Assembly (NCBI GenBank): GCA_036170455.1
Contig: JAVHPG010000237.1
Coordinates: forward strand, 14,827-78,826
DNA length: 64,000 nt
Direction of reading: 5' to 3'
Source: Elusimicrobiales bacterium
Lineage (GTDB): Bacteria; Elusimicrobiota; Elusimicrobia; Elusimicrobiales; UBA9959
The position numbers and the translations under genes were made by a program. The notes beneath the pieces are model-generated. The model saw only the letters and a program-made list of their open reading frames with translations. It made no database searches and had not been told where the DNA came from. Positions 1-64,000 of the stretch are shown piece by piece; position 1 is the first letter of the stretch, and each line of letters opens with the position of its first letter.

Positions 1-651
1 ACGGTGGGCGCGGTGCAGGAGATCTACTCTGCCATCCTCAAGGCCAAGGCCGAAACCAAGAAACCTTTCATAGCCCGCTTCGGCGAGGTTTCCGCCAGCG
101 GCGGCTACTACGTGGCTGCGGCCTGCGACCAGATCATGGCCCACCCCGGGACCATAACCGGCTCCATCGGCGTGATCTTCAGCGTGGGCAACTTCGAAGG
201 GCTCATGAAAAAAGTGGGCTACCGGAGCGAGGTCATTAAATCCGGCAAGTTCAAGGATATCGGCTCTCCCTCCCGCGAGATGACGCCCGAGGAGCGCAAG
301 CTGCTCCAGGCGATGATAGACGATTCCTACGACCAGTTCGTGAAAGCCGTGTCCGACGGCCGCAAGATGCCGGTGGACCAGGTGAAGCTGCTGGCCGACG
401 GCCGCATTTACACCGGCCGCCAGGCGCTGGACAATAAGCTCGTGGACTCGCTGGGCGATCTCCAGGACGCCATCGACAAGGCCGGCGAGCTGGGCGGGCT
501 TGGAAAGAACCCCCGCGTGCTGAACGAGGCCGACCCGCTGGAGAACTTCCTCTCGCTGATCGACACCAAGCTCTCTTTCATGGGGACGAAGTCGGTGACC
601 GACGCCATGGATATGGCGCCCAGCCTGGAATACCGCTGGTACGGGAGGTAA
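1..651 (+). CDS. sppA: signal peptide peptidase SppA (36K/S49 type), C-terminal part; the 5' end lies outside the window
   Basis: The frame is open from base 1 (ORF track 4..651). SASGGYY (Ser nucleophile context) and IKSGKFKD (general-base Lys context) are typical of S49 peptidases. Confidence 0.8.
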   Translation, partial: TVGAVQEIYSAILKAKAETKKPFIARFGEVSASGGYYVAAACDQIMAHPGTITGSIGVIFSVGNFEGLMKKVGYRSEVIKSGKFKDIGSPSREMTPEERKLLQAMIDDSYDQFVKAVSDGRKMPVDQVKLLADGRIYTGRQALDNKLVDSLGDLQDAIDKAGELGGLGKNPRVLNEADPLENFLSLIDTKLSFMGTKSVTDAMDMAPSLEYRWYGR

Positions 652-653
652 AA

Positions 654-1199
654 ATGAATCCTTTTACCGCTTTGGAAGCCGTTATCGAACGGCCGGAGAT
701 ACTGGCCGGGGAAGAGCGCCCCGCCGGGCTCGGCCGCGCCGGCCTGCTGGGCTACTTCGCAGGCACGCTGGGCGTCTTCACCTTCCTGCGCATGTTCTCG
801 GCGGTCCCGCCGGGCATCATGTCTTTTACGGTCGTCCTGCTGCTCCTGCTGGCGCTCAATTACTTCCTCGCCTCGTCCATCCACCTGTTCATGGACTTCA
901 CCGGGGCCAGGGGCAGCGCTGCCAGGCTTTTCCTCGCCTTCGGCCTCTCGGACTACCTCCTGGCGCTGCTGGTTCCGCTGGCCTTCTTCGCGAAGCTCCA
1001 GCTCCTGAACGCCTTCCTCTGGTTCTGTCTCTGCCTGCTGGTCATGTTCTACGCCAGGGTGCGGCTGGTGCGCAGGCTTTACCCGGTTTCCACGAACAAA
1101 GCGCTCCTCTCGCTCTGGCTGCCTTACGCCGGGCTTGGCGCCGTGGTCTTTACCGTCGGCGTCTATTCAATAGCCTGGCTGGTCTGGCTGATCATCTGA
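654..1199 (+). CDS. hypothetical polytopic membrane protein
   Basis: ATG sits 2 nt after the sppA stop and is preceded by GGGAGG. The product has about 5 hydrophobic helices. I recognise no family. Confidence 0.6.
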   Translation: MNPFTALEAVIERPEILAGEERPAGLGRAGLLGYFAGTLGVFTFLRMFSAVPPGIMSFTVVLLLLLALNYFLASSIHLFMDFTGARGSAARLFLAFGLSDYLLALLVPLAFFAKLQLLNAFLWFCLCLLVMFYARVRLVRRLYPVSTNKALLSLWLPYAGLGAVVFTVGVYSIAWLVWLII

Positions 1200-1211
1200 G
1201 GCGGAAGCCGC

Positions 1212-1940
1212 ATGTCCAAAATCCCGCAGGTTAAAGAATTCGGCGGCTTTCCCGTAGTGACGGCCGAAAAAATGAAGTATCTCGACAGGAAGGCCTCGCT
1301 CGAGTACGGCATTCCTTCCCACGTGCTGATGGAGAACGCCGGCCGCGCCGTGGCGCAGGCCGCGCTTGAATTCGCCGCCGCGGAACTGGGCAAGCAGCCG
1401 GCGGAGCTGAAAGCCGTAGTCTGCTGCGGCAAGGGCAATAACGGCGGAGACGGGCTCGCCGCCGCGCGCTATCTGAAACAGGCCGGGGCGGACGTGAAGG
1501 TCTTTATCCTGCCCCCTAAAGAGACCGGCTACGGCGAGCTGGTGGTAAAAAATCTCGAAGCCGCCAAAGCCGCCGGGGTGCCGGTGGCGATGACGGAAAA
1601 AGAGGGGCTCGACGCCCTGGCGGCCGAGTTTTCCGCCGCCCACCTGCTGCTGGACGCCCTGCTGGGGATAAGCGCGGTCGGCAAGCCTACAGGCCCCGTG
1701 CACAAGGTCATTCAGCTGATGAATAAAAGCGGCCGCCCGATAATAGCGCTCGACATTCCCTCGGGCCTCAGCACTGACACGGGCCACCACAGCGGCGTGT
1801 ACATCATGGCGAAGCTGACGCTGACGCTTGGCTTCGCTAAAACGGGACTGATGGCGGCGCACGCTCAGAAGAATACCGGGCTGATCAGGGTGCTGCCCAT
1901 AGGCTATCCCCAGGCCCTTATAGACGAGGCTTCCCGATGA
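1212..1940 (+). CDS. nnrE: NAD(P)H-hydrate epimerase (YjeF N-terminal domain only)
   Basis: Carries the GKGNNGGDG hallmark of the YjeF_N family. At 242 aa it has no C-terminal dehydratase domain. Confidence 0.8.
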   Translation: MSKIPQVKEFGGFPVVTAEKMKYLDRKASLEYGIPSHVLMENAGRAVAQAALEFAAAELGKQPAELKAVVCCGKGNNGGDGLAAARYLKQAGADVKVFILPPKETGYGELVVKNLEAAKAAGVPVAMTEKEGLDALAAEFSAAHLLLDALLGISAVGKPTGPVHKVIQLMNKSGRPIIALDIPSGLSTDTGHHSGVYIMAKLTLTLGFAKTGLMAAHAQKNTGLIRVLPIGYPQALIDEASR

Positions 1941-2347
1941 ACATCGTAATCGCCGACGACGACCAGAACCTGCTGGCCATGCTGGTCCCGCACCTGGAGC
2001 ACGCCGGGCATAAAGTGACGCTGGCCGCCAACGGCGCCGAGCTCCTGAAGATAATAGCGGAAACCCGCGCCGACCTCATAATCTCCGACATAAACATGCC
2101 CGGCTTCGACGGCATCGAGCTTTACAATAAAACCCGCGCCATACATGAATACGAAGCTTCGCCGTTCATCCTCTGGAGCGGCCTGGAAATAGAAAAGGGC
2201 CGCGCCCTGGCCGCCACCGACCATAAGCTGCGCTTCCTGAAAAAACCTTTCAGCCTGGCCGCCCTGCATATGGCCATGGACGAGGTGACCGATATCCCGC
2301 TTTTCTGGGATTACGGCTCCGGCGGCAAGCCGGGCCTCAAGATGTAG
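1937..2347 (+). CDS. single-domain response regulator (CheY-like receiver)
   Basis: ATGA overlap with the upstream gene. Acidic pocket DDD near the N-terminus, the phospho-acceptor context LIISDINMPG, and a conserved KKPF Lys. Confidence 0.8.
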   Translation: MNIVIADDDQNLLAMLVPHLEHAGHKVTLAANGAELLKIIAETRADLIISDINMPGFDGIELYNKTRAIHEYEASPFILWSGLEIEKGRALAATDHKLRFLKKPFSLAALHMAMDEVTDIPLFWDYGSGGKPGLKM

Positions 2348-2374
2348 CTCTGAAAATACGACACCAGGAGACCT

Positions 2375-4180
2375 ATGCGCCCCTTCAACGACAGCGTCAT
2401 TTACTTCGCCGTGGTGGACAGGTTCAGCAACGGCAATCCCGCCAATGACCTGGGATTCAATAAAGATTCCTTCGACGGAACCCATACCGACTGGTTCAAA
2501 TACTGGGGCGGCGACCTCCACGGCGTAATAAACAAGCTGGATTATTTAAAGGAGCTGGGCTGCTCCTCTGTCTGGCTAACGCCAATTTTCGACCAGGCGG
2601 ACGGGCTGGTGGACGTGGAGGGGCGCGGGATGGCTTCCTACCACGGCTACTGGGCGAAAGATTTTAAGCGCCTCGACGAACACCTGTCCGGCTCGAAAGA
2701 TGATGTGCGGGTCTTCGCCTCTAAAAATACCGTGGTGGACCGCCTTGTGAAGACCATGCATGAAAAAGACATGCGCCTGGTGCTGGATATCGTCTGCAAC
2801 CATTCAAGCCCCGCGCAGCGCGTGGACAAGGGCGGCCGCCCCACCAAGGGCGAGCTCTACGACGACGGCAAGCTGCTCACCTCCTACGACGACGACAAGC
2901 TGGGCTGGTACCACCGCAATGGCGGCGTGAGCGACTGGAATAACAAGTGCCAGGTCGAGACCAGCGAGCTCTGCGGCCTGGCGGATTTTAACGAGTCCCA
3001 CATAGGCTACCGGACCTATATCAAGGACGCGCTGCGGCTCTGGCTGGACAAGGGCGTGGACGCTTTCCGCGTGGATACCGTCAAGCACATGCCGCTCTGG
3101 TTCTGGCAGGAATTCGTCTCCGACATGGTCTTTCACCGCCCGGACCTTTATATTTTCGGGGAATGGTTCCTGGGCGGCTGCAACGACGCCCTGTCCGTGG
3201 AATTCATCAACAAGAGCGGGATGGGCATGCTGGATTTCGGCCTGCAGCGCGGGCTGGAGGACTGCCTGGCCCGTGGGGCGGATGCCGGCTTTGAGCTGGT
3301 CCACGATGTTTTTGCCAAGGACTCGCTTTTTGACGACTGCCGCCGCCTGGTCACTTTCCTGGATAACCAAGATATGCCGCGCTTCATGTCGGCCGGCGCC
3401 TCGCCCGCCCGGGTGGATATGGGCCTGGCGCTGATCCTTACCTGCCGCGGCACGCCCTGCATTTATTACGGCACCGAGCAGTACCTGCATAACGACACCA
3501 ACGGGGGAGCGGACCCTTATAACAGGCCCATGATGGAGAGCTGGGACACCGGGACCCCGGCTTTCCGGACAGTAAAAAAACTCGCGGCCGTGCGGAGGGA
3601 GAACAAGGCCGTGCAGAGCGGCAGCTGCAGGAAGAAATACCTGACGGCCGACGTCTACGCTTATACCCGCGTCTACCGGGGCAGCTGCTGTCTGGCCGTT
3701 TTCAACCGCGGCGCCGGTACTTCGATCGACCTCGAGGAGATCGAGCTGCCGGACGGCGTGCATAAGGACGTGCTTTCCGACCGCGCCGTATCGGTGAAGT
3801 CAGGCCGGATAAAAAGGCTCAGGCTGGAGCGGGACAGCTCTTTCGTCGTTTCCTATTGCGCGCCCGCGCGGGAAAAAGCCGGGCTGGAAATTTCTTTCGT
3901 GCTTAACGGCTATAACACAGCCTTCGGTGAGCGCGTGAAAGTAACGGGCAACTGCCCCGAGCTCGGCAACTGGGACCTTGCGAAAGCTTTTCCGCTGGAG
4001 TATATAAACGAGAACATGTGGCTGGGCAGCCTGCCGGTCAAAGAAAGCGCCGGCAAGGCCATCGCTTACAAGTTCATCATACAAGGTGATAATAACGGTG
4101 TGATCTACGAAAACCGCCCCGCCCATGTCCGCCTCATGCCAGCCAAAGGCTTCATGGAACAGCAGCATAAATGGAGTTAA
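2375..4180 (+). CDS. glycoside hydrolase family 13 (alpha-amylase/CGTase-like) with C-terminal CBM20 starch-binding domain
   Basis: GH13 regions are LDIVCNHSS, DAFRVDTVKHM, IFGEWF and FLDNQDMPRF. The C-terminal ~100 aa (ISFVLNGYNTAFGERVKVTGN..LGNWD) look like CBM20. AGGAGA RBS. No signal peptide. Confidence 0.85.
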   Translation: MRPFNDSVIYFAVVDRFSNGNPANDLGFNKDSFDGTHTDWFKYWGGDLHGVINKLDYLKELGCSSVWLTPIFDQADGLVDVEGRGMASYHGYWAKDFKRLDEHLSGSKDDVRVFASKNTVVDRLVKTMHEKDMRLVLDIVCNHSSPAQRVDKGGRPTKGELYDDGKLLTSYDDDKLGWYHRNGGVSDWNNKCQVETSELCGLADFNESHIGYRTYIKDALRLWLDKGVDAFRVDTVKHMPLWFWQEFVSDMVFHRPDLYIFGEWFLGGCNDALSVEFINKSGMGMLDFGLQRGLEDCLARGADAGFELVHDVFAKDSLFDDCRRLVTFLDNQDMPRFMSAGASPARVDMGLALILTCRGTPCIYYGTEQYLHNDTNGGADPYNRPMMESWDTGTPAFRTVKKLAAVRRENKAVQSGSCRKKYLTADVYAYTRVYRGSCCLAVFNRGAGTSIDLEEIELPDGVHKDVLSDRAVSVKSGRIKRLRLERDSSFVVSYCAPAREKAGLEISFVLNGYNTAFGERVKVTGNCPELGNWDLAKAFPLEYINENMWLGSLPVKESAGKAIAYKFIIQGDNNGVIYENRPAHVRLMPAKGFMEQQHKWS

Positions 4181-4182
4181 AA

Positions 4183-4248
4183 AGGAGGCAGGCACCTTTC
4201 GGCTTTTTTTAGGCCTTAAAACATCAAAAAGGTGCCAGCCTCCTTTTT
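4183..4248. terminator. convergent-gene terminator region (14-bp arms with 1 mismatch, long loop, flanking A and T runs)
   Basis: AGGAGGCAGGCACC (4183-4196) pairs with GGTGCCAGCCTCCT (4231-4244). It is preceded by AAAA and followed by TTTTT, and lies between the amylase-family stop and the tilS stop. Confidence 0.5.
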
Positions 4249-4987
4249 AAGTGAGGACCTTGGATAGTTTTTTGGAGAGTTGGCCCAGGTGCTCGCGCAG
4301 GCGCGGTTGTTTTTTCAGCATCAGCGGCAGCAGGGTTTTGCGGATCCAGTTGCGGGTATAATATTCATCGTCGTTGGTATGGTCTTTTTTAGACGGCAGG
4401 TCGTTCGCTTTCAGATAAGCCTCTATCTCTTTCCTCGAAACCGCCAGCATCGGCCTGATAAGCTGCAGTTTCTTTTTGCCGCGGACCAGCTCCCGCTTCG
4501 CGGGTATGCCCAGCAGGCCCTTCGGCTCCGTCCCGCGCAGTAAATTAAGGATGATGGTCTCGGCGTGGTCGTCGGCGTGGTGCGCCGTCGCCACCAGCCG
4601 GCACTTTTTCTTTAAAGCGGTCTCCGACAGGAGCCCGTAGCGGGCGTTCCTGGCCGCGTGCTCTATGCTCGTGCCGGTTTTTTTGGCGAGGGCCTTTACG
4701 TCCGCCGTAAGGATAAAGGTCTCGATGCCGTATCCGGCGCCCAGCTTTTTAACGAAAGCCGCGTCCGCGTCGGCCAGGTTGCCGCGCAGCTTATGGTTGA
4801 TGTGGCAGATATAAAGCTTAAGCCGGCGGGACCGCGCCTGCCCGGAGAAAAAATCGAGCATGACCACTGAATCGGGCCCGCCCGAAACGGCCAGCAGTAT
4901 GGAATCACCGTCGGCAAAAAGCTCCCAGGCCCTGGCGTGCGCCAGAACCTTGTTCCATAAGCTCATCGTAGCCGCCCTTTTGTTCAT
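4247..4987 (-). CDS. tilS: tRNA(Ile)-lysidine synthase, short form (PP-loop N-terminal domain only)
   Basis: PP-loop LLAVSGGPDSVVM plus downstream TilS-like HHADD and LIRPML motifs. At 246 aa it lacks the long C-terminal domains of E. coli TilS. Confidence 0.85.
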   Translation of the reverse strand: MNKRAATMSLWNKVLAHARAWELFADGDSILLAVSGGPDSVVMLDFFSGQARSRRLKLYICHINHKLRGNLADADAAFVKKLGAGYGIETFILTADVKALAKKTGTSIEHAARNARYGLLSETALKKKCRLVATAHHADDHAETIILNLLRGTEPKGLLGIPAKRELVRGKKKLQLIRPMLAVSRKEIEAYLKANDLPSKKDHTNDDEYYTRNWIRKTLLPLMLKKQPRLREHLGQLSKKLSKVLT

Positions 4988-5007
4988 CCCTTGATTATAA
5001 TAAATAA

Positions 5008-5046
5008 GGGGACAGGCTACTTTTCCTGGAAAAGTAGCCTGTCCCC
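5008..5046. repeat. 39-bp near-perfect palindrome, copy 1 of 2 (second copy 58756-58794)
   Basis: GGGGACAGGCTAC-TTTTCCTGGAAAA-GTAGCCTGTCCCC, with an A-rich left flank and a T7 right flank. The 13-bp arms are identical to those of the second copy. Confidence 0.85.
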
Positions 5047-5074
5047 TTTTTTTGTTTTGCTATCATATTCACGT

Positions 5075-5764
5075 ATGGACGAGAAAATACTTATAGTCGA
5101 AGATGAAAAGGACATAGCCAGGCTCCTGGACTATAACCTCAAGAAGGAGGGCTACCGCACCGTGCTTGCGCACGAGGGTTCCGCGGCGCCCCTGCTGGCC
5201 GCCAAAGAGCGGCCCCGCCTGATAATCCTGGACCTGATGCTGCCCGGCCTCGACGGCCTGGAAGTCTGCCGCCGCCTGAAGATGGACGGTAAAACGGCGG
5301 GCATCCCCATAATAATGCTTACCGCCAAGGGCGAGGAATCGGATAAGATCGTGGGCCTGGAGATGGGCGCTGACGATTATGTGACCAAGCCGTTCAGCGT
5401 GAAGGAACTTGTCTCGCGCGTCAAAGCCGTGCTGCGGCGCTCGGCATTGATAGGGGAGGCCCTGCAGGTTTACCGGGCCGGGAACCTGGAGCTGGACTGC
5501 TCGCGGGTGCTCGCGCTCCTGAAGGGGAAGCCGCTGGATATAACGGCCCGGGAATTCAAACTGCTGAAGTCCCTGATGGCCGCGGGGGGGAGAATGCTGT
5601 CCCGCGAGGCCCTGCTGGAAAAAGCCTGGGGGATGGACGCCTCGCTCGAGGTGGAAACCCGCACCGTGGACGTGCACATAGGCACCCTGCGAAAAAAGCT
5701 CAAGGCTGAGGGAAAGCGCATAATAACGGTAAAGAGCTACGGCTACCGCTTCGAGAACCAATGA
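5075..5764 (+). CDS. phoB: OmpR/PhoB-family response regulator
   Basis: Receiver domain (ILIVEDEKD, LIILDLMLPG, TAKG) plus a winged-helix domain (TVDVHIGTLRKKL, GYRF). ATGA-coupled to a PhoR-type kinase and next to pst genes. I chose the start at MDEKIL (5075); the ORF-track start at 4991 runs through the palindrome. Confidence 0.8.
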   Translation: MDEKILIVEDEKDIARLLDYNLKKEGYRTVLAHEGSAAPLLAAKERPRLIILDLMLPGLDGLEVCRRLKMDGKTAGIPIIMLTAKGEESDKIVGLEMGADDYVTKPFSVKELVSRVKAVLRRSALIGEALQVYRAGNLELDCSRVLALLKGKPLDITAREFKLLKSLMAAGGRMLSREALLEKAWGMDASLEVETRTVDVHIGTLRKKLKAEGKRIITVKSYGYRFENQ

Positions 5765-7533
5765 TGCCGGCTATATTTAAAACTTTCAGGTTCCGCCTGT
5801 TCCTTTCCTATCTCGCGCTTTCGGCCGCGATTTCCGCCGCGGCTTTCTTTCTGGTATATCAGCGTATCGAGCGCGCCGAGATCTCCACGTTAAAACTCAA
5901 GCTTTCCGAGGAGGCCGCGCTTGTTTCGGCGCAGCTTAGCGCCCCTGACCTGGCTTCCCCGGGCATAAACGCGCTGGCGCATTCCCTTGGGCCTAAACTC
6001 GGCTCGAGACTGACCATAATAGGCGCGGACGGCCTGGTGCTGGCGGATTCTGAGCTGGACGCCGCCGGAGTGAAAGCGATGGAGAACCACCTGCAGAGGC
6101 CCGAAGTATCCGGCGCGCTGGGTGGAGCGTCTTCCTACGATCTGCGCCGTTCGGCCACTTTGGGCAAGGCAATGCTTTATGCGGCCTATCCGGTCAATTT
6201 TTCCGGCAGGACCGGGGCGGTGGTGCGGCTGGCTATCCCCGTAACGCAGCTCGATGCGATGCGCGCCCTGCTTAAGAAGGCTTTGGGTGCGGCTTTAGCG
6301 CTGGCCTTGGTGCTTTCTTTTTTCCTGAGCCTCGCGGTTTCCGCCGGCTTCTCCAGGCCTTTCGATAAAATAGTCTACGGCTCGAAAAAATTCGCTTCGG
6401 GGGATTTTTCCTACCGGATCCAGAAGGACTTCCACGGCGAGATGGGCAAGCTGGCCGAGACCCTGAATTCGATGGCCGCCTCCGTGGAGGAGAATTTGCG
6501 CCGGGTGGAAATGCAGGCGCAGCAGCTGTCGGCGGCTTTCGCGAACATGGCCGAGGGGGTGCTGGTGACGGATCCCTCCGCGAGGGTTAGCGCCCTTAAC
6601 CCGGCGATGGAGCGCCTCTTCAGCGTGGAAGCCGCGGGTTCGGTATCACGGCCGCTGCTGGAGGTCATCCCTAACGCCGGCTTAAGCAAAATGTGCGCCC
6701 GCGCCATCTCCGGCGGGAAACCGGTTGCCGAAGAAATGGAGCTTACGGTCCCGGTCAGGGGGATCTTCAGCGTTAACGCCTCCCCTATCTTCATGGGCGG
6801 CAAGGTTTCCGGCTGCCTTATGGTGGTGCATGACGTCACCGAGGTGCGGCGGCTCGAGCTCAAGCGCAGGGACTTCGTGGCGAACGTCTCCCACGAATTG
6901 AAAACTCCCCTTACGGCGATCAGCGGCTACGTGGAGACCCTGATGGAGGGCGCGATAGACGACAGGGCGAACGCGATTAAGTTTCTCGGCGTCATTCAGG
7001 CCCAATCAAAGCGCCTGGATAATATAGTCAGCGACCTGTTGAAACTTTCCTCGCTGGAGTCCTACGCGGTAGAGGTAAATAAGAGCGAGGTCGCCCTGAA
7101 GGCTCTGGCCGATTCTCTCATCTCCGGGCTGGCTTCCGTGTTCAAAGCTAAAAATGCCGTAGTGACAAATACTATGCCGTCCGGGCTTTTCGTCAAAGCC
7201 GATCCCGAAAAGCTGGGGCAGGTTTTTGTGAACCTGCTAGACAACGCCGTAAAATTCTCGACCGGTAACGCCAAGGTCGAGGTCTCGGCCGTAGAGCTGC
7301 CCGAAAGCGTAAAAATAACCGTGAAGGACAACGGGATAGGCATTCCCCAGGAGCACCTGCCGCGCGTCTTCGAGCGCTTTTACCGCGCCGACAAGGCCCG
7401 CTCCCGGGAAATGGGGGGGACCGGCCTTGGCCTTTCCATCGTTAAGCACGTGATAGACCTGCACGGCGGGGCCATAGGCGTTGAAAGCGTCGAAGGCTCA
7501 GGGTCCACCTTCTGGTTCACGCTTCCCAAATAG
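5761..7533 (+). CDS. phoR: PhoR-type sensor histidine kinase (2 TM, HAMP, PAS, HisKA, HATPase)
   Basis: H-box SHELKTPLT, N-box LLDNAVKFS, G-boxes DNGIGIP and GGTGLGLSIV. Two N-terminal hydrophobic segments. Confidence 0.8.
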   Translation: MMPAIFKTFRFRLFLSYLALSAAISAAAFFLVYQRIERAEISTLKLKLSEEAALVSAQLSAPDLASPGINALAHSLGPKLGSRLTIIGADGLVLADSELDAAGVKAMENHLQRPEVSGALGGASSYDLRRSATLGKAMLYAAYPVNFSGRTGAVVRLAIPVTQLDAMRALLKKALGAALALALVLSFFLSLAVSAGFSRPFDKIVYGSKKFASGDFSYRIQKDFHGEMGKLAETLNSMAASVEENLRRVEMQAQQLSAAFANMAEGVLVTDPSARVSALNPAMERLFSVEAAGSVSRPLLEVIPNAGLSKMCARAISGGKPVAEEMELTVPVRGIFSVNASPIFMGGKVSGCLMVVHDVTEVRRLELKRRDFVANVSHELKTPLTAISGYVETLMEGAIDDRANAIKFLGVIQAQSKRLDNIVSDLLKLSSLESYAVEVNKSEVALKALADSLISGLASVFKAKNAVVTNTMPSGLFVKADPEKLGQVFVNLLDNAVKFSTGNAKVEVSAVELPESVKITVKDNGIGIPQEHLPRVFERFYRADKARSREMGGTGLGLSIVKHVIDLHGGAIGVESVEGSGSTFWFTLPK

Positions 7534-7678
7534 CGCGCCAGGCCCCCCCACACGCACCCCGAGATAGGTCTAAAGACTTAATTGTCGTAGGCCCTAAGCC
7601 TCTCTCCCTTTTATCTTAAACTTGTAAACTATAACAGGCAGAAAGCGGCCTCCCGTCAGTTTGGGTCGCTCTGAAGAT

Positions 7679-8650
7679 ATGGGAACACGAAACCGGGCAC
7701 GCTCCACTGTGAAACTTAAAACTTTTTTCGCCGCCGTCCTGTTTTCTTCCGGGCTCCTGGCCTTTGCCCCGGGTTCCGATCTTCTCGCGGCCGGCGCGCT
7801 CGACTCCCTTTCCATCCTTGCTTCTCCTCTCCCCTCTCCAGTTCCTATACCCGGCCCCCCGGCGCCTTTTCCCGGCCCGCTCAAGCCTTCCCCGGCCCTG
7901 CAGGCTTATTTCGTCAATGTCGGCCAGGGCGACGCCGAATATATAGTGCTGCCCAACGGAAAGAACGTCCTTATCGACGGCGGACCCAATCCGACCGCCC
8001 CGCTTATCCAGTTCCTCACGCAGAACGGGGTTAGCAAGCTGGATTATGTAGTGCTGACCCATCCCCACCTGGACCATTACGCAGGCCTGGATTACGTTTT
8101 TACCCACCTGAAGGTCGGAACTTTTTACGATACGCGCGAGGACAATACCGGCGCGGCCGGCGCGAAGCTCCTGCGAGATAAAATAAGCGCAATGGGGATC
8201 AGGACCGTTTACCCGGCGGCCGGGGACAGCCTGGACTGGGATCCCGGCGAGGTGCAGGTGAACGTCCTTAACGCCTGCGCCACTCCCGGCGGCAGCAATT
8301 CCGGCCCGGTGCTCAATAACTGCTCGATAGTGTTCAAGGTTACCTACCAGGACACTTCAATGCTCTATACGGGAGATATCCAGGCTGAGCAGGAAGCCAA
8401 CCTGGTGGCCAAATACGGCGGCCGGCTGCGGTCGCTGGTCCTTAAAGTGTGCCACCACGGCAGCAATACTTCCTCAAGCCCGGCTTTCCTTAATATGGTG
8501 AAGCCCAAGTACGCGTATATCGGGGTCGGCAAGGACAATATCTTCGCCTTCCCTTCCCCGGTTACCTTAGCCAATCTGCAGGCGGTCGGCGCCACTGTCT
8601 ACCGGACGGACCTTGACGGTACGCAGCAGTTCAATATAGGGGGGCGCTAG
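7679..8650 (+). CDS. secreted metallo-beta-lactamase-fold hydrolase of the ComEC/Rec2 C-terminal-domain type
   Basis: Signal peptide (KLKTFFAAVLFSSGLLAFA), a Pro-rich linker, the HxHxDH motif LTHPHLDHYAG, and a later CHHGS. I chose the ATG at 7679 rather than the TTG at 7661. Confidence 0.75.
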   Translation: MGTRNRARSTVKLKTFFAAVLFSSGLLAFAPGSDLLAAGALDSLSILASPLPSPVPIPGPPAPFPGPLKPSPALQAYFVNVGQGDAEYIVLPNGKNVLIDGGPNPTAPLIQFLTQNGVSKLDYVVLTHPHLDHYAGLDYVFTHLKVGTFYDTREDNTGAAGAKLLRDKISAMGIRTVYPAAGDSLDWDPGEVQVNVLNACATPGGSNSGPVLNNCSIVFKVTYQDTSMLYTGDIQAEQEANLVAKYGGRLRSLVLKVCHHGSNTSSSPAFLNMVKPKYAYIGVGKDNIFAFPSPVTLANLQAVGATVYRTDLDGTQQFNIGGR

Positions 8651-8654
8651 CAGC

Positions 8655-8683
8655 TTTACAAGGAGCGCGCCTTTTGCTATAAT
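8655..8683 (+). promoter_or_regulatory. sigma70-like promoter: TTTACA, 17-nt spacer, TATAAT
   Basis: TTTACA at 8655-8660, an exact 17-nt spacer, and TATAAT at 8678-8683. It lies about 200 nt upstream of the next start codon (8889). Confidence 0.45.
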
Positions 8684-8888
8684 AGTTTTACAGCAATGTC
8701 AGTCTGCAGAGTAGTTTCCGTATCTTACAAGCTGCGCTGGTATCCTTAAACACCTAAGACTACCTCCGGCAGTGATGTCCTTCCCAGATTACATTCGGAA
8801 GGCGCGTTAAGTTCACCCACCTAATAACGGAACTTAGCACAAAGTATCGGGAATATAACAGAAAATTATATTTCGGAGGCTTCGTGTC

Positions 8889-9482
8889 ATGAAAAAGTTC
8901 GTTAAATTGGTTTCCTTTATTTCCTTGGTTTCCCTGTCCGGCCCCGCTTTCGCGAAGACGGGCCCAGTTAATTACGCTTTCTCCCAGCTGCCCCAGGCCT
9001 CTGCACCGGCCAAGATCCAGGCGCCCGCGGTTCCCGCGCCCTCGATCAGCATGCTTACGCCCGGCGGCGTCGGCCTCGTCGACATTACCAGGAACTGTCT
9101 GAAAGACGGCGAGGTAGTTTCCGCGTATCCGGCGATCTATAATAAGATCCACAGCGAAGAGAATTCCCGCATTCTCAACGTGTTCCGCATCATCGATTCC
9201 AGGGGCGTGGAGCGCAGGCTGGAAGTTTATTTCACCGGCGGCGACTGGATGAAGTACGGCCTGGTCTACTTCGTGACCAACGCCGGACAGAACGGCGGCC
9301 AGGTCGGCGCTTATTTCATGAACGACCTGTCCACCCCCGACCGCGAGGAGGGCGCCGTGGCCCCAAATGTGGATCCTTTCGACCATAAGAAGCTCGTCGC
9401 CTATATTTCCTCTGACTTCCTTGATGTGAACGCGAATGTGAAGGCCGGGTTCAGCAGCGCGGCCGTGGCTGCCGCTAACTAA
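8889..9482 (+). CDS. hypothetical secreted protein
   Basis: GGAGG RBS and signal peptide MKKFVKLVSFISLVSLSGPAFA. I recognise no family. Confidence 0.6.
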   Translation: MKKFVKLVSFISLVSLSGPAFAKTGPVNYAFSQLPQASAPAKIQAPAVPAPSISMLTPGGVGLVDITRNCLKDGEVVSAYPAIYNKIHSEENSRILNVFRIIDSRGVERRLEVYFTGGDWMKYGLVYFVTNAGQNGGQVGAYFMNDLSTPDREEGAVAPNVDPFDHKKLVAYISSDFLDVNANVKAGFSSAAVAAAN

Positions 9483-9509
9483 GTCCGGGCAGAATCCTTT
9501 TCAGGGCTT

Positions 9510-9531
9510 GAGGCCGCCGCAAGGCGGCCTC
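9510..9531 (+). terminator. GC hairpin with GNRA loop after the hypothetical gene
   Basis: GAGGCCGCC-GCAA-GGCGGCCTC. The T tract is weak (CGTAGTTTG). Confidence 0.4.
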
Positions 9532-9575
9532 CGTAGTTTGAGGAGTAAATCGCCGGGTTCCGCTCCTCTTTTCTT

Positions 9576-9614
9576 TTTACCCACAATTTACACCGCCTTC
9601 ACCCGGCCTTTAAC
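9576..9614 (+). promoter_or_regulatory. four direct hexamer repeats at an exact 11-bp period (candidate Pho box array) upstream of the porin gene
   Basis: TTTACC (9576), TTTACA (9587), TTCACC (9598) and TTTAAC (9609). A TAAACT -10-like hexamer follows at 9624-9629. Confidence 0.5.
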
Positions 9615-9635
9615 CGGTTTTTCTAAACTTTAGTT

Positions 9636-10913
9636 ATGAAACTAAAGAACACACTGTTAGCCCTGTTGTTCCTCGCGGCGGCCCTGCCCGCCCGCGCCGG
9701 AGAGCTGGATATCCTGCTCGACCGGCTTGTGGAAAAGAACGTGATCGATCCGGGCGAAGCCCAGGAGATAAGGGTAGAGACTCAGGAAGAAGTTAAAAAA
9801 GAGATCTCCCAGCAGCGCAATACCACCCTGCCGATGTGGATACAGACCATGAAGCTGCGCGGCGACGTGCGCCTGCGCTACCAGTTCAACGACAATAAGA
9901 ACAAGCTCTATAACCAGCACAGGGGCCGCTACCGCCTGCGCTTATTCGTGGACGCGAAGGTAAACGAGAAGGTGTATACCGGCTTCGGCTTCGCCAGCGG
10001 CTCCAGCGCCGACCCGCGCTCCACCAACCAGACCTTCGGCGACAATTTCGGCAAGAAGAACCTGTATATCGACTATGTCTTCGCCGAGTACAACGCCAAT
10101 GACTACCTGGCCCTCACCGCCGGGCGCACCAAGAACCCGCTGTGGATGACCAACGACATGCTCTGGGATAGCGATGTCAATATGGAAGGGCTGAGCGCCA
10201 GGCTGAACCTCCCTATCAACTACAACTGGCAGCTGTTCACCAATGCCGGTTTCATGGTTCTCAACGAAAGCGCTAGCGACCCGCAGGACCCGTATATGCT
10301 TTTCGCCCAGCCCGGCCTGAGCTGGCACGATTCCGCAGGGATCTACGACTTCAAAATCGGAGCCGTGGTTTACGCCTTCCGTCACCAGAAGCATTCGTCC
10401 GTGCTCAGCCACCGGCCCTCCACGGGGGATGGTTATCAGCAGGCCAACACCCTGGCCGGGGGGAAATATAAATACGGTTACGACGCTATAACTCCGGAGT
10501 TCGAATTCAACGCCAATATCCTGGAGCCGGTAACGATGCCGGTACTGGGGCTTTTCGGCTATGAAGTCACCTATGCCGGGCTCTTCGGCAGCCAGGTTAA
10601 GGCCCTGGGCCACGGCAAGGACAGCGCAGGCTGGCTGGCGGGCGTTAAGCTCGGTCAGCGCAAGGTGGAGGACGCCGGGCAATGGCAGCTCCGCTGGTCG
10701 CTGCGCAGGCTGGAGAAGAACGCCTGGCTGGATAACTACCCGGATTCGGATTTTTACGGCGGTTCCGTAGGCGTGAAGGGCAGCGAAGTGCTGCTGACGC
10801 TGGGCCTGATGCGCGATTTCGCCCTGGACCTGGACTATTACCGCACCGCCCCTATCGGGGGCAGCCTGAAAAGCGAAAGACTGTTCCAGGCTGACATCAA
10901 CCTGAAGTTTTAA
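9636..10913 (+). CDS. outer-membrane porin (putative-porin family), probably phosphate/anion related by context
   Basis: Signal peptide ending ARA-GE, an N-terminal charged helical segment, alternating beta-strand-like sequence, and a C-terminal Phe (DINLKF). It lies 23 nt upstream of pstS. Confidence 0.7.
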   Translation: MKLKNTLLALLFLAAALPARAGELDILLDRLVEKNVIDPGEAQEIRVETQEEVKKEISQQRNTTLPMWIQTMKLRGDVRLRYQFNDNKNKLYNQHRGRYRLRLFVDAKVNEKVYTGFGFASGSSADPRSTNQTFGDNFGKKNLYIDYVFAEYNANDYLALTAGRTKNPLWMTNDMLWDSDVNMEGLSARLNLPINYNWQLFTNAGFMVLNESASDPQDPYMLFAQPGLSWHDSAGIYDFKIGAVVYAFRHQKHSSVLSHRPSTGDGYQQANTLAGGKYKYGYDAITPEFEFNANILEPVTMPVLGLFGYEVTYAGLFGSQVKALGHGKDSAGWLAGVKLGQRKVEDAGQWQLRWSLRRLEKNAWLDNYPDSDFYGGSVGVKGSEVLLTLGLMRDFALDLDYYRTAPIGGSLKSERLFQADINLKF

Positions 10914-10936
10914 GTAAGCTAACGAGGAGAAAATAT

Positions 10937-11737
10937 ATGAAAAAAATACTTATAGCGGTCGCGGCTTTAGGCCTGGCCATCCCGGCTTTCGCCGGGAAAG
11001 CGGTAATGGAAGGCTCTACCACGGTCCTGCCCATAGCGCAGAAAGCGGCCGAGGTCTTCATGAACAACAACCCGGGAGAGGAGATCTCGGTGCGCGGCGG
11101 CGGCTCCGGCGTGGGCATAGCCTCCATCATCGACGGCACCTGCGATATAGCCGACGCCTCCCGCGCCATAAAGCCGGCCGAGCTGGAGAAAGCCGCGAAG
11201 AAGGGCCGCAACCTGAAGGCGCACGTGATAGCCATGGACGGCATCTCGCATATCGTGCACCCGTCGAATACTATTACCGGCCTGACCCGCGAGCAGATAA
11301 AGAAAATGTACACCACGCGCGCCGGGAACTGGAAAGAGTTCGGCGGCCCCGACCTGAAGATAGTGGTGGTCTCCCGCGACAGCGCGAGCGGCACTTTCGA
11401 GGCTTTCAGCGAGCTGGTGCTGGATAAGAAAAGGGTGCGCCCCGACGCCATCATGCAGGCTTCCAACCAGGGCATAGCTTCCATAGTGGCCCGCACCCCC
11501 GGCGCCATCGGTTATGTGGGCCTCGGTTACATCACTTCCTCCGTGAAAGCAATCGCCGTGGAGGGAATTATGCCTACCAAGGAGAGCGTGCTCAGGAATA
11601 AATATCCTGTTACCAGGCCGCTGTTCATGTACACTAACGGCAAGCCCGAAGGCACTATAAAGAAGTTCATAGACTTCCTGAAGGGTCCCGAGGGCCAGAA
11701 GATAGTCAACGAAGAGGGTTTCGTCGGCTTGAAATAG
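10937..11737 (+). CDS. pstS: phosphate ABC transporter substrate-binding protein
   Basis: AGGAGA RBS and a signal peptide. PstS-type PBP motifs GSTTVLP, RGGGSGVGI and DIADASR. Confidence 0.9.
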   Translation: MKKILIAVAALGLAIPAFAGKAVMEGSTTVLPIAQKAAEVFMNNNPGEEISVRGGGSGVGIASIIDGTCDIADASRAIKPAELEKAAKKGRNLKAHVIAMDGISHIVHPSNTITGLTREQIKKMYTTRAGNWKEFGGPDLKIVVVSRDSASGTFEAFSELVLDKKRVRPDAIMQASNQGIASIVARTPGAIGYVGLGYITSSVKAIAVEGIMPTKESVLRNKYPVTRPLFMYTNGKPEGTIKKFIDFLKGPEGQKIVNEEGFVGLK

Positions 11738-11766
11738 CGGCTGTTTCAAGAAGAGCCTTCTTGGTG

Positions 11767-11801
11767 CCCCGCGCATCTCCCGGTTCCCGGAGAGCGCGGG
11801 G
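11767..11801 (+). terminator. strong GC hairpin between pstS and pstC (attenuator/partial terminator candidate)
   Basis: CCCCGCGC(A)TCTCC pairs with GGAGAGCGCGGGG, giving 13 bp with one bulge. There is no clean T tract. Confidence 0.45.
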
Positions 11802-11802
11802 C

Positions 11803-11851
11803 TTTACATACATTTTACACGCCTTTTATTTCGCCTTCACACGGTTATAAT
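11803..11851 (+). promoter_or_regulatory. second array of four 11-bp-periodic hexamer repeats (candidate Pho boxes) plus TATAAT, upstream of pstC
   Basis: TTTACA (11803), TTTACA (11814), TTTATT (11825) and TTCACA (11836), then TATAAT at 11846-11851. Confidence 0.5.
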
Positions 11852-11863
11852 AAACTATAGGGG

Positions 11864-12748
11864 ATGAATAAGAGGAAAGAGCGGCTGATAAAGTACCTGT
11901 TCACGGCGCTGGCTTTTTCCTCGCTGGTGTTCCTTGTCGGGATAGTGTTCGTGCTTTTCAAGGAAGCCCTGCCGATCTTCGGAAAGGTCAGCGTCAAGTC
12001 TTTTCTTCTCGGGGAAAGCTGGTATCCCACTTCCGAACCGGCGGAATTCGGCATACTCCCGCTTATCCTGGCCTCGCTTTGGGTCACCCTGGGGGCGCTG
12101 GTGATCTGCGTACCGCTGGGCGTGGGCAGCGCGCTTTACCTGCACGAACTGGCCGGGCCCCGGCAGCGCGCGGTGCTGAAGCCGGTGATAGAGATCCTCG
12201 CTTCGGTCCCCTCCATAGTCTACGGCTTTTTCGGCATGGTCATCCTGGCGCCTTTCCTCCAGGACACTTTCGCCCTCCCCATAGGCCTTTGCGCGCTGAC
12301 CACCAGCATCATACTCGGGGTGATGGCGACGCCCACCGTGGCGAGCATAGCGGAAGACGCGCTGAGCTACGTGCCCAGGTCTTTCCGGGAGGCGTCCTTC
12401 GCCGTAGGGGCCGACCGCTGGCAGACGCTCACGAAAGTTATAATCCCGGCCGCGGGTTCCGGCATTTCCACCGCCATTATACTCGGCATGAGCCGCGCGA
12501 TAGGCGAGACTATGACCGTGCTTATGGTGGCGGGCGGCTCGGCCGTGATCCCGCATTCGGTCTTCGACCCGGTGCGCCCGATGACCGCGGCCATAGCCGC
12601 GGAGATGGGCGAAGCGCCCGTCGGGAGCGACCATTACCACGCCCTGTTCGCCATAGCGCTGATACTTTTCCTGATAACTTTCGTTTTCAATATCGCCGCC
12701 GAGCTTATCAGCCGCAGGTTCAGGCTGAAACTGGGGCTTTCAAGATGA
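11864..12748 (+). CDS. pstC: phosphate ABC transporter permease PstC
   Basis: Six TM segments and the permease loop EASFAVGADRWQTLTKVIIPAA. Confidence 0.9.
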   Translation: MNKRKERLIKYLFTALAFSSLVFLVGIVFVLFKEALPIFGKVSVKSFLLGESWYPTSEPAEFGILPLILASLWVTLGALVICVPLGVGSALYLHELAGPRQRAVLKPVIEILASVPSIVYGFFGMVILAPFLQDTFALPIGLCALTTSIILGVMATPTVASIAEDALSYVPRSFREASFAVGADRWQTLTKVIIPAAGSGISTAIILGMSRAIGETMTVLMVAGGSAVIPHSVFDPVRPMTAAIAAEMGEAPVGSDHYHALFAIALILFLITFVFNIAAELISRRFRLKLGLSR

Positions 12749-13599
12749 AGCGCCGCGATATGATTCAGAAGCTCGGCTTCTCCGCCCTGTTCGCCTGCAT
12801 GGCGGCCAATGTGCTGTTCCTGGGCGGGATAATATTTTTTATAGCCGCTCGCGGCCTCGGCTCCATCAACTGGGCTTTCCTGACCCAGGCCCCACGCGAT
12901 TCAATGACGGCCGGCGGCGTGGCTCCCGCTATAGTCGGAACTTTTTACCTGACGCTCGGCGCTATAATCTTCGCCCTTCCACTCGGCGTCGCCTGCGCGA
13001 TCTATCTCACCGAGTATTCCCCTAAAGGCTGGATAGTCAACCTGCTGCGCATAAGCATCAATAACCTGGCCGGCGTCCCCTCGGTTGTGTTCGGCCTGTT
13101 CGGGCTGACCGTATTCGTCAAATATATGGGCTTCGGCGTTTCTATAGTGTCCGGCTCCCTGACCCTGGGGATCCTGGCCCTGCCGGTGATAATTTCGGCC
13201 TCGCAGGAAGCGCTGATAGCCGTGCCGCAGTCCATCAGGGAAGCTTCGCTCGCGCTGGGCGCCAGCCAGTGGGAAACCATACGCAAAGTAGTGCTGCCCG
13301 CCGCGCTGCCCGGCATACTCACGGGCGTGATCCTGAGCGTGGGCCGCGTGGCCGGCGAGACCGCGCCGATACTTTTTACGGCCGCCGCTTTTTACGTGAA
13401 GGGCTACCCGCATTCGCCCTTCTCCGAAGTAATGGCCCTGCCTTACCATATCTACGCGCTTATGACCGAGGGCACCCACCCTGAAGAGCAGACCGCGATA
13501 GCCTACGGCTCCAGCCTGCTGCTGCTCGGCCTGGTGCTGTCGGTCTCGATGCTGGCCATCTACATAAGGGCCAGGCAAAGGAAAACCTACCATGCATAA
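12745..13599 (+). CDS. pstA: phosphate ABC transporter permease PstA
   Basis: ATGA overlap with the pstC stop. Starts [12 protein letters not shown]. Permease loop [26 protein letters not shown]. The ORF-track start at 12079 is an out-of-context extension. Confidence 0.9.
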
Positions 13600-14461
13600 T
13601 GTAGACTATGAAGCGCAGTTGGGGACGGAGGGGTTCCACCCTCCGCTGGTTAAAAGCCCGGTGGCGGTGAATGTTAATTCAATGGGCGAGGCCGATCTGT
13701 TCGGCTTAGAACCCAAGATAAGCGCCCGCAAAGTTAACTTCTATTACGGCACGAAGCGCGCGCTGAACAACATAACCATAGATTTCAGCCCCCGCCGGGT
13801 AACGGCTATCATCGGGCCGTCGGGCTGCGGCAAGTCCACTTTCATCCGCCTGTTGAACAGGATGAACGAACTGGTGCCCGGCAGCCGCCTGGAGGGGGAG
13901 ATCCTGCTGGACGGGCTGGACATACTTTCACCGGCCTGCGACGCGGCGGAGCTGCGCAAGCGGGTGGGGATGGTCTTCCAGAAGCCGAATCCGTTCCCGA
14001 AGACCGTCTTCGAGAATATCGCCTATGGCCTCGAGGTCAACGGGGTGACGGACAAACATCTTATAGAGGAAAAAGTAGTCGATTCCCTCAAGAAAGCCGC
14101 GCTTTGGGACGAGATAAAAGACCGCCTTAACGACAGCGCGCTCGGGCTTTCCGGCGGGCAGCAGCAGCGCCTCTGCATAGCCAGGTGCCTGGCGGTCTCA
14201 CCGGAGGTCATACTTTTCGACGAGCCCTGCGCCAGCCTCGACCCCATCTCCACCGCCAAGATAGAAGAACTGATACTGACGCTGAAAAAGGAATACACCA
14301 TAGTGATAGTGACGCATAATATGCAGCAGGCGGCGCGCGTTTCGGACCTCACCGCTTTTTTCCTGATGGGCGACCTGATAGAGACGGGCAGGACGGAGAA
14401 GATCTTCAAGGCCCCGCGGGACAAAAGGACGGAAGACTATATTACCGGCAGATTCGGCTAG
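13592..14461 (+). CDS. pstB: phosphate ABC transporter ATP-binding protein PstB
   Basis: Walker [10 protein letters not shown], signature LSGGQQQRL, Walker B ILFDEP. The start is uncertain: 13592 overlaps pstA by 8 nt and has an AGGA upstream, while the internal ATG at 13682 would give a more typical length. Confidence 0.9.
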
Positions 14462-14470
14462 GAGAAGACC

Positions 14471-15139
14471 ATGCAAAGACATTTCGACGAAGAACTGCAG
14501 CAGCTTAAGAACGACATCCTTAAAATGGGGGCCATGGCCCGGGAGGCCATAATAAAATCCGTGGATTCGCTTAAGAACCGCGACAGGGCCGCCGCGCAGA
14601 GGGTCATAGATGCCGACGTGGAGATGGACCGGCTGGAGCTGGTCATCGACGAGAAATGCCTGGACCTGATCGCTCTGCACCAGCCGATGGCGAAAGACCT
14701 GCGCTTTATAACCACGGCAATAAAGCTGAACGCCGAACTGGAGCGCATCGGCGACCTGGCGGTGGACGTAGCTCAGCGCGCGCTGGCTATTTCCGATAAG
14801 CCGCTGCTGAAGCCCCTCGTGGATATCCCGAAGCTGGCCGAAGTGGCCCAGCGTATGATAGGCGGCGCGATAGAGTCATTTATCAAGGGGGATACAATCC
14901 TGGCGAAAAAAATAGTGCTTTCTGATACGGAAGCCGACGAGCTTAAGCGGGGCGTTGAAAAAGAGCTGATCAACGACTACATGATGAAAGACGGCTCGAC
15001 CGCGGACAGGGCTGTGCCTCTGCTCCTGGTCGCAAGGCACCTGGAGCGCGTCTGCGACCACGCGGTGAGCATGGCCGAAGATATCATCTACATGGTTTCC
15101 GCCGTGGTGGTCCGTCATCACCCCGAAGAATTAAAATAA
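14471..15139 (+). CDS. phoU: phosphate signalling/transport regulator PhoU
   Basis: Two PhoU repeats with ELERIGDLAVDVA and HLERVCDHAVSMAEDI. Confidence 0.9.
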   Translation: MQRHFDEELQQLKNDILKMGAMAREAIIKSVDSLKNRDRAAAQRVIDADVEMDRLELVIDEKCLDLIALHQPMAKDLRFITTAIKLNAELERIGDLAVDVAQRALAISDKPLLKPLVDIPKLAEVAQRMIGGAIESFIKGDTILAKKIVLSDTEADELKRGVEKELINDYMMKDGSTADRAVPLLLVARHLERVCDHAVSMAEDIIYMVSAVVVRHHPEELK

Positions 15140-15181
15140 GTATAATTAAAGTGCCGACAACTAATTAATTCAGGAGAAAAC

Positions 15182-15808
15182 ATGTCAATTAATTTCATGC
15201 CGAAAGAAGTTAAGTTTTTCGACTACCTCAATTTGCAGGCCGAGAACCTGGTTAAGGCCTCGGCCTATTTTAAATCCATCCTTAAGAACGGCGTGCTTGA
15301 CGAAGCCGCCGCCAAGCAGATCCACGACTTCGAGCACGAGGGCGATACGCTGTCCCACGAGATCACCGACATGCTCAACCGCACTTTCATCACCCCCATC
15401 GACCGCGAGGACATCTACGCGCTGGCCAACCAGCTCGACGACGTCCTAGACATGCTTAACGCGATGGCCGGCCGCATGCGGCTCTACAAACTGGACCCGG
15501 GCAATGAGTATTTCTCGCAGTTCATCGACCTGATCGACCAGTCCTCGGTGGCCCTTTCCAAAGCCGTGAACCATATGCACGATACCAAGCGCGCCCGCCG
15601 CGTGCTGGACCACTGCATCGAGATCAACCGTCTGGAGAACATGGGCGACCAGGTGCGCGAGAAGGCTATCGGCCACCTGTTCGAGACCGAGAAAGACCCT
15701 ATTATGGTCATAAAGTGGAAAGAAATGTACGAAGTGGCGGAATCCACGCTGGATAAATGCGAGCACGTGGCGAAAGTTATAGAGGGGATACTGGTGAAAC
15801 ATGGATAA
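15182..15808 (+). CDS. DUF47-family (PhoU-like) Pit accessory protein
   Basis: FEHEGDTLSHEI and RLENMGDQV motifs. Overlaps the following pit gene by 8 nt, which is the usual DUF47-Pit pairing. Confidence 0.8.
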   Translation: MSINFMPKEVKFFDYLNLQAENLVKASAYFKSILKNGVLDEAAAKQIHDFEHEGDTLSHEITDMLNRTFITPIDREDIYALANQLDDVLDMLNAMAGRMRLYKLDPGNEYFSQFIDLIDQSSVALSKAVNHMHDTKRARRVLDHCIEINRLENMGDQVREKAIGHLFETEKDPIMVIKWKEMYEVAESTLDKCEHVAKVIEGILVKHG

Positions 15809-16799
15809 CATGCTGATAGCCATAATCTTCCTGGTGGGGCTGGCGCTGTTCTTCGACTTCCTGAACGGCTTCCACGACGCCGCCAACTCGATAGCCACCA
15901 TAGTCGCCACCCGCGTACTTTCGCCGAGGTACGCGGTGATCTGGGCGGCATTCTTCAACTTCATCGCTTTCGCCATCTTCGGCCTGCACGTGGCCGGAAC
16001 CATAGGCAAAGGCATAGTCGACATCGCTCAGGTGGACAGCTATATCATCTTCGGCACTCTGATCGGCGCCTGCTCCTGGAATATTATCACCTGGTATTTC
16101 GGCATCCCGTCCAGCTCCTCCCACGCGCTGGTGGGCGGGCTGATCGGCTCGGCGCTGGTGAAAGCCGGTCCGACGGCGCTTATTATGAAAGGCATAATCA
16201 AGACGCTGATCTTTATCGTCGTTTCTCCTGTGGTAGGGATGCTGCTGGGGCTGGTCCTGGGGGTTATAGTTTATAACCTCGCTTCCCGCTCCACTCCGAC
16301 CAATGTCGACCACTTGTTCCGCAAGGGGCAGCTGGTGAGCGCGGCGGCCTACAGCCTGGGCCACGGCGGAAATGACGCCCAGAAGACCATGGGCATAATC
16401 TCCGGGCTGCTTTTCAGCGCCGGCTACCTGGGCACTGAATTCCGCGTCCCGCTGTGGGTAGTGCTCTCCTGCCACGGCGCCATAGCCCTGGGCACGATGT
16501 CGGGCGGCTGGCGCATAGTGAAGACCATGGGCAATAAGCTTTCGAAGCTGCGCCCCGTGGACGGTTTCTGTGCCGAGCTCGGCGCCTCGATCGTGCTGTT
16601 CGGCGCCTCGGCCATAGGCGTGCCGATAAGCACCACGCATACCATCACCGGCGCCATAGTCGGTATCGGCTCCCTCAAGGGGGCGCGCGCGGTAAAATGG
16701 GGCGTGGCCGGAAATATAGTCTGGGCCTGGATAATCACGATCCCCGCCGCGGCGCTGATTTCGGCGGCCTTTTATAAAATAGGGGTTATGGCGTTCTAA
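15801..16799 (+). CDS. pit: inorganic phosphate transporter, PiT family
   Basis: Duplicated PHO4 signatures GFHDAANSIAT and GGNDAQKTMGII. About 10 TM segments. Confidence 0.9.
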   Translation: MDNMLIAIIFLVGLALFFDFLNGFHDAANSIATIVATRVLSPRYAVIWAAFFNFIAFAIFGLHVAGTIGKGIVDIAQVDSYIIFGTLIGACSWNIITWYFGIPSSSSHALVGGLIGSALVKAGPTALIMKGIIKTLIFIVVSPVVGMLLGLVLGVIVYNLASRSTPTNVDHLFRKGQLVSAAAYSLGHGGNDAQKTMGIISGLLFSAGYLGTEFRVPLWVVLSCHGAIALGTMSGGWRIVKTMGNKLSKLRPVDGFCAELGASIVLFGASAIGVPISTTHTITGAIVGIGSLKGARAVKWGVAGNIVWAWIITIPAAALISAAFYKIGVMAF

Positions 16800-16827
16800 G
16801 AGCGGCTAAGAACCTGGATCTCACGGT

Positions 16828-16862
16828 CCGCCCGGGCAGTTCAGCCGGGCGGGCTTTTTTTT
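16828..16862 (+). terminator. intrinsic terminator after pit
   Basis: CCGCCCGG stem (8 bp), a 9-nt loop, then GC followed by T8. Confidence 0.7.
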
Positions 16863-16950
16863 CCGTTTTAAATAAACGCGCCTACTTTTGTATTATAATT
16901 ATAATAGTTCACTCTTTGACTGTTAGCAGCCCTATAGCGAGGATAAAACG

Positions 16951-17814
16951 ATGAGCTCAGAGATCGCTTTGCAGATAAAATGCCCCGCCTGCCAGAAGAG
17001 CCTGATGGACCGGAGGCACAAGCTGGACGGGCACCCCAGCATAGCGCTTACCGTAAAGTTGAAAGGGAAAAAAGGCTGGATGCGCCTCTCCCCGCTCTAC
17101 GGCAGCTATGCCCTGGAATCCGAATTCGAGCTGGCCGCCGGCTCCGTCCCGAAGATCTACTGCCCCAAGTGCGAGGCCGAGCTGGTCGGCAAGTCCCTCT
17201 GCGATAAATGCCGCGCGCCCATGGTCCCGCTGCTGCTGCGCGAGGGCGGCAAGGTCCGCATCTGCTCGCGCAAGGGCTGCAAGAAGCATTTCCTTGAGTT
17301 CGAGGACGTAGGCGAAGCCCTGGCTAAATTCTACGATTCCTACGCCGCGGACAATATCTCCGATCCGGACCCGAAGAAAGCGGCACCCGCCGGGAACGAG
17401 GCGGAGTCCGACAAAGAGATCATCGCCAGCGGCTCCTACCTCCAGGCCTACTGCCCGCATTGCAGCCGGAGCATGACTACCGAGGGCTCGCTGCTGCTGG
17501 GCGTCACCGGCCGCGACGGGAAGAAGGGGGAACTGCACCTCTCTCCCTATCTCAATGTCTTCACCAACCGCTCCACGATAACTATCCCGCACGGCGAGGA
17601 GGTCAAAGACCTGACCTGCACGCACTGCAAGCATTCCCTGATAGAGCCGAAAACCAAATGCGGCCGCTGCAAGGCCAGGGTCGCCAGGATAGACCTGGAC
17701 GCGATGCACAAGATGGTCTCCTTTTTTATCTGTATGCGCAAAGGCTGCACGTGGCACGGCCTGTCGGATAAGGACACCGAGATGATAATGCTCGAAGACA
17801 GCAAGGAATGGTGA
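16951..17814 (+). CDS. Cys-rich protein made of two copies of an 8-Cys/1-His module (family not recognised)
   Basis: GAGGA RBS. Cys at 11, 14, 71, 74, 84, 87, 105, 110 with His113, and at 168, 171, 223, 226, 237, 240, 261, 266 with His269. Both halves share G(E/W)(L/M)xLSP. Confidence 0.7.
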   Translation: MSSEIALQIKCPACQKSLMDRRHKLDGHPSIALTVKLKGKKGWMRLSPLYGSYALESEFELAAGSVPKIYCPKCEAELVGKSLCDKCRAPMVPLLLREGGKVRICSRKGCKKHFLEFEDVGEALAKFYDSYAADNISDPDPKKAAPAGNEAESDKEIIASGSYLQAYCPHCSRSMTTEGSLLLGVTGRDGKKGELHLSPYLNVFTNRSTITIPHGEEVKDLTCTHCKHSLIEPKTKCGRCKARVARIDLDAMHKMVSFFICMRKGCTWHGLSDKDTEMIMLEDSKEW

Positions 17815-17818
17815 AACA

Positions 17819-18655
17819 ATGTACCCGATAATAGACAGGCAGGAACTCGCGAAGGGCACAATGGTGCTGATCACGGTGGAAGCCCCGCAGATCGCCGCCA
17901 AGATAAAGCCCGGCCAGTTCGTGGTGCTGCGCGTCAACGAGACCGGCGAGCGGGTGCCGCTGACCGTGGCTTACAAGGACCTCTCCCACGGGACCATCAC
18001 CATAATCTTCATGATCGTCGGCAAGAGCACGGCGCTGCTGGGCTCGCTGAAAGTAGGCGACGCCATCAGGGACCTGGTCGGGCCGCTAGGCGCCGTAGAA
18101 GAATTCACCAATGTCGGAACCGTGGTCGGGATCGGCGGCGGCACCGGCGTGGCGGTGCTGCACCATTTGCTGCAGGGCTATGCCGCGGCGGGGAACAAGA
18201 TCATAGGGATCATGGGCTCCAGGGAGCGCGACCTGATCATTCTAGAGGAAGAAATGAAGGCCCTCTGCCAGCAGCTGATCGTCACCACCGACGACGGCAG
18301 CCACGGCATGCACGGCCTGGTGACCGACGCCCTGAAGACGCTGGTAGAGCGCGAAAAGCCCGAGCCGATAGGGCTGGTTGTGGCCGTCGGTCCCCTGGTC
18401 ATGATGCGGTCGGTCTGCCAGCAGACCAAGCTTTATAACCTGAAGACCATCGTCAGCCTCAATCCCGTGATGGTGGACGCCACCGGGATGTGCGGCGCCT
18501 GCCGCGTAAGCGCCGGCGGCAAGACCAAATTCGCCTGCGTGGACGGTCCGCATTTCGACGGGCACCAGGTGGACTTCGACGAGCTGATCCAGCGCAACAA
18601 TATGTACGTCAGGGACGAGAAGACCTCGCTCCTGCATTCGATCCGCGCCAAATAG
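17819..18655 (+). CDS. NfnA/SudB/PyrK-like FAD and [2Fe-2S] oxidoreductase subunit
   Basis: Starts 4 nt after the previous stop. Ferredoxin-reductase-like fold motifs (RVPLTV, GIGGGTGVA) and the C-terminal cluster motif DATGMCGACRV..KFACVDGP. Confidence 0.8.
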   Translation: MYPIIDRQELAKGTMVLITVEAPQIAAKIKPGQFVVLRVNETGERVPLTVAYKDLSHGTITIIFMIVGKSTALLGSLKVGDAIRDLVGPLGAVEEFTNVGTVVGIGGGTGVAVLHHLLQGYAAAGNKIIGIMGSRERDLIILEEEMKALCQQLIVTTDDGSHGMHGLVTDALKTLVEREKPEPIGLVVAVGPLVMMRSVCQQTKLYNLKTIVSLNPVMVDATGMCGACRVSAGGKTKFACVDGPHFDGHQVDFDELIQRNNMYVRDEKTSLLHSIRAK

Positions 18656-18666
18656 CTTGGACTACC

Positions 18667-20484
18667 ATGACCGAAAATAAAAAGGACGAGCTGAAACAGA
18701 TCCCGGCGGGAACCGAGCTGTCGGTTTTCTGCCCCCACTGCCACCAGGGGCTGGGCCAGTACGAACCGAAGACCGGGAAGACCTGGTTCAGGCTCCACGT
18801 AAAGTCCGGCTCCGCCGAGGGCGAATTGTTCCTCTCCCCGATAATGGAGGACTTCTCAAAGCACGCCACTATCGACCTGCCGGACGGCACCGTAGTTAAA
18901 GAGCTCTCCTGTCCGCTCTGCCGGACTTCGCTCATAGAAAAAGAGGGACATTGCGGTATCTGCGATTCTCCCGTCGCGCGCCTGATGGTCTCGGTCCAGT
19001 CCAAGCTTATCCCGTTCTTCATCTGCACCAAAGTCGGCTGCCCCTGGCACGGCATCACCAAGGCCGACGAACAGCGAATTAAACCGAAGATCCCGAGGCA
19101 GAAAGTTCCGGCGCAGGACGCACTGCTCCGGATCCGGAATTTCCAGGAAGTTCCGTATGGTTTCACGCGGGAGCTTGCGCTGGCCGAGGCCGCCCGCTGC
19201 CTTGAATGCAAGAGCGCAAAATGCCGGACAGGCTGCCCGGTGGAAATAGATATCCCGGCTTTCGTGAAGCTGATAAAAGAAGGCAAATTCGTCGAGGCCG
19301 CACAGAAGATAAAAGAGAAGAACGCCCTGCCGGCGATCTGCGGCCGCGTCTGCCCCCAGGAAGACCAGTGCGAGAAGGTCTGCATCGTGGGGCTGAAGGA
19401 CGAGCCCGTGGCCATCGGCAGCCTGGAGCGCTTCGCGGCCGACATGGAGCGGGAAACCGGTTCTGTGACCGTTCCCAAAAAGGCCCCGCCTACGGGGAAG
19501 AAGATAGCTATCGTCGGCAGCGGCCCTTCCGGGCTGACGCTGGCGGCCGATATGGTGGTCAAGGGCCACAGCGTCACCGTTTTCGAAGCCCTGCACAAAC
19601 CGGGCGGGGTTCTGGTTTACGGCATCCCCGAATTCCGTCTGCCCAAGAGCATAGTGGACAGCGAGATCAGCTACCTGCGCCGGCTGGGCGTAAAAATAGA
19701 GGTCAACGCCCTGATAGGCAAGATGTACGATGCCGACGACCTGAAGAAGCTCGGCTACGACGCTATCTTCCTGGGCGTGGGCGCCGGCCTGCCGATGTTC
19801 ATGAACCTTCCCGGAGAGAATCTCTGCAATATTTTCTCGGCTAACGAGTATCTCACCCGCATCAACCTTATGAAGGCTTACGCCTATCCCGACTACGACA
19901 CGCCCGCGCCGAAGGGCCGGCACGTGGTGGTCATCGGCGCCGGCAATGTGGCCATGGACTGCGCCCGCAACGCCCTGCGCATGGGCAGCCGCGAAGTGAC
20001 CGTGGTCTACCGCCGCTCGCGCGGCGAAATGCCGGCCCGCAAGGAAGAGATAGAGCACGCCGAGGAAGAGGGAATAAAATTCCGGCTGATGACCAATCCG
20101 GTCAAGTTCGTCGGCGACAACCAGCGCTGGCTGCGCCAGGTGGAATGCGTCCAGATGAAACTGGGCGAGCCCGACGCCTCCGGCCGGCCGCGCCCGATTC
20201 CTATTGCCGGCTCAAATTTCCTGATCGAGGCCGACCTGGCCATAATCGCGGTGGGCGCCGGACCTAACCCCATGGTCTTTTCCGGCTTCCCCGGAGTCGT
20301 GCGGGAGCCGAACGGCTATATAAAAACTATCGGCCATGCCGGGCGCACCAGCCAGCGCGGCGTCTGGGCCGGCGGCGACATCGCCACCGGCTCGTCGACG
20401 GTCATCTCGGCCATGGGCTGCGCCCGCAAAGCCGGCAACGACATCCACGAATTCCTGGCGGGGAACGGAAAGAACTGGACCTGA
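18667..20484 (+). CDS. NfnB/SudA/GltD-like NAD(P)H flavoprotein (2x[4Fe-4S], FAD) with an extra ~140-aa N-terminal Cys-module
   Basis: Core motifs CLECKSAKCRTGCP, CGRVCPQEDQCEKVC, IVGSGPSGL and GAGNVAMDCA. The N-terminal extension repeats the module of 16951-17814 (Cys 22, 25, 82, 85, 96, 99, 120, 125 and His128). I chose the start at MTENKK (18667). Confidence 0.8.
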   Translation: MTENKKDELKQIPAGTELSVFCPHCHQGLGQYEPKTGKTWFRLHVKSGSAEGELFLSPIMEDFSKHATIDLPDGTVVKELSCPLCRTSLIEKEGHCGICDSPVARLMVSVQSKLIPFFICTKVGCPWHGITKADEQRIKPKIPRQKVPAQDALLRIRNFQEVPYGFTRELALAEAARCLECKSAKCRTGCPVEIDIPAFVKLIKEGKFVEAAQKIKEKNALPAICGRVCPQEDQCEKVCIVGLKDEPVAIGSLERFAADMERETGSVTVPKKAPPTGKKIAIVGSGPSGLTLAADMVVKGHSVTVFEALHKPGGVLVYGIPEFRLPKSIVDSEISYLRRLGVKIEVNALIGKMYDADDLKKLGYDAIFLGVGAGLPMFMNLPGENLCNIFSANEYLTRINLMKAYAYPDYDTPAPKGRHVVVIGAGNVAMDCARNALRMGSREVTVVYRRSRGEMPARKEEIEHAEEEGIKFRLMTNPVKFVGDNQRWLRQVECVQMKLGEPDASGRPRPIPIAGSNFLIEADLAIIAVGAGPNPMVFSGFPGVVREPNGYIKTIGHAGRTSQRGVWAGGDIATGSSTVISAMGCARKAGNDIHEFLAGNGKNWT

Positions 20485-20502
20485 AATAGAATTCTCAGGT
20501 AT

Positions 20503-20538
20503 AAAAAAGCCCGGAAGGCATAGCCATCCGGGCTTTTT
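20503..20538. terminator. bidirectional intrinsic terminator
   Basis: A6, then GCCCGGA stem, an 11-nt loop, TCCGGGC, then T5. It lies between convergent genes. Confidence 0.7.
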
Positions 20539-20552
20539 CTATTCCTGCCGGC

Positions 20553-21899
20553 TTATTGGCCGCGCAGTTCGTTTAGCCCCTGCCGGACTTCCGGGAAAGG
20601 TATTTCGGCGATGCTGCTGAAAGGGAGCGAGTCGAAGATCACGGAGATTTTCGGTAAAGCGAGCAGGTCATAGGGCAGCGAGTTGGAGACGGCGTCGAGG
20701 CCGTTGCTGCCCCTGAACAGGGAGGGGTTGCGCGTCATCGGGTAGGCGGGGCGGCCGGTGACGAAGGCGTTGACGTCATTGCAGTCGCCCAGCGGCCCGT
20801 AGCCGCCCTGGGGCAGGTTAGCCGCCTTGGCTTTCATCGCCCGGTGAAACCAACCGGCGCGGTCCAGCAGCTCTACGGCCCTGGCTCCGGTATAGGTTTC
20901 CACCGTGCGCCCGCCAACCCAGCGCATATTGACCGTGGGATTGGTGCGGAAAGTGGACAGCCCGTCCAGGCCGAAGAAGAAGCTCAGGTCGGCGTTCACT
21001 TTGCCGCGCAGGTAGATATCCAGCTCGCTGTGGGTCGCGGGCAGTATCAGGTGTTTGCCTCCGGAGAGCGTGAGGCCGGTGTCCACATACATGGGTGTGC
21101 GGACCTCGCGGCGGACGCCGTTCTTCTCGTAGTGAAGGTCGCCGAAATTGGCGAAGTAGCGGCGGTCCTGGACTTCGACGGAGACGCCCTCAGCCCGGAG
21201 GGCGCCGAGGAAAGCGGAGACGGTGTTAAAGCTTTTCCCGGCATAGAACAGAGTGAAAGCCGGAGCTTCCGGGGCATTGTTGGCGAGGCGGTCGAGCGCC
21301 TGCGCCAGAGCGATGCTGTCCCCGTAGGCGGCCGCGCCCGCTGGCTGCGATTCATCGCCGTAAAGCAGGCCGTAGCCGATAGGCTTGAGGAACTCGCCCG
21401 GGCGGGGGGCTTTCGGGAAACCGCTGAGCAGGAGAGTCTGCGTCGGCGGGATCGGCGCTTCTTTTACCTGGGGCTGCCGTGAAGCGTAGGCGGCGGCGGT
21501 GGCGAGCAGCTCTTTCGGGGTTAAGGTGGGGAAAAAATCGAGCGTTTTCTTGTCGGCTTCCTTCAGTGCTTTGCGCAGGGCGGCCTTGCGCGCCGGAGTG
21601 GCCCAGTCGGCGAGATAGCCGTCTTTTCCGGCGATGGTTTCCACGAGTTTATCAAGAGTCCCGGGTTCAGTCGAAAGTTCCGCCGCCAGTTCCGAAAGGC
21701 TAAGGTCTTTCGAGGCCAAGCGGAGATCTTCGGCAATTTGTACGCGGCCTGGGAGGCCCGCGGGGGGGGCGGCGGGGAGCCTGGCTCCGGGGGCCGCTTC
21801 AGTCAATTGTTTTACGGAGAGCAGCTGCTGGGAATAAGCGCTGAAGGAAAATAAAACGGATAAAAGAGCTGCGGACAGTATTTTATTTATTTTCATCAA
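20553..21899 (-). CDS. hypothetical secreted protein (448 aa)
   Basis: GGGAG RBS and signal peptide MMKINKILSAALLSVLFSFSAYS. I recognise no family. Confidence 0.6.
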   Translation of the reverse strand: MMKINKILSAALLSVLFSFSAYSQQLLSVKQLTEAAPGARLPAAPPAGLPGRVQIAEDLRLASKDLSLSELAAELSTEPGTLDKLVETIAGKDGYLADWATPARKAALRKALKEADKKTLDFFPTLTPKELLATAAAYASRQPQVKEAPIPPTQTLLLSGFPKAPRPGEFLKPIGYGLLYGDESQPAGAAAYGDSIALAQALDRLANNAPEAPAFTLFYAGKSFNTVSAFLGALRAEGVSVEVQDRRYFANFGDLHYEKNGVRREVRTPMYVDTGLTLSGGKHLILPATHSELDIYLRGKVNADLSFFFGLDGLSTFRTNPTVNMRWVGGRTVETYTGARAVELLDRAGWFHRAMKAKAANLPQGGYGPLGDCNDVNAFVTGRPAYPMTRNPSLFRGSNGLDAVSNSLPYDLLALPKISVIFDSLPFSSIAEIPFPEVRQGLNELRGQ

Positions 21900-22094
21900 T
21901 TAGGGCTCCCGGCAAAGGCTTTATTTAATTGTAGCCTTTGCGGCAGGCTTGCCCAAGCGGCTATAGACCCAGGCGGCTCAGGTTAATAGGCCTATATAGT
22001 TCTGGGCCCTTATAAGGGTCCCGCCTCATTCAGGCCCGCTCATGTTTTGTATAATTACATCTGCTTTTAAAGTAAAGAAAGGACGCGTTACGCC

Positions 22095-24743
22095 ATGCAA
22101 AGCTACCAGATACGCAAAAGTTTTTTGGATTTTTTCGCCAAACAGGGGCATCCCGTGGTTAAATCCAGCCCGCTCATCCCCGAGGGCGACCCCACCCTTC
22201 TTTTCACCTCCGCCGGCATGGTGCAGTTCAAACCGTATTATCTCGGGCTGAAAACGGATATGAAGCGCGCGGCTTCCTGCCAGAAAAGTTTCCGCACCAC
22301 CGACATAGACAATGTCGGCAAGACCATCCGCCACCTGACCTTCTTCGAGATGCTCGGAAATTTTTCCTTCGGCGATTATTTCAAGAAAGAGTCCCTGAAC
22401 TGGGGCTGGGAATTCTTTACGAAAGAACTGGGGCTCCCGGCCGACCGCTTCTACCCGTCCATCTATAAAGGCGGCGTGGCCCCGCGCGACGAGGAAGCCC
22501 GCGCTATCTGGGAGAACATCCTTCCAAAGAACCTTCATTCCCACATCATAGAGCTGGGCGACAAGGATAATTTCTGGGCGATGGGCGAGACCGGGCCCTC
22601 CGGCCCCTGCTCGGAGGTTTACTGGGACCGCGGCGCGAAATACGACCATCCCGGCTGCGAGGGCCCCGGCGCCTGCTCCTGCGACCGCTACATCGAGATC
22701 TGGAACCATGTCTTCACTCAGTTCGACAAGCAGGCCGACGGGACTTTCAAGCCGCTCCCGCGCAAGAACATCGACACCGGTATGGGCCTTGAGCGCCTGA
22801 CTTTCGTGGTGGAAGGTAAAGAATCGCCTTTCGAGACTTCGCTTTTTCAGCCCATAATGCAGGCGGCCTCGAAGCAGCTTAAGGTGGAACCCGGCTCTTC
22901 CGAAGAGGCCGACTCCGCTTTCCGCATCATCAGCGAGCACTTGCGGGCTTCCTCTTTCCTGATCGCCGAGGGTATCATGCCCTCCAATGAGGGCCGCGGC
23001 TATGTGCTGCGCCGCCTTATCCGCCGCGCCGCGCGCTACGGACGGATCCTCGGCGCCAAAGACCCTTTCCTTCACAAGCTGGTGCCTTCCGTGCATGAAA
23101 TATTCAGGGACGTCTATCCTGAAATAATTTCCGCGGAGAAACAGATCTCGGCCGCCCTTAAATTCGAGGAGCAGGGCTTTATAGAGACGCTCGGGACCGG
23201 GGAAAAATTCCTGGCCGACCTGCTGGAGAAATACCCGCGCGGCGTGCCCGGCGGCGAGGCTTTCAAGCTTTACGAGACCTACGGTTTCCCGATAGAGCTG
23301 ACGCGCGAGCTTGCGCTTAAAAAGAATATCCCGCTGGACGAGAAAGGTTTCGAGGCCGCCCGCAAGGCCGCCCAGGAAATCGCCCGCGCCAACTGGAAGG
23401 ATTCCGGCGAGCAGGACGGTTTTATTTTCCAGACCGCGGAAGAGAAATTCCCGGCCACAGTTTTCAAGGGCTATGACGTCACCGAAACCGATTCCTCTAT
23501 CCTGGGATTGCTGGACCTGAAGGGAAATATCGTCGCTTCGCTGCCTGCCGGTTCGGACGGTCATGCCATCCTGGACGTCACGCCTTTCTACGCCGAATCC
23601 GGCGGCCAGGTGGGAGATGTCGGCGAGCTTTTGGCCGGCGGCGCCAGCGTGGCGGAGATCGTCAACACCCAGAAGCCGGTGAAGAAAGTTTATTTCCACC
23701 ATGTAAAACCCGCCTCCGAACTGAAGGCCGGTATGAAGGTGCGCGCGAAGGTTTCGACGCTGCGGCACAATACCGCCTGCAACCATACCGCTATCCACGT
23801 GGTGAACGCCGCGCTTAAAAAAGTTTTCGGGGAAAGCACCCGCCAGGCCGGCTCCGAGGTGGACCCGCACAGGTTCCGCTTCGACTATACTATCACCAAG
23901 ACTCCCTCCAGGGAAGAAATGGCGGAAGTCGAAAAGATAGCTAACGAAGCCGTGGGCCGCAAATACAAGGTCCTTAAAATGGAGCGCCCGCTCAAGGACG
24001 CCGCTAAATTCGGCGCCACCACCCTGCTGGGAGAGAAATACCAGGACCCGGCGCGCTTCGTGCTGATAAACAACGGCGGCTGGGACTCGGCCGGCGACCA
24101 TTACAGCCTGGAGCTGTGCGGCGGCACGCATATCGATTCGCTCGGCGAGCTGGTGGTCGTGAAGATACTCAAAGACTCCTCCGTTTCGCGCGGCGTGCGC
24201 CGCATAGAGGGCGTGGCCGGGCCCGCCGCGGTGGCCCACCTGACAAAGCTGGCGGGCTTCGCCGAAGCCGCGGCCTCAAAGCTTTCCGTCCCGCCGCAGA
24301 ACCTGCCCGCGCGCGTGGACCAGCTGCTTGAAAACATCAAAGAGCTCAAAGCCGGCAAAGCTAAAGCCGCCCCGGCGGTATCCGCAAAAGAGGGGCGCAG
24401 GCTGCTGACCGAGGGCATAGACGGCTCCGGCTCGAGCTTCCTGATCTATGACGCCGGCGGGCTAGGAATGAGGGACCTGCGCGGGCTGTCGGACGAGGTA
24501 AAAAAAGACCTGAAGTCCACGCTGCTTTTCATATACTCCAGGGCTGAAGGAAAATTCTCTTTCATAGTTACCTATACGGGGGATGTAAAAGCCGACGCTT
24601 CCGCTATCGCCAAATGCGTGGCGGACATGATAAACGGCTCGGGCGGCGGCCGCAAGGACTTCGCCCAGGGCGGGGGGGAAATCCCCGCAGATATCCCCGC
24701 TTTCGAGAAGCAGCTGGTAGAAATAGCGAAGAAGCATGTGTAG
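22095..24743 (+). CDS. alaS: alanine--tRNA ligase
   Basis: Class II motifs (FTSAGMVQFKP, FEMLGNFSFGDY), editing-domain HTAIHVV and CGGTH, and a C-terminal DHHA1-like GGGRKDFAQGGG. Confidence 0.95.
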   Translation: MQSYQIRKSFLDFFAKQGHPVVKSSPLIPEGDPTLLFTSAGMVQFKPYYLGLKTDMKRAASCQKSFRTTDIDNVGKTIRHLTFFEMLGNFSFGDYFKKESLNWGWEFFTKELGLPADRFYPSIYKGGVAPRDEEARAIWENILPKNLHSHIIELGDKDNFWAMGETGPSGPCSEVYWDRGAKYDHPGCEGPGACSCDRYIEIWNHVFTQFDKQADGTFKPLPRKNIDTGMGLERLTFVVEGKESPFETSLFQPIMQAASKQLKVEPGSSEEADSAFRIISEHLRASSFLIAEGIMPSNEGRGYVLRRLIRRAARYGRILGAKDPFLHKLVPSVHEIFRDVYPEIISAEKQISAALKFEEQGFIETLGTGEKFLADLLEKYPRGVPGGEAFKLYETYGFPIELTRELALKKNIPLDEKGFEAARKAAQEIARANWKDSGEQDGFIFQTAEEKFPATVFKGYDVTETDSSILGLLDLKGNIVASLPAGSDGHAILDVTPFYAESGGQVGDVGELLAGGASVAEIVNTQKPVKKVYFHHVKPASELKAGMKVRAKVSTLRHNTACNHTAIHVVNAALKKVFGESTRQAGSEVDPHRFRFDYTITKTPSREEMAEVEKIANEAVGRKYKVLKMERPLKDAAKFGATTLLGEKYQDPARFVLINNGGWDSAGDHYSLELCGGTHIDSLGELVVVKILKDSSVSRGVRRIEGVAGPAAVAHLTKLAGFAEAAASKLSVPPQNLPARVDQLLENIKELKAGKAKAAPAVSAKEGRRLLTEGIDGSGSSFLIYDAGGLGMRDLRGLSDEVKKDLKSTLLFIYSRAEGKFSFIVTYTGDVKADASAIAKCVADMINGSGGGRKDFAQGGGEIPADIPAFEKQLVEIAKKHV

Positions 24744-24784
24744 CCCTTTAAGCTAAAGGGGTATAATGTAGTTCGCGGTCATAT

Positions 24785-24859
24785 GCGCCCGTGGTGAAAT
24801 GGATATCACAGGAGCCTCCGAAGCTTCTAGTGCAGGTTCGATTCCTGCCGGGCGCACCA
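24785..24859 (+). tRNA. tRNA-Arg (anticodon CCG), CCA encoded
   Basis: The cloverleaf folds by hand: acceptor GCGCCCG/CGGGCGC, D stem GTGA/TCAC, anticodon stem GGAGC/GCTTC with loop CTCCGAA, T arm GCAGG-TTCGATT-CCTGC, discriminator A plus CCA. 75 nt. Confidence 0.9.
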
Positions 24860-24874
24860 AAATCTGTTATAAGG

Positions 24875-25029
24875 AACCCGGAGCGAGACATGGTTGTCTC
24901 GCGTCAGGAATCGAAAGCCGGAGCCGCGAGGCCACCAGGCCGCAGCGGCGAGGCGGGGTCGCAGGTCCCGGTGAGCGACGGCGAACCGGGAACCTGTGAC
25001 CGACTGCCGGGCTTAAGAAGTAACGGGTT
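24875..25029 (+). ncRNA. candidate structured RNA or structured leader (class not recognised)
   Basis: Closing helix AACCCG/CGGGTT. Hairpin GCGAGAC/GTCTCGC (24883-24902). Hairpin 24923-24949 with an ACCA loop. A 15-bp helix pairs 24957-24971 with 24986-25001 (one G-U, one bulge). Confidence 0.3.
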
Positions 25030-25053
25030 AGAAAACATCTCCATTCTCCCCAC

Positions 25054-26532
25054 ATGAATTTCGAAGAAGAAATTTCCCTCCTTATAAAATCCCGGTATCC
25101 CCTGGTGCTGGTGGACGCTATCGACGAGAATTATGTACTGGGGCAGCTGCAGGGCGTGGCGGAAGAGCAGGCCCTGACTTTTTACTGCTGGTCCCTCACC
25201 AAGGGCCTGCGCATAGGCAGGAACGAAAATTCATTTTATAAATCCGGCGACCCCGTGGCCATGCTGCGCATAGCCAACGACCTGATAAAGGACCCCCACA
25301 GCGCCCTTTTCGCTTTCTCCGACTTCGACCGCTACCTGGGCGACGCCGCGCCGGCGCGGCTCTTCAAGGACATGCTAGACCGCATAAAAGGCACGCCCAC
25401 CACGGTGGTGCTGCTGGGCGCCGAGGGGAAGCTTCCTTCCGATATCGCTCCCCTGGCCGCGCGCATCTCGGGCGGCTTCCCCGACGAAAAGCAGATCCTG
25501 GCCGAGATCAACAAGGTGCTGGTCGAATTCAAAATGACGGGCGCGCGGCTGGAGATAGACATGCCGCCGGACGCCCTGCGGCGCGTGATCAAGACCCTCA
25601 AGGGCCTTTCCCTGCAGCAGATCCGCAACGCGCTAAATCTTTGCATCCTGAAGGACTCGCGGTTCGACGGGAAGGATATTTCCACGATAGAGAAATTCAA
25701 GAAAGAGGCTTTCGACCAGGGCGGCATCCTGGAATATTTCGGCTCCGAGCAGGTAAATTCAATCGCCGGCTTCGACAATTTGAAACGCTGGGTCGCCGAC
25801 CGCAAGAATTCTTTTTTCACCGACGGCCCGCTCCCGCCGCCAAAAGGCCTGCTGCTCCTGGGGGTGCAGGGCTGCGGCAAGTCGCTCGCGGCCAAGGTCA
25901 TCGCCGGCGAGCTCGGCATCCCGCTTTACCGGCTCGACCTGAACAGGCTTTATTCCAAGTATATCGGCGAAACCGAGGAGAACCTGCGCAAGGCGCTGGC
26001 CACGGTGGAGCGCCTGGCCCCGGTCTGTCTCTGGATAGACGAGATAGAAAAAATTTTCGCCTCGTCTTCCGGAGAGATAGACGGCGGCGTGTCAAAGCGC
26101 GTGCTCGGGACCATGCTAACCTGGATGCAGGAGCGCAAAGACCGCTCTTTCATCGCCGCCACCTCCAACGATATTAATAATTTGCCGCCCGAGCTGCTGC
26201 GCAAGGGCCGCTTCGACGAGATCTTCTTCGCCGACCTGCCCGACGCCGCCGCGCGAGAAGGCATAATCAATATCCACCTCGAAAAGCGGGGCCTCGATCC
26301 CGCGCTGTTCGACGTGCCCGTGCTGGCCGCCAGCTGCGGCGGCTTCAGCGGCGCCGAGATAGAGCAGGCCGTCATCTCGGCTCTTTACAGCGCCTCCGGC
26401 GCGAACGAAAAGATTGCCTCGAAACACGTGCTGGAGCAGCTCAAGCTTACCCGGCCGCTTTCCGTCATCAAGGCCGAGGCGGTGGATTTTCTGCGCAATT
26501 GGGCGAAGGAGCGGAGCATACTTCTGGTGTGA
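25054..26532 (+). CDS. AAA+ ATPase (classic AAA clade) with an ~250-aa uncharacterised N-terminal region
   Basis: Walker A GVQGCGKSLAAK, Walker B CLWIDEIEK, sensor-1 IAATSN, and second region of homology PPELLRKGRFDEIFF. There is no SD. The start overlaps (ATGA) the stop of a 55-codon upstream ORF. Confidence 0.85.
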   Translation: MNFEEEISLLIKSRYPLVLVDAIDENYVLGQLQGVAEEQALTFYCWSLTKGLRIGRNENSFYKSGDPVAMLRIANDLIKDPHSALFAFSDFDRYLGDAAPARLFKDMLDRIKGTPTTVVLLGAEGKLPSDIAPLAARISGGFPDEKQILAEINKVLVEFKMTGARLEIDMPPDALRRVIKTLKGLSLQQIRNALNLCILKDSRFDGKDISTIEKFKKEAFDQGGILEYFGSEQVNSIAGFDNLKRWVADRKNSFFTDGPLPPPKGLLLLGVQGCGKSLAAKVIAGELGIPLYRLDLNRLYSKYIGETEENLRKALATVERLAPVCLWIDEIEKIFASSSGEIDGGVSKRVLGTMLTWMQERKDRSFIAATSNDINNLPPELLRKGRFDEIFFADLPDAAAREGIINIHLEKRGLDPALFDVPVLAASCGGFSGAEIEQAVISALYSASGANEKIASKHVLEQLKLTRPLSVIKAEAVDFLRNWAKERSILLV

Positions 26533-26554
26533 GGAGCGGGGCCGGGAGGCCGCG

Positions 26555-26583
26555 TTGACTCCGCCTGTCTTTTCTGTTATTAT
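26555..26583 (+). promoter_or_regulatory. sigma70-like promoter: TTGACT, 17-nt spacer, TATTAT
   Basis: TTGACT at 26555-26560 and TATTAT at 26578-26583, upstream of the TPR gene. Confidence 0.4.
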
Positions 26584-26627
26584 CGGATAAAGCCGCGGCG
26601 CCGGCCGCGGGAACGGGGTAAAAACAC

Positions 26628-27305
26628 ATGGCAACCGACCAGTTATTCTTAAAAGAAATTTTAGGGTATATTCCTCCGGCCAATAAAAGACTCAAGTCCC
26701 TGGCCGCTATCCTGGCCAAGCGCCTGAAAGCCAGCCCAAGGGATTTCTGGGCCTGGGATAATCTGGCAGGTCTCTATTTCAGCGAAGGTTTCGTCCTCCA
26801 GTCTATCGACATCTACCGCAAGGTCCTCACTATCAAGGCCGACCTCCCTGTAGTGCATTTGCGCATAGGCATAGCTTATTACAGGCTGGCCCGCCTTAAC
26901 GAGGCGATAGCCGAGCTTGAAAAAGCCGTCTCTATCGACTCCAGTCTCGCCATGGCCCACTATTACCTGGGTTTCGCCTACTACCACAAAGGTAACTCCG
27001 ACCAGTCCCTGCACCATTTCCAGCGCGTTAAGGAAACCAGCCCGGAGACCCGGATAGTGTATTACCACATGGCCGAGGACTACCTCCAGCGGAGGCGGTT
27101 CCCTGAAGCCATCGATGTTCTGGAAAAACTGCTCAAGTTCACACCCTCTTCGGCCACAGCCTGGTACAAGCTGGGGCTGGCTTACCTGGGGCTCTACAGG
27201 AACATGGACGCCGCCAGGGCTTTCCGCCTGGCGCTCAAGTGCAATCCGCAGGACAAGCGCTCGGAGAGCATGCTGGAGATGATCACCGAAGTTCCGGGTA
27301 TCTGA
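26628..27305 (+). CDS. tetratricopeptide-repeat protein
   Basis: About five 34-aa repeats with the TPR pattern (for example AMAHYYLGFAYYHKGNSDQSLHHFQRVKETSP). Confidence 0.8.
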   Translation: MATDQLFLKEILGYIPPANKRLKSLAAILAKRLKASPRDFWAWDNLAGLYFSEGFVLQSIDIYRKVLTIKADLPVVHLRIGIAYYRLARLNEAIAELEKAVSIDSSLAMAHYYLGFAYYHKGNSDQSLHHFQRVKETSPETRIVYYHMAEDYLQRRRFPEAIDVLEKLLKFTPSSATAWYKLGLAYLGLYRNMDAARAFRLALKCNPQDKRSESMLEMITEVPGI

Positions 27306-28358
27306 CTACCGCGCAAGGTCCACGCTGTCATACTCCGCCGCCAGGCGCCGGTAATCGTCGGCGCTTATATCGTTCTTCCAATATCCGCCCAGCATCGCCA
27401 GCCCGGTGATCAGGCAAAAAATAAACGCTATCAGAAGCGGCAGGGCAGCCGTCTTTATCCTTAAAGCGGTACCGCGCAGCCGCATTTCAAGCGCGCCCGG
27501 GGCCGGGCACACGTCCAGGCACAGCGCGCAGGAAGTGCATTCATCCGAAAAAACCGTCGCCGTTTTGTTGACCGGAATGGCCTGGGGACAGATCCTGGCG
27601 CAATGGCCGCAATCGGTGCAGGCGCCGGCGTCCCGCTTTATCTTGACGGGGCCGGCCAGCGAGAGCAGGCCGAGCAGCGCGCCGTAAGGGCAGAGGTAGC
27701 GGCACCAGAAATACGGCACGGAATAAGTGAGCAGGAAGAGCGACCCCGTTATGAAGGCCGCCAGCGGGGTGATGCGGGCGAAAAAATAGAACATCCTTAT
27801 GTCCGAGATCTTGTTATAATCCCCGTCGAGAAAAGACCTTACGGCCGCCGTGCCCATGGCGAAGAATATTATGTAGGTAAAGAAAGCCAGGATAAGGTAT
27901 TTCAGCACGCTCAGCGCATAATCAGCCCAGCCGGGCGGGCGTTTAAAAGAGGGTGAGAAATATTTCCGCGCCCGGTAGAGCAGTTCCGAGACGAAGCCGA
28001 AAGGGCAGAGCCAGCCGCAAAAAGATTTGCCTATGGCGAATGACATTACTATTATCGCCAGAAGTATGAAAAGCCCGGCAGGATGCGCGCGGTGGACTTC
28101 GCCGGAGACGGCCCAAAGCCTGAGGCTCATGAGCGAACTTATGGGCAGGAAACCGTCCACCCCGGGCGGGCGGCGGGAAAGCTCGCCGCCTTCCTGGATC
28201 GAGGCGACGAAAATAAAGAAAGCGTAGCCGATAGAGAGAGTAAGCGCCAAAAAAACGGCCTGGATGGCAAAACGCCACCTTTGGGCGGTTTTTTCCTTAA
28301 GCGGCAGCGTCGCGCTCAAAAGCGCGCCGAGAAAAGATTTAGGTCCGGGGCCCACCAT
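27306..28358 (-). CDS. NapH/MauN-like membrane-bound 4Fe-4S ferredoxin-type protein
   Basis: Membrane CxxxCP motifs CGWLCPFG and CRYLCPYG. Two ferredoxin motifs CTDCGHCARICP and CTSCALCLDVCP. Its stop codon abuts the TPR stop with no spacer. Confidence 0.8.
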   Translation of the reverse strand: MVGPGPKSFLGALLSATLPLKEKTAQRWRFAIQAVFLALTLSIGYAFFIFVASIQEGGELSRRPPGVDGFLPISSLMSLRLWAVSGEVHRAHPAGLFILLAIIVMSFAIGKSFCGWLCPFGFVSELLYRARKYFSPSFKRPPGWADYALSVLKYLILAFFTYIIFFAMGTAAVRSFLDGDYNKISDIRMFYFFARITPLAAFITGSLFLLTYSVPYFWCRYLCPYGALLGLLSLAGPVKIKRDAGACTDCGHCARICPQAIPVNKTATVFSDECTSCALCLDVCPAPGALEMRLRGTALRIKTAALPLLIAFIFCLITGLAMLGGYWKNDISADDYRRLAAEYDSVDLAR

Positions 28359-28381
28359 ATATAAGCGCTATTTTATAAAAT

Positions 28382-28411
28382 TTGGCCAGACCTCCGACAA
28401 TTAACTATAAT
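28382..28411 (+). promoter_or_regulatory. sigma70-like promoter: TTGGCC, 18-nt spacer, TATAAT, only 8 nt before the ATG
   Basis: TATAAT at 28406-28411 and the ATG at 28420. No SD lies between them. Confidence 0.4.
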
Positions 28412-28419
28412 TTAGGAAC

Positions 28420-29553
28420 ATGAAAGTATTATCCCCTCTTTTAATCATATTAATTTCGCTTATTTCCGGCGCTTTCGCCGAAACCCGGGTTTCATTCGAT
28501 CAGAAAGGGGAACTCCCGGCCCTGGTTGAAACGATGAAAACTTCCGGGAAAACCGCCGGCGCCGCCGTCGCGCGGCCGGCCGAAGCCGCGGCAGCTCCCG
28601 GTTTCTGCATTTTTAACGGAAAGTCCGGGGCCCCGCTGGCCGGCGAGGCCGATTTTAAGGCCGTGCTGAAGGACGCCAACGCGGTTTTCTCGGGAGAGAG
28701 CCACGACCAGCTTAAAGACCACCTGGCCCAGCTTGAGGCGCTCAAGGCGCTCGGCGCGGCCCGCGGCGAAAAAGTGGCGGTCGGTTTCGAGATGCTTAAT
28801 ATGACGCTGCAGCCGGTGCTCGACGAGTACGCGGCGGGGAAGCTTACCGAAGAAGAATTCCTGGCGAAGGCCGACTGGAAGACAGAGTGGGGTTTTGATT
28901 TCAACCTTTATAAGCCCATCTTCGACTTTATCCGCGCCAATAAACTTAAAGCCCTGGCCCTGAACCTTCCCAGGAAGGTGGTTTCGACCATAGCGCGCTC
29001 CGGGCTGGACGGCCTTTCCCCCGAGCAGAAAAAATACCTGCCGGCCAAGGTGGAGATCACGAAGAACGAGGCTTACATAGCCTATATCAGGGATTCCTTC
29101 GGGAACCACGGTAAAGCCCGCGCAGGCACGGCCGCCGGCCGCGCGGAGAAAGATTTCCTCAGGGAATATATCCTCGGCAAGCGGCAGAAAAGCATGGGCG
29201 ACATGTTCACTTTCGAGAACTACCTCGCCGCTATGTGCGCCTGGAACGAAGCGATGGGCGCGCGCCTGGCCGATTTCCTGAACGACAATCCCGGCTTCGC
29301 CGGCCAGGTCGTGGCCGGCTCCGGTCACGTGATCTATAATGCCGGGATACCCGCCTCGGTAGGCTCGCGGACCAGCGGCCTGCGCTCCGTTTCTTTCTAC
29401 CCGCAGGAAGCCGCCGCCTGCCCCGCCGCCCTCCCGGCGGCTGACGCCGGCCTCTCCGATTTCGTCTGGTATTTGGACCACTCGGCGCCCAGCCGGAAAA
29501 CTTGGAACGCGGAAATAACTTTAAGGAGCACTTATGAAAAAGAACATCGTTGA
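28420..29553 (+). CDS. ChaN-like (haem-binding uptake/Tiki-TraB superfamily) exported protein
   Basis: Signal peptide. The GESHD motif and surrounding pattern (VFSGESHDQLKDHLAQL, later GSGHV) recall the ChaN/DUF399 family. This assignment is from memory only. Confidence 0.55.
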   Translation: MKVLSPLLIILISLISGAFAETRVSFDQKGELPALVETMKTSGKTAGAAVARPAEAAAAPGFCIFNGKSGAPLAGEADFKAVLKDANAVFSGESHDQLKDHLAQLEALKALGAARGEKVAVGFEMLNMTLQPVLDEYAAGKLTEEEFLAKADWKTEWGFDFNLYKPIFDFIRANKLKALALNLPRKVVSTIARSGLDGLSPEQKKYLPAKVEITKNEAYIAYIRDSFGNHGKARAGTAAGRAEKDFLREYILGKRQKSMGDMFTFENYLAAMCAWNEAMGARLADFLNDNPGFAGQVVAGSGHVIYNAGIPASVGSRTSGLRSVSFYPQEAAACPAALPAADAGLSDFVWYLDHSAPSRKTWNAEITLRSTYEKEHR

Positions 29554-31465
29554 AAAAATACTCGTTTCCCACCTGAAAGAGGGCGAATTCATAAAGGGGA
29601 AAGAAATAGGCATACGCATCGACCAGACCCTGACCCAGGACGCCACGGGGACCATGGCTTACCTCCAGTTCGAGGCGATGGGCCTGAAGGAAATAAAAAC
29701 AGATCTTTCCGTTTCATACGTGGACCATAATACCGTGCAGATCGGCTTCGAGAACGCCGACGACCACAAATACCTGCAGAGCGTGGCGGCCAAATACGGC
29801 GTGGTCTATTCCCGCCCCGGCAACGGCATCTGCCACCAGGTGCATCTTGAGCGCTTCGGCAAACCCGGGACTACCCTGCTCGGCTCGGACAGCCACACAC
29901 CTACGGGCGGCGGCATAGGCCAGGTGGCCATAGGCGCCGGCGGCCTGGACGTGGCGGTGGCCATGGGCGGCGGGCTTTTCTACACCGCGGCCCCTAAAGT
30001 TTACCTCGTGAAACTGGCCGGGGAACTTCAGCCCTGGGTGACGGCTAAAGACGTGGTCCTGAAGATGCTCGAGATCCTTTCCACCAAGGGCAACGTCGGC
30101 GTGATGCTCGAATACGGCGGGCCCGGAGTGAAAAAGCTCTCCGTGCCGCAGCGCGCCACCATAGCCAATATGGGCGCCGAGATGGGCGTGACCTGCTCCG
30201 TTTTTCCTTCCGACAATATCACTAAAAAATTCCTGAAAGCGCAGGGCCGCGAAGCCGACTGGACCGAGCTTAAGTCAGACCGCGGCGCGAAGTACGACCG
30301 GGTCATTGAGATCGACCTCTCCTCCCTGGAGCCAATGGCCGCCTGTCCGCACAGTCCCGGCATCGTTAAAAAGATCTCCGAGCTCGAAGGCAAGAAGGTG
30401 GACCAGGTCTGCATCGGCTCCTGCACTAATTCCTCCTTCAAGGATATGATGACCACCGCGGCGATACTCAAAGGCCGCACGGTCAATCCAGAAGTCAGCC
30501 TCGGCATAGCGCCAGGCTCGCGGCAGGTTCTGCAGATGCTCGCCCGCAAAGGCGCCCTTACTTCCATGCTGGACTCCGGAGCGCGCCTCCTGGAGAGCGC
30601 CTGCGGCTTCTGCATAGGCAACCATTTCTCCCCGAAGAGCGGAAGCGTGTCCCTGCGGACCAATAACCGCAATTTCGAGGGGCGCAGCGGAACCGCGGAC
30701 GCCCAGGTCTATCTGGTCAGCCCCGAAGTGGCCGCCGTAGCCGCTCTGACCGGCAAGTTCACCGACCCGCGCAAGGCCGGGATCCCGTATCCCGCCGTGA
30801 AAGAGCCCGGGACCTTCCTGGTGGACGATTCTTTCGTGATCAGGCCGGCCGACGCGGTGAAGACCGAGGTTTTCCGCGGCCCGAATATCGGCGAACCGCC
30901 CAGCAATGCCAAAATGCCGGAACAGCTGAACGGCGCCGCGATGCTGGTAGTGGGCGACAAGATCACCACCGACCATATAATGCCCGCAGGGGCGCGCCTG
31001 AAATACCGCTCCAATGTCCCGAAATACGCGCAGTTCGTCTTCGAGAACGTGGATCCCACTTTCTCCAAGCGCTGCCTCGAGAGCAAAGCCGCCGGCGTCC
31101 ATAACGTGATAATCGCCGGCGAATCCTACGGCCAGGGCTCCAGCCGCGAGCATGCCGCGATGTGCCCGATGTACCTCGGCGTGAAAGCCGTGGTCGCTAA
31201 GTCTTTCGAGCGCATCCACGCCGCGAACCTCCTGAACTTCGGCATAGCGCCGCTTACCTTCAAGAACCAGGCTGATTACGATACGATAAAGGTCGGCGAC
31301 AAGCTGACCTGCGGCGATTGGCGCGCCGCCGCTGCCGAGGGAAGACCGGTAATTCTCAAGAACGCCCGCACCGGCGCTTCCATAGAATGCGTCTGCGATC
31401 TTTCCGCGCGCCAGAGGGCCATCCTGACCGCCGGGGGACTTCTTAATCACACCACGGGAAAATAA
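29534..31465 (+). CDS. aconitate hydratase (643-aa aconitase-family enzyme)
   Basis: Aconitase motifs GSDSHT, IGSCTNSS, CGFCIGN and NRNFEGR. A swivel domain is present in the same polypeptide. Confidence 0.9.
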   Translation: MKKNIVEKILVSHLKEGEFIKGKEIGIRIDQTLTQDATGTMAYLQFEAMGLKEIKTDLSVSYVDHNTVQIGFENADDHKYLQSVAAKYGVVYSRPGNGICHQVHLERFGKPGTTLLGSDSHTPTGGGIGQVAIGAGGLDVAVAMGGGLFYTAAPKVYLVKLAGELQPWVTAKDVVLKMLEILSTKGNVGVMLEYGGPGVKKLSVPQRATIANMGAEMGVTCSVFPSDNITKKFLKAQGREADWTELKSDRGAKYDRVIEIDLSSLEPMAACPHSPGIVKKISELEGKKVDQVCIGSCTNSSFKDMMTTAAILKGRTVNPEVSLGIAPGSRQVLQMLARKGALTSMLDSGARLLESACGFCIGNHFSPKSGSVSLRTNNRNFEGRSGTADAQVYLVSPEVAAVAALTGKFTDPRKAGIPYPAVKEPGTFLVDDSFVIRPADAVKTEVFRGPNIGEPPSNAKMPEQLNGAAMLVVGDKITTDHIMPAGARLKYRSNVPKYAQFVFENVDPTFSKRCLESKAAGVHNVIIAGESYGQGSSREHAAMCPMYLGVKAVVAKSFERIHAANLLNFGIAPLTFKNQADYDTIKVGDKLTCGDWRAAAAEGRPVILKNARTGASIECVCDLSARQRAILTAGGLLNHTTGK

Positions 31466-31493
31466 CGGCGGCGGCCCGTCCGCCGCTCCTCGG

Positions 31494-31532
31494 GAAAATG
31501 GTTACGGCGTGCAGTACGCCGTAACCATTTTC
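31494..31532 (+). promoter_or_regulatory. perfect 16-bp inverted repeat (7-nt loop) spanning the start codon of the next gene
   Basis: GAAAATGGTTACGGCG-TGCAGTA-CGCCGTAACCATTTTC. The GTG start at 31509 is the last base of the 5' arm plus two loop bases. Confidence 0.6.
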
Positions 31533-33605
31533 TTGGGCGCTTTCCTGCTGTTCCAGGTTCAGCCGCTGCTGGGCAAGGCCATCCTCCCCTGGTTCGGCGG
31601 AACCCCGGCCGTCTGGACCACCTGCATGCTCTTCTTCCAGGCCCTGCTGCTCGGGGGCTATGTTTACGCGCATCTGGTGGCCACCAGGCTGAGGCCGCGC
31701 GCCCAGGTTTTCGTCCACCTCTCCCTGTTGTTCGCCAGCCTGCTTTTCCTTAAAATCCTGCCCTCGGACGCGTGGAGCCCCTCCGGCCCCGGTTCGCCGG
31801 TCTGGAAGATTCTCCTTATCCTGGGCGCAAATGTCGGTGTTCCGTATTTGGTGCTTTCTGCGACCAGCCCGCTCGCGCAGGCCTGGTTCCGGGGTGTCAG
31901 CCCGCGCCGGTCCCCTTACAGGCTTTACGCGCTTTCAAATGCCGGCTCCCTGCTCGCGCTGCTTAGCTATCCTTTCGTTTTTGAACCGCTCCTGACGCTT
32001 AAAACCCAGGCCGCGCTCTGGGCCGCGCTCTATGTTTTGTTCGTGCTGGCCTGCGGATGGTGCGCGCTTTCTTTTCTTCGTTCCGCGCCCGCCGTATTAA
32101 ACGAAGGGGTTCCCGCTGGGCCGGCGATCGGGGATAAAAAATCGGAGCCCGGCTGGCGCTCGCGGAGCTTGTGGTTCCTCCTCTCTGCTTGCGGGTCCGG
32201 CCTGCTTCTGGCCACCACCAACCAGCTAACGCTGAACGTGTCCGTGGTCCCGTTCATGTGGATCCTGCCTTTCAGCCTGTATCTCCTTTCTTTCATCCTG
32301 TGTTTCGACAGCGGGCGCTTTTATAAGCGGTCCGCCTGGCTCGTCCTCCTCGCCTGCTCCTGCGCCGGGATCTGCTACGTGCTTTACTCTGATATTGCGG
32401 TGCCCGCCCTGGCGCTGATAGCCGTCTGTTCTTCGACGCTTTTCGTCGGGTGCATGGCCTGCCACGGCGAACTGGCGGCGCATAAACCGGCCCCGGAATA
32501 CCTGACGGGCTTCTATGTTTTGGTCTCAGCCGGCGGCGCTTTCGGCGGCCTGCTGGTGGCCGTGGCCGCGCCGCTCCTGTTCAGGGGGCCGTGGGAGTAC
32601 CCGCTGTTCTGGCTGCTCGTCCCTTCAATTATGCTTGCGGTCGTCCTGCGCGAGGAGAAAGCGCCCGTTTCAATGAGCTACCGCGCCCTGAGGCTTGTCT
32701 CTATCTGCCTGTATATAGTTTTCGCCGGCCTGCTTTACGGCTATTACAGGCTTGAAACCCGGTCGCTGCTGGTCATGGAGCGGAATTTCTACGGGACCCT
32801 GCAGGTGTTCGAGTCGAGCTTCGCGGGCTCGAAGATAGTTACGCTCATGCACGGGCAGGTCAAGCACGGCTTCCAGTTCGCCGAAGGCGATCCCCGGCGT
32901 AAAAAGCCGGTTTCCTACTACGGGCCGGCGAGCGGCCTGGGGGTTTCGATCCGGGCGCTCCGCGGAACCGGCCCGGCCGGGCGGCGGCCTCTCCGCATTG
33001 GGGGGGTGGGTCTCGGCGCAGGGGTGATGGCGGCCTGGGCGCTGCCCGCTGACCGGCTGACCTTTTACGAGATCAACCCGCTGGTCCTCCGCCTGAGCGG
33101 AGAGTATTTTTCTTATCTCCGGGACGCCGCCGGTATCGTAAACGTTGTGATGGGCGACGCGCGCCTGAGCCTGGAAAGGGAAACCGCGCCCGGCGCCGCG
33201 CCGCGGCCGGAGCCGCTGGACCTGCTTGCGATAGACGCTTTTTCCAGCGACGCGATCCCGCTTCATCTGCTGACGAGAGAAGCCTTCGTGATCTATTTCA
33301 AAAGGCTGGGGCCCGGCGGCGTTCTTGTTGTCCATCTCACCAACCGGTTCCTCGACCTGGAGCCCCTGGTCCGCGGCCTGGCGCTGGAGCGCGGAAAGAA
33401 AGCCGTAGTGATCGACGATCAAAAGGACGAAGCGGCTGGCTCCGAGGCGGCCACCTGGATGCTGGTCACCGGTAATGAGAAGTTCCTCTCCGATCCCCTC
33501 GTGAAAAGCAGCGCCGCGGCCCTGCCGCCTGATCCCGGAACGCTCGTCTTTACCGACCAGTACAGCAATCTTTACCGGCTGCTCAGGCATTCCGCCGCCC
33601 CGTGA
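31509..33605 (+). CDS. fused polytopic membrane domain plus spermidine-synthase-like methyltransferase-fold protein
   Basis: About 12 TM segments with a conserved N-terminus (TIFLGAFLLFQVQPLLGKAILPWFGGTPAVWTT). The C-terminal domain has GGVGLGAGV and DAFSSDAIPLHLLTREAF. Confidence 0.75.
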   Translation: MQYAVTIFLGAFLLFQVQPLLGKAILPWFGGTPAVWTTCMLFFQALLLGGYVYAHLVATRLRPRAQVFVHLSLLFASLLFLKILPSDAWSPSGPGSPVWKILLILGANVGVPYLVLSATSPLAQAWFRGVSPRRSPYRLYALSNAGSLLALLSYPFVFEPLLTLKTQAALWAALYVLFVLACGWCALSFLRSAPAVLNEGVPAGPAIGDKKSEPGWRSRSLWFLLSACGSGLLLATTNQLTLNVSVVPFMWILPFSLYLLSFILCFDSGRFYKRSAWLVLLACSCAGICYVLYSDIAVPALALIAVCSSTLFVGCMACHGELAAHKPAPEYLTGFYVLVSAGGAFGGLLVAVAAPLLFRGPWEYPLFWLLVPSIMLAVVLREEKAPVSMSYRALRLVSICLYIVFAGLLYGYYRLETRSLLVMERNFYGTLQVFESSFAGSKIVTLMHGQVKHGFQFAEGDPRRKKPVSYYGPASGLGVSIRALRGTGPAGRRPLRIGGVGLGAGVMAAWALPADRLTFYEINPLVLRLSGEYFSYLRDAAGIVNVVMGDARLSLERETAPGAAPRPEPLDLLAIDAFSSDAIPLHLLTREAFVIYFKRLGPGGVLVVHLTNRFLDLEPLVRGLALERGKKAVVIDDQKDEAAGSEAATWMLVTGNEKFLSDPLVKSSAAALPPDPGTLVFTDQYSNLYRLLRHSAAP

Positions 33606-33637
33606 GACGGCGCCGCGAAACCCGCTCCTGCGGGATT

Positions 33638-33666
33638 TTGACAAAGAAAAAATAATTACATACAAT
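33638..33666 (+). promoter_or_regulatory. sigma70-like promoter of the nuo operon: TTGACA, 17-nt spacer, TACAAT
   Basis: TTGACA at 33638-33643 and TACAAT at 33661-33666, about 60 nt before the nuoA ATG. Confidence 0.5.
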
Positions 33667-33725
33667 TTATTCCGTCATGTAGTTCGGAAGCAAGAGTCTT
33701 GAAGGCATTTTAGCGCTGCAACCTT

Positions 33726-34082
33726 ATGCTCCTAGCCTACGCCTCGATCTTAATTCTCCTCGTAATAGCCACCCTTTTTGCCGGCGGGACCCTGTTCGCC
33801 TCCTACCTGGTCGGCCCTAAGGTCAAAGACACGTTCAAGCATACCGCCTACGAGTGCGGCATGGAAGCCGTCGGCACGACCACCGTGCAGACCAATATCC
33901 GCTTCTATACCTACGCCCTCCTTTTCGTCATCTTCGACGTAGAAGCCCTGTACCTCTTCCCCTGGGCCGTAGTGGTGCGCTCCATGGGCGGCCCGGCCCT
34001 CGTCGAGATGGCTATCTTCCTCGGTATCCTGGCGGCCGGCCTGGCCTACGCCTGGAAAATGGGTGCGCTGCAATGGGAATAG
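33726..34082 (+). CDS. nuoA: NADH-quinone oxidoreductase subunit A
   Basis: 118 aa with 3 TM segments, the YECG motif, and FDVE..LYLFPWA. Confidence 0.9.
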
Positions 34083-34618
34083 TACTCGACAACCTTTCCA
34101 AGATAGAAGCGCTGCCCGGCGGCGGCATAGCCCTCGCCACCTCCGACGAACTTATTAATTGGGCCCGTACCTCCTCGGTCTGGCCGCTTACTTTCGGCCT
34201 GGCCTGCTGCGCCATAGAGATGATGGCCGCCTACGCTTCGCGCTTCGACTTCGAAAGGATGGGGGTTTTCCCCAGGCCCACGCCCCGCCAGGCCGACGTG
34301 ATGTTCGTGGCCGGCACCGTGGCCAAAAAGATGGCGGACCCTATTATAAGGATATACAAGCAGATGCCGGAGCCCAAGTTCGTCATCGCCATGGGCGGCT
34401 GCGCCAACTGCGGCGGGCCCTTCTACGATTCTTACGCCGTGGTGAAAGGCGTGGATAAAATAATTCCCGTCGACGTTTACCTGCCCGGCTGCCCGCCGAG
34501 GCCGGAAGCCCTGATGTACGCCGTGATAAAGCTGCAGGAGAAGATGAGGAAGATGACGGTGAAGGGCGGCCATGGAGCGACCCCTCTCCAGGAGACAGGC
34601 TCGAGGAAATTAACCTGA
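34073..34618 (+). CDS. nuoB: NADH-quinone oxidoreductase subunit B
   Basis: N2-cluster motifs [19 protein letters not shown] and LPGCPPRP. I chose the start at MGIVLDN, overlapping nuoA by 10 nt. Confidence 0.9.
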
Positions 34619-35151
34619 TGACCGCCGACGAAATTTTAGCCAAGCTGCAGACCTCTTTTCCCGGCCTTGTGAAGTCCGAGGCCCAGGTAAAGGACTATCC
34701 CACCTGGACCGTGCCGGCGGAAGCCGTGCGCGTGGTCTTCGAGCGGCTCCATTCCAAATTTTCCTTCAACTACCTCGACGTGGTGACCGCCACGGACTGG
34801 TCCGGCCCCGTCAATCCAAAGGGCTACCCGCAGTCCCCGGCCGTGACCGCCGGCGCGGCCGCGGCCCCGTCGGCTGCGGCCAGGGACGTTTTTGAAGTCG
34901 TCTATATCGTCAGCGCCCTTTCCACCGGGATGCGGCTCTGTATCCGCTGCGAGGTTCCCAGGAAAGAGGCGGCCGTGCCCAGCCTTTACGGCATCTTCAT
35001 GGCGGCCGACTGGCAGGAGCGGGAAGCTTACGACATGTACGGGATAAAATTTGAAGGCCACCCCAACCTGAAGAGAATACTGACGCAGGACGGGCAGCAG
35101 GGCTATCCTTTAAGGAAAGATTACGAGCACCTTGCGGATAAATTCGATTAA
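34618..35151 (+). CDS. nuoC: NADH-quinone oxidoreductase subunit C
   Basis: TGATG junction with nuoB. The C-terminal motif is [26 protein letters not shown]. Confidence 0.85.
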
Positions 35152-35152
35152 C

Positions 35153-36295
35153 ATGAACAAGCAAGCTCACGCGCCAGCCGACTTGAAAGCCGACCAGATG
35201 TTCATCAACTTCGGGCCCCAGCACCCGAGCACGCACGGCGTGCTCAGGATAGCCCTGACCGTAGAAGGCGAAGTAGTGATCAAGGGCGACCCCGACGTAG
35301 GCTTCCTCCACCGCGGCATGGAAAAACTTTTCGAGGCCAGGACTTATTCCCAGGGCCTCATCCTCACCGACCGGCTCGACTATATTTCGGCCACGCACAA
35401 TAATTTGGGCTACTGCCTGGCCGTGGAGAAGCTGGCCGGGATACAGGCGCCGCTGCGGGCCCAGTACATCCGGGTGCTCGCCGCCGAGCTGAACAGGATA
35501 GCCAGCCACCTCGTTTTCTTCGGGACCTTCGGCGTCGACATGGGCGCTTTCACCCCTTTCCTTTACGCTTTCCGCGAAAGGGAAATGATCATGGACCTTT
35601 TCGAGATGCTTTGCGGCGCGCGCCTGCTGCACTCCTACATGCGGGTAGGCGGCGTGGCCGCGGACCTGCCGGCCGGCTGGACGGAGAAATGCCGGGAATT
35701 CCTGAATTTCTTCAAGCCCATGCTGAAGGATTACGACACCCTGCTTAGCGGTAACCCTATTTTCAGGAGCAGGACGGAGGGCGTGGGTATTATCGGCGCG
35801 GACCGGGCCGTTTCCTGGGGCCTTTCCGGGCCCACCCTCCGGGGCAGCGGCGTAAGCTATGACGTCCGCAAGGCCGAGCCCTACTGCGTCTACGATAAAC
35901 TGAATTTTACTGTTCCCGTCGGCAAGAACGGCGACTGCCTGGACCGCTACTACTGCAGGATGAAGGAAATGGAGCAGTCCGTGGAGATAGCCTTCCAGTG
36001 CCTCGACGCGCTCGCGGGCGCGGAGCTGAACCCCGGCGAATTTATGGCCAAAGGCGTGCCCAAGATGTTCAAAGCGCCCGCCGGCCAGGCCTACGCCCAC
36101 GTGGAAGCTTCGCGCGGCGACCTCGGCTTCTTCGCCGTCTCCGACGGCGGCTTCAACCCTTACCGCATGCACGTGCGCGGCCCCTCTTTCATCAATGTGG
36201 CCATCCTGCAGGAAATACTGGCCGGCTGCAAGATAGCCGACGTGGTCGCCGTACTGGGTTCCCTGGACATAGTCCTCGGCGAAGTCGACAGATAG
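35153..36295 (+). CDS. nuoD: NADH-quinone oxidoreductase subunit D
   Basis: FGPQHPSTHGVLR, HRGMEKL, and the C-terminal DIVLGEVDR. Confidence 0.9.
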   Translation: MNKQAHAPADLKADQMFINFGPQHPSTHGVLRIALTVEGEVVIKGDPDVGFLHRGMEKLFEARTYSQGLILTDRLDYISATHNNLGYCLAVEKLAGIQAPLRAQYIRVLAAELNRIASHLVFFGTFGVDMGAFTPFLYAFREREMIMDLFEMLCGARLLHSYMRVGGVAADLPAGWTEKCREFLNFFKPMLKDYDTLLSGNPIFRSRTEGVGIIGADRAVSWGLSGPTLRGSGVSYDVRKAEPYCVYDKLNFTVPVGKNGDCLDRYYCRMKEMEQSVEIAFQCLDALAGAELNPGEFMAKGVPKMFKAPAGQAYAHVEASRGDLGFFAVSDGGFNPYRMHVRGPSFINVAILQEILAGCKIADVVAVLGSLDIVLGEVDR

Positions 36296-36307
36296 TTTTC
36301 AAAGATC

Positions 36308-37582
36308 ATGACCGAAGAAACGATACCGCCCAAAGTTTTAGAGCCCGTCTTCAACCACGCCAACGGCAGGCTGCTCATGCCGGGAACCCGCTACTGGCCC
36401 ACGGACAGGTGGAAAAGCCCGTGGAGCCTGCCTACCTACAGGCGCGGCGCCGCGGTGCTGGCCGGGCTGATCCTCGGCGGGGCGGGCGCAGCCTGGTTCA
36501 TCGGCGAGATCGGCCCCAGGCTCGCGCCTCTCTACTCCCTGGCCGAACAATTCGCGCTCTCTTACGGCGTGCCGGCTTTCTGGATAGCGGTAGTCTGGAC
36601 TTTCATAAAAGGCGTTTTCGTCCTGCTCGCGCCGGCTATTAACGCCCTTTTCGCGGTCTGGTGGGAGCGGAAGATCTCCGCACATATACAGTCCCGCATG
36701 GGCCCGATGTACGTGGGCTGGTGGCACGGCGCCCTGCAGACCCTGGCGGACGGCATCAAGCTTTTCCTTAAAGAAGACATCGTCCCCGATTGCGCCGACA
36801 AGCTAGTGCACTGGCTGGCCCCCGTGGTCGTCCTGATCCCGGCCATAATCGTTTTCGCTCCTGTCCCCTTCGGCAATGAACTTATTTACGCCAATATCGA
36901 CATCGGCACCGTCTACGTCTTCGCGGTGGGCGGCGTTTCCGTGATGGGGATAATCATGGCCGGCTGGTCCAGCGGCAATAAATTCTCCCTCCTGGGCGGT
37001 CTCCGCTCGGCCGCGCAGCTGGTCTCCTACGAGCTGCCGCGCACCTTCGCCGTCCTCCCCGTGATCATGCTGGCCGGCACGCTGAATATCGCCGAGATCG
37101 CCGGCTTCCAGGCCGGCTACTGGGGCGGCATAGTTCCCCGCTGGTTTATTTTCTACCCGGTAGTGGGCCAGGTCGCTTTCATAGTTTTCCTCATAGCTTC
37201 CGTCGCCGAGACGAACCGCGTCCCCTTCGACATTCCCGAAGCGGAATCCGAGCTCGTGGCCGGCTTCAATACCGAATACTCCGGCATGAAATTTGCGCTT
37301 TTCTTCCTGAGCGAGTTCGCCTATGTCCTGCTTTCCTGCCTGCTGATGTCCTCTTTCTTCTTCGGCGGCGGCGCGGCCCCTCTGCCCTTCCTGGACTTCC
37401 TGCCCAGCTGGGCCTGGTTCCTCTCCAAGACGCTGGTCCTGATGTTCTGCTTCCTCTGGTTCAGGTGGACCTTCCCGCGCTTCCGCGTGGACCGGCTGAT
37501 GGATTTTAACTGGAAATTCCTGCTCCCCGTCAGCCTTATCAATATAGCGGCCGGCGGAATTCTGATCTGGCTTTTATCATGA
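36308..37582 (+). CDS. nuoH: NADH-quinone oxidoreductase subunit H, with an ~90-aa N-terminal extension
   Basis: The WWERKISAHIQSRMGP motif appears only at about residue 118. The rest is typical NuoH/ND1. Confidence 0.85.
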   Translation: MTEETIPPKVLEPVFNHANGRLLMPGTRYWPTDRWKSPWSLPTYRRGAAVLAGLILGGAGAAWFIGEIGPRLAPLYSLAEQFALSYGVPAFWIAVVWTFIKGVFVLLAPAINALFAVWWERKISAHIQSRMGPMYVGWWHGALQTLADGIKLFLKEDIVPDCADKLVHWLAPVVVLIPAIIVFAPVPFGNELIYANIDIGTVYVFAVGGVSVMGIIMAGWSSGNKFSLLGGLRSAAQLVSYELPRTFAVLPVIMLAGTLNIAEIAGFQAGYWGGIVPRWFIFYPVVGQVAFIVFLIASVAETNRVPFDIPEAESELVAGFNTEYSGMKFALFFLSEFAYVLLSCLLMSSFFFGGGAAPLPFLDFLPSWAWFLSKTLVLMFCFLWFRWTFPRFRVDRLMDFNWKFLLPVSLINIAAGGILIWLLS

Positions 37583-38130
37583 AGAATTATATAGCTTTCG
37601 TATTTGACGCTTCCTGGAATACCCTGAAAGGGCTTTGGGTCACGCTCAAAGTTCTGTTCCTGCCGTCCATCACCGTACAGTATCCTACGGAGAAGATCGT
37701 CCCTTTTGCCAGGTTCAGGGGCATGCTGGCTTATGACGCCGTGACCTGCATCGCCTGCGGCATGTGCGTGAGGGCCTGCCCCTCCAAGTGCATCTCTCTC
37801 GCCAAGGCCGCTCCGGCCCCGGTCACGCCTCCCGTGGAAGGCCAGCCCGCGGCCCCCGCGGTAAAATCCGGCCCGAAAATAGAGTGGTATTCTATCGATT
37901 ACGGCCGCTGCAATTTCTGCGGTCTTTGCGAAGAGTCCTGCCCGACCAGGCCAAAAAAAGCCCTCTGGCATTCGCTGGATTATGAGGCTATTTTCAGCAC
38001 GAGGGCGGAAATGGCGCGCCGCTGGAAGCCCGGCGACGATTTCTGGGGAACGGCCCGCAAAACCGCCGAAGGACAACTGGCCCCGATCACCGACCAGATA
38101 CATATTCAGAGCGTACCGGTAAGAAAATGA
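37579..38130 (+). CDS. nuoI: NADH-quinone oxidoreductase subunit I
   Basis: CIACGMCVRACP and CNFCGLCEESCP, separated by an Ala/Pro-rich insertion. ATGA overlap with nuoH. Confidence 0.85.
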   Translation: MKNYIAFVFDASWNTLKGLWVTLKVLFLPSITVQYPTEKIVPFARFRGMLAYDAVTCIACGMCVRACPSKCISLAKAAPAPVTPPVEGQPAAPAVKSGPKIEWYSIDYGRCNFCGLCEESCPTRPKKALWHSLDYEAIFSTRAEMARRWKPGDDFWGTARKTAEGQLAPITDQIHIQSVPVRK

Positions 38131-38618
38131 CAGAAACGATAATATTTTACCTGCTGACCGCGGTCATCCTCCTCTCAGCCCTGGGCGTAGTACTGCTGCC
38201 CGGGCTTATGCACAGCGCGCTGTGCCTCGGCCTTTGCCTCGCCGGGGTGGCCGGCCTCTTCGCCTCTCTGGGCTCCGACTTCGTTTTCGCCGCGCAGATT
38301 CTTGTTTACGTCGGCGGCATCGCGGTGCTGATACTTTTCGTCGTGCTCCTTGCCGGCAGCGCTTCCGACAAGGTGACCCGCCAGGTAAACGGCCAGTGGC
38401 TGCCTTCCCTGCTTATCTGCGCCGCTTTCTTCTGGGCCTTCCTTAAGATAACCGGTTATTTCTCCGGAATTCCCGCGCCGGCCGCCTCGTCCCCCTCGGT
38501 CAGGGCGATCGCGGCCCTGATGCTCGGCGACTACGCCGTCCCTTTCGAACTTATCTCCGTAGTTCTCCTGGCCTCGATGACCGGGGCGGTGCTCTTCGGA
38601 AGGAGAAAGGCGCAATGA
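38127..38618 (+). CDS. nuoJ: NADH-quinone oxidoreductase subunit J
   Basis: ATGA-coupled 163-aa 5-TM protein in the canonical position, with the motif YVGGIAVLILFV. Confidence 0.85.
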   Translation: MTETIIFYLLTAVILLSALGVVLLPGLMHSALCLGLCLAGVAGLFASLGSDFVFAAQILVYVGGIAVLILFVVLLAGSASDKVTRQVNGQWLPSLLICAAFFWAFLKITGYFSGIPAPAASSPSVRAIAALMLGDYAVPFELISVVLLASMTGAVLFGRRKAQ

Positions 38619-38920
38619 CACTTTCCTATTACCTGGCCCTCTCGGGGCTGCTTTTTACCATCGGGCTTTTCGGCGTGCTCACCCGCCGCAACATCATCGG
38701 CATCCTGATGTCGATAGAGCTCATGCTCAACGCCGCGAACATCAACTTCGTCGCTTTTAACCGTTTTCTTTATCCCGCCCAGTACGCGGGCCAGCTGAAC
38801 GTCATTTTCATAATTACCCTGGCCGCCGCCGAAGTCGTGGTGGGCCTGGCGCTTGTGATGGCCATCTACAAGAATATCAAGAGCGTATACGTCGAAGATT
38901 ATAATATCCTTAAGGGATAA
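38615..38920 (+). CDS. nuoK: NADH-quinone oxidoreductase subunit K
   Basis: 101-aa 3-TM protein with SIELMLNAANINFVAF. Confidence 0.9.
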   Translation: MTLSYYLALSGLLFTIGLFGVLTRRNIIGILMSIELMLNAANINFVAFNRFLYPAQYAGQLNVIFIITLAAAEVVVGLALVMAIYKNIKSVYVEDYNILKG

Positions 38921-38965
38921 TCGGGAATCGAGAATCTTGAATAATTGGCTAAAGGTGTTTTTTAA

Positions 38966-40903
38966 ATGCTCGAATACGTTTATATACTTCCGCTGTTAAG
39001 TTTCGCCGTCGCCGGGCTGATCCTCGCTTTCGGGCGCTGGCTCCCGCTGAAGGGCGCCTCCGCCGGCATCCTTGTGGCCGCCTGGGGCTTCTCGCAGGCC
39101 CTGATGCTTTTTATCAAAGCCGTACAGGGGACCATCACGCTCCCCTACGAAGTCTCCATCCCGTGGTTCAATTTTGGCGGGAACGTGGCCACCCTGGGCG
39201 TATATGTGGACGGGCTTACCCTGGCCATGCTCATTGTTGTAACCACCGTCAGCCTCCTTGTCCAGATCTATTCCCTTGGCTATATGCACGGCGACCCGCG
39301 CTTTAAGCGCTTTTACGCTTATCTTTCCCTTTTCACCGCCTCCATGCTTGGCGTAACTATCACCAACAACATGATGGTATTTTTCATGTGCTGGGAGCTG
39401 GTCGGCGTCTGCTCCTACCTCCTGATCGGTTTCTGGTTTGAAAAACAGTCCGCCGCCTACGCAGGCAAGAAAGCTTTTATAACCACCAAGCTCGGCGACC
39501 TGGGCTTCCTGGTCGGGCTGCTTTGCCTCTTCTATGCCACCGGCACTTTTCAGATCTCCAGGATCCTCGAGCTCGCCCATGCCGGCGGCATCCCCGTGGC
39601 GGCGGCCGGAGTAGCGGCCATCCTGCTGTTCCTCGGCGCGGTGGGCAAATCCGCGCAGTTCCCGCTTTTCATCTGGCTGCCCGACGCCATGGAAGGCCCG
39701 TCGCCGGTCTCCGCCCTCATCCACGCGGCCACCATGGTGGCGGCCGGCGTGTACATGGTGGCCCGGCTTTATGCCGTCTACGCGCTTTCCCCGATAGCGA
39801 TGGACACCGTGGCCTGGACCGGCGCCATCACGGCCTTCACGGCGGCCTCGATGGCCCTTACCTGCTTCGACCTTAAGCGCATCCTGGCTTTTTCCACGGT
39901 CTCGCAGCTCGGCTACATGATGATGGCCCTCGGCGTAGGCGGCTTCACCGCCGGCATGTTCCACCTCACCACGCACGCCTATTTCAAGGCCTTGCTGTTC
40001 CTGGCCGCCGGCTCCGTCCTGCACGCCATGCACACCAACGACATGCGCGAGATGGGCGGGCTGCGCCACAAAATGCCCATAACCTACATCACCTTCCTGC
40101 TCGGTATGCTGGCGCTCGACGGCATCCCGCCCTTCGCGGGCTTCTATTCCAAGGACGAGGTGCTGGCCGCCGCGCTGGCCAGGAACCCCTACCTTTTCGC
40201 CATAGGCGCGCTGTCCGCGGCGCTGACCGCTTTTTATATGGCGCGGGCCTTCATCATGACCTTCCACGGCAAGCCGAAGGACGCGCATAAATACGACCAC
40301 GCCCACGAAAACCCCGCCGTAATGACAGGCCCGCTCATCCTGCTGGCCGCCGTCTCCGTAGTTTCCGGCTGGGCGCTTACCCGCGGCGAGATGTTCGAGC
40401 ACCTGGTCAATTTCGAAGGCGCTCTCCCGTTCGCGCTCAACGAGGTCAACCACCACGCGGTGGCGCTTTTCTCCTCGGCAGTGGCCGCGCTCTCCATGGC
40501 CCTGGGCCTCTGGCTGTATAAAGCCAGGCCTGATATCCCCGCCGCGTGCAGGGAAACTTTCTCCCCGGTAGTCGATATGCTGGAGCAGCGCTACTGGCTG
40601 GATATCTTTTTCCTCAAATTAGTCGATATCGGGGACAGCCTGGGCCGGTTCTTCTTCAGCTTCGACTTTAATTTCCTCGACCAGATAGTCATAGACGGCT
40701 GGGCCTGGCTGACGCTTAAGCTCAGCCGGATACAGGGCTGGATCGACGACAACGTGGTGGACGCCGCGCTGAACGCCACCGGCACGATCACCATGTCCGC
40801 CGGGAGGCTGGCCCGCCTGGCGCAGACCGGGCTTATCCAGAACTACCTTCTTTTTGTAGCGATAGCCGTTTCGATATTCGCGGCGATCGCATTTGCCGGC
40901 TAA
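38966..40903 (+). CDS. nuoL: NADH-quinone oxidoreductase subunit L
   Basis: Mrp-antiporter-like with WELVGVCSYLLIGFW and KSAQFPLFIWLPDAMEGPSPVSALIHAATMV. It has the long C-terminal lateral-helix region. Confidence 0.9.
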   Translation: MLEYVYILPLLSFAVAGLILAFGRWLPLKGASAGILVAAWGFSQALMLFIKAVQGTITLPYEVSIPWFNFGGNVATLGVYVDGLTLAMLIVVTTVSLLVQIYSLGYMHGDPRFKRFYAYLSLFTASMLGVTITNNMMVFFMCWELVGVCSYLLIGFWFEKQSAAYAGKKAFITTKLGDLGFLVGLLCLFYATGTFQISRILELAHAGGIPVAAAGVAAILLFLGAVGKSAQFPLFIWLPDAMEGPSPVSALIHAATMVAAGVYMVARLYAVYALSPIAMDTVAWTGAITAFTAASMALTCFDLKRILAFSTVSQLGYMMMALGVGGFTAGMFHLTTHAYFKALLFLAAGSVLHAMHTNDMREMGGLRHKMPITYITFLLGMLALDGIPPFAGFYSKDEVLAAALARNPYLFAIGALSAALTAFYMARAFIMTFHGKPKDAHKYDHAHENPAVMTGPLILLAAVSVVSGWALTRGEMFEHLVNFEGALPFALNEVNHHAVALFSSAVAALSMALGLWLYKARPDIPAACRETFSPVVDMLEQRYWLDIFFLKLVDIGDSLGRFFFSFDFNFLDQIVIDGWAWLTLKLSRIQGWIDDNVVDAALNATGTITMSAGRLARLAQTGLIQNYLLFVAIAVSIFAAIAFAG

Positions 40904-40931
40904 GTTTTAATAACTTCAGGAGAACTTAAAC

Positions 40932-42392
40932 ATGTCACTATTGTCCCTTATCGTCTTCACTCCGCTGATAGGCGCGCTTTTGATACTCGCCATTCCAGGC
41001 ACGAGGACAAAACTGATACAGGGCGTGGCCCTCTTGTCCAGCGCGCTCTGCCTCCTCCTTACCGGCTATCTTTACGCCGCTTTCGATAAAGCGGTAGTAA
41101 CGATGCAGTTCGTGGAAAGGTTCTCCTGGATCCCCGCTTTCAACGTCCATTATTACCTCGGTGTCGACGGGCTTTCCGTGGCCCTGGTCACCCTCACCGG
41201 CCTGCTCACGATGCTGGCCATTATCTATTCCTTTAATATCACGGTCCGCGTGAAGGAGTTCTTCTTCTGGTTCCTCCTGCTCGAGGTCGGCATGCTGGGC
41301 GTGTTCGTGGCGCTGGATTTCTTCCTCTTCTATATTTTCTGGGAACTTACGCTGGTCCCGATGTACTTCCTTATCGGCATCTGGGGCGGTCCTAAAAAAG
41401 AATACGCCGCGATCAAGTTCTTCCTCTTTACGCTGTTCGGCAGCCTGCTGATGCTTCTTGGCATCCTGGCGCTTTATTTTAATTCCGCGCCGCACACTTT
41501 CGACATGCTTGAACTGATAAGCCAGGCCCGCCTGCTGCCGCTTACCGTGCAGATCTGGATCTTCCTGGCCCTCTACGCCGGCTTCGCGGTGAAGATCCCG
41601 GCTTTCCCGTTCCACACCTGGCTGCCGCTCGCTCACGTCGAGGCTCCCACCGGCGTCAGCGTGATCCTTGCCGGCGTCATGCTTAAGATGGGTACCTACG
41701 GCATCATGCGCGTCTCTTTCCCCGCTCTGCCGCAGGCCACCAAGTGGTTCATGCCTTTCCTTATCGTCATCGCCGTCATCAACATCGTCTACGGCGCTTT
41801 CTGCGCAATGGCCCAGAAAGACCTTAAAAAGATGGTCGCTTATTCCTCCGTGAACCACATGGGTTATTGTATGCTGGGTATGACGGCGATGTCCGGCATA
41901 GGCTGGAACGGCGCGGTGCTGCAGATGGTCGCCCACGGCCTTATCACCGGCTCCTTGTTCTTCCTCGTCGGCGTGATCTATGACCGCGCGCATACCCGCG
42001 ATATAGACGCTTTCGGCGGCCTGGCAGCGCGGTTCCCCGTCTACGCGGGCCTGATGATAGTGCAGGTGATGGCCTCGCTGGGCCTGCCGGGCCTGGCCGG
42101 CTTCGTCGGGGAATTCCTCTGCTTCCTGGGCGCTTTCAACTCCTGGCCCTATTATGTCGCGTTCGCTACTATCGGCATCCTGGTGACGGCGGCTTTCTTC
42201 CTGCGCATGATAGAGAAAGTCTTCCTCGGGCCCTTTAACGAAAAATGGGCCGGTCTTAAAGACATGAACTTCCGCGAGCTGGTCGCTATCGTCCCGCTGG
42301 CGGTGCTCACCATCGTCATCGGCGTCTGGCCGAAGTTCTGCCTGGACCTGATAGACCCGACCATCAATTATCTCGTAGGGATGGTCGGATAG
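40932..42392 (+). CDS. nuoM: NADH-quinone oxidoreductase subunit M
   Basis: WELTLVPMYFLIGIWGG and FPFHTWLPLAHVEAPT. Confidence 0.9.
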   Translation: MSLLSLIVFTPLIGALLILAIPGTRTKLIQGVALLSSALCLLLTGYLYAAFDKAVVTMQFVERFSWIPAFNVHYYLGVDGLSVALVTLTGLLTMLAIIYSFNITVRVKEFFFWFLLLEVGMLGVFVALDFFLFYIFWELTLVPMYFLIGIWGGPKKEYAAIKFFLFTLFGSLLMLLGILALYFNSAPHTFDMLELISQARLLPLTVQIWIFLALYAGFAVKIPAFPFHTWLPLAHVEAPTGVSVILAGVMLKMGTYGIMRVSFPALPQATKWFMPFLIVIAVINIVYGAFCAMAQKDLKKMVAYSSVNHMGYCMLGMTAMSGIGWNGAVLQMVAHGLITGSLFFLVGVIYDRAHTRDIDAFGGLAARFPVYAGLMIVQVMASLGLPGLAGFVGEFLCFLGAFNSWPYYVAFATIGILVTAAFFLRMIEKVFLGPFNEKWAGLKDMNFRELVAIVPLAVLTIVIGVWPKFCLDLIDPTINYLVGMVG

Positions 42393-42402
42393 CAGTCCGC
42401 TT

Positions 42403-43830
42403 ATGTCAAACTTAATCCTGTTGAACCCTGAAATAATCCTGGCCTGCGCCGGGCTGCTCATCCTGCTGGCCGGGGCCTTTATCGGCGAGAGCCGCGCGAA
42501 GCTTCTTTTCCACCTCGGGACAATCAGCGCGGCCTCGGTGCTCGGGATGGTCGTGACGCAGGCGGTCATGGCGGCTTACGGGAACGGGACGCTGTGGGCG
42601 CTTGACCCCGCGGCCCAGTTTTTTAAATTTATAATCCTGGCCGCCACCGTTTTCACGCTCCTGCTCTCCGTGAACTATCACGCGATACAGCCCAGGCACG
42701 TCGGGACCTATACCGCGCTGGTCCTCTGGGCCAGCTGCGGGATGATGTTCCTCTCCGGCGCGATGGACCTGATCTACCTGCTCATCTCCCTTGAGCTTAT
42801 CAGCATCTCCTGCTTCATCCTGACCGGCTTCGAGCAGAAGAACCCCAGGTCCGCAGAGGGCGCGATAAAATATTTCCTGATGGGCGGCCTTTCCACCGCC
42901 GTGACCATCTACGGCATCTCGCTCTTCTACGGCGCGACCGGCACTACCAACCTTTTTAATTACGCCTCCTCGGTCGACCTGCACTTCAACGATCCCGCCT
43001 ATGTAATGGGCATGCTTTTCGTGCTCGTGGGTTTCGGGTTCAAGATCTCGATGGTCCCTTTCCATTTCTGGGCGCCGGACGCTTATGAAGGCGCCCCCAC
43101 TCCCGTGACGGCTTACCTTTCCGTGGCCTCCAAACTGGCCGCGCTCGGGGCCATGCTGAGAATTTTCGCTTCCGTTATTCCGCATTACGCCATCAGCTCC
43201 ACTCTTGTTATAGCCGTGCTGGCCGCGCTTACAATGACGGTGGGCAATTTGACCGCTCTTTTCCAGACCAACGTCAAAAGACTGCTGGCTTATTCTTCCA
43301 TCGCGCATGCCGGGTATATGCTTATCGGTCTCGTCGTGGCCGATCCCATAGGCCGCGAAAGCGTTCTCTTCTACGCCCTGGCTTATTTGGTAATGAACAT
43401 CGGCGCTTTCGCCGTCGCCATGGTCGTAGCCGGAAAGACCGGCTCTTACGAGCTTGACGCCTACGACGGCCTGGCCAGGCGCTCGCTCGGCCTTAGCATA
43501 GTGATGGCGATCTTCCTCCTGTCGCTGGCCGGTATTCCTCCGCTGGTGGGCTTTATCGGAAAGTTCTACCTTTTCGCGGGCGCGGTCAATTCGCATACCT
43601 TCCTCTGGCTGGCCGTCCTGGGCGTGGTAAACAGCGTAGTGTCCGTTTACTATTACATGAACATCGCGCGCCGGATGTTCTTCGTGGAAAGCAAGGACGT
43701 TTCGGCGGTGGAAACGGATATATATACCGCCGGCGTGATCTTCATCACCTCGGCGGCCACCCTCCTGATGGGCCTGCTCCCCGAAACTTTCATGCGCATA
43801 GTCAAGGACTGCGTTTCTTTTCACAGCTAA
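42403..43830 (+). CDS. nuoN: NADH-quinone oxidoreductase subunit N
   Basis: LELISISCFILTGF and VPFHFWAPDAYEGAPTPVTAY. Confidence 0.9.
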   Translation: MSNLILLNPEIILACAGLLILLAGAFIGESRAKLLFHLGTISAASVLGMVVTQAVMAAYGNGTLWALDPAAQFFKFIILAATVFTLLLSVNYHAIQPRHVGTYTALVLWASCGMMFLSGAMDLIYLLISLELISISCFILTGFEQKNPRSAEGAIKYFLMGGLSTAVTIYGISLFYGATGTTNLFNYASSVDLHFNDPAYVMGMLFVLVGFGFKISMVPFHFWAPDAYEGAPTPVTAYLSVASKLAALGAMLRIFASVIPHYAISSTLVIAVLAALTMTVGNLTALFQTNVKRLLAYSSIAHAGYMLIGLVVADPIGRESVLFYALAYLVMNIGAFAVAMVVAGKTGSYELDAYDGLARRSLGLSIVMAIFLLSLAGIPPLVGFIGKFYLFAGAVNSHTFLWLAVLGVVNSVVSVYYYMNIARRMFFVESKDVSAVETDIYTAGVIFITSAATLLMGLLPETFMRIVKDCVSFHS

Positions 43831-43882
43831 GCGCGGTTTAAACGCTCCCGAGTCAGGCCGGCCTGCGCGCCGGCCGTCTCCT

Positions 43883-43912
43883 TTGACAGGGCGGCGGGCG
43901 AACAGGTTTAAT
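43883..43912 (+). promoter_or_regulatory. possible promoter: TTGACA, 18-nt spacer, TTTAAT
   Basis: TTGACA at 43883-43888 and TTTAAT at 43907-43912, between nuoN and the cytochrome c gene. Confidence 0.35.
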
Positions 43913-43957
43913 ACTTGGGCGCTCTTGGATAGTTCAGATCAGTAAAAAAGGAAATAT

Positions 43958-44548
43958 ATGATCAAGGGAATTCTTATCGGGATCGGAGCGACAATTCTTG
44001 CCGGCATCGCCGGGGCTTACTTATTCCTGTCTTTGGGCCTTATGCCGGCCAACGCGGACGCGAATCCCTCTTTCATGGAAAAGTGGGCCGCGCGCAAATC
44101 GCTGCACGCCACAATAGCGCGCGAGGCGCAGACCGGAGCCGGCCCGCTGTCCGTTAACGATGAAAGCCTGCTCGCCGGTATCCGCCTTTACGCCGCCAAC
44201 TGTGCTGTCTGCCATGGCGCGGCCGACGGAAAGCCCTCCAATATCGCCCAGGGCCTGTTCCAGCGCCCGCCGCAGCTGGCCAAGCACGGAGTGGATGACG
44301 ACCCCGAAGGGGAGATTCACTGGAAGATAAAGCACGGTATCCGGCTGACCGGCATGCCGGCGTACACTTCCACGATGAGCGACAACGAGATCTGGCAGAC
44401 CACGGTATTCCTGAAGCACATGAACGGGCTTTCGATAAAGGCGGAGGCCGCCTGGAAGGCGCTGCCCAGCGCCGCGACGCCCGCTAGTGCCGCCGCAGCA
44501 CCAGCCCCGGCGGCGAAGCCTGCCGTAGCCGCGAAGCCCGGAAAGTAG
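43958..44548 (+). CDS. membrane-anchored mono-haem c-type cytochrome with an Ala/Pro-rich tail
   Basis: AAGGA RBS and an N-terminal TM helix. Haem motif CAVCHG, distal Met context GMPAY, and the C-terminal AAAAPAPAAKPAVAAKPGK. Confidence 0.8.
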   Translation: MIKGILIGIGATILAGIAGAYLFLSLGLMPANADANPSFMEKWAARKSLHATIAREAQTGAGPLSVNDESLLAGIRLYAANCAVCHGAADGKPSNIAQGLFQRPPQLAKHGVDDDPEGEIHWKIKHGIRLTGMPAYTSTMSDNEIWQTTVFLKHMNGLSIKAEAAWKALPSAATPASAAAAPAPAAKPAVAAKPGK

Positions 44549-44604
44549 CCCGGGCCGCGGGGCCTTGGAGACCTCTTTTCTTTTACAGTGGAGCGGGGCC
44601 AAAA

Positions 44605-45003
44605 ATGATTGATCCTGGCAAGGTCGTTTTCACCGAAGAGAAACCGAAATCGGGCCGCGCTCTGCGCGTTACGCTGCGGACGCTTCATATCATAGGTTTT
44701 TCGATATTCTCCGGCGGCCTCTGGTTCGGCGTTCCACAGGCGGAACTTATGCCCTGGCTGTACGCCAGCGTCCTTACAGGCGCCGGCCTGATGGCCCTGG
44801 AGCTCCTGGTGGGGCTGGATTGGTTCCTGCGGCTTGCCGGAGGGGTGACCCTGCTTAAGCTAGCCCTTCTGCTCCTGGTCCCGGTGTTCCCTGATTACAA
44901 CCGCTTTCTGCTGCTGCCGGCCATTGTCCTGTCCTCCGTCGGCTCGCACATGCCTTCCTGGCTGCGGCATTTCAACTATGTTAAAAGAGTTTCTTCACAT
45001 TAA
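44605..45003 (+). CDS. hypothetical small membrane protein (about 4 TM)
   Basis: Hydrophobic 132-aa ORF filling the gap between the cytochrome c gene and the serpin gene. I recognise no family. Confidence 0.55.
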   Translation: MIDPGKVVFTEEKPKSGRALRVTLRTLHIIGFSIFSGGLWFGVPQAELMPWLYASVLTGAGLMALELLVGLDWFLRLAGGVTLLKLALLLLVPVFPDYNRFLLLPAIVLSSVGSHMPSWLRHFNYVKRVSSH

Positions 45004-45004
45004 T

Positions 45005-46219
45005 ATGAAAATAGGTGTCTGTCCCCTGTTATTGGCTGCGGCATTGGGCGGAGGCTCTTTGTTTGCCGGCGCTTTGCCGGTGTCTACCGCTTCCGTAGTC
45101 CTGCAGCCGGCCGATAAGTCTAATGCCGCCGGGTTTAAGTTCATCGCCGGGGAAAGTAAGGGCAACACGCTCTTCTCGCCTTACGGCCTTTATTCCGCTT
45201 TTTCAATGGCCTATGATTGCTCCCGCGGAAAGACCGCGACCGAGATCGGGGGGGTTTTCAGTTTTCCCGAAGACATTAACTCCCTCAGGCGCGAAGCTGT
45301 GGTACTGCGCCGGGGCCTGATCAAAGCCGTAAAAGGCTCGGCGTTCAGGCGGGTCAATACCTTCTGGTACCAGAAAGGCTACCAGTTCCTGCCCGAATAC
45401 GAGGCGGTGCTTAAGTCCTCTTATTCCGCGTCGGGGGAAACAGCTGATTTCAGATCTTCGCCGGAGAAGGTCAGGGCCGCTATCAATGACTGGACGGAAA
45501 AAAAGACCGGCGGCCTGGTAACCGGTTTTTTCGAACAGGGCGCGCTTACGCTTTTCACCAGGCTGATGCTGGCTAACGCCGTAACCTTCAAGGGCAAATG
45601 GCAGAACCGCTTCAGTGTAGACCTGACTTCCGAGCGGGATTTCACTCTTGCCGGCGGTGAAACGGTAAAAACCCAATTGATGTCTTCCGATAAACCTGTA
45701 AAAACTGAATATTACGAGGATGAGGAATACCAGGCGGCGGGCCTGAACTATCTCGGCGGGGGGCTGCGCATGCTCGTGCTCCTGCCCGCCCCGGGAAAGA
45801 GCGCCGCCGACCTCTTTAAAACACTTTCGCCTGAGAAACTGGCGGAGCTCAGGAAAGCTATGTCGGCCAGGATAGAACCGGTCCTCGTCTCCCTCCCGCG
45901 CTTCAAAATTTCCGGAAGCTGGGACCTTGCCGCCCGGCTCTCCGCTCTCGGCATGCCGGAGGCTTTCAGGGAAAACGCGGATTATTCCGGGATGACCGGG
46001 CGCAAAGGCCTTTACCTCCAGCAAGCCGTTCAGAAAGTAGTGGCGGAAGTAGACGAAGACGGCCGTGAAGCCCCCGTCATTAAAGCCAGGAAAAAGAAAC
46101 GCGAAAAACCCCCTCTGCTCTTCAAAGCCGACCGCCCCTTCATTTTCCTGATAGAAGAAAAACGCACAGGCCTGATACTTTTTCTGGGAAAACTGGAAGA
46201 TCCCAGCCTGTCGGTTTGA
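45005..46219 (+). CDS. secreted serpin-family protein
   Basis: Signal peptide MKIGVCPLLLAAALGGGSLFAGA. Serpin blocks NTLFSPYGLYSAFSMAY, INDWTEKKTGG, LANAVTFKGKWQNRF, hinge EVDEDGREA and FKADRPFIFLIEE. I chose the start at 45005, 1 nt after the previous stop. Confidence 0.85.
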   Translation: MKIGVCPLLLAAALGGGSLFAGALPVSTASVVLQPADKSNAAGFKFIAGESKGNTLFSPYGLYSAFSMAYDCSRGKTATEIGGVFSFPEDINSLRREAVVLRRGLIKAVKGSAFRRVNTFWYQKGYQFLPEYEAVLKSSYSASGETADFRSSPEKVRAAINDWTEKKTGGLVTGFFEQGALTLFTRLMLANAVTFKGKWQNRFSVDLTSERDFTLAGGETVKTQLMSSDKPVKTEYYEDEEYQAAGLNYLGGGLRMLVLLPAPGKSAADLFKTLSPEKLAELRKAMSARIEPVLVSLPRFKISGSWDLAARLSALGMPEAFRENADYSGMTGRKGLYLQQAVQKVVAEVDEDGREAPVIKARKKKREKPPLLFKADRPFIFLIEEKRTGLILFLGKLEDPSLSV

Positions 46220-46247
46220 CAGTTTAAATCAGTCTGATGGTCACATA

Positions 46248-46280
46248 GAAGAAGCCCCGGGTTTAAGCCGGGGCTTCTTC
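46248..46280. terminator. 13-bp perfect hairpin between convergent genes
   Basis: GAAGAAGCCCCGG-GTTTAAG-CCGGGGCTTCTTC. The flanking A/T tracts are weak. Confidence 0.6.
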
Positions 46281-46300
46281 ATTTATCCGGGGTCGTCCGA

Positions 46301-47326
46301 TTATAGAGTCAGTGGCGAGCCCCTGCCCGTCGGGATTTTGGGGACCCTGCCTGAGTGGACCGTTTCAGAGCGGAGGCGGCGGCCGAGGATGCGCTCCGTA
46401 GCCTGGCCGATCTCAAGCACGCGGTCTATGTCGAGCCCAGTGTCTATGCCCATCTCGTCCATCATCACCGCCATGTCTTCGGAGGAGACCAGGCCCACTA
46501 TCCCGGGGTCCGCGTAATAATGCTTGCCGGTCCCGGCCACCGGGCTGCCGTCCACGAAATTGGCCGGCTGGCCGCCGATGCCGCCCATCGTGCCCTCGAA
46601 ATGAGTGATCCCCGCCTGCAGCGCCGCCAGCACGTTCGCCAGGCCCCAGCCGCGGGTCACATGAAAATGAGCCACATGCCGCTTTGGGTCGGGAATATCT
46701 TTGAGCACCATCGAGAAATAGTCGAAAACTTTGTCCGGCGAAGCCGAGCCGTCATGGTCGGCGTGCTCGATGTCGTCGGCCCCGATATCCAGGAAGCGCT
46801 TGGTAAATTCCACCGCTTTCTTCAGCTCCGTCGGCCCGGTTATAGGACAGCCCCAGATAGTGGAGACGGTTCCGCAGACCTTGATGCCGTTCTGATGCGC
46901 CTTCTTGATATAAATTTCGCACATCTTCCAGTATTCTTCCAGGGACAGCCCGGAATTCTTCTTGTGGTGCGCCTCGCTGGTGGAGACCATGAAAAGTATC
47001 CGGTCAGGGCCCCAGCCTTTCTGCCTGACTTCGAAAGCCCGCTCGGCGGCCTTTTCCCTGATGGTCACCGCCGTGAGCTCCACGTCCTTCAGCTTGTCCT
47101 TTATTAATTTGCTGCTATGGATGGCCTGCAGCAGCTGGTCGGCGTCGGCGAACTGCGGCATGCCCGCCGGGTTGCCAAGATTGGTTACTTCCAATCGTTT
47201 GTAACCCGCCAGGATCAACTGCTCCATGCACCAGAGCTTCGCCCGCGTCGGTATTGTCTTATCCTCGTGCTGGAAACCGTCGCGCACGGTGATATCGCCC
47301 AGGACCACTTTTTTAGGATATTTCAT
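46301..47326 (-). CDS. HMG-CoA-lyase-like (DRE-TIM metallolyase) paralogue, substrate unknown
   Basis: DITVRDGFQHE, MPQFADADQLL and HFHVTRGWGLANVLAAL resemble HMGL-family motifs. It is clearly divergent from the canonical copy at 49681-50604. Confidence 0.8.
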   Translation of the reverse strand: MKYPKKVVLGDITVRDGFQHEDKTIPTRAKLWCMEQLILAGYKRLEVTNLGNPAGMPQFADADQLLQAIHSSKLIKDKLKDVELTAVTIREKAAERAFEVRQKGWGPDRILFMVSTSEAHHKKNSGLSLEEYWKMCEIYIKKAHQNGIKVCGTVSTIWGCPITGPTELKKAVEFTKRFLDIGADDIEHADHDGSASPDKVFDYFSMVLKDIPDPKRHVAHFHVTRGWGLANVLAALQAGITHFEGTMGGIGGQPANFVDGSPVAGTGKHYYADPGIVGLVSSEDMAVMMDEMGIDTGLDIDRVLEIGQATERILGRRLRSETVHSGRVPKIPTGRGSPLTL

Positions 47327-47335
47327 GCTTTTTTC

Positions 47336-48778
47336 TCAGGCCAGGCGCAGCAGCTCCATCCATTTATCTACGGGCATAGTCTCGAATTTCGCGGGGTCGG
47401 TGAAAGAAGCCATGATCTCCGTGCGCTTCGCGTCCGGGTAGCGGGTCTTGAGATTGGTCTCCAGTTTCTTCACCAGTTGGGGTATGCCTTCCTTCCTGCG
47501 GCGGCGGTGGCCGATCGGATATTCGACTTCGACCTTCTCGGTGCTCGTACCGTCTTTGAAGAAGATCTGGACGGCGTTGGAGATGGAGCGTTTTGACGGG
47601 TCCAGGTACTCCTTGGAGTAGCGGGGCTCTTCCGTCATCGTGAACTTATCGCGGAGCGCGTCTATCCTGGGGTCCCTCGCCGCTTTGTCCTCGTAATGGT
47701 CGGCCTCCAGGCCTCCGAAGATAAGGCCGATAGCCGTCATATACTGCAGGCAATGGTCGCGGTCGGCAGGGTTGTTCAGCGGGCCCTTCTTGTCTATGAT
47801 GCGCAGGGCCGACTCATGGGTGAGGACGCGCACTTCTTTAACCTGGTCGAGGCGGTCCTTCACCAGCGGATGCAGCTTCACGGCGCATTCCACCGCGGTC
47901 TGGGCGTGGAACTCGGCCGGAAAGGAGATCTTGAAGAGCACGTTCTCCATCACATAGGAGCCGAAAGCCTGGGGGAGGGAAAATTCTTTGCCTTTGAAAA
48001 GAACGTCGTAGAAGCCCCAGGTCTTGGCCGTCAGGGCCGAGGGATAGCCCATCTCGCCCTGCATCGTCATCAAGGCAAGTTTAACGGCCCGGCCGCAGGC
48101 GTCGCCGGCCGCCCAGGACTTCCTGGAGCCGGTATTGGGCGCGTGCCGGTAGGTGCGCAGGCTCTGGCCGTCTATCCAGGCCTGGGAAACAGCGTCGGCG
48201 ATCTGGGCGCGGCTGCCGCCGAGCAGCTTGGCGGAAAGCGCGGCCGAGGCGACTTTCACCAGCACCACGTGGTCGAGGCCGACCCGGTTAAAGCTGTTCT
48301 CAAGGGCCAAAACGCCCTGTATCTCATGTGTTTTTATAAGGGAGGTCAGCACGTCCTTCATCAGCAGCGGCGCCCCTCCTCCTTTGCGGCGCTTCTGCGA
48401 AATATAATCCGCCACGGCGAGGATAGAGCCGAGATTGTCGGAGGGATGCCCCCATTCGGCCGCCAGCCAGGTGTCATTATAATCCAGCCAGCGTATCATC
48501 GTCCCGATATTGAAAGCTCCCTGTATCGGGTCGAGCACGAAATCGGTGCCGGGAACGCGTACGCCGCCGGGGACGGTAGTTCCGGGGACTACGGGCCCGA
48601 GGAGCCTGGCGCAGGCGGGGAAGCGCAGCGCGAGGATGCCGCAGCCCAGGCTGTCCATCAGGCAATAGCGCGCGGTGTCGTAAGCCTCGGCGCTGTTTAT
48701 CTTGTAATTATCGGCGTAATCCGCTATTTTGGCTATCACCGCGTCCGTCTCGGGCCTGACATTCGAAATATGGTTCAT
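47336..48778 (-). CDS. MmgE/PrpD-family protein (2-methylcitrate-dehydratase-like)
   Basis: 480 aa with PrpD-like blocks ([27 protein letters not shown]-type region). Its start overlaps the upstream gene's stop by 4 nt. Confidence 0.85.
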
Positions 48779-49680
48779 TTAGACTTCTCCTTATTTATGT
48801 TGCCGCGGAAATCGCCGTAGGCTTTCTCGTCCAGTTTCGCATAGCTGTCGTAATCCAGCAGGGCGTAAAGTTCTTTCCTGGTCTGCATCTTGTCCAGCAT
48901 CCCTGCCTGGGTTCCTTCTTCGCGGAGCGCCGAGTAAAAAACCTCGGTGGCTTTCATCATGGTGCGGAAAGCGCCCATAGGATAGATGACGACTTTGTAA
49001 CCCAGCCTGAAAAGTTCTTTCGAGTTCAGCAGGGGGGAAACTCCGAACTCCGTCATATTGGCCAGCAGCGGGGTCTTCACTCTTTTTGCGAAGTCGGCGA
49101 ACTCGGCTCTGTCTTTAAGCGCCTCGGGGAAGATCATATCGGCCCCGGCCGCGGCATAGGCTTTGGCGCGCGCTACGGCGCTGTCGAAATCCTCCACGGA
49201 GCGCGCGTCGGTGCGGGCTATGATCAGGAAATTCTTGTCCCCGCGGCTGAGCACGGCGGTCTTTATCTTCCTGACCATCTGCTCTACGGAGATGAGCTGC
49301 TTGCCGGAGAGGTGGCCGCAGCGCTTGGGGAAGACCTGGTCTTCGATATGGATACCGGCTAAGCCGGCCCTTTCCATTTCTTTCACGCATCTTGAAACAT
49401 TGACCGCCTCGCCGAAGCCGGTGTCAGCGTCGCAGACGCAGGGCAGGTCGGTGGCCGCGGCGATATACCCGGCCATCGCCGCGAATTCGGCGAGGGTCAG
49501 CAGGCCGATGTCCGGGAAGCCCGCGCCGTTGTTCAGGCCGGCGCCTGAGATGTAAACGCCTTTGAAGCCGGCCTTCTGTATCAGCTTCGCGGTCAGGGCG
49601 TTGAAAGCGCCTGGAAGCACCAATCCGCCTTTTTGGACCAGGGCTTTTAACTTCTTTCTCCTGAGGCTGGCTTGTTCCAT
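48775..49680 (-). CDS. isocitrate-lyase/PEP-mutase family enzyme (methylisocitrate-lyase-like)
   Basis: Family signature [11 protein letters not shown], plus IEDQ, and ARTDA in IIARTDARS. Confidence 0.85.
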
Positions 49681-50604
49681 TTATTTTTCTCCCTTGAAAC
49701 CAACGATAGATCCTGTTTTCATGATAGTCCCCGGCAGCTCCCTCTTGAAGAAAGCGGAAGCTTCGCGCGCTACTGAAATTATAGCTTCCAGCTTAATGTC
49801 CTTGCGGATTTCCATCCTCTGGAAAGTGTGGACCAGGTCCTCGGTGCAGACGTTCCCGGAAGGGCGCTTTATAAAGGGACAGCCGCCGAGCCCGCCGATA
49901 GAGGTTTCGAAGTAGGTAACCCCGGCCGCGAGGGCGAAGCAGCAATTGGCCAGGCCCAGGGCATAGGCATTGTGAAAATGGCAGGAAAGCTCGGCCGCCG
50001 GGTCCAGTTCCGCGACGGCGGTGAACAGCCGGCCCACCTGGTGCGGGTTCGCGTGGCCCGCGGTATCGGAAAGACCTACATTGCGCACGCCGGCCCCGAG
50101 GTATTTCTTAACTATGGCCAGGACTTTTTCCGCCGGCACCGGGCCCTCGTAGCCGCAGCCGAAGGCGGACTGCACCGAGGCCCGCACTTTTTTCCCGGCC
50201 TTCAGGGCTTCCTTCGCCATGGCGGCGATGCGCTCTGCTGCTTCATCCGCGCCGATGCCCGTGTTCTCGCGGCTGTGGGTTTCGCTGGCCGAGGAGCCCA
50301 TGCAGAAGACTTCCACGCCGCATTTCATCCCGCGTTCCAGGCCTTTTTCGTTAAGCACCAGGGCCGAAAGCTCGGCGGTCCCCGGTTTCCCGCCCTGCCC
50401 CTCGAAATATTTGAAAAGTTCTTCCGTATCCGCCATCTGCGGAACTTTGTCCGCGCGGACGAAAGAGCCCAGCTGGATCTGGTCGATGCCGGAACCGAGC
50501 AGTTCTTTAACCCACTTTATTTTCTGTTCGGTGGGGACTATAGCCGATTCGTTCTGTATCCCGTCGCGGAGTCCGACTTCCTGGAAGAATATCTTTTTCA
50601 TCAT
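49681..50604 (-). CDS. hydroxymethylglutaryl-CoA lyase
   Basis: EVGLRDGIQNE, VPQMADTEELF, CHFHNAYALGLAN and GGLGGCPF. Confidence 0.85.
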   Translation of the reverse strand: MMKKIFFQEVGLRDGIQNESAIVPTEQKIKWVKELLGSGIDQIQLGSFVRADKVPQMADTEELFKYFEGQGGKPGTAELSALVLNEKGLERGMKCGVEVFCMGSSASETHSRENTGIGADEAAERIAAMAKEALKAGKKVRASVQSAFGCGYEGPVPAEKVLAIVKKYLGAGVRNVGLSDTAGHANPHQVGRLFTAVAELDPAAELSCHFHNAYALGLANCCFALAAGVTYFETSIGGLGGCPFIKRPSGNVCTEDLVHTFQRMEIRKDIKLEAIISVAREASAFFKRELPGTIMKTGSIVGFKGEK

Positions 50605-51743
50605 CAGCAGCCTATATGGCGCGCTATCACCATTCTCTGGATCTCGGAGGTGCCCTCGCCTATCCTCAGGAGCCTCTGGTCGCGGTAGAACCTCTCGATG
50701 TCGAATTCTTTCATCAGGCCGTAGCCGCCGTGGATCTGCACGGCCTCGTCAGCCACCTGCGCGGCCACTTCGGAGCAATAGAGCTTGGACATGGCGGACT
50801 CTTTGCCGAAAGGCTTGCCATTGTCCTTCAGCCAGCAGGCTTTGTAGAGCAGGTTGCGGGCGAGCTCTATCTTCATGGCCATATCCGCGAGCTTGAACGC
50901 CGTGGCCTGGAACTTGCAGATAGGCTTGCCGAACTGAGACCGCTCCTGCGAGTATTTAAGCGCCATCTCAAAAGCGCCCTGGGCGAGGCCCAGCCCCATG
51001 GCGGCGATGGAAAGCTTGCCGTTATCAAGCGTGCTCAGCATTATATGCGACCCTTCGCCCCGCTTGCCGAGCAGGTTCCCTTCCGGAACTTTGCAGTTGT
51101 CGAAATGAAGCTCGGCCGTATCCGAGGCGCGCCACATCAGCTTGTCTTTTATGTGCCTCTGGGTATAGCCCGGCGTTCCCTTTTCCACCAGGATGGTCGA
51201 GAACTCTTTCCGGCCGTCCTTGTTGTCAGTCACCACCTGCACCGTGGCGCCTTTCGCCATAGCTGAGGAGGCATTGGTGATAAAGGTCTTCGAGCCGGTG
51301 ATATTCCAGCCTTCGCCGGTAAGTTTGGCCGTGGTTTTTGTGCCGCGGGAGTCGGAGCCGGCCTCCGGCTCGGTGAGGCCGAAAGCCCACAGGCCTTCTC
51401 CGCCGCAAAGACCGGGCAGGAGCTTTTTTTTCTGCTCTTCGGTACCGAAATAATTGATGGGGCCGACGCCGAGAGAATTGTGCGCGGCTACGGTCGCGGC
51501 CTGGGAGCCGTCCACCCGGGCGAGCTCCTCCACCGCGATAATATAGGAGAGATAGTCATAGCCCTGGCCGCCGTATTTTTCCGGGACGGTCATGCCCAGG
51601 AGGCCGAGCTTGCCCATCTTCTTCGTGAGGGCTACCGAGAATTCGGCCTTTTCGTCGAGTTCTCTCGCAACCGGCCTTATTTCGTTTTGGGCGAAATCCC
51701 TGATGGTGCTTCTGATGAGCGCGTGTTCTTCCGTCAAATACAT
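50604..51743 (-). CDS. acyl-CoA dehydrogenase, short/branched-chain type
   Basis: ACAD blocks FGLTEPEAGSD and QIHGGYG. RIGEGTSEIQ keeps the catalytic Glu in the SCAD/MCAD position, whereas classical isovaleryl-CoA dehydrogenases have Gly/Ala there. Confidence 0.9.
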   Translation of the reverse strand: MYLTEEHALIRSTIRDFAQNEIRPVARELDEKAEFSVALTKKMGKLGLLGMTVPEKYGGQGYDYLSYIIAVEELARVDGSQAATVAAHNSLGVGPINYFGTEEQKKKLLPGLCGGEGLWAFGLTEPEAGSDSRGTKTTAKLTGEGWNITGSKTFITNASSAMAKGATVQVVTDNKDGRKEFSTILVEKGTPGYTQRHIKDKLMWRASDTAELHFDNCKVPEGNLLGKRGEGSHIMLSTLDNGKLSIAAMGLGLAQGAFEMALKYSQERSQFGKPICKFQATAFKLADMAMKIELARNLLYKACWLKDNGKPFGKESAMSKLYCSEVAAQVADEAVQIHGGYGLMKEFDIERFYRDQRLLRIGEGTSEIQRMVIARHIGC

Positions 51744-51753
51744 TTGTATCCCC

Positions 51754-52248
51754 TTACTTCGCGGCTTTGTCTATTTCAACCAGAACTTCTCCTTCTTTGA
51801 AAACTTCGCCTTCGGCGTATTTTACGGCGGCGATAAAGCCGTCGGCGGGAGCCGCGATCTCGGTTTCCATCTTCATGGACTCGATGATCATCAACTTCAC
51901 CCCGCGCTTTACCTCGTCGCCGGCTTTTACCAGCACCTTCACCACTTTGCCGGGCATCGGCGCGATCAGCGCTTTTTCTCCCGCGTCCTGATGCGCGGAG
52001 GCGTCCGGCCCCGCGTCCTGGTCGATGCCGCAGATGCGGTAGGTTTCCCCCGCTATCCAGCAGAAAAAGACCTCGCCTTCCCGGTGGACGAAAGCCGGAA
52101 GTACGGAGTCGCCAAGTTTAACAATAAGCCCGCCGCCCGGCAATTGTTCAAAAGAAAGCCCGGCGGCGGCTTCTTTCCCGTTGACGGAAAGGGCGTCCTT
52201 TTTAAATTCTACTTCGAATTTTTCCTCGCCTATGGTATAGAGGTTCAT
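51754..52248 (-). CDS. biotin carboxyl carrier protein with an N-terminal BT-like extension
   Basis: Biotinylation motif IIESMKMETEI. ATGA overlap with the biotin carboxylase stop. Confidence 0.85.
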   Translation of the reverse strand: MNLYTIGEEKFEVEFKKDALSVNGKEAAAGLSFEQLPGGGLIVKLGDSVLPAFVHREGEVFFCWIAGETYRICGIDQDAGPDASAHQDAGEKALIAPMPGKVVKVLVKAGDEVKRGVKLMIIESMKMETEIAAPADGFIAAVKYAEGEVFKEGEVLVEIDKAAK

Positions 52249-53738
52249 TTGCCCGCCCCGATCTCGAACTGGCCGAGCTCTTTCCAGGGATTATAAGCCG
52301 TTTCTTTAGCCGCGCCCGGGACCGCGCTTCCGCGGGAGCCCTGCGCGCGGCTTTGCTCGGCGCAGGCGAGCGCGAGGTCCGCTCGCTCTCGCTTAGGCTT
52401 CCAATCCTCAAAAAACTTCGGGATGAAGTCCGTATAGGTTTTGCCTGCCGTAAAATCAGGGTGCGCGACTATGTCTATGAGGAAAGCGATGTTAGTGTTC
52501 ACGCCCAGCACCACATATTCCCGCAGCGCCGCGAGCATCCTGAGGCGGGCTTCTTCGCGGGTGGCGCCGTAGGTGACGAGCTTGGAGATGAGCGGGTCGT
52601 AATAGGTGCTTATCTCGTCTCCGGAGCCGAAGCCGCTGTCGTTGCGTATATTCGGGCCGGTCGGTTCCCTGAACAAAAACACCTTTCCGGCCGAGGGAAG
52701 TAAATTATTTTCCGGGTTCTCGGCGTAAACGCGGCATTCCAGGGCGTGACCGCGCCTGACCAGGTCCTCTTGTCTGAACCCCAGCTTTTCGCCGCCGGCT
52801 ATCAGAAGTTGCTCCCTGACCAGGTCTATGCCTGTGGTCAGCTCGGTCACCGGGTGCTCCACCTGCAGCCTGGTGTTCATTTCGAGGAAGTAAAATTTAT
52901 CCGGCTCCTTGAAAATAAATTCCACGGTGCCGGCGTTCACGTAGTTAGCGGCTTTTGCGGCCTGCACTGCGGCTTCCGCCATAGCCGCCCTGACTTTCGG
53001 GCTAAGGGCCGTGGAGGGAGTTTCTTCCACGACTTTCTGGTGTCGGCGCTGTATTGAACATTCTCTTTCAAAAAGATGCACGACGTTGCCGTGAGAGTCC
53101 GCGAGCACCTGGAATTCAATGTGCCGCGGCTTCACGATGCATTTCTCCACGAACACCCTGCCGTCGCCGAAAGCTTTCAGCGCTTCGCGCGAAGCGGCTT
53201 CCAGCGCGGGCTTAAGCTGCTCCGGGGCGCTGACCATCCGCATCCCTTTGCCGCCGCCCCCGGCGATCGCCTTTATCATGAGGGGATAGCCCAGTTTCGG
53301 CGCTTCCTTAAGACAAACCGCCTCGGTTCCTTTTACGAAGGGGACTACCGGAACCCCGGCTTTGCTCATGGCCTCTTTGCTCGCCACTTTATCTCCCATC
53401 AGGGCGATAGTTTCAGCCTTTGGCCCGATGAAGATCAGCCCGGCCTCGGCCACCAGGGCGGCGAACCTCGGGTTTTCCGAGAGAAAGCCGTAGCCGGGAT
53501 GGATAGCGTCGCAGCCGCTCTCTTTGGCGGCGGCGATTATCTTTCCCATATCGAGATAGCTCTTAAGTGGCGAGGCTTCGCCTAAGCAGCGGGCTTCGTC
53601 GGCGGCCAGGACGTGGCGCGCGCCGCGGTCGATATCGCTGTGCACGGCGACGCACTTTATCCCGAGCTCGCGGGCGCTCTTGATGATGCGGACGGCGATC
53701 TCTCCGCGGTTGGCGATAAGGAGTTTCTTTATTCCCAT
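52245..53738 (-). CDS. biotin carboxylase subunit
   Basis: KLLIANRGEIAVR, the ATP-grasp motif AIAGGGGKGMRMV, and EMNTRLQVEHPVTE. Confidence 0.9.
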   Translation of the reverse strand: MGIKKLLIANRGEIAVRIIKSARELGIKCVAVHSDIDRGARHVLAADEARCLGEASPLKSYLDMGKIIAAAKESGCDAIHPGYGFLSENPRFAALVAEAGLIFIGPKAETIALMGDKVASKEAMSKAGVPVVPFVKGTEAVCLKEAPKLGYPLMIKAIAGGGGKGMRMVSAPEQLKPALEAASREALKAFGDGRVFVEKCIVKPRHIEFQVLADSHGNVVHLFERECSIQRRHQKVVEETPSTALSPKVRAAMAEAAVQAAKAANYVNAGTVEFIFKEPDKFYFLEMNTRLQVEHPVTELTTGIDLVREQLLIAGGEKLGFRQEDLVRRGHALECRVYAENPENNLLPSAGKVFLFREPTGPNIRNDSGFGSGDEISTYYDPLISKLVTYGATREEARLRMLAALREYVVLGVNTNIAFLIDIVAHPDFTAGKTYTDFIPKFFEDWKPKRERADLALACAEQSRAQGSRGSAVPGAAKETAYNPWKELGQFEIGAGK

Positions 53739-54505
53739 TCTATTTTCTTCTTCGCGAAAAAAGCATCAATGCCGCGGCGGGCTTCCTCGCCCGTCCTTAT
53801 TTTGGCCAGGACGTCGGCGGTGTAGAGCTCGGCCTCGTCCAGCGGCATGAGGGGGACGTTCCTGAACAGCTGTTTGCAGACGCCCTGCGCATTCGGCGCG
53901 GCGCGGCCGAAAGAACGGGCTTTCTCAAGCGCGGCTTCCTGGAGGCCGCCGGGTTTGCAGATATAATCCACCAGCCCGGCTTCCATCGCGGCTTTGGCTG
54001 AAAATCTTTCTCCGTTCATGAAATATTCTTTCAGTTTCGCCCTGTTGGCGCAGCGAATGAAAAGGTAGGGTGAAATGCAGGCGGGGACCACGCCTATCTT
54101 AACCTCGCTGAGGCCGAGGACGGCGTCCTCGGAGGCGATGACTATGTCGGCTACGGCCAGCATGCCCACCCCGCCTCCCAGCGCGGCCCCGTTAGCCGCC
54201 GCTATCACCGGTTTATCCAGGTCGTAGATCGCCCTGAACATGGCGGAAAGCTTAGCGGTATCTTCGGCGAGTTTCTCTGTCGGCGCTTTGCGGCTGGCGC
54301 CCAGCCAGTTCAGGTCGGCTCCGGCGCAGAACGACTTCCCCTCGCCGGTCAGTATGACGGCGCGCACTTCGGGCCTGGCGGCCAGGTCCGAAAAAGCTTT
54401 GGTCAGCTCGGCGATCATCACTTCATCGAAAGCGTTGTGCACTTCGGGCCTGGAGAGGGAGACCCTGGCTATTTTGCCTATGGTTTCAATTTTTATGGTT
54501 TTCAC
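53729..54505 (-). CDS. enoyl-CoA hydratase (methylglutaconyl-CoA-hydratase-like)
   Basis: Crotonase motifs [12 protein letters not shown] and [15 protein letters not shown] start at 54505 overlaps the upstream stop (GTGA). The ORF-track start at 55024 is an out-of-frame overlap with the carboxyltransferase gene. Confidence 0.8.
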
Positions 54506-56109
54506 ATTCGGTATACAGGGGCTTTGTATTCCTCGATGGGCATGTTGAGCGACGCGGCTATCGCGAGGCCCAGGACTTTGCGGGTATCGACGGGATCGAT
54601 AATGCCGTCGTCCCAAAGCCGGGCTGTGCTGTAGTACGGGCTGGCTTCGGTCTCGTATTTCCTTAGTATCGGGTCCTTGAACCCGGCCTGCTCTTCGGGG
54701 CTCATGGTCAAGCCCTTCTTGGCGAGCTGGTTCATCTTCACGGTGCACAGGACGTTCGCGGCCTGCTCGCCGCCCATCACCGAGATCCTGCCGGTGGGCC
54801 ACATCCAGAGGAACCGGCCGCCGAAAGCCCTGCCGCACATCCCGTAATTCCCGGCCCCGTAGGAGCCGCCGATGATGACGGTGAATTTGGGGACATTGGC
54901 CGTTGAGACGGCGGAGACCAGCTTGGCGCCGTCCTTGGCTATGCCGCCGTGTTCGTATTTCTTGCCGATGATGAAACCGGTGATATTCTGCAGGAAGACC
55001 AGCGGGATGCGCCGGGAGCAGCACAGTTCTATGAAGTGAGTTCCCTTGAGGGAGCTTTCGGAGAAAAGAATGCCGTTATTGGCGATAATGCCGACGGGCT
55101 GGCCCATTATCCTGGCGAAGCCGGTGACCAAAGTGACGCCGTAGGTCTTCTTGAACTCGTGGAACTTCGAGCCGTCTACGATGCGGGCTATCACTTCCCG
55201 CGTATCGAAGGACTTTTTAAGGCTGGAGGGGATGATGCCGTAAAGCTCTTTCGGATCATAGGCGGGCTCTTCGGGAACGGAGGCCCCGATGTCCGCCTTT
55301 ACAGTATGCCTGAGATTCTCGACTATATTGCGGGCGGTCCTGATAGCGCTTTGCTCGTCGGCGGCGAGGTGGTCGGAGACGCCGGAAATGCGGCAGTGCA
55401 CGTCTGCGCCGCCCAGCTCTTCGTCGGTGACGTCTTCGCCGGTGGCGGCTTTCACCAGGGGCGGGCCGCCAAGGAAAATAGTGGCCTGCCCCTTTACCAT
55501 CACGGTTTCCTCGCTCATGGCCGGGATATAAGCGCCGCCGGCGGTGCAGGAACCGAAGACGATGGAGATCTGCGCGATGCCGCGGGCCGACATTTGGGCC
55601 TGGTTATAAAAAATGCGGCCGAAATGCAGCTTATCAGGGAAAACCTCGTCCTGCAGCGGCAGGAAAGCGCCGCCGGAATCTACGAGGTAGAGGCAGGGCA
55701 AATTGTTTTCAAGGGCCACTTCCTGCGCCCTCAGATGCTTTTTGACGGTGATAGGATAATAGGTCCCGCCTTTTACGGTGGCGTCATTGGCTACGATGAC
55801 CACTTCGCGGCCGTGGATCAGGCCGATGCCGGTGATGATCCCGGCGCAGGGCGCTTCATCCTCGTACAGCCCGTTGGCGGCCAGGGCGCAGAGCTCCAGG
55901 AAAGGGGTGTCTTTATCCAGCAGGGACTTAATCCTCTCCCTCGGGAGAAGCTTTTTCCTTGAAATATGAAGCTCCCTTGATTTAGGGGGGCCGCCGGCTT
56001 TCGCGGTTTCGAGGCGTTTTCTGAACTCCGCGACTACGCCCAGGTTGAATTTTTCGTTTTCTTTGAATTCGGGGCTCTGCGTATTTACGTTCGAGATTAT
56101 TTTATCCAT
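54502..56109 (-). CDS. methylcrotonyl-CoA carboxylase carboxyltransferase (beta) subunit
   Basis: 535 aa. [33 protein letters not shown] and the duplicated crotonase-like CT halves match the MCC-beta/LiuB type. Confidence 0.9.
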
Positions 56110-56815
56110 AGGGACGAACCGCCTCTACCCCGCCGGAGTATTTTACCAAAAGCCAGCCCTTCTCACTAATTCCCGCTATGGTCCCCGCCGGCTTGTCCGC
56201 GCCGGCGGAATAAGTATCGCCTATTTGCGCCATCAGCGAGATGTATTCGTCTACTTCACTAGCGAACCCGCTCTTAAAAAGAAGGAGGAACCGGCGCTTC
56301 AGCGCCGCAAGTAGTTTTTTCAGCAATTCTTCCTTGTCCGGGCTTTGCCCCGTCACCAGTTTCACTGAGGTGGCGAGCCCTGAAAGCCCCGGTGGGAACT
56401 CCTGCGTATCCACGTTCAAGCCAACCCCGCAAACTATAAAGCCGTCCCCGCGGCGGTTCGCCCCTGAAGTTGAAAGTATCCCGCAGATCTTTTTTCCGCC
56501 GGCCAGCAGGTCGTTAGGCCACTTTATCCTGCAGCCCACGCCGTAACCGGCCAGGACTTCCGCTACCGCCAGCGCCGCCGCGTGGTTTATTACCGCCGGG
56601 TCCGTCATCGTTTCGGGCGGCCAGGCTGTTAAAGAAAAATAGAGATTCTGACCCGGGGGGGAATACCAGTCATTGATCCCTGTTCCCCTTCCTTTTGTCT
56701 GGGCGTCCGCGACCACCGCCGTGCATCCCCGGCCTTCCGTGGTCTTCGCCAGCTCTACGGCGTAGTCCTGGGTAGATTGGAGCGTGTCAAAATGGATGAT
56801 TTTAGAGTCCGGCAT
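56102..56815 (-). CDS. birA: biotin--[carboxyl-carrier-protein] ligase, group I (no DNA-binding domain)
   Basis: [21 protein letters not shown] and KWPNDLL motifs. At 237 aa it has no N-terminal HTH. Confidence 0.85.
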
Positions 56816-56952
56816 TTATGCTTGTGGTCAACGGCCCCCGGGACTTGCATCAATACAGTAGTAATTATACAAATCATGCTTAAAAAATAGAATATAATTG
56901 TTTAATAAAGCAGGGGCCTGGTTTTTCGCCCTTATCATAAGAGGAGATACCT

Positions 56953-58749
56953 ATGAGCGCTGATAAAATTAACGATATTTCCGCCGGCGGTTATTTTTCC
57001 ATCCCTGACGGGCTTGGCTTTCCCGTAACCCAAAAGATCTTCACGCCGGAAAAATTCACCGAAGAGCAGAAGATGGCCGTCGAAACGGCGAAGAAATTTA
57101 TAGAGAAAGACGTCCTGCCAAAGCTGGCCGCGATCGACGAGCAGAAGGGCGATTACGGCGTAACGGTCGGCCTGCTTAAAAAAGTGGCGGATATGGGCTT
57201 CCTCGGTACCGACGTCGCCGAGGAATACGGCGGGTCAGGGCTGGATTTCACCACCGCCATGTGCGTCTCTGAAGTTTTCGGCGCCGGCGGCTCCTGGGCG
57301 GTCTCCTGGGCCGCGCACAGCGGTATCGGTACCCACCCTATCCTGTTCTTCGGGACGGAAGAGCAGAAAAAGAAATATTTACCTAAACTGGTCAGCGGCG
57401 AATGGACCGGGGCCTTCGGCGCCACCGAGCCGGAAGCCGGCAGCGACCTTTACGGCGCCAGGACGAAGGCGACGCTGAGCCCCGACGGGAAATTTTACAT
57501 CCTTAACGGGAATAAAACCTTTATCTCGAACAGCGGTTTCGCCAATCTGTTCGTTATCCTGGCCAAGGTGGACGGAGACCCGAAGAAGTCCGCCTGTTTC
57601 ATAGTTGAGAAAGGCGCCCCAGGCTTTACCGTAGGGAAAGAAGAGAATAAGATGGGAATCTCCGGCTCCTCTACCTGCCCTCTTAACCTCGTGGAAGTAA
57701 AAGTCCCAGTCGAGAACTTGCTCGGCGAGATAGGCAAAGGCATTCATATTATCTTTAACACCCTGAACCTGGGCCGTTTGAAGCTGGGGGCGATGACCAC
57801 CGGTTCCGGCAAGCACGTGATCAACGACGCGGTCAAATACGTCACCGAGAGAAAACAGTTCGGCCTGCCCGTCTCCCAGTTCGGGATGATAAAAGAAAAG
57901 CTGGCCAATATGGTAGTCGGGGCCTGGATGACGGAAAGCGCCGTTTACAGGACAGCGGGAATGGTGGAGGAAAGGTTCAAAGCCACCGACTTCAAGAATT
58001 TGCCCGCGGTGCTTGATGCTTTGAGGGAATACGAGATAGAATGCGCCATCCTCAAGGTGGCCGGCAGCGAGACTTTCTGGTATATCGCCGACGAGAACGT
58101 CCAGGTCCACGGCGGCTATGGCTATACCAAGGATTATCTGGCGGAACGCTACCTCAGGGACGCCCGCATCAACAGGATCTTCGAAGGCACCAACGAGATC
58201 AACAGGCTGACCGCTATCCTCAATATGCTGGAGAGGGCCGGGAAAGGCAAGCTGCCCCTGGCCAAGGCCGGCGCCGCGCTGGCCGCCCAGCTCGAGGAAA
58301 GCTCCGCTGAAGAACTCCCCGACGAGAAGTTGGCCGCACAGGCCGGGCTGGTGAACGGCATGAAGAAGATGTTCTTTGTGGCCGGCGGGCGCGTCCTGGA
58401 AAAATTCCCGGTGAGGGAAAAGATCGTCGCCCAGCAGGAGGTCCTGCGCCGGCTGAGCGATATGCTCATCCTGCTGTACCTGTCCGAAAGCGGCCTGCTG
58501 CGCGCCAAAGAGCACGGCGGCGAGGTCCAGGAAGCCATAGTCAAGCTTTACGTCCAGAACGCCGCGATGGAAACCGAGAAACTCGCGAAAGAGGTCCTCG
58601 CTTACCTCGAAGAAGGCGATATGCTCAAATCCTACCTCGGCCGCCTGAAAAGGCTGGCCCGCCCGCTGGCCAACAACCTGCTGGACCCCATCACCCTGCA
58701 GCGCAAGATAGCGGATAAATTGATAGAAAGTAAAAAATACTTCCTCTGA
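56953..58749 (+). CDS. fadE: long-form acyl-CoA dehydrogenase (about 600 aa, FadE type of Firmicutes nomenclature)
   Basis: AGGAG RBS. ACAD blocks FGATEPEAGSD, QVHGGYGY and IFEGTNEI, plus a ~200-aa C-terminal extension. Confidence 0.85.
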   Translation: MSADKINDISAGGYFSIPDGLGFPVTQKIFTPEKFTEEQKMAVETAKKFIEKDVLPKLAAIDEQKGDYGVTVGLLKKVADMGFLGTDVAEEYGGSGLDFTTAMCVSEVFGAGGSWAVSWAAHSGIGTHPILFFGTEEQKKKYLPKLVSGEWTGAFGATEPEAGSDLYGARTKATLSPDGKFYILNGNKTFISNSGFANLFVILAKVDGDPKKSACFIVEKGAPGFTVGKEENKMGISGSSTCPLNLVEVKVPVENLLGEIGKGIHIIFNTLNLGRLKLGAMTTGSGKHVINDAVKYVTERKQFGLPVSQFGMIKEKLANMVVGAWMTESAVYRTAGMVEERFKATDFKNLPAVLDALREYEIECAILKVAGSETFWYIADENVQVHGGYGYTKDYLAERYLRDARINRIFEGTNEINRLTAILNMLERAGKGKLPLAKAGAALAAQLEESSAEELPDEKLAAQAGLVNGMKKMFFVAGGRVLEKFPVREKIVAQQEVLRRLSDMLILLYLSESGLLRAKEHGGEVQEAIVKLYVQNAAMETEKLAKEVLAYLEEGDMLKSYLGRLKRLARPLANNLLDPITLQRKIADKLIESKKYFL

Positions 58750-58755
58750 TAAAAA

Positions 58756-58794
58756 GGGGACAGGCTACATTTCCGGGAAAAGTAGCCTGTCCCC
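58756..58794. repeat. 39-bp palindrome, copy 2, positioned as a bidirectional terminator
   Basis: A5, then GGGGACAGGCTAC-ATTTCCGGGAAAA-GTAGCCTGTCCCC, then T10. It lies between the convergent fadE-type and thiolase genes. Confidence 0.85.
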
Positions 58795-58802
58795 TTTTTT
58801 TT

Positions 58803-60026
58803 TTAGTAAAGGACTTCGAAGATGCCGGCGGCGCCCATGCCTCCGCCGATGCACATCGTGACCATTACGTATTTGCCTTTCCGGCGGCGGCATTCATTGA
58901 TGCCTTTGATGGTGAGATAGGCGCCGGTGCAACCTAGGGGGTGGCCGAGGGCGAGCGCGCCGCCGTCCACGTTAAGTTTGTCCAGAGGCATCACGATGCC
59001 TTTGTCTTTCTTAAGCCGCTTGATGACCGAGAGCGACTGCGAAGCGAAAGCCTCGTTCATCTCTATGATGTCCAGGTCCTCTATCTTCAGTCCGGCGGAA
59101 GCGAGCGCACGGGGGATAGCTTCTACGGGGCCTATGCCCATTATCTCCGGGGGGACCCCGGCCACTTCATAGCTTACCAGCCTGGCGGCGGGCTTCAGCC
59201 CGTTCTTCGCGGCTTCTTCCCTGGTGGTGATCATCACAATGGCGGCGCCGTCGCTTGTTTGGGAGGAATTTCCGGCGGTAACGGTTCCCTTTTCCTTGAA
59301 TACAGGTTTTAATTTGGCCAGGTCTTCCATATTCGCGTCCCGGCGCGGGCATTCGTCGGTGTCCACTATAAATTCCTTAACTTTCCCGCCCAGACCGGTT
59401 TCTTTAACGGGATAAGGCAGGATCTCGTTCTTCCATTTGCCCGTGTCCAAAGCTTTGACGGCTTTCTTATGGGAATCCAGGGCGAAAGCGTCCTGCTCTT
59501 CGCGGGTATTCCCGTCCTGCTGGGCCAGAAGCTCGGCGGTCAGGCCCATCGACATATAGCTCTCCGGCCATTCTTCCACAAGGCGGGGATTGGGAGCGAA
59601 CTTGACCCCGCCCATCGGGATCATCGTCATGCTCTCCATGCCTCCGGCGATGGAGATAGTTTTCAGGCCGGAGGCGATATAGGCGATTTCATCTACGATG
59701 GACTGGAGCCCGGAAGAGCAATAGCGGTTGATGGTCAGCGCCGTGACATTTACCGGCAGGCCGGCGGCGAAGACGGCCATCCTGGCCGGCTGCATGCCCT
59801 GCTCGCCCTCGGGGAAAGCGCAGCCCAGCCTTACTTCGCTCAGTTTAAGTGGATCCAGCCTGGTCCTTTCCAGGATGCCTTTTATCACGTGCGCTGCCAG
59901 GTCGTCGGAGCGGACGGTCCTGAAGCCGCCTTTTTTCGCCCTCGAGATCGCGGTGCGGACGCCGGCGCTGCCGCCCGCGTCCACGATAACTACGTTCTTC
60001 AATAATTCTTTCTGGGCATTAGTCAT
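58803..60026 (-). CDS. fadA: acetyl-CoA C-acyltransferase (3-ketoacyl-CoA thiolase)
   Basis: NRYCSSGLQ (Cys nucleophile), GGALALGHPLGCTG and CIGGGMG. Confidence 0.9.
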   Translation of the reverse strand: MTNAQKELLKNVVIVDAGGSAGVRTAISRAKKGGFRTVRSDDLAAHVIKGILERTRLDPLKLSEVRLGCAFPEGEQGMQPARMAVFAAGLPVNVTALTINRYCSSGLQSIVDEIAYIASGLKTISIAGGMESMTMIPMGGVKFAPNPRLVEEWPESYMSMGLTAELLAQQDGNTREEQDAFALDSHKKAVKALDTGKWKNEILPYPVKETGLGGKVKEFIVDTDECPRRDANMEDLAKLKPVFKEKGTVTAGNSSQTSDGAAIVMITTREEAAKNGLKPAARLVSYEVAGVPPEIMGIGPVEAIPRALASAGLKIEDLDIIEMNEAFASQSLSVIKRLKKDKGIVMPLDKLNVDGGALALGHPLGCTGAYLTIKGINECRRRKGKYVMVTMCIGGGMGAAGIFEVLY

Positions 60027-60027
60027 T

Positions 60028-62439
60028 TTAGTTCCTCAGGGCCTTGCCGGTCTTAAGCATATGGGCTATCCGTTCCTGCGTCTTTTTCTGGTGGCAGAGG
60101 AACATGAAGACCTTTCTTTCCTGGTCGAGGACATACTGCTCGGAAACCTCGACGGGCTGGGATAGGTTCCCGCCGGTCAGGATCTCCGCCACCTTGGTCG
60201 CTATAAGGACGTCGTGCTCGCTCATAAAGCCGCCCTTCCGGAACAGGTAGAGCTGGGCCTTGAGCGCGGAATAGGCGCGGGCTCCGTAGAGCGTGATCTT
60301 CCTGGGGCGGGGCGGCTGGTAGTTAGGCGCGAGCGCAAGCACCTGGGCTTTTGCTTCGGCTATAAGCCGGCTTTTGTTCATCACGATGATGTCGGAGTCG
60401 CGCAAATGGCCTATCTGCCTGGCGGCGGGGCCGGAAGCGCTTACTTTTAAATCCGGTCTCAGGACGGTCATTAAAGCCCTGCCGAGATAAGGAAGCGGGT
60501 CCACTTCGCTTCCCGGCGGCAGGTCTTTCGGTATCAGGTCCAAATTGCGCAAAAGCGCTTCTTTCGTGCCTCCGCCGGCCGGGATGACGCCGACGGCGAA
60601 TTCCATAAAGCCTATATAGGTCTCATGGGCCGCGCAGATCCTGGCCGCGTGCAGGCAGATCTCGCAGGCGCCGCCGAAAGTGTAGCCGTAAGGCGCGGCT
60701 ACTACGGGTTTGGAGAGGTATTTTAAACCCATCAGGGCGTCCTGGAAGTTCTTCGCCATCTCCTCGATGTCTTCGAACTCGTCGTTCAGGATGGATTCTT
60801 TCACCAGGTCCAAATTAGCCCCGGCGGAGAAATTATCTCCCTGGCTGCCGATAACCAGGCCTTTGAAATTGCTGTCCCCGGCCACTTTTTTGGCCGCCTT
60901 TTTCATCATCGCTATCATGCCCGGCCCGATAGCGTTCATCTTGGTATGGAATTCAAGGCAGGCTACGCCGTCGCCGAGGTCTATCAGGGAGGCTTCTTTG
61001 CTTTCCTCTATTACTTTGCCCTGCTCTTTCAAATCCCTGAGGACGATGACGCCTTCGGGCGTGACGGCTTCTTTATAGGCGCTGGCTTTGAAGTCGAAGA
61101 ACAAGGTCTTCCCGTTCTTTCTCTGGTAGAAAGACTTATTGCCGGATTTGAGGAGCGCTTCCACCACGGGGGGGACAGGCTCTTTCGCGGCTTTCAGTTT
61201 TTCTACTATGCTTTCCACGCCGATAGCGTCCCAGGTCTCGAAGGGCCCAAGCTCCCACATGAAACCGTTCTTAAGCGCCGCGTCCACGGCCATTATATCG
61301 TCAGAGACCTCGGGCAGGCGTTCGGCCGCGTAAACTAAAGTCGAGAGCAGGGTTTTCTGCAGGAATTCACCCACTCTGTCTTTGCCGTTGAACAGGAATT
61401 TTATCCTTTCGCCGGTGCTCTCCATGCTTTTAGCGGCGTCGATACTAGGGAAGACGACTTTTTTCCCGGGCCGGTACTCCAGGGTTTCCGGGTCTATGAC
61501 CTGCAGGTCCCTCTTGCCGTCGGGTTTTTTTACGTTCTGGTAGAAGCCTTTCCTGGCTTTCTGGCCGAGCAGACCTTTCTCTATCATCTTCTCGACGAAA
61601 AGCGGCATTTTAAGCACGTCCCTGCGCGGGTCGGCCGGGATATGTTCGTAAAGATATTTGACCACATTGCTGATAACATCCAGCCCGACTATATCCAGAG
61701 TCCGGAAAGTGGCGCTCTTCGGCCAGCCGATGGCTTTGCCGGTCATCTTATCGACTTCTTCGATAGTGTAACCGTCGGCGAGCATGACATGGATGAGCTT
61801 CATTACGCCGGGGACCGCGATGCGGTTGGCGATGAAGTCGGGGGTGTCTTTGGCTGGAACGACGGTTTTACCCAGTTTCCTGTCGCAGAAATCCTTCATA
61901 TACTGCACAACTTCGGGCAGCGTCTCGTCGATAGGAGTGATCTCGAGGAGCGGCAGGTAGCGGGGGGGATTGAAGAAATGGGTCCCCAGGAAATGCTGTT
62001 TAAATTCTTCCGGCAGGCTTTTCACCATCGTATTCAGGGAGATGCCTGAGGTGTTGGAGCTGACTATCGTGCCGGGCTGCCTGACAGCGGCGACCTTTTC
62101 CATCAGGTCCACTTTTATTTTCAGATCTTCTTTGACGACTTCTATTATCCAGTCGGCGTCCTTAAGTTTTCCAAGGTCGTCGGTGAAATTGCCCAGCTCT
62201 ATCGCTTCGGCGAACTCCGGCAGGGCGAAAGGGGCGGGCTTAAGTTTTTTGGCCGCTTCCAGGCCTTTCAGGGCGAAATGGTTGCGGTTCTTCTTGTCCT
62301 TCAGCTGCCCGGCGTCGAACAGCCAGTCCGGCACAACGTCGAGGAGCAGGACATTGTACCCGGCATTAGCCAGGTGCGCCGCGATCTGCGCGCCCATAGT
62401 ACCGGCGCCCAATACGCCCACTTTTCGTATCTGTTTCAT
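60028..62439 (-). CDS. fadN: bifunctional 3-hydroxyacyl-CoA dehydrogenase / enoyl-CoA hydratase (HADH N-terminal, crotonase C-terminal)
   Basis: N-terminal VGVLGAGTMGAQIA Rossmann motif and C-terminal crotonase FSAGANL. At 803 aa it is the size of FadN-type enzymes. Confidence 0.9.
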   Translation of the reverse strand: MKQIRKVGVLGAGTMGAQIAAHLANAGYNVLLLDVVPDWLFDAGQLKDKKNRNHFALKGLEAAKKLKPAPFALPEFAEAIELGNFTDDLGKLKDADWIIEVVKEDLKIKVDLMEKVAAVRQPGTIVSSNTSGISLNTMVKSLPEEFKQHFLGTHFFNPPRYLPLLEITPIDETLPEVVQYMKDFCDRKLGKTVVPAKDTPDFIANRIAVPGVMKLIHVMLADGYTIEEVDKMTGKAIGWPKSATFRTLDIVGLDVISNVVKYLYEHIPADPRRDVLKMPLFVEKMIEKGLLGQKARKGFYQNVKKPDGKRDLQVIDPETLEYRPGKKVVFPSIDAAKSMESTGERIKFLFNGKDRVGEFLQKTLLSTLVYAAERLPEVSDDIMAVDAALKNGFMWELGPFETWDAIGVESIVEKLKAAKEPVPPVVEALLKSGNKSFYQRKNGKTLFFDFKASAYKEAVTPEGVIVLRDLKEQGKVIEESKEASLIDLGDGVACLEFHTKMNAIGPGMIAMMKKAAKKVAGDSNFKGLVIGSQGDNFSAGANLDLVKESILNDEFEDIEEMAKNFQDALMGLKYLSKPVVAAPYGYTFGGACEICLHAARICAAHETYIGFMEFAVGVIPAGGGTKEALLRNLDLIPKDLPPGSEVDPLPYLGRALMTVLRPDLKVSASGPAARQIGHLRDSDIIVMNKSRLIAEAKAQVLALAPNYQPPRPRKITLYGARAYSALKAQLYLFRKGGFMSEHDVLIATKVAEILTGGNLSQPVEVSEQYVLDQERKVFMFLCHQKKTQERIAHMLKTGKALRN

Positions 62440-62465
62440 GATGAACCCCTTTTAAGACAAACTAC

Positions 62466-63956
62466 CTAATTCGAGGGCCGTTTATCCACTATCTTTTTCG
62501 CTTTTACCGCGGATTCCACTTCGATCTTCTCGGAGATCTCCTGGTGCGTGACGTAGTGGATGGCATTGAAAGAGACTTCGGCGTTGCTGATGACCTCTTC
62601 GTTCAGGAGGTGGGAGAAGGTGTCTTTATTTACGTTTTCGGCCAGGCAGACATTCAGCACCAGCTCGTCCACCTCGAAAGGGTCGTCGTTCTTTTTTCTT
62701 ATTTCTATCTGCCACTCGTTTATCTCAGGCCTGTCGTCCAGGAAGCGCTCCAGGTCGTTAAGGTTCACGAGCGAGCCTTTGATCTTTGAAAGCTGCACGT
62801 TCTTGATATTCGAGGCGCGGGTCAGGTGGCTGGAGATCCGGGGGACGGTCTTGCCGCAATGCGGGCAGGGGGCGTAGCTTATCCCGCCTTTTACCAGGTC
62901 GCCGGTGCGGTAGCGCAGAACGCAGGTCCCGCGGGCGTCTATCCCGGTGTAGACCAGTTCGCCGTCCTCGCCTTCGCCCTTGACTTCGCCCGTGACCGGA
63001 TCGATTATTTCAAAAACCTCCATATCCGGAGAGGTATGGTAGCCGCTCGAAACGCCGATCTCGGTGGGGCATTCCGCCCAGGCGCCGCGCGCCTCGGTAA
63101 AGCCGTAGGTCCCGAACACTTTCACGTCGGTAGCGCCCATCTCTTTGAGGATAGACGCTATTTTGTTCTTAAAGCCGTTGGGGACGGGGCTCGCGCCCAG
63201 GATTATCCGGTTAAGAAAACTGAAGTCGAGTTTTTCCGCCCGGGCCGTTTTGAGCACGTGGTAGACATAGCTCGGCACGCCGAGGAGGAACTGCGGTTTC
63301 ATCTTCAGGATCGTGCGGATATTCCCTTCCGTCCCCATGGTCTTGCCGCCTCCGGTGCTGAGCACGAAGACATTGGCCGAGAGCCCGCCCAGAACGGCCA
63401 GCCAGAAGGCGAGGTGCGGGGCGTAAGGGAACAGGTTCACCAGCCTTTCGTTCTGTATCCCTATCGTGGCGATCATTCTGCCGCCATAGACCTTGAGGTT
63501 CTGTATATCGTAGTCGGAATAAAGGAAAGGCATCGGGGTGCTGGTGGTCCCGGCGGTGGAGGTGAGGAAGATAGGCTTGTATTCTTTTTCCAGCGCGGCT
63601 TTGAAGCCGGCCTCGCCTTTCAGCGCCCTGCGCAACATGAACTTTGCGAGCTCCGTCTTCGGGAGGAATTTTTTTATGGTGTCTTTGTCAGGCTGCAGGC
63701 AGAAGGCCAGGGTCCCTTTCGCCGGGTCTTTCTGGATAGCGTCGCGGAAGTCCTGCTTGGAGGTGAAAGGTATGCGGCCGAGGTCTTCCACTTTTCTTAT
63801 GCTGTCCGGGTTTATCTTATTGTCGTCGAAAAGTTTGCGGTAATAAGGGCTGAACGGGTACAAATGCCTGGTGATGAAACGGTGCAGTTTCTCGTTCTGG
63901 ATCCGCTTCTGTTCGGCCCAGGGGAGGTAGAGGATCTTGTCTTCGTCTTTTATCAC
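62466..63956 (-). CDS. PaaK/F390-synthetase-like adenylate-forming CoA ligase
   Basis: N-terminal LHRFITRHLYPFSPYYRKLF, a degenerate P-loop TSTAGTTSTP, and RYRTGDLV. The GTG start overlaps the upstream stop (GTGA). Confidence 0.8.
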   Translation of the reverse strand: MIKDEDKILYLPWAEQKRIQNEKLHRFITRHLYPFSPYYRKLFDDNKINPDSIRKVEDLGRIPFTSKQDFRDAIQKDPAKGTLAFCLQPDKDTIKKFLPKTELAKFMLRRALKGEAGFKAALEKEYKPIFLTSTAGTTSTPMPFLYSDYDIQNLKVYGGRMIATIGIQNERLVNLFPYAPHLAFWLAVLGGLSANVFVLSTGGGKTMGTEGNIRTILKMKPQFLLGVPSYVYHVLKTARAEKLDFSFLNRIILGASPVPNGFKNKIASILKEMGATDVKVFGTYGFTEARGAWAECPTEIGVSSGYHTSPDMEVFEIIDPVTGEVKGEGEDGELVYTGIDARGTCVLRYRTGDLVKGGISYAPCPHCGKTVPRISSHLTRASNIKNVQLSKIKGSLVNLNDLERFLDDRPEINEWQIEIRKKNDDPFEVDELVLNVCLAENVNKDTFSHLLNEEVISNAEVSFNAIHYVTHQEISEKIEVESAVKAKKIVDKRPSN

Positions 63957-64000
63957 ATGCTCCGCCTGTATTGCCCGCCTATTTCGAACAGGGCGCCGGT
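63953..64000 (-). CDS. 3' end of an unidentified upstream gene (the last 15 codons only)
   Basis: The frame ...TGALFEIGGQYRRSM-stop ends in ATGTGA, overlapping the GTG start of the ligase gene. It is too short to identify. Confidence 0.3.
   Translation of the reverse strand, partial: TGALFEIGGQYRRSM

Follow-up and report, generated by a model that had tools for sequence, protein, structure and literature searches.

The window, by which we mean the whole 64,000-nucleotide stretch of DNA that was analysed, carries a tRNA-Arg(CCG) gene followed on the same strand by the gene of an AAA+ ATPase; alaS, TPR and NapH-like genes complete the neighbourhood. The spacer between the two holds a structured module, hereafter the element, whose constant and variable parts are listed with their neighbours.

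24785..24859, + strand: tRNA-Arg(CCG) gene with encoded CCA (ARAGORN; Rfam tRNA model, 65 bits)
24837-24859, + strand: T3, the 3' segment of tRNA-Arg from the T-loop to CCA, the source copied and complemented by the element arms
24860..24873, + strand: linker AAATCTGTTATAAG from tRNA to element, kept in same-orientation (A-type) Elusimicrobia copies in the spacer alignment
24877..25014, + strand: whole element (covariance model R1, 130.2 bits, E = 2e-33)
24874..24881, + strand: remnant of antiAcc, GAACCCGG, complementary in decayed form to the acceptor 3' strand CCGGGCGC
24883..24902, + strand: hp1, an 8-bp hairpin GCGAGACA-TGGT-TGTCTCGC (strands 24883-24890 and 24895-24902; covariation)
24905..24915, + strand: antiT CAGGAATCGAA, exact complement of the T-loop and T-stem 3' strand, 24837-24847
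24916..24956, + strand: junction AAAG, Pj, P2 and GG (covariation and conserved unpaired nucleotides)
24917-19 with 24952-54, + strand: Pj, a 3-bp helix enclosing the GGAG/GA internal loop and P2
24923-24949, + strand: P2, hairpin with ACCA loop, whose pairs covary among copies
24957..25001, + strand: P3, long helix GGUCGC.../...GUGACC with apical loop UGAGCGACGGCGAA and a near-invariant G.U (strands 24957-24971 and 24986-25001)
25001..25012, + strand: T3', CGA^CTGCCGGGC, direct repeat of the tRNA 3' end from C56
24890..25057, + strand: 55-codon open reading frame, not a gene (frame unconserved, no Pfam match)
25013..25053, + strand: pyrimidine-rich native leader of the AAA+ gene, lacking a Shine-Dalgarno (SD) sequence, with a similar leader in element-free relatives
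25054..26532, + strand: AAA+ ATPase gene, 492 aa (Pfam AAA, 5e-29), a neighbour outside the element

The coordinates given in the original prediction are all exact, including the ATG at 24890 and the ATGA overlap at 25054-25057. The T3' of the window has lost three nucleotides (TTC) and its end is decayed; intact forms are known in loci L042 (CGATTCCTGCCGGGCGCA) and L013 (CCA included). The CCCGG of antiAcc has two possible partners, at 25007-25011 or in the tRNA at 24848-24852, and an intact antiAcc, TGCGCCCGG, is found in L008 and L010, with full acceptor complements of 10-13 nt in L123, L126, L130, L132 and L140. Neither blastn-short nor covariance model R1 finds a second copy in the 64-kb window. 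A scan of 24600-25200 detects no promoter or terminator, so that the element, lying between tRNA-Arg and the AAA+ gene, falls in the 5' UTR of the latter.

Fold and covariation of the constant core

The + strand of the spacer folds at -95.1 kcal/mol, compared with -70.4 +/- 4.6 for shuffled sequences (z = -5.4; 0 of 200 as good), in agreement with the strong structure originally claimed for it; the - strand gives z = -4.1. Of the helices that had been drawn by hand, the hairpin at 24883-24902, the hairpin with the ACCA loop and the long helix are confirmed by comparative data. The proposed outer helix, AACCCG with CGGGTT, is not retained, because its 3' partner lies in unconserved sequence and the family pairs CCCGG with CCGGG at 25007-25011, and an alternative pairing of CTCGCG with CGCGAG falls away because the hp1 strand covaries with its own partner only.

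Comparison of the copies shows a constant core made up of hp1, the junction AAAG with Pj and P2, and P3 ending in GUGAC, whose predicted fold is strand-specific: in 25 of 25 copies the complement is the less stable strand, the mean difference being 10 kcal/mol. Over 104 copies in an alignment fitted to the covariance model, on which these pair counts rest, 94.8% of the cells are paired (70.9% shuffled), 27 of the 30 pairs show both-sided (compensatory) change, and the covariation score is 0.488, compared with 0.153 for shuffled and 0.05-0.07 for slid controls. A smaller alignment of 24 copies has compensatory change in 19 of 30 pairs. All nine pairs of hp1 covary, with 98% pairing over the 104 copies, and P3 is 97% paired, with a G.U at the identical position in 96 of 103 copies. 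The middle pair of Pj alternates between C-G (59 copies) and G-C (42 copies), and conservation exceeds 90% for the unpaired GAAAG, GAG and GG. The closing helix, formed by antiT and T3', covaries as well (0.382 versus 0.172 shuffled). In topology the closed fold is similar to an acceptor/T minihelix, with hp1 in place of the tRNA body and the core in place of the T-loop, and the three-way junction lies at the exact acceptor/T-stem boundary.

Arms matched to the adjoining tRNA

Alignment of each copy with the adjoining tRNA or tmRNA gene shows that its variable arms are matched to that gene and pair together, closing the fold. The tRNA T-loop, T-stem and acceptor 3' strand recur in the 5' arm as their reverse complement, with hp1 inserted exactly between the acceptor and T parts. 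The 3' arm repeats the tRNA tail directly from C56 onward, with a median exact length of 18 nt (56 copies); it overruns tRNA position 73 by a variable 0-17 nt and sometimes traverses the terminator or unique flank. In the window, the 11-nt reverse complement of the T-arm at 24905-24915, which had been noted in passing, is exact and proved to be the key feature. This antiT enters the closing helix as its 5' strand, with T3' as partner, and can be extended to 14 nt at 93% complementarity.

The match is to the copy's own tRNA. The 12-mer antiT is complementary to it at 11 or more of 12 positions in 36 of 55 copies, and the five T-stem-specific nucleotides make 3.78 Watson-Crick matches, compared with 2.61 when the assignments are permuted (maximum 2.98 in 200 permutations). 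Among copies behind tRNA-Arg, Ala, Met, Leu and Val, the cores are 68-88% identical (mean 79%) and the arms 26-83% (mean 49%), and the core of L017, behind a tRNA-Arg, resembles the cores behind Ala, Met and Leu more closely than that of the Arg copy in the window. The antiAcc pairing often extends over CCA and flank (L123, L130). T3' is truncated in 18 of 62 copies, and in the window and nine Elusimicrobia copies antiT is perfectly complementary to the tRNA despite a decayed T3'.

Two further explanations of the arms were considered and set aside. CCA is present in T3' and absent from the gene copy in nine cases, with none of the opposite pattern; this was dropped as a signal of retro-origin, since a right-hand copy that is the original gene end explains it equally well. 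Occupied and free tRNAs show no difference at nucleotides 74-77. A remodelled tandem tRNA copy is ruled out by the 5' arm, which is the Watson-Crick complement of the 3' strand and not a copy of the tRNA 5' strand, as seen from the A opposite U70 in tRNA-Ala copies and from GCAGG in place of GTGGG in L113.

The orthologous locus and the wider family

The order of tRNA-Arg(CCG) and the AAA+ gene is retained in 59 related Elusimicrobia loci, where the spacer between them is bimodal, either 8-60 nt or ~190-360 nt. The long spacers hold the conserved element, in either orientation and at times in tandem; 16 relatives with the identical arrangement have the short spacer, and in eight relatives the element is reversed. 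Between the window and L001-3, the flanks are 89-91% identical and the alignment is interrupted precisely from the tRNA 3' end up to the AAA+ start; the copy is of the same-strand type in the window and of the reversed type in L001-3. Reverse-oriented copies retain the fold on the strand antisense to the tRNA. These comparisons show the spacer to be an insertion of a non-coding module of ~140 nt. Tandem identical duplicates occur in L053, L108 and L168, and A+B tandems in L163, L147 and L169. Across eight independent assemblies of one strain the sequence of the element does not vary, which implies that mobility, if any, is slow, and at the strain level contigs with identical AAA+ proteins have identical elements. 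Two larger gaps bear no link to mobility: a 1.3-kb insert between alaS and the tRNA in L005 encodes a secreted hypothetical protein, and a 2-kb gap in L053 holds a PAS histidine kinase.

The same loci bear on a role in expression of the AAA+ gene, either as a cis-regulatory leader (riboswitch or attenuator) or as a translationally coupled upstream frame of 55 codons, the latter put forward in the original prediction as a leader peptide. The spacer precedes a gene that has no SD, it folds strongly and lies in the 5' UTR with no intervening promoter or terminator, and the frame has GGAG 6 nt ahead of its ATG and overlaps the gene at ATGA. In nearly all relatives, however, that frame is stop-broken or ATG-less, with a stop within 0-30 codons or no ATG in most, and indels in hp1 or 1-2-nt variation in loop length shift it. 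The GGAG belongs to the element's constant CCGG-AGC boundary, and the ATG lies within the hp1 loop and stem. Thus, where covariation was to be weighed against codon-level conservation, the helices do covary among copies and the 55-codon frame is unconserved. Moreover, the element is missing or inverted despite the same gene order, and the family is linked to the upstream tRNA or tmRNA and to no downstream gene, the genes downstream of copies elsewhere being unrelated to each other. Even where the element is absent and the AAA+ gene starts directly after the tRNA, at 8-25 nt, the gene is SD-less; by this comparison, the missing SD is a conserved property of the AAA+ gene and not an effect of the spacer. 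Both readings, as leader and as upstream frame, are already contradicted by these loci, and we consider them highly improbable. What stands of the suggestion of an undescribed cis-regulatory or stable RNA is an unclassified, structured RNA-like element (no Rfam match, covariation); a dedicated cis-regulator of the AAA+ gene does not.

With the covariance model and one metagenome scan, more than 100 copies were recovered. The metagenome sample was chosen by sequence pattern and gave at least 120 stretches, of which 80 loci were fetched and nearly all confirmed by the model. Nearly every copy is found 0-60 nt 3' of a tRNA or tmRNA gene, most in the orientation of the tRNA. Copies follow at least 20 tRNA species and six tmRNA genes; the host lineages are Elusimicrobia and, in at least one contig, Patescibacteria. 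In the arrays L139 and L141 a high share of the tRNAs carry a copy, and a strong terminator often separates tRNA from element. Locus L041 has a stray copy distant from any tRNA, yet with an arm of tRNA-Arg type. Copies on the same contig behind different tRNAs are only ~70% identical, and no near-identical dispersed copies were seen.

Rfam 15, searched with 24000-26000 of the window at E <= 10, returns the tRNA model only, so the check for a known family matched none. Among 18 loci with diverse copies, the elements are likewise unmatched, bar three chance-level matches to miRNA models in L132, far below gathering scores; the same scan has a fluoride riboswitch match away from the elements. A hammerhead or other ribozyme was rejected for lack of a model match and because the junction strands are too short. 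Full-text literature searches retrieved no description of such an element. We conclude that these structured non-coding elements after tRNA and tmRNA genes apparently form an undescribed, widespread family.

Transfer RNA and tmRNA genes are classical targets of integrative elements, e.g., ssrA islands, and the element could in principle be a remnant or miniature of one, a CIME-like attL-attR scar whose cargo was lost after integration at the T-loop sublocation, the tRNA-tail direct repeat being the att core of a tyrosine-integrase island. As in many islands, the repeat runs from the T-loop to or past the tRNA or tmRNA 3' end, the left-hand tRNA copy is the functional one, and there are tandem arrays. 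We nevertheless hold this origin to be improbable, because a single conserved core behind at least 20 tRNAs means that a protein-recognised att site cannot explain the distribution. Further against it, attP sites have no counterpart to a reverse complement of the target that lies inside the element and is interrupted by hp1, and the covariation is of RNA type with a conserved G.U pair. There is no integrase within 3 kb around copies, and no transposase, integrase or reverse transcriptase is linked to a copy; all-versus-all blastp of 1011 ORFs within 3 kb in the 80 metagenome loci recovers only tmRNA-context families, e.g., SmpB, as recurrent neighbours. Phage and plasmid collections have no blastn match, and the 26 matches of a pattern scan of viral contigs (IMG/VR) are all chance, scoring 18 bits or less with the model, coding-like and free of tRNA.

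A role of benefit to the host is a more serious, if still rather doubtful, alternative, in which the element would be a functional domain of the tRNA trailer or a stable tRNA-like RNA that works on the cognate tRNA or jointly with it; its task might be, e.g., maturation, quality control, sequestration or protection of the 3' end, and release by RNase P/Z-type processing of the acceptor/T-like closing helix is proposed. The matched arms would follow if such an RNA must pair with, or mimic, the tail of that tRNA. In line with this, the fold and unpaired junction nucleotides are deeply conserved in two phyla, most copies are co-oriented within 0-60 nt past the tRNA, copies are stable within strains, tRNA occupancy in L139 and L141 is high, antiT stays intact in the window and nine Elusimicrobia copies where T3' has decayed, and the three-way junction sits exactly on the acceptor/T-stem boundary. 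For a tRNA-like structure with a free discriminator-CCA end, this junction topology is suitable, yet antiAcc commonly pairs with CCA and flank as well (L123, L130) and T3' is truncated in many copies. On the other hand, the element is dispensable, being absent at the same tRNA in close relatives, reversed copies fold on the antisense strand, and the tandem identical duplicates, the orphan copies that have no tRNA, the frequent intervention of a strong terminator and the reach of the direct repeats into unique flank and terminators all speak against a trailer function.

A possible tRNA-tail-homing element and known systems

The reading that we favour, with confidence about evenly divided, takes the element to be non-autonomous, homing to its tRNA tail through base pairing, with selection acting on its RNA fold. 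A mobile module would have repeatedly colonised tRNA and tmRNA 3' ends, its arms base-pairing with the tail, as RNA or single-stranded DNA, to find or fix the site; the insertion process or a later templated correction would rewrite the arms from the local tRNA. The fold would be selected if the RNA is needed for propagation or persistence, as we infer. In the window, the copy may be partly decayed, given its degenerate acceptor arm and 3-nt deletion in T3', and may be merely read through in an alaS-tRNA-Arg-AAA+ transcript. In support of mobility, presence, orientation and copy number vary at one orthologous locus, and the same reading draws on the covarying, strand-specific fold, the spread over many tRNA and tmRNA genes, the matched arms beside more uniform cores, the stray copy of L041 and the overrun of the direct repeat past the tRNA. 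Against the mobile reading, no protein gene accompanies the element, near-identical dispersed copies are lacking, the element is invariant among the eight assemblies of one strain, the A/B/empty pattern could largely be explained by an ancestral A+B tandem followed by repeat-mediated deletion, and long-term purifying selection on the fold would fit a host function too.

More tentatively, and with less confidence than in homing as such, the family may represent a new class of nucleic-acid-guided mobile element or ribonucleoprotein, in which a protein-less structured RNA, or its single-stranded DNA form, would bear both a copy of the T-loop-to-CCA tail and a split, rewritable guide against it and, together with a trans-encoded or host enzyme, would insert beside the matching gene and re-template its arms. 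If so, Elusimicrobia and CPR bacteria would possess a naturally programmable system for insertion at tRNA tails. Should these appearances hold, the family is an RNA class of wide occurrence and strong covariation that neither Rfam 15 nor the searched literature contains, present at a large fraction of the tRNA and tmRNA gene ends of two or more deep bacterial lineages. Its constant scaffold with complement and copy arms raises the questions of how arm sequences could be rewritten when the tRNA is a new one, what enzyme is responsible, and whether the tRNA tail is mimicked, captured or protected; a host function, if true, would add an unrecognised layer of tRNA biology in uncultured bacteria. 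The element also accounts for breaks in assemblies, for 5' UTRs that look oddly structured and for small spurious ORFs beside tRNA genes in such genomes.

Several known systems share parts of this design. Integrative elements of tRNA and tmRNA genes (T-loop att sites; integrase-less CIME) share the site at the gene's 3' end, the intact gene, the tandem arrays, and a flanking direct repeat of the gene tail starting in the T-loop. The present element differs in being only ~140-190 bp, with no integrase nearby and one core for at least 20 tRNAs, and in having an internal reverse complement of the target, an RNA-type fold and both orientations. MITEs, REP/BIME, ERIC and Correia-type repeats are also small, non-coding and intergenic, with complementary ends, a strong fold, either orientation and no transposase of their own. 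Here, however, the ends are copied from the local target and are not fixed TIRs, only tRNA and tmRNA tails are used, and copies are few (one in the 64-kb window), old (~70-88% identical) and extensively covarying. Membership among MITEs failed on ends that vary with the tRNA, a variable repeat length and intra-contig copies that are ~70% identical.

With the primer-binding site of retroviruses and LTR retrotransposons, and with the tRNA-like 3' structures of the Mauriceville plasmid, plant viruses (TLS) and plant mitochondria (t-elements), the element shares a complement of a tRNA 3' end, here of 11-24 nt and in some copies including CCA, and an acceptor/T-like closing helix that ends in the tRNA tail. 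Unlike these, the element is chromosomal and adjoins the tRNA gene that it matches, a hairpin interrupts its complement, the nucleotides of the T-loop take part in pairing, and no reverse transcriptase was found.

The RNA guides of transposons share other parts of it. In the omega-RNAs of TnpB and IscB (IS200/IS605), a conserved scaffold extends to the edge of the element, and the next ~16-20 nt are identical to the adjacent genomic target; in contrast, the copies described here have no tnpB or iscB gene near them and no IS605-type Rfam match, their 3' segment is paired to an internal complement, and the target repeat is found upstream too. The bridge (seek) RNAs of IS110/IS1111 are structured non-coding RNAs of ~150-200 nt next to the insertion target, with target-matching guides that flank a hairpin and segments whose change could reprogram specificity. 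The element has no sequence or model similarity to them, and it differs in having neither an adjoining DEDD recombinase ORF nor a donor-binding loop, in its continuous complement (~11-24 nt) on a single strand, and in the long direct repeat of the target. Homing programmed by base pairing, if true, would be of interest on a par with bridge RNAs and omega-RNAs.

A structured module in the tRNA-Arg(CCG)/AAA+ spacer

In the window, tRNA-Arg(CCG) and an SD-less AAA+ gene are separated by a 194-nt spacer, which is exactly the layout that the original prediction had described. The strong structure claimed for this spacer is borne out: its RNA folds at -95.1 kcal/mol vs -70.4 +/- 4.6 kcal/mol in dinucleotide shuffles (z = -5.4), and the reverse strand reaches z = -4.1. 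The spacer holds a copy of a ~140-nt element with a constant core (hp1, Pj/P2 and P3), two 5' arms that complement the acceptor 3' strand (antiAcc) and the T-stem and T-loop (antiT), and a 3' direct repeat of the tRNA tail (T3').

Features of the window locus
22095-24743: alaS, just upstream of tRNA-Arg(CCG)
24785-24859: tRNA-Arg(CCG)
24860-73: linker
24874-81: antiAcc remnant
24883-24902: hp1
24905-15: antiT, CAGGAATCGAA, exact complement of the tRNA T-arm
24917-19 with 24952-54: Pj
24923-49: P2
24957-25001: P3
25001-12: T3', with a TTC deletion
25054-26532: AAA+ gene, SD-less

The exact complementarity of CAGGAATCGAA to the T-arm, recognized in the original prediction, is confirmed, and it stretches to 14 nt at 93%. 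The RNA is indeed unclassified: Rfam returns nothing but tRNA for the element region, even at E <= 10, and no family match for 18 diverse copies. Sub-threshold Plastid-ycf2 matches antisense to tRNA genes, at 24785-24857 (- strand) and at several tRNAs in other loci, are an artefact of that model's tRNA-like content. No second copy was found in the 64-kb window, and no promoter-like or terminator-like site between tRNA-Arg and the AAA+ gene.

The spacer had also been read as a 55-codon ORF or as a cis-regulator of the AAA+ gene. The ORF frame is closed or startless in almost all relatives, among which hp1 length differences are not multiples of three; the GGAG that looks like its 'SD' belongs to the element's constant CCGG-AGC edge, and its ATG lies within hp1. 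Some relatives that share this gene order lack the element or carry it inverted, and it is therefore no dedicated AAA+ regulator. Both readings are contradicted and hardly credible. The AAA+ gene is SD-less in every relative compared and, where the element is absent (L012, L018, L004, L020 and L025; L-numbers denote compared loci from relatives or metagenomes), starts 8-25 nt past the 3' end of tRNA-Arg and is preceded by a pyrimidine-rich stretch, as in GCGCACCA-AAGTTTTA-ATG of the short spacers of L012 and L018; the window counterpart of this leader is 25013-25056. We therefore infer that the gene is normally expressed from the alaS-tRNA transcript with a very short leader, which suggests a near-leaderless mRNA generated by tRNA 3' processing.

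A family with target-matched arms and a strand-specific fold

The window copy belongs to a new structured family tied to the tails of tRNA and tmRNA genes. The pattern AAAGSCG-N(18-45)-GAGSCGGGGYCGC-N(15-45)-GTGRC, by which the metagenome sample of copies was chosen, yielded at least 120 stretches, and the covariance model of the element, R1, gave significant matches (25-115 bits, GC 38-79%) in nearly all 80 loci fetched. Most of the ~90 R1 matches in these loci lie 0-60 nt 3' of a co-directional tRNA gene, and some loci have copies inside tRNA arrays. The shared core stands behind more than 20 different tRNAs (among them Ala, Arg, Asn, Cys, Glu, Gly, Leu, Lys, Met, Phe, Pro, Ser, Thr-cluster, Trp, Tyr and Val isoacceptors), and six copies seemingly without a tRNA have tmRNA genes upstream. 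SmpB-like ORFs adjoin the element-bearing tmRNA genes (L138, L107, L152, L165, L149 and L176), whose tags end ...SPYFG..F.FAYA(KA/IA) or similar. L139, with three copies in a single tRNA array, is placed in Patescibacteria/Parcubacteria by its IF-2; the family is thus present in at least Elusimicrobiota and CPR, host taxonomy being established only for loci from Elusimicrobia and this single CPR contig. No protein family was found to travel with the element, nor was the element found in IMG/VR, a phage collection or a plasmid collection.

Each copy is tailored to its own upstream gene.

Segment order on the core strand
1, antiAcc: complement of the acceptor 3' strand, often with discriminator, CCA and a few flank bases; <=13 nt, frequently decayed
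2, AGC-hp1-GCG(Y): constant
3, antiT: complement of the T-stem 3' strand and T-loop; median 11 exact nt
4, AAAG, Pj/P2, GG, P3: ends GUGAC
5, T3': direct repeat of the tRNA tail from C56; median 18 exact nt

The antiT 12-mer is complementary to its own tRNA at 11 or more of 12 positions in 36 of 55 pairs, and five T-stem-specific positions give 3.78 matches to the own tRNA vs 2.61 when permuted (maximum 2.98 in 200 permutations). The closing helix between antiT and T3' is 81% paired vs 69% when shuffled, with a covariation of 0.382 vs 0.172 (0/500). A 5' arm copied from the tRNA 5' strands was ruled out, the arm being the Watson–Crick complement of the 3' strand; tRNA-Ala copies carry A opposite U70 in this arm, and L113 has GCAGG in place of the T-stem 5' strand GTGGG. 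Helix hp1 is located exactly at the acceptor/T-stem boundary, so that the arms and hp1 reproduce the topology of the tRNA acceptor/T stack, in which hp1 replaces the tRNA body and the core replaces the T-loop. As the two ends of the module complement each other, they look alike in both orientations, and for this reason the tRNA strand of loci with the element on the opposite strand (B-type) also reads 'tRNA - complement - core - direct repeat'. Past position 73 the repeat runs on for 0-17 nt, at times through the terminator (L123, L126); CCA occurs in T3' without CCA in the gene copy in nine cases, the converse never. A sub-family (L179, L162, L122, L176, L114, L120, L127, L165, L145 and L111) has GAUGAGAAAG or GACGAGAAAG instead of the T-loop complement and keeps the T-stem complement.

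The fold also stands up in covariation, with compensatory double changes at 19 of the 30 pairs that RNAalifold predicts from 24 Elusimicrobia copies. When 104 copies are aligned by R1, an alignment fitted to the model, standard pairs fill 94.8% of cells vs 70.9% after column shuffling (0/500 shuffles as high), both-sided changes occur at 27 of 30 pairs, and the covariation score is 0.488 vs 0.153, slid controls giving 0.05-0.07. One G.U pair of P3 is kept in 96 of 103 copies, and the unpaired junction nucleotides GAAAG, GAG, GG and GUGAC are >90% conserved. In each of the 25 Elusimicrobia copies, all B-types included, the core strand folds more stably than its complement, the mean difference being 10 kcal/mol. 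Together these features bear the mark of selection for a single folded strand, most likely RNA, with single-stranded DNA as the alternative. A classical integrase scar, which would account for the direct repeats, leaves the single core common to >20 tRNAs, the internal complement and the covariation unexplained, and is improbable.

Turnover between species

Querying genomes with the AAA+ protein gave 80 loci, the first 59 nearly all from Elusimicrobia metagenome-assembled genomes and nearly all with tRNA-Arg(CCG) 5' of the gene. The tRNA-to-gene distance is bimodal (8-63 nt in 16 loci; 188-358 nt in 26 loci and the window), and the conserved element lies within the long spacers, on the tRNA strand (A-type) in 17 loci and the window and as B-type in 8 (L001-3, L005, L024, L030, L036 and L046). 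L035 carries one and a half copies in tandem, L053 two identical B copies and one truncated A copy, and L041 an additional B copy 1.7 kb past the AAA+ gene, distant from any tRNA. The DNA of the window and L001-3 is 89-91% identical on both flanks of the spacer, and the alignment halts at the tRNA 3' end and restarts at the AAA+ start because the former is A-type and the latter B-type; L006, which is more distant (83%), aligns without a break.

The whole unit (linker, element and tRNA-tail repeat) is duplicated in perfect or near-perfect tandem in L053 (1475-1993, period 190 bp), L108 (1-254) and L168 (1-273). A separate ~29-nt hairpin, GGCGGATGGAGCAAAGCGACATATCCGCC, with a loop similar to the conserved P3 loop GAGCGACGGCGA, lies between element and AAA+ gene in L006, L008, L010, L011, L022, L029 and L035, twice in L026, and once within and once outside the core in L019; it behaves like a small independent insertion. 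Between alaS and tRNA-Arg, ~1.3 kb is inserted in L004 (633-1945) and L005 (2446-3717), the latter coding for a 234-aa protein whose N-terminus resembles a signal peptide and which has no obvious role in mobility. The L059 spacer is packed with short tandem or dispersed repeats (AACAGCAGTAACCAGTAACCAGTGACCAGT units), and that of L042 has CAAGTCTCAAGTCACAGGTCACAAG-like units 3' of the element. L227, the only other public contig with an identical AAA+ protein, begins inside the linker just 3' of the tRNA (its position 1 is window 24869), consistent with assembler breakage at the repeated tRNA tail.

The element turns over between species and has spread across tRNA types and phyla. Copies are identical in eight assemblies of one strain, as in the only other contig with the window's AAA+ protein; between species the states are A, B, A+B (L163, L147, L169), tandem and empty. 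In L147, a fluoride riboswitch (795-880, 46.7 bits) lies just 3' of the A+B pair behind tRNA-Val. A tRNA-trailer RNA useful to the host, or a tRNA-tail mimic, is the main rival explanation: its fit with the deep conservation and within-strain stability is set against a poor one with dispensability, reverse orientation, identical tandem copies, flank-containing repeats and terminators lying between, and we regard it as possible but doubtful.

Proposed mobility and relation to known systems

Copies behind different tRNAs on the same contig are ~70% identical. Among Elusimicrobia-type cores (tRNA-Arg, Ala, Met, Leu and Val), the constant part is 68-88% identical and the arms 26-83%. The core of L017(Arg) resembles Ala, Met and Leu copies (0.85-0.88) more than the window Arg copy (0.78), which means that the core has passed from one tRNA locus to another since these two Arg loci diverged; the arms appear to be rewritten at each move. 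We propose a slow, non-autonomous mobile element that would be positioned by base pairing of its arms with the tRNA tail, with the new target serving as template for arm rewriting; the RNA fold would be required for propagation or persistence, and the window copy may be a partly decayed resident that is merely read through. Taken jointly, these steps leave confidence and doubt about evenly balanced.

In its position and a repeat that begins in the T-loop, the element resembles tRNA-targeting integrative elements. Its guide segments flank a hairpin beside the target, as in bridge RNAs, its scaffold is followed by sequence identical to the flank, as in omega-RNAs, and it complements a tRNA 3' end, as primer-binding sites do. 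However, it lacks what defines each of these systems: no recombinase, TnpB or reverse transcriptase is linked to it, its TIRs are not fixed, no carrier turned up among phages or plasmids, and Rfam models are unmatched. Since full-text literature searches found no description of such an element either, we class it, on pattern-selected metagenome copies and a taxonomy from Elusimicrobia loci and one CPR contig, as a new kind of element.
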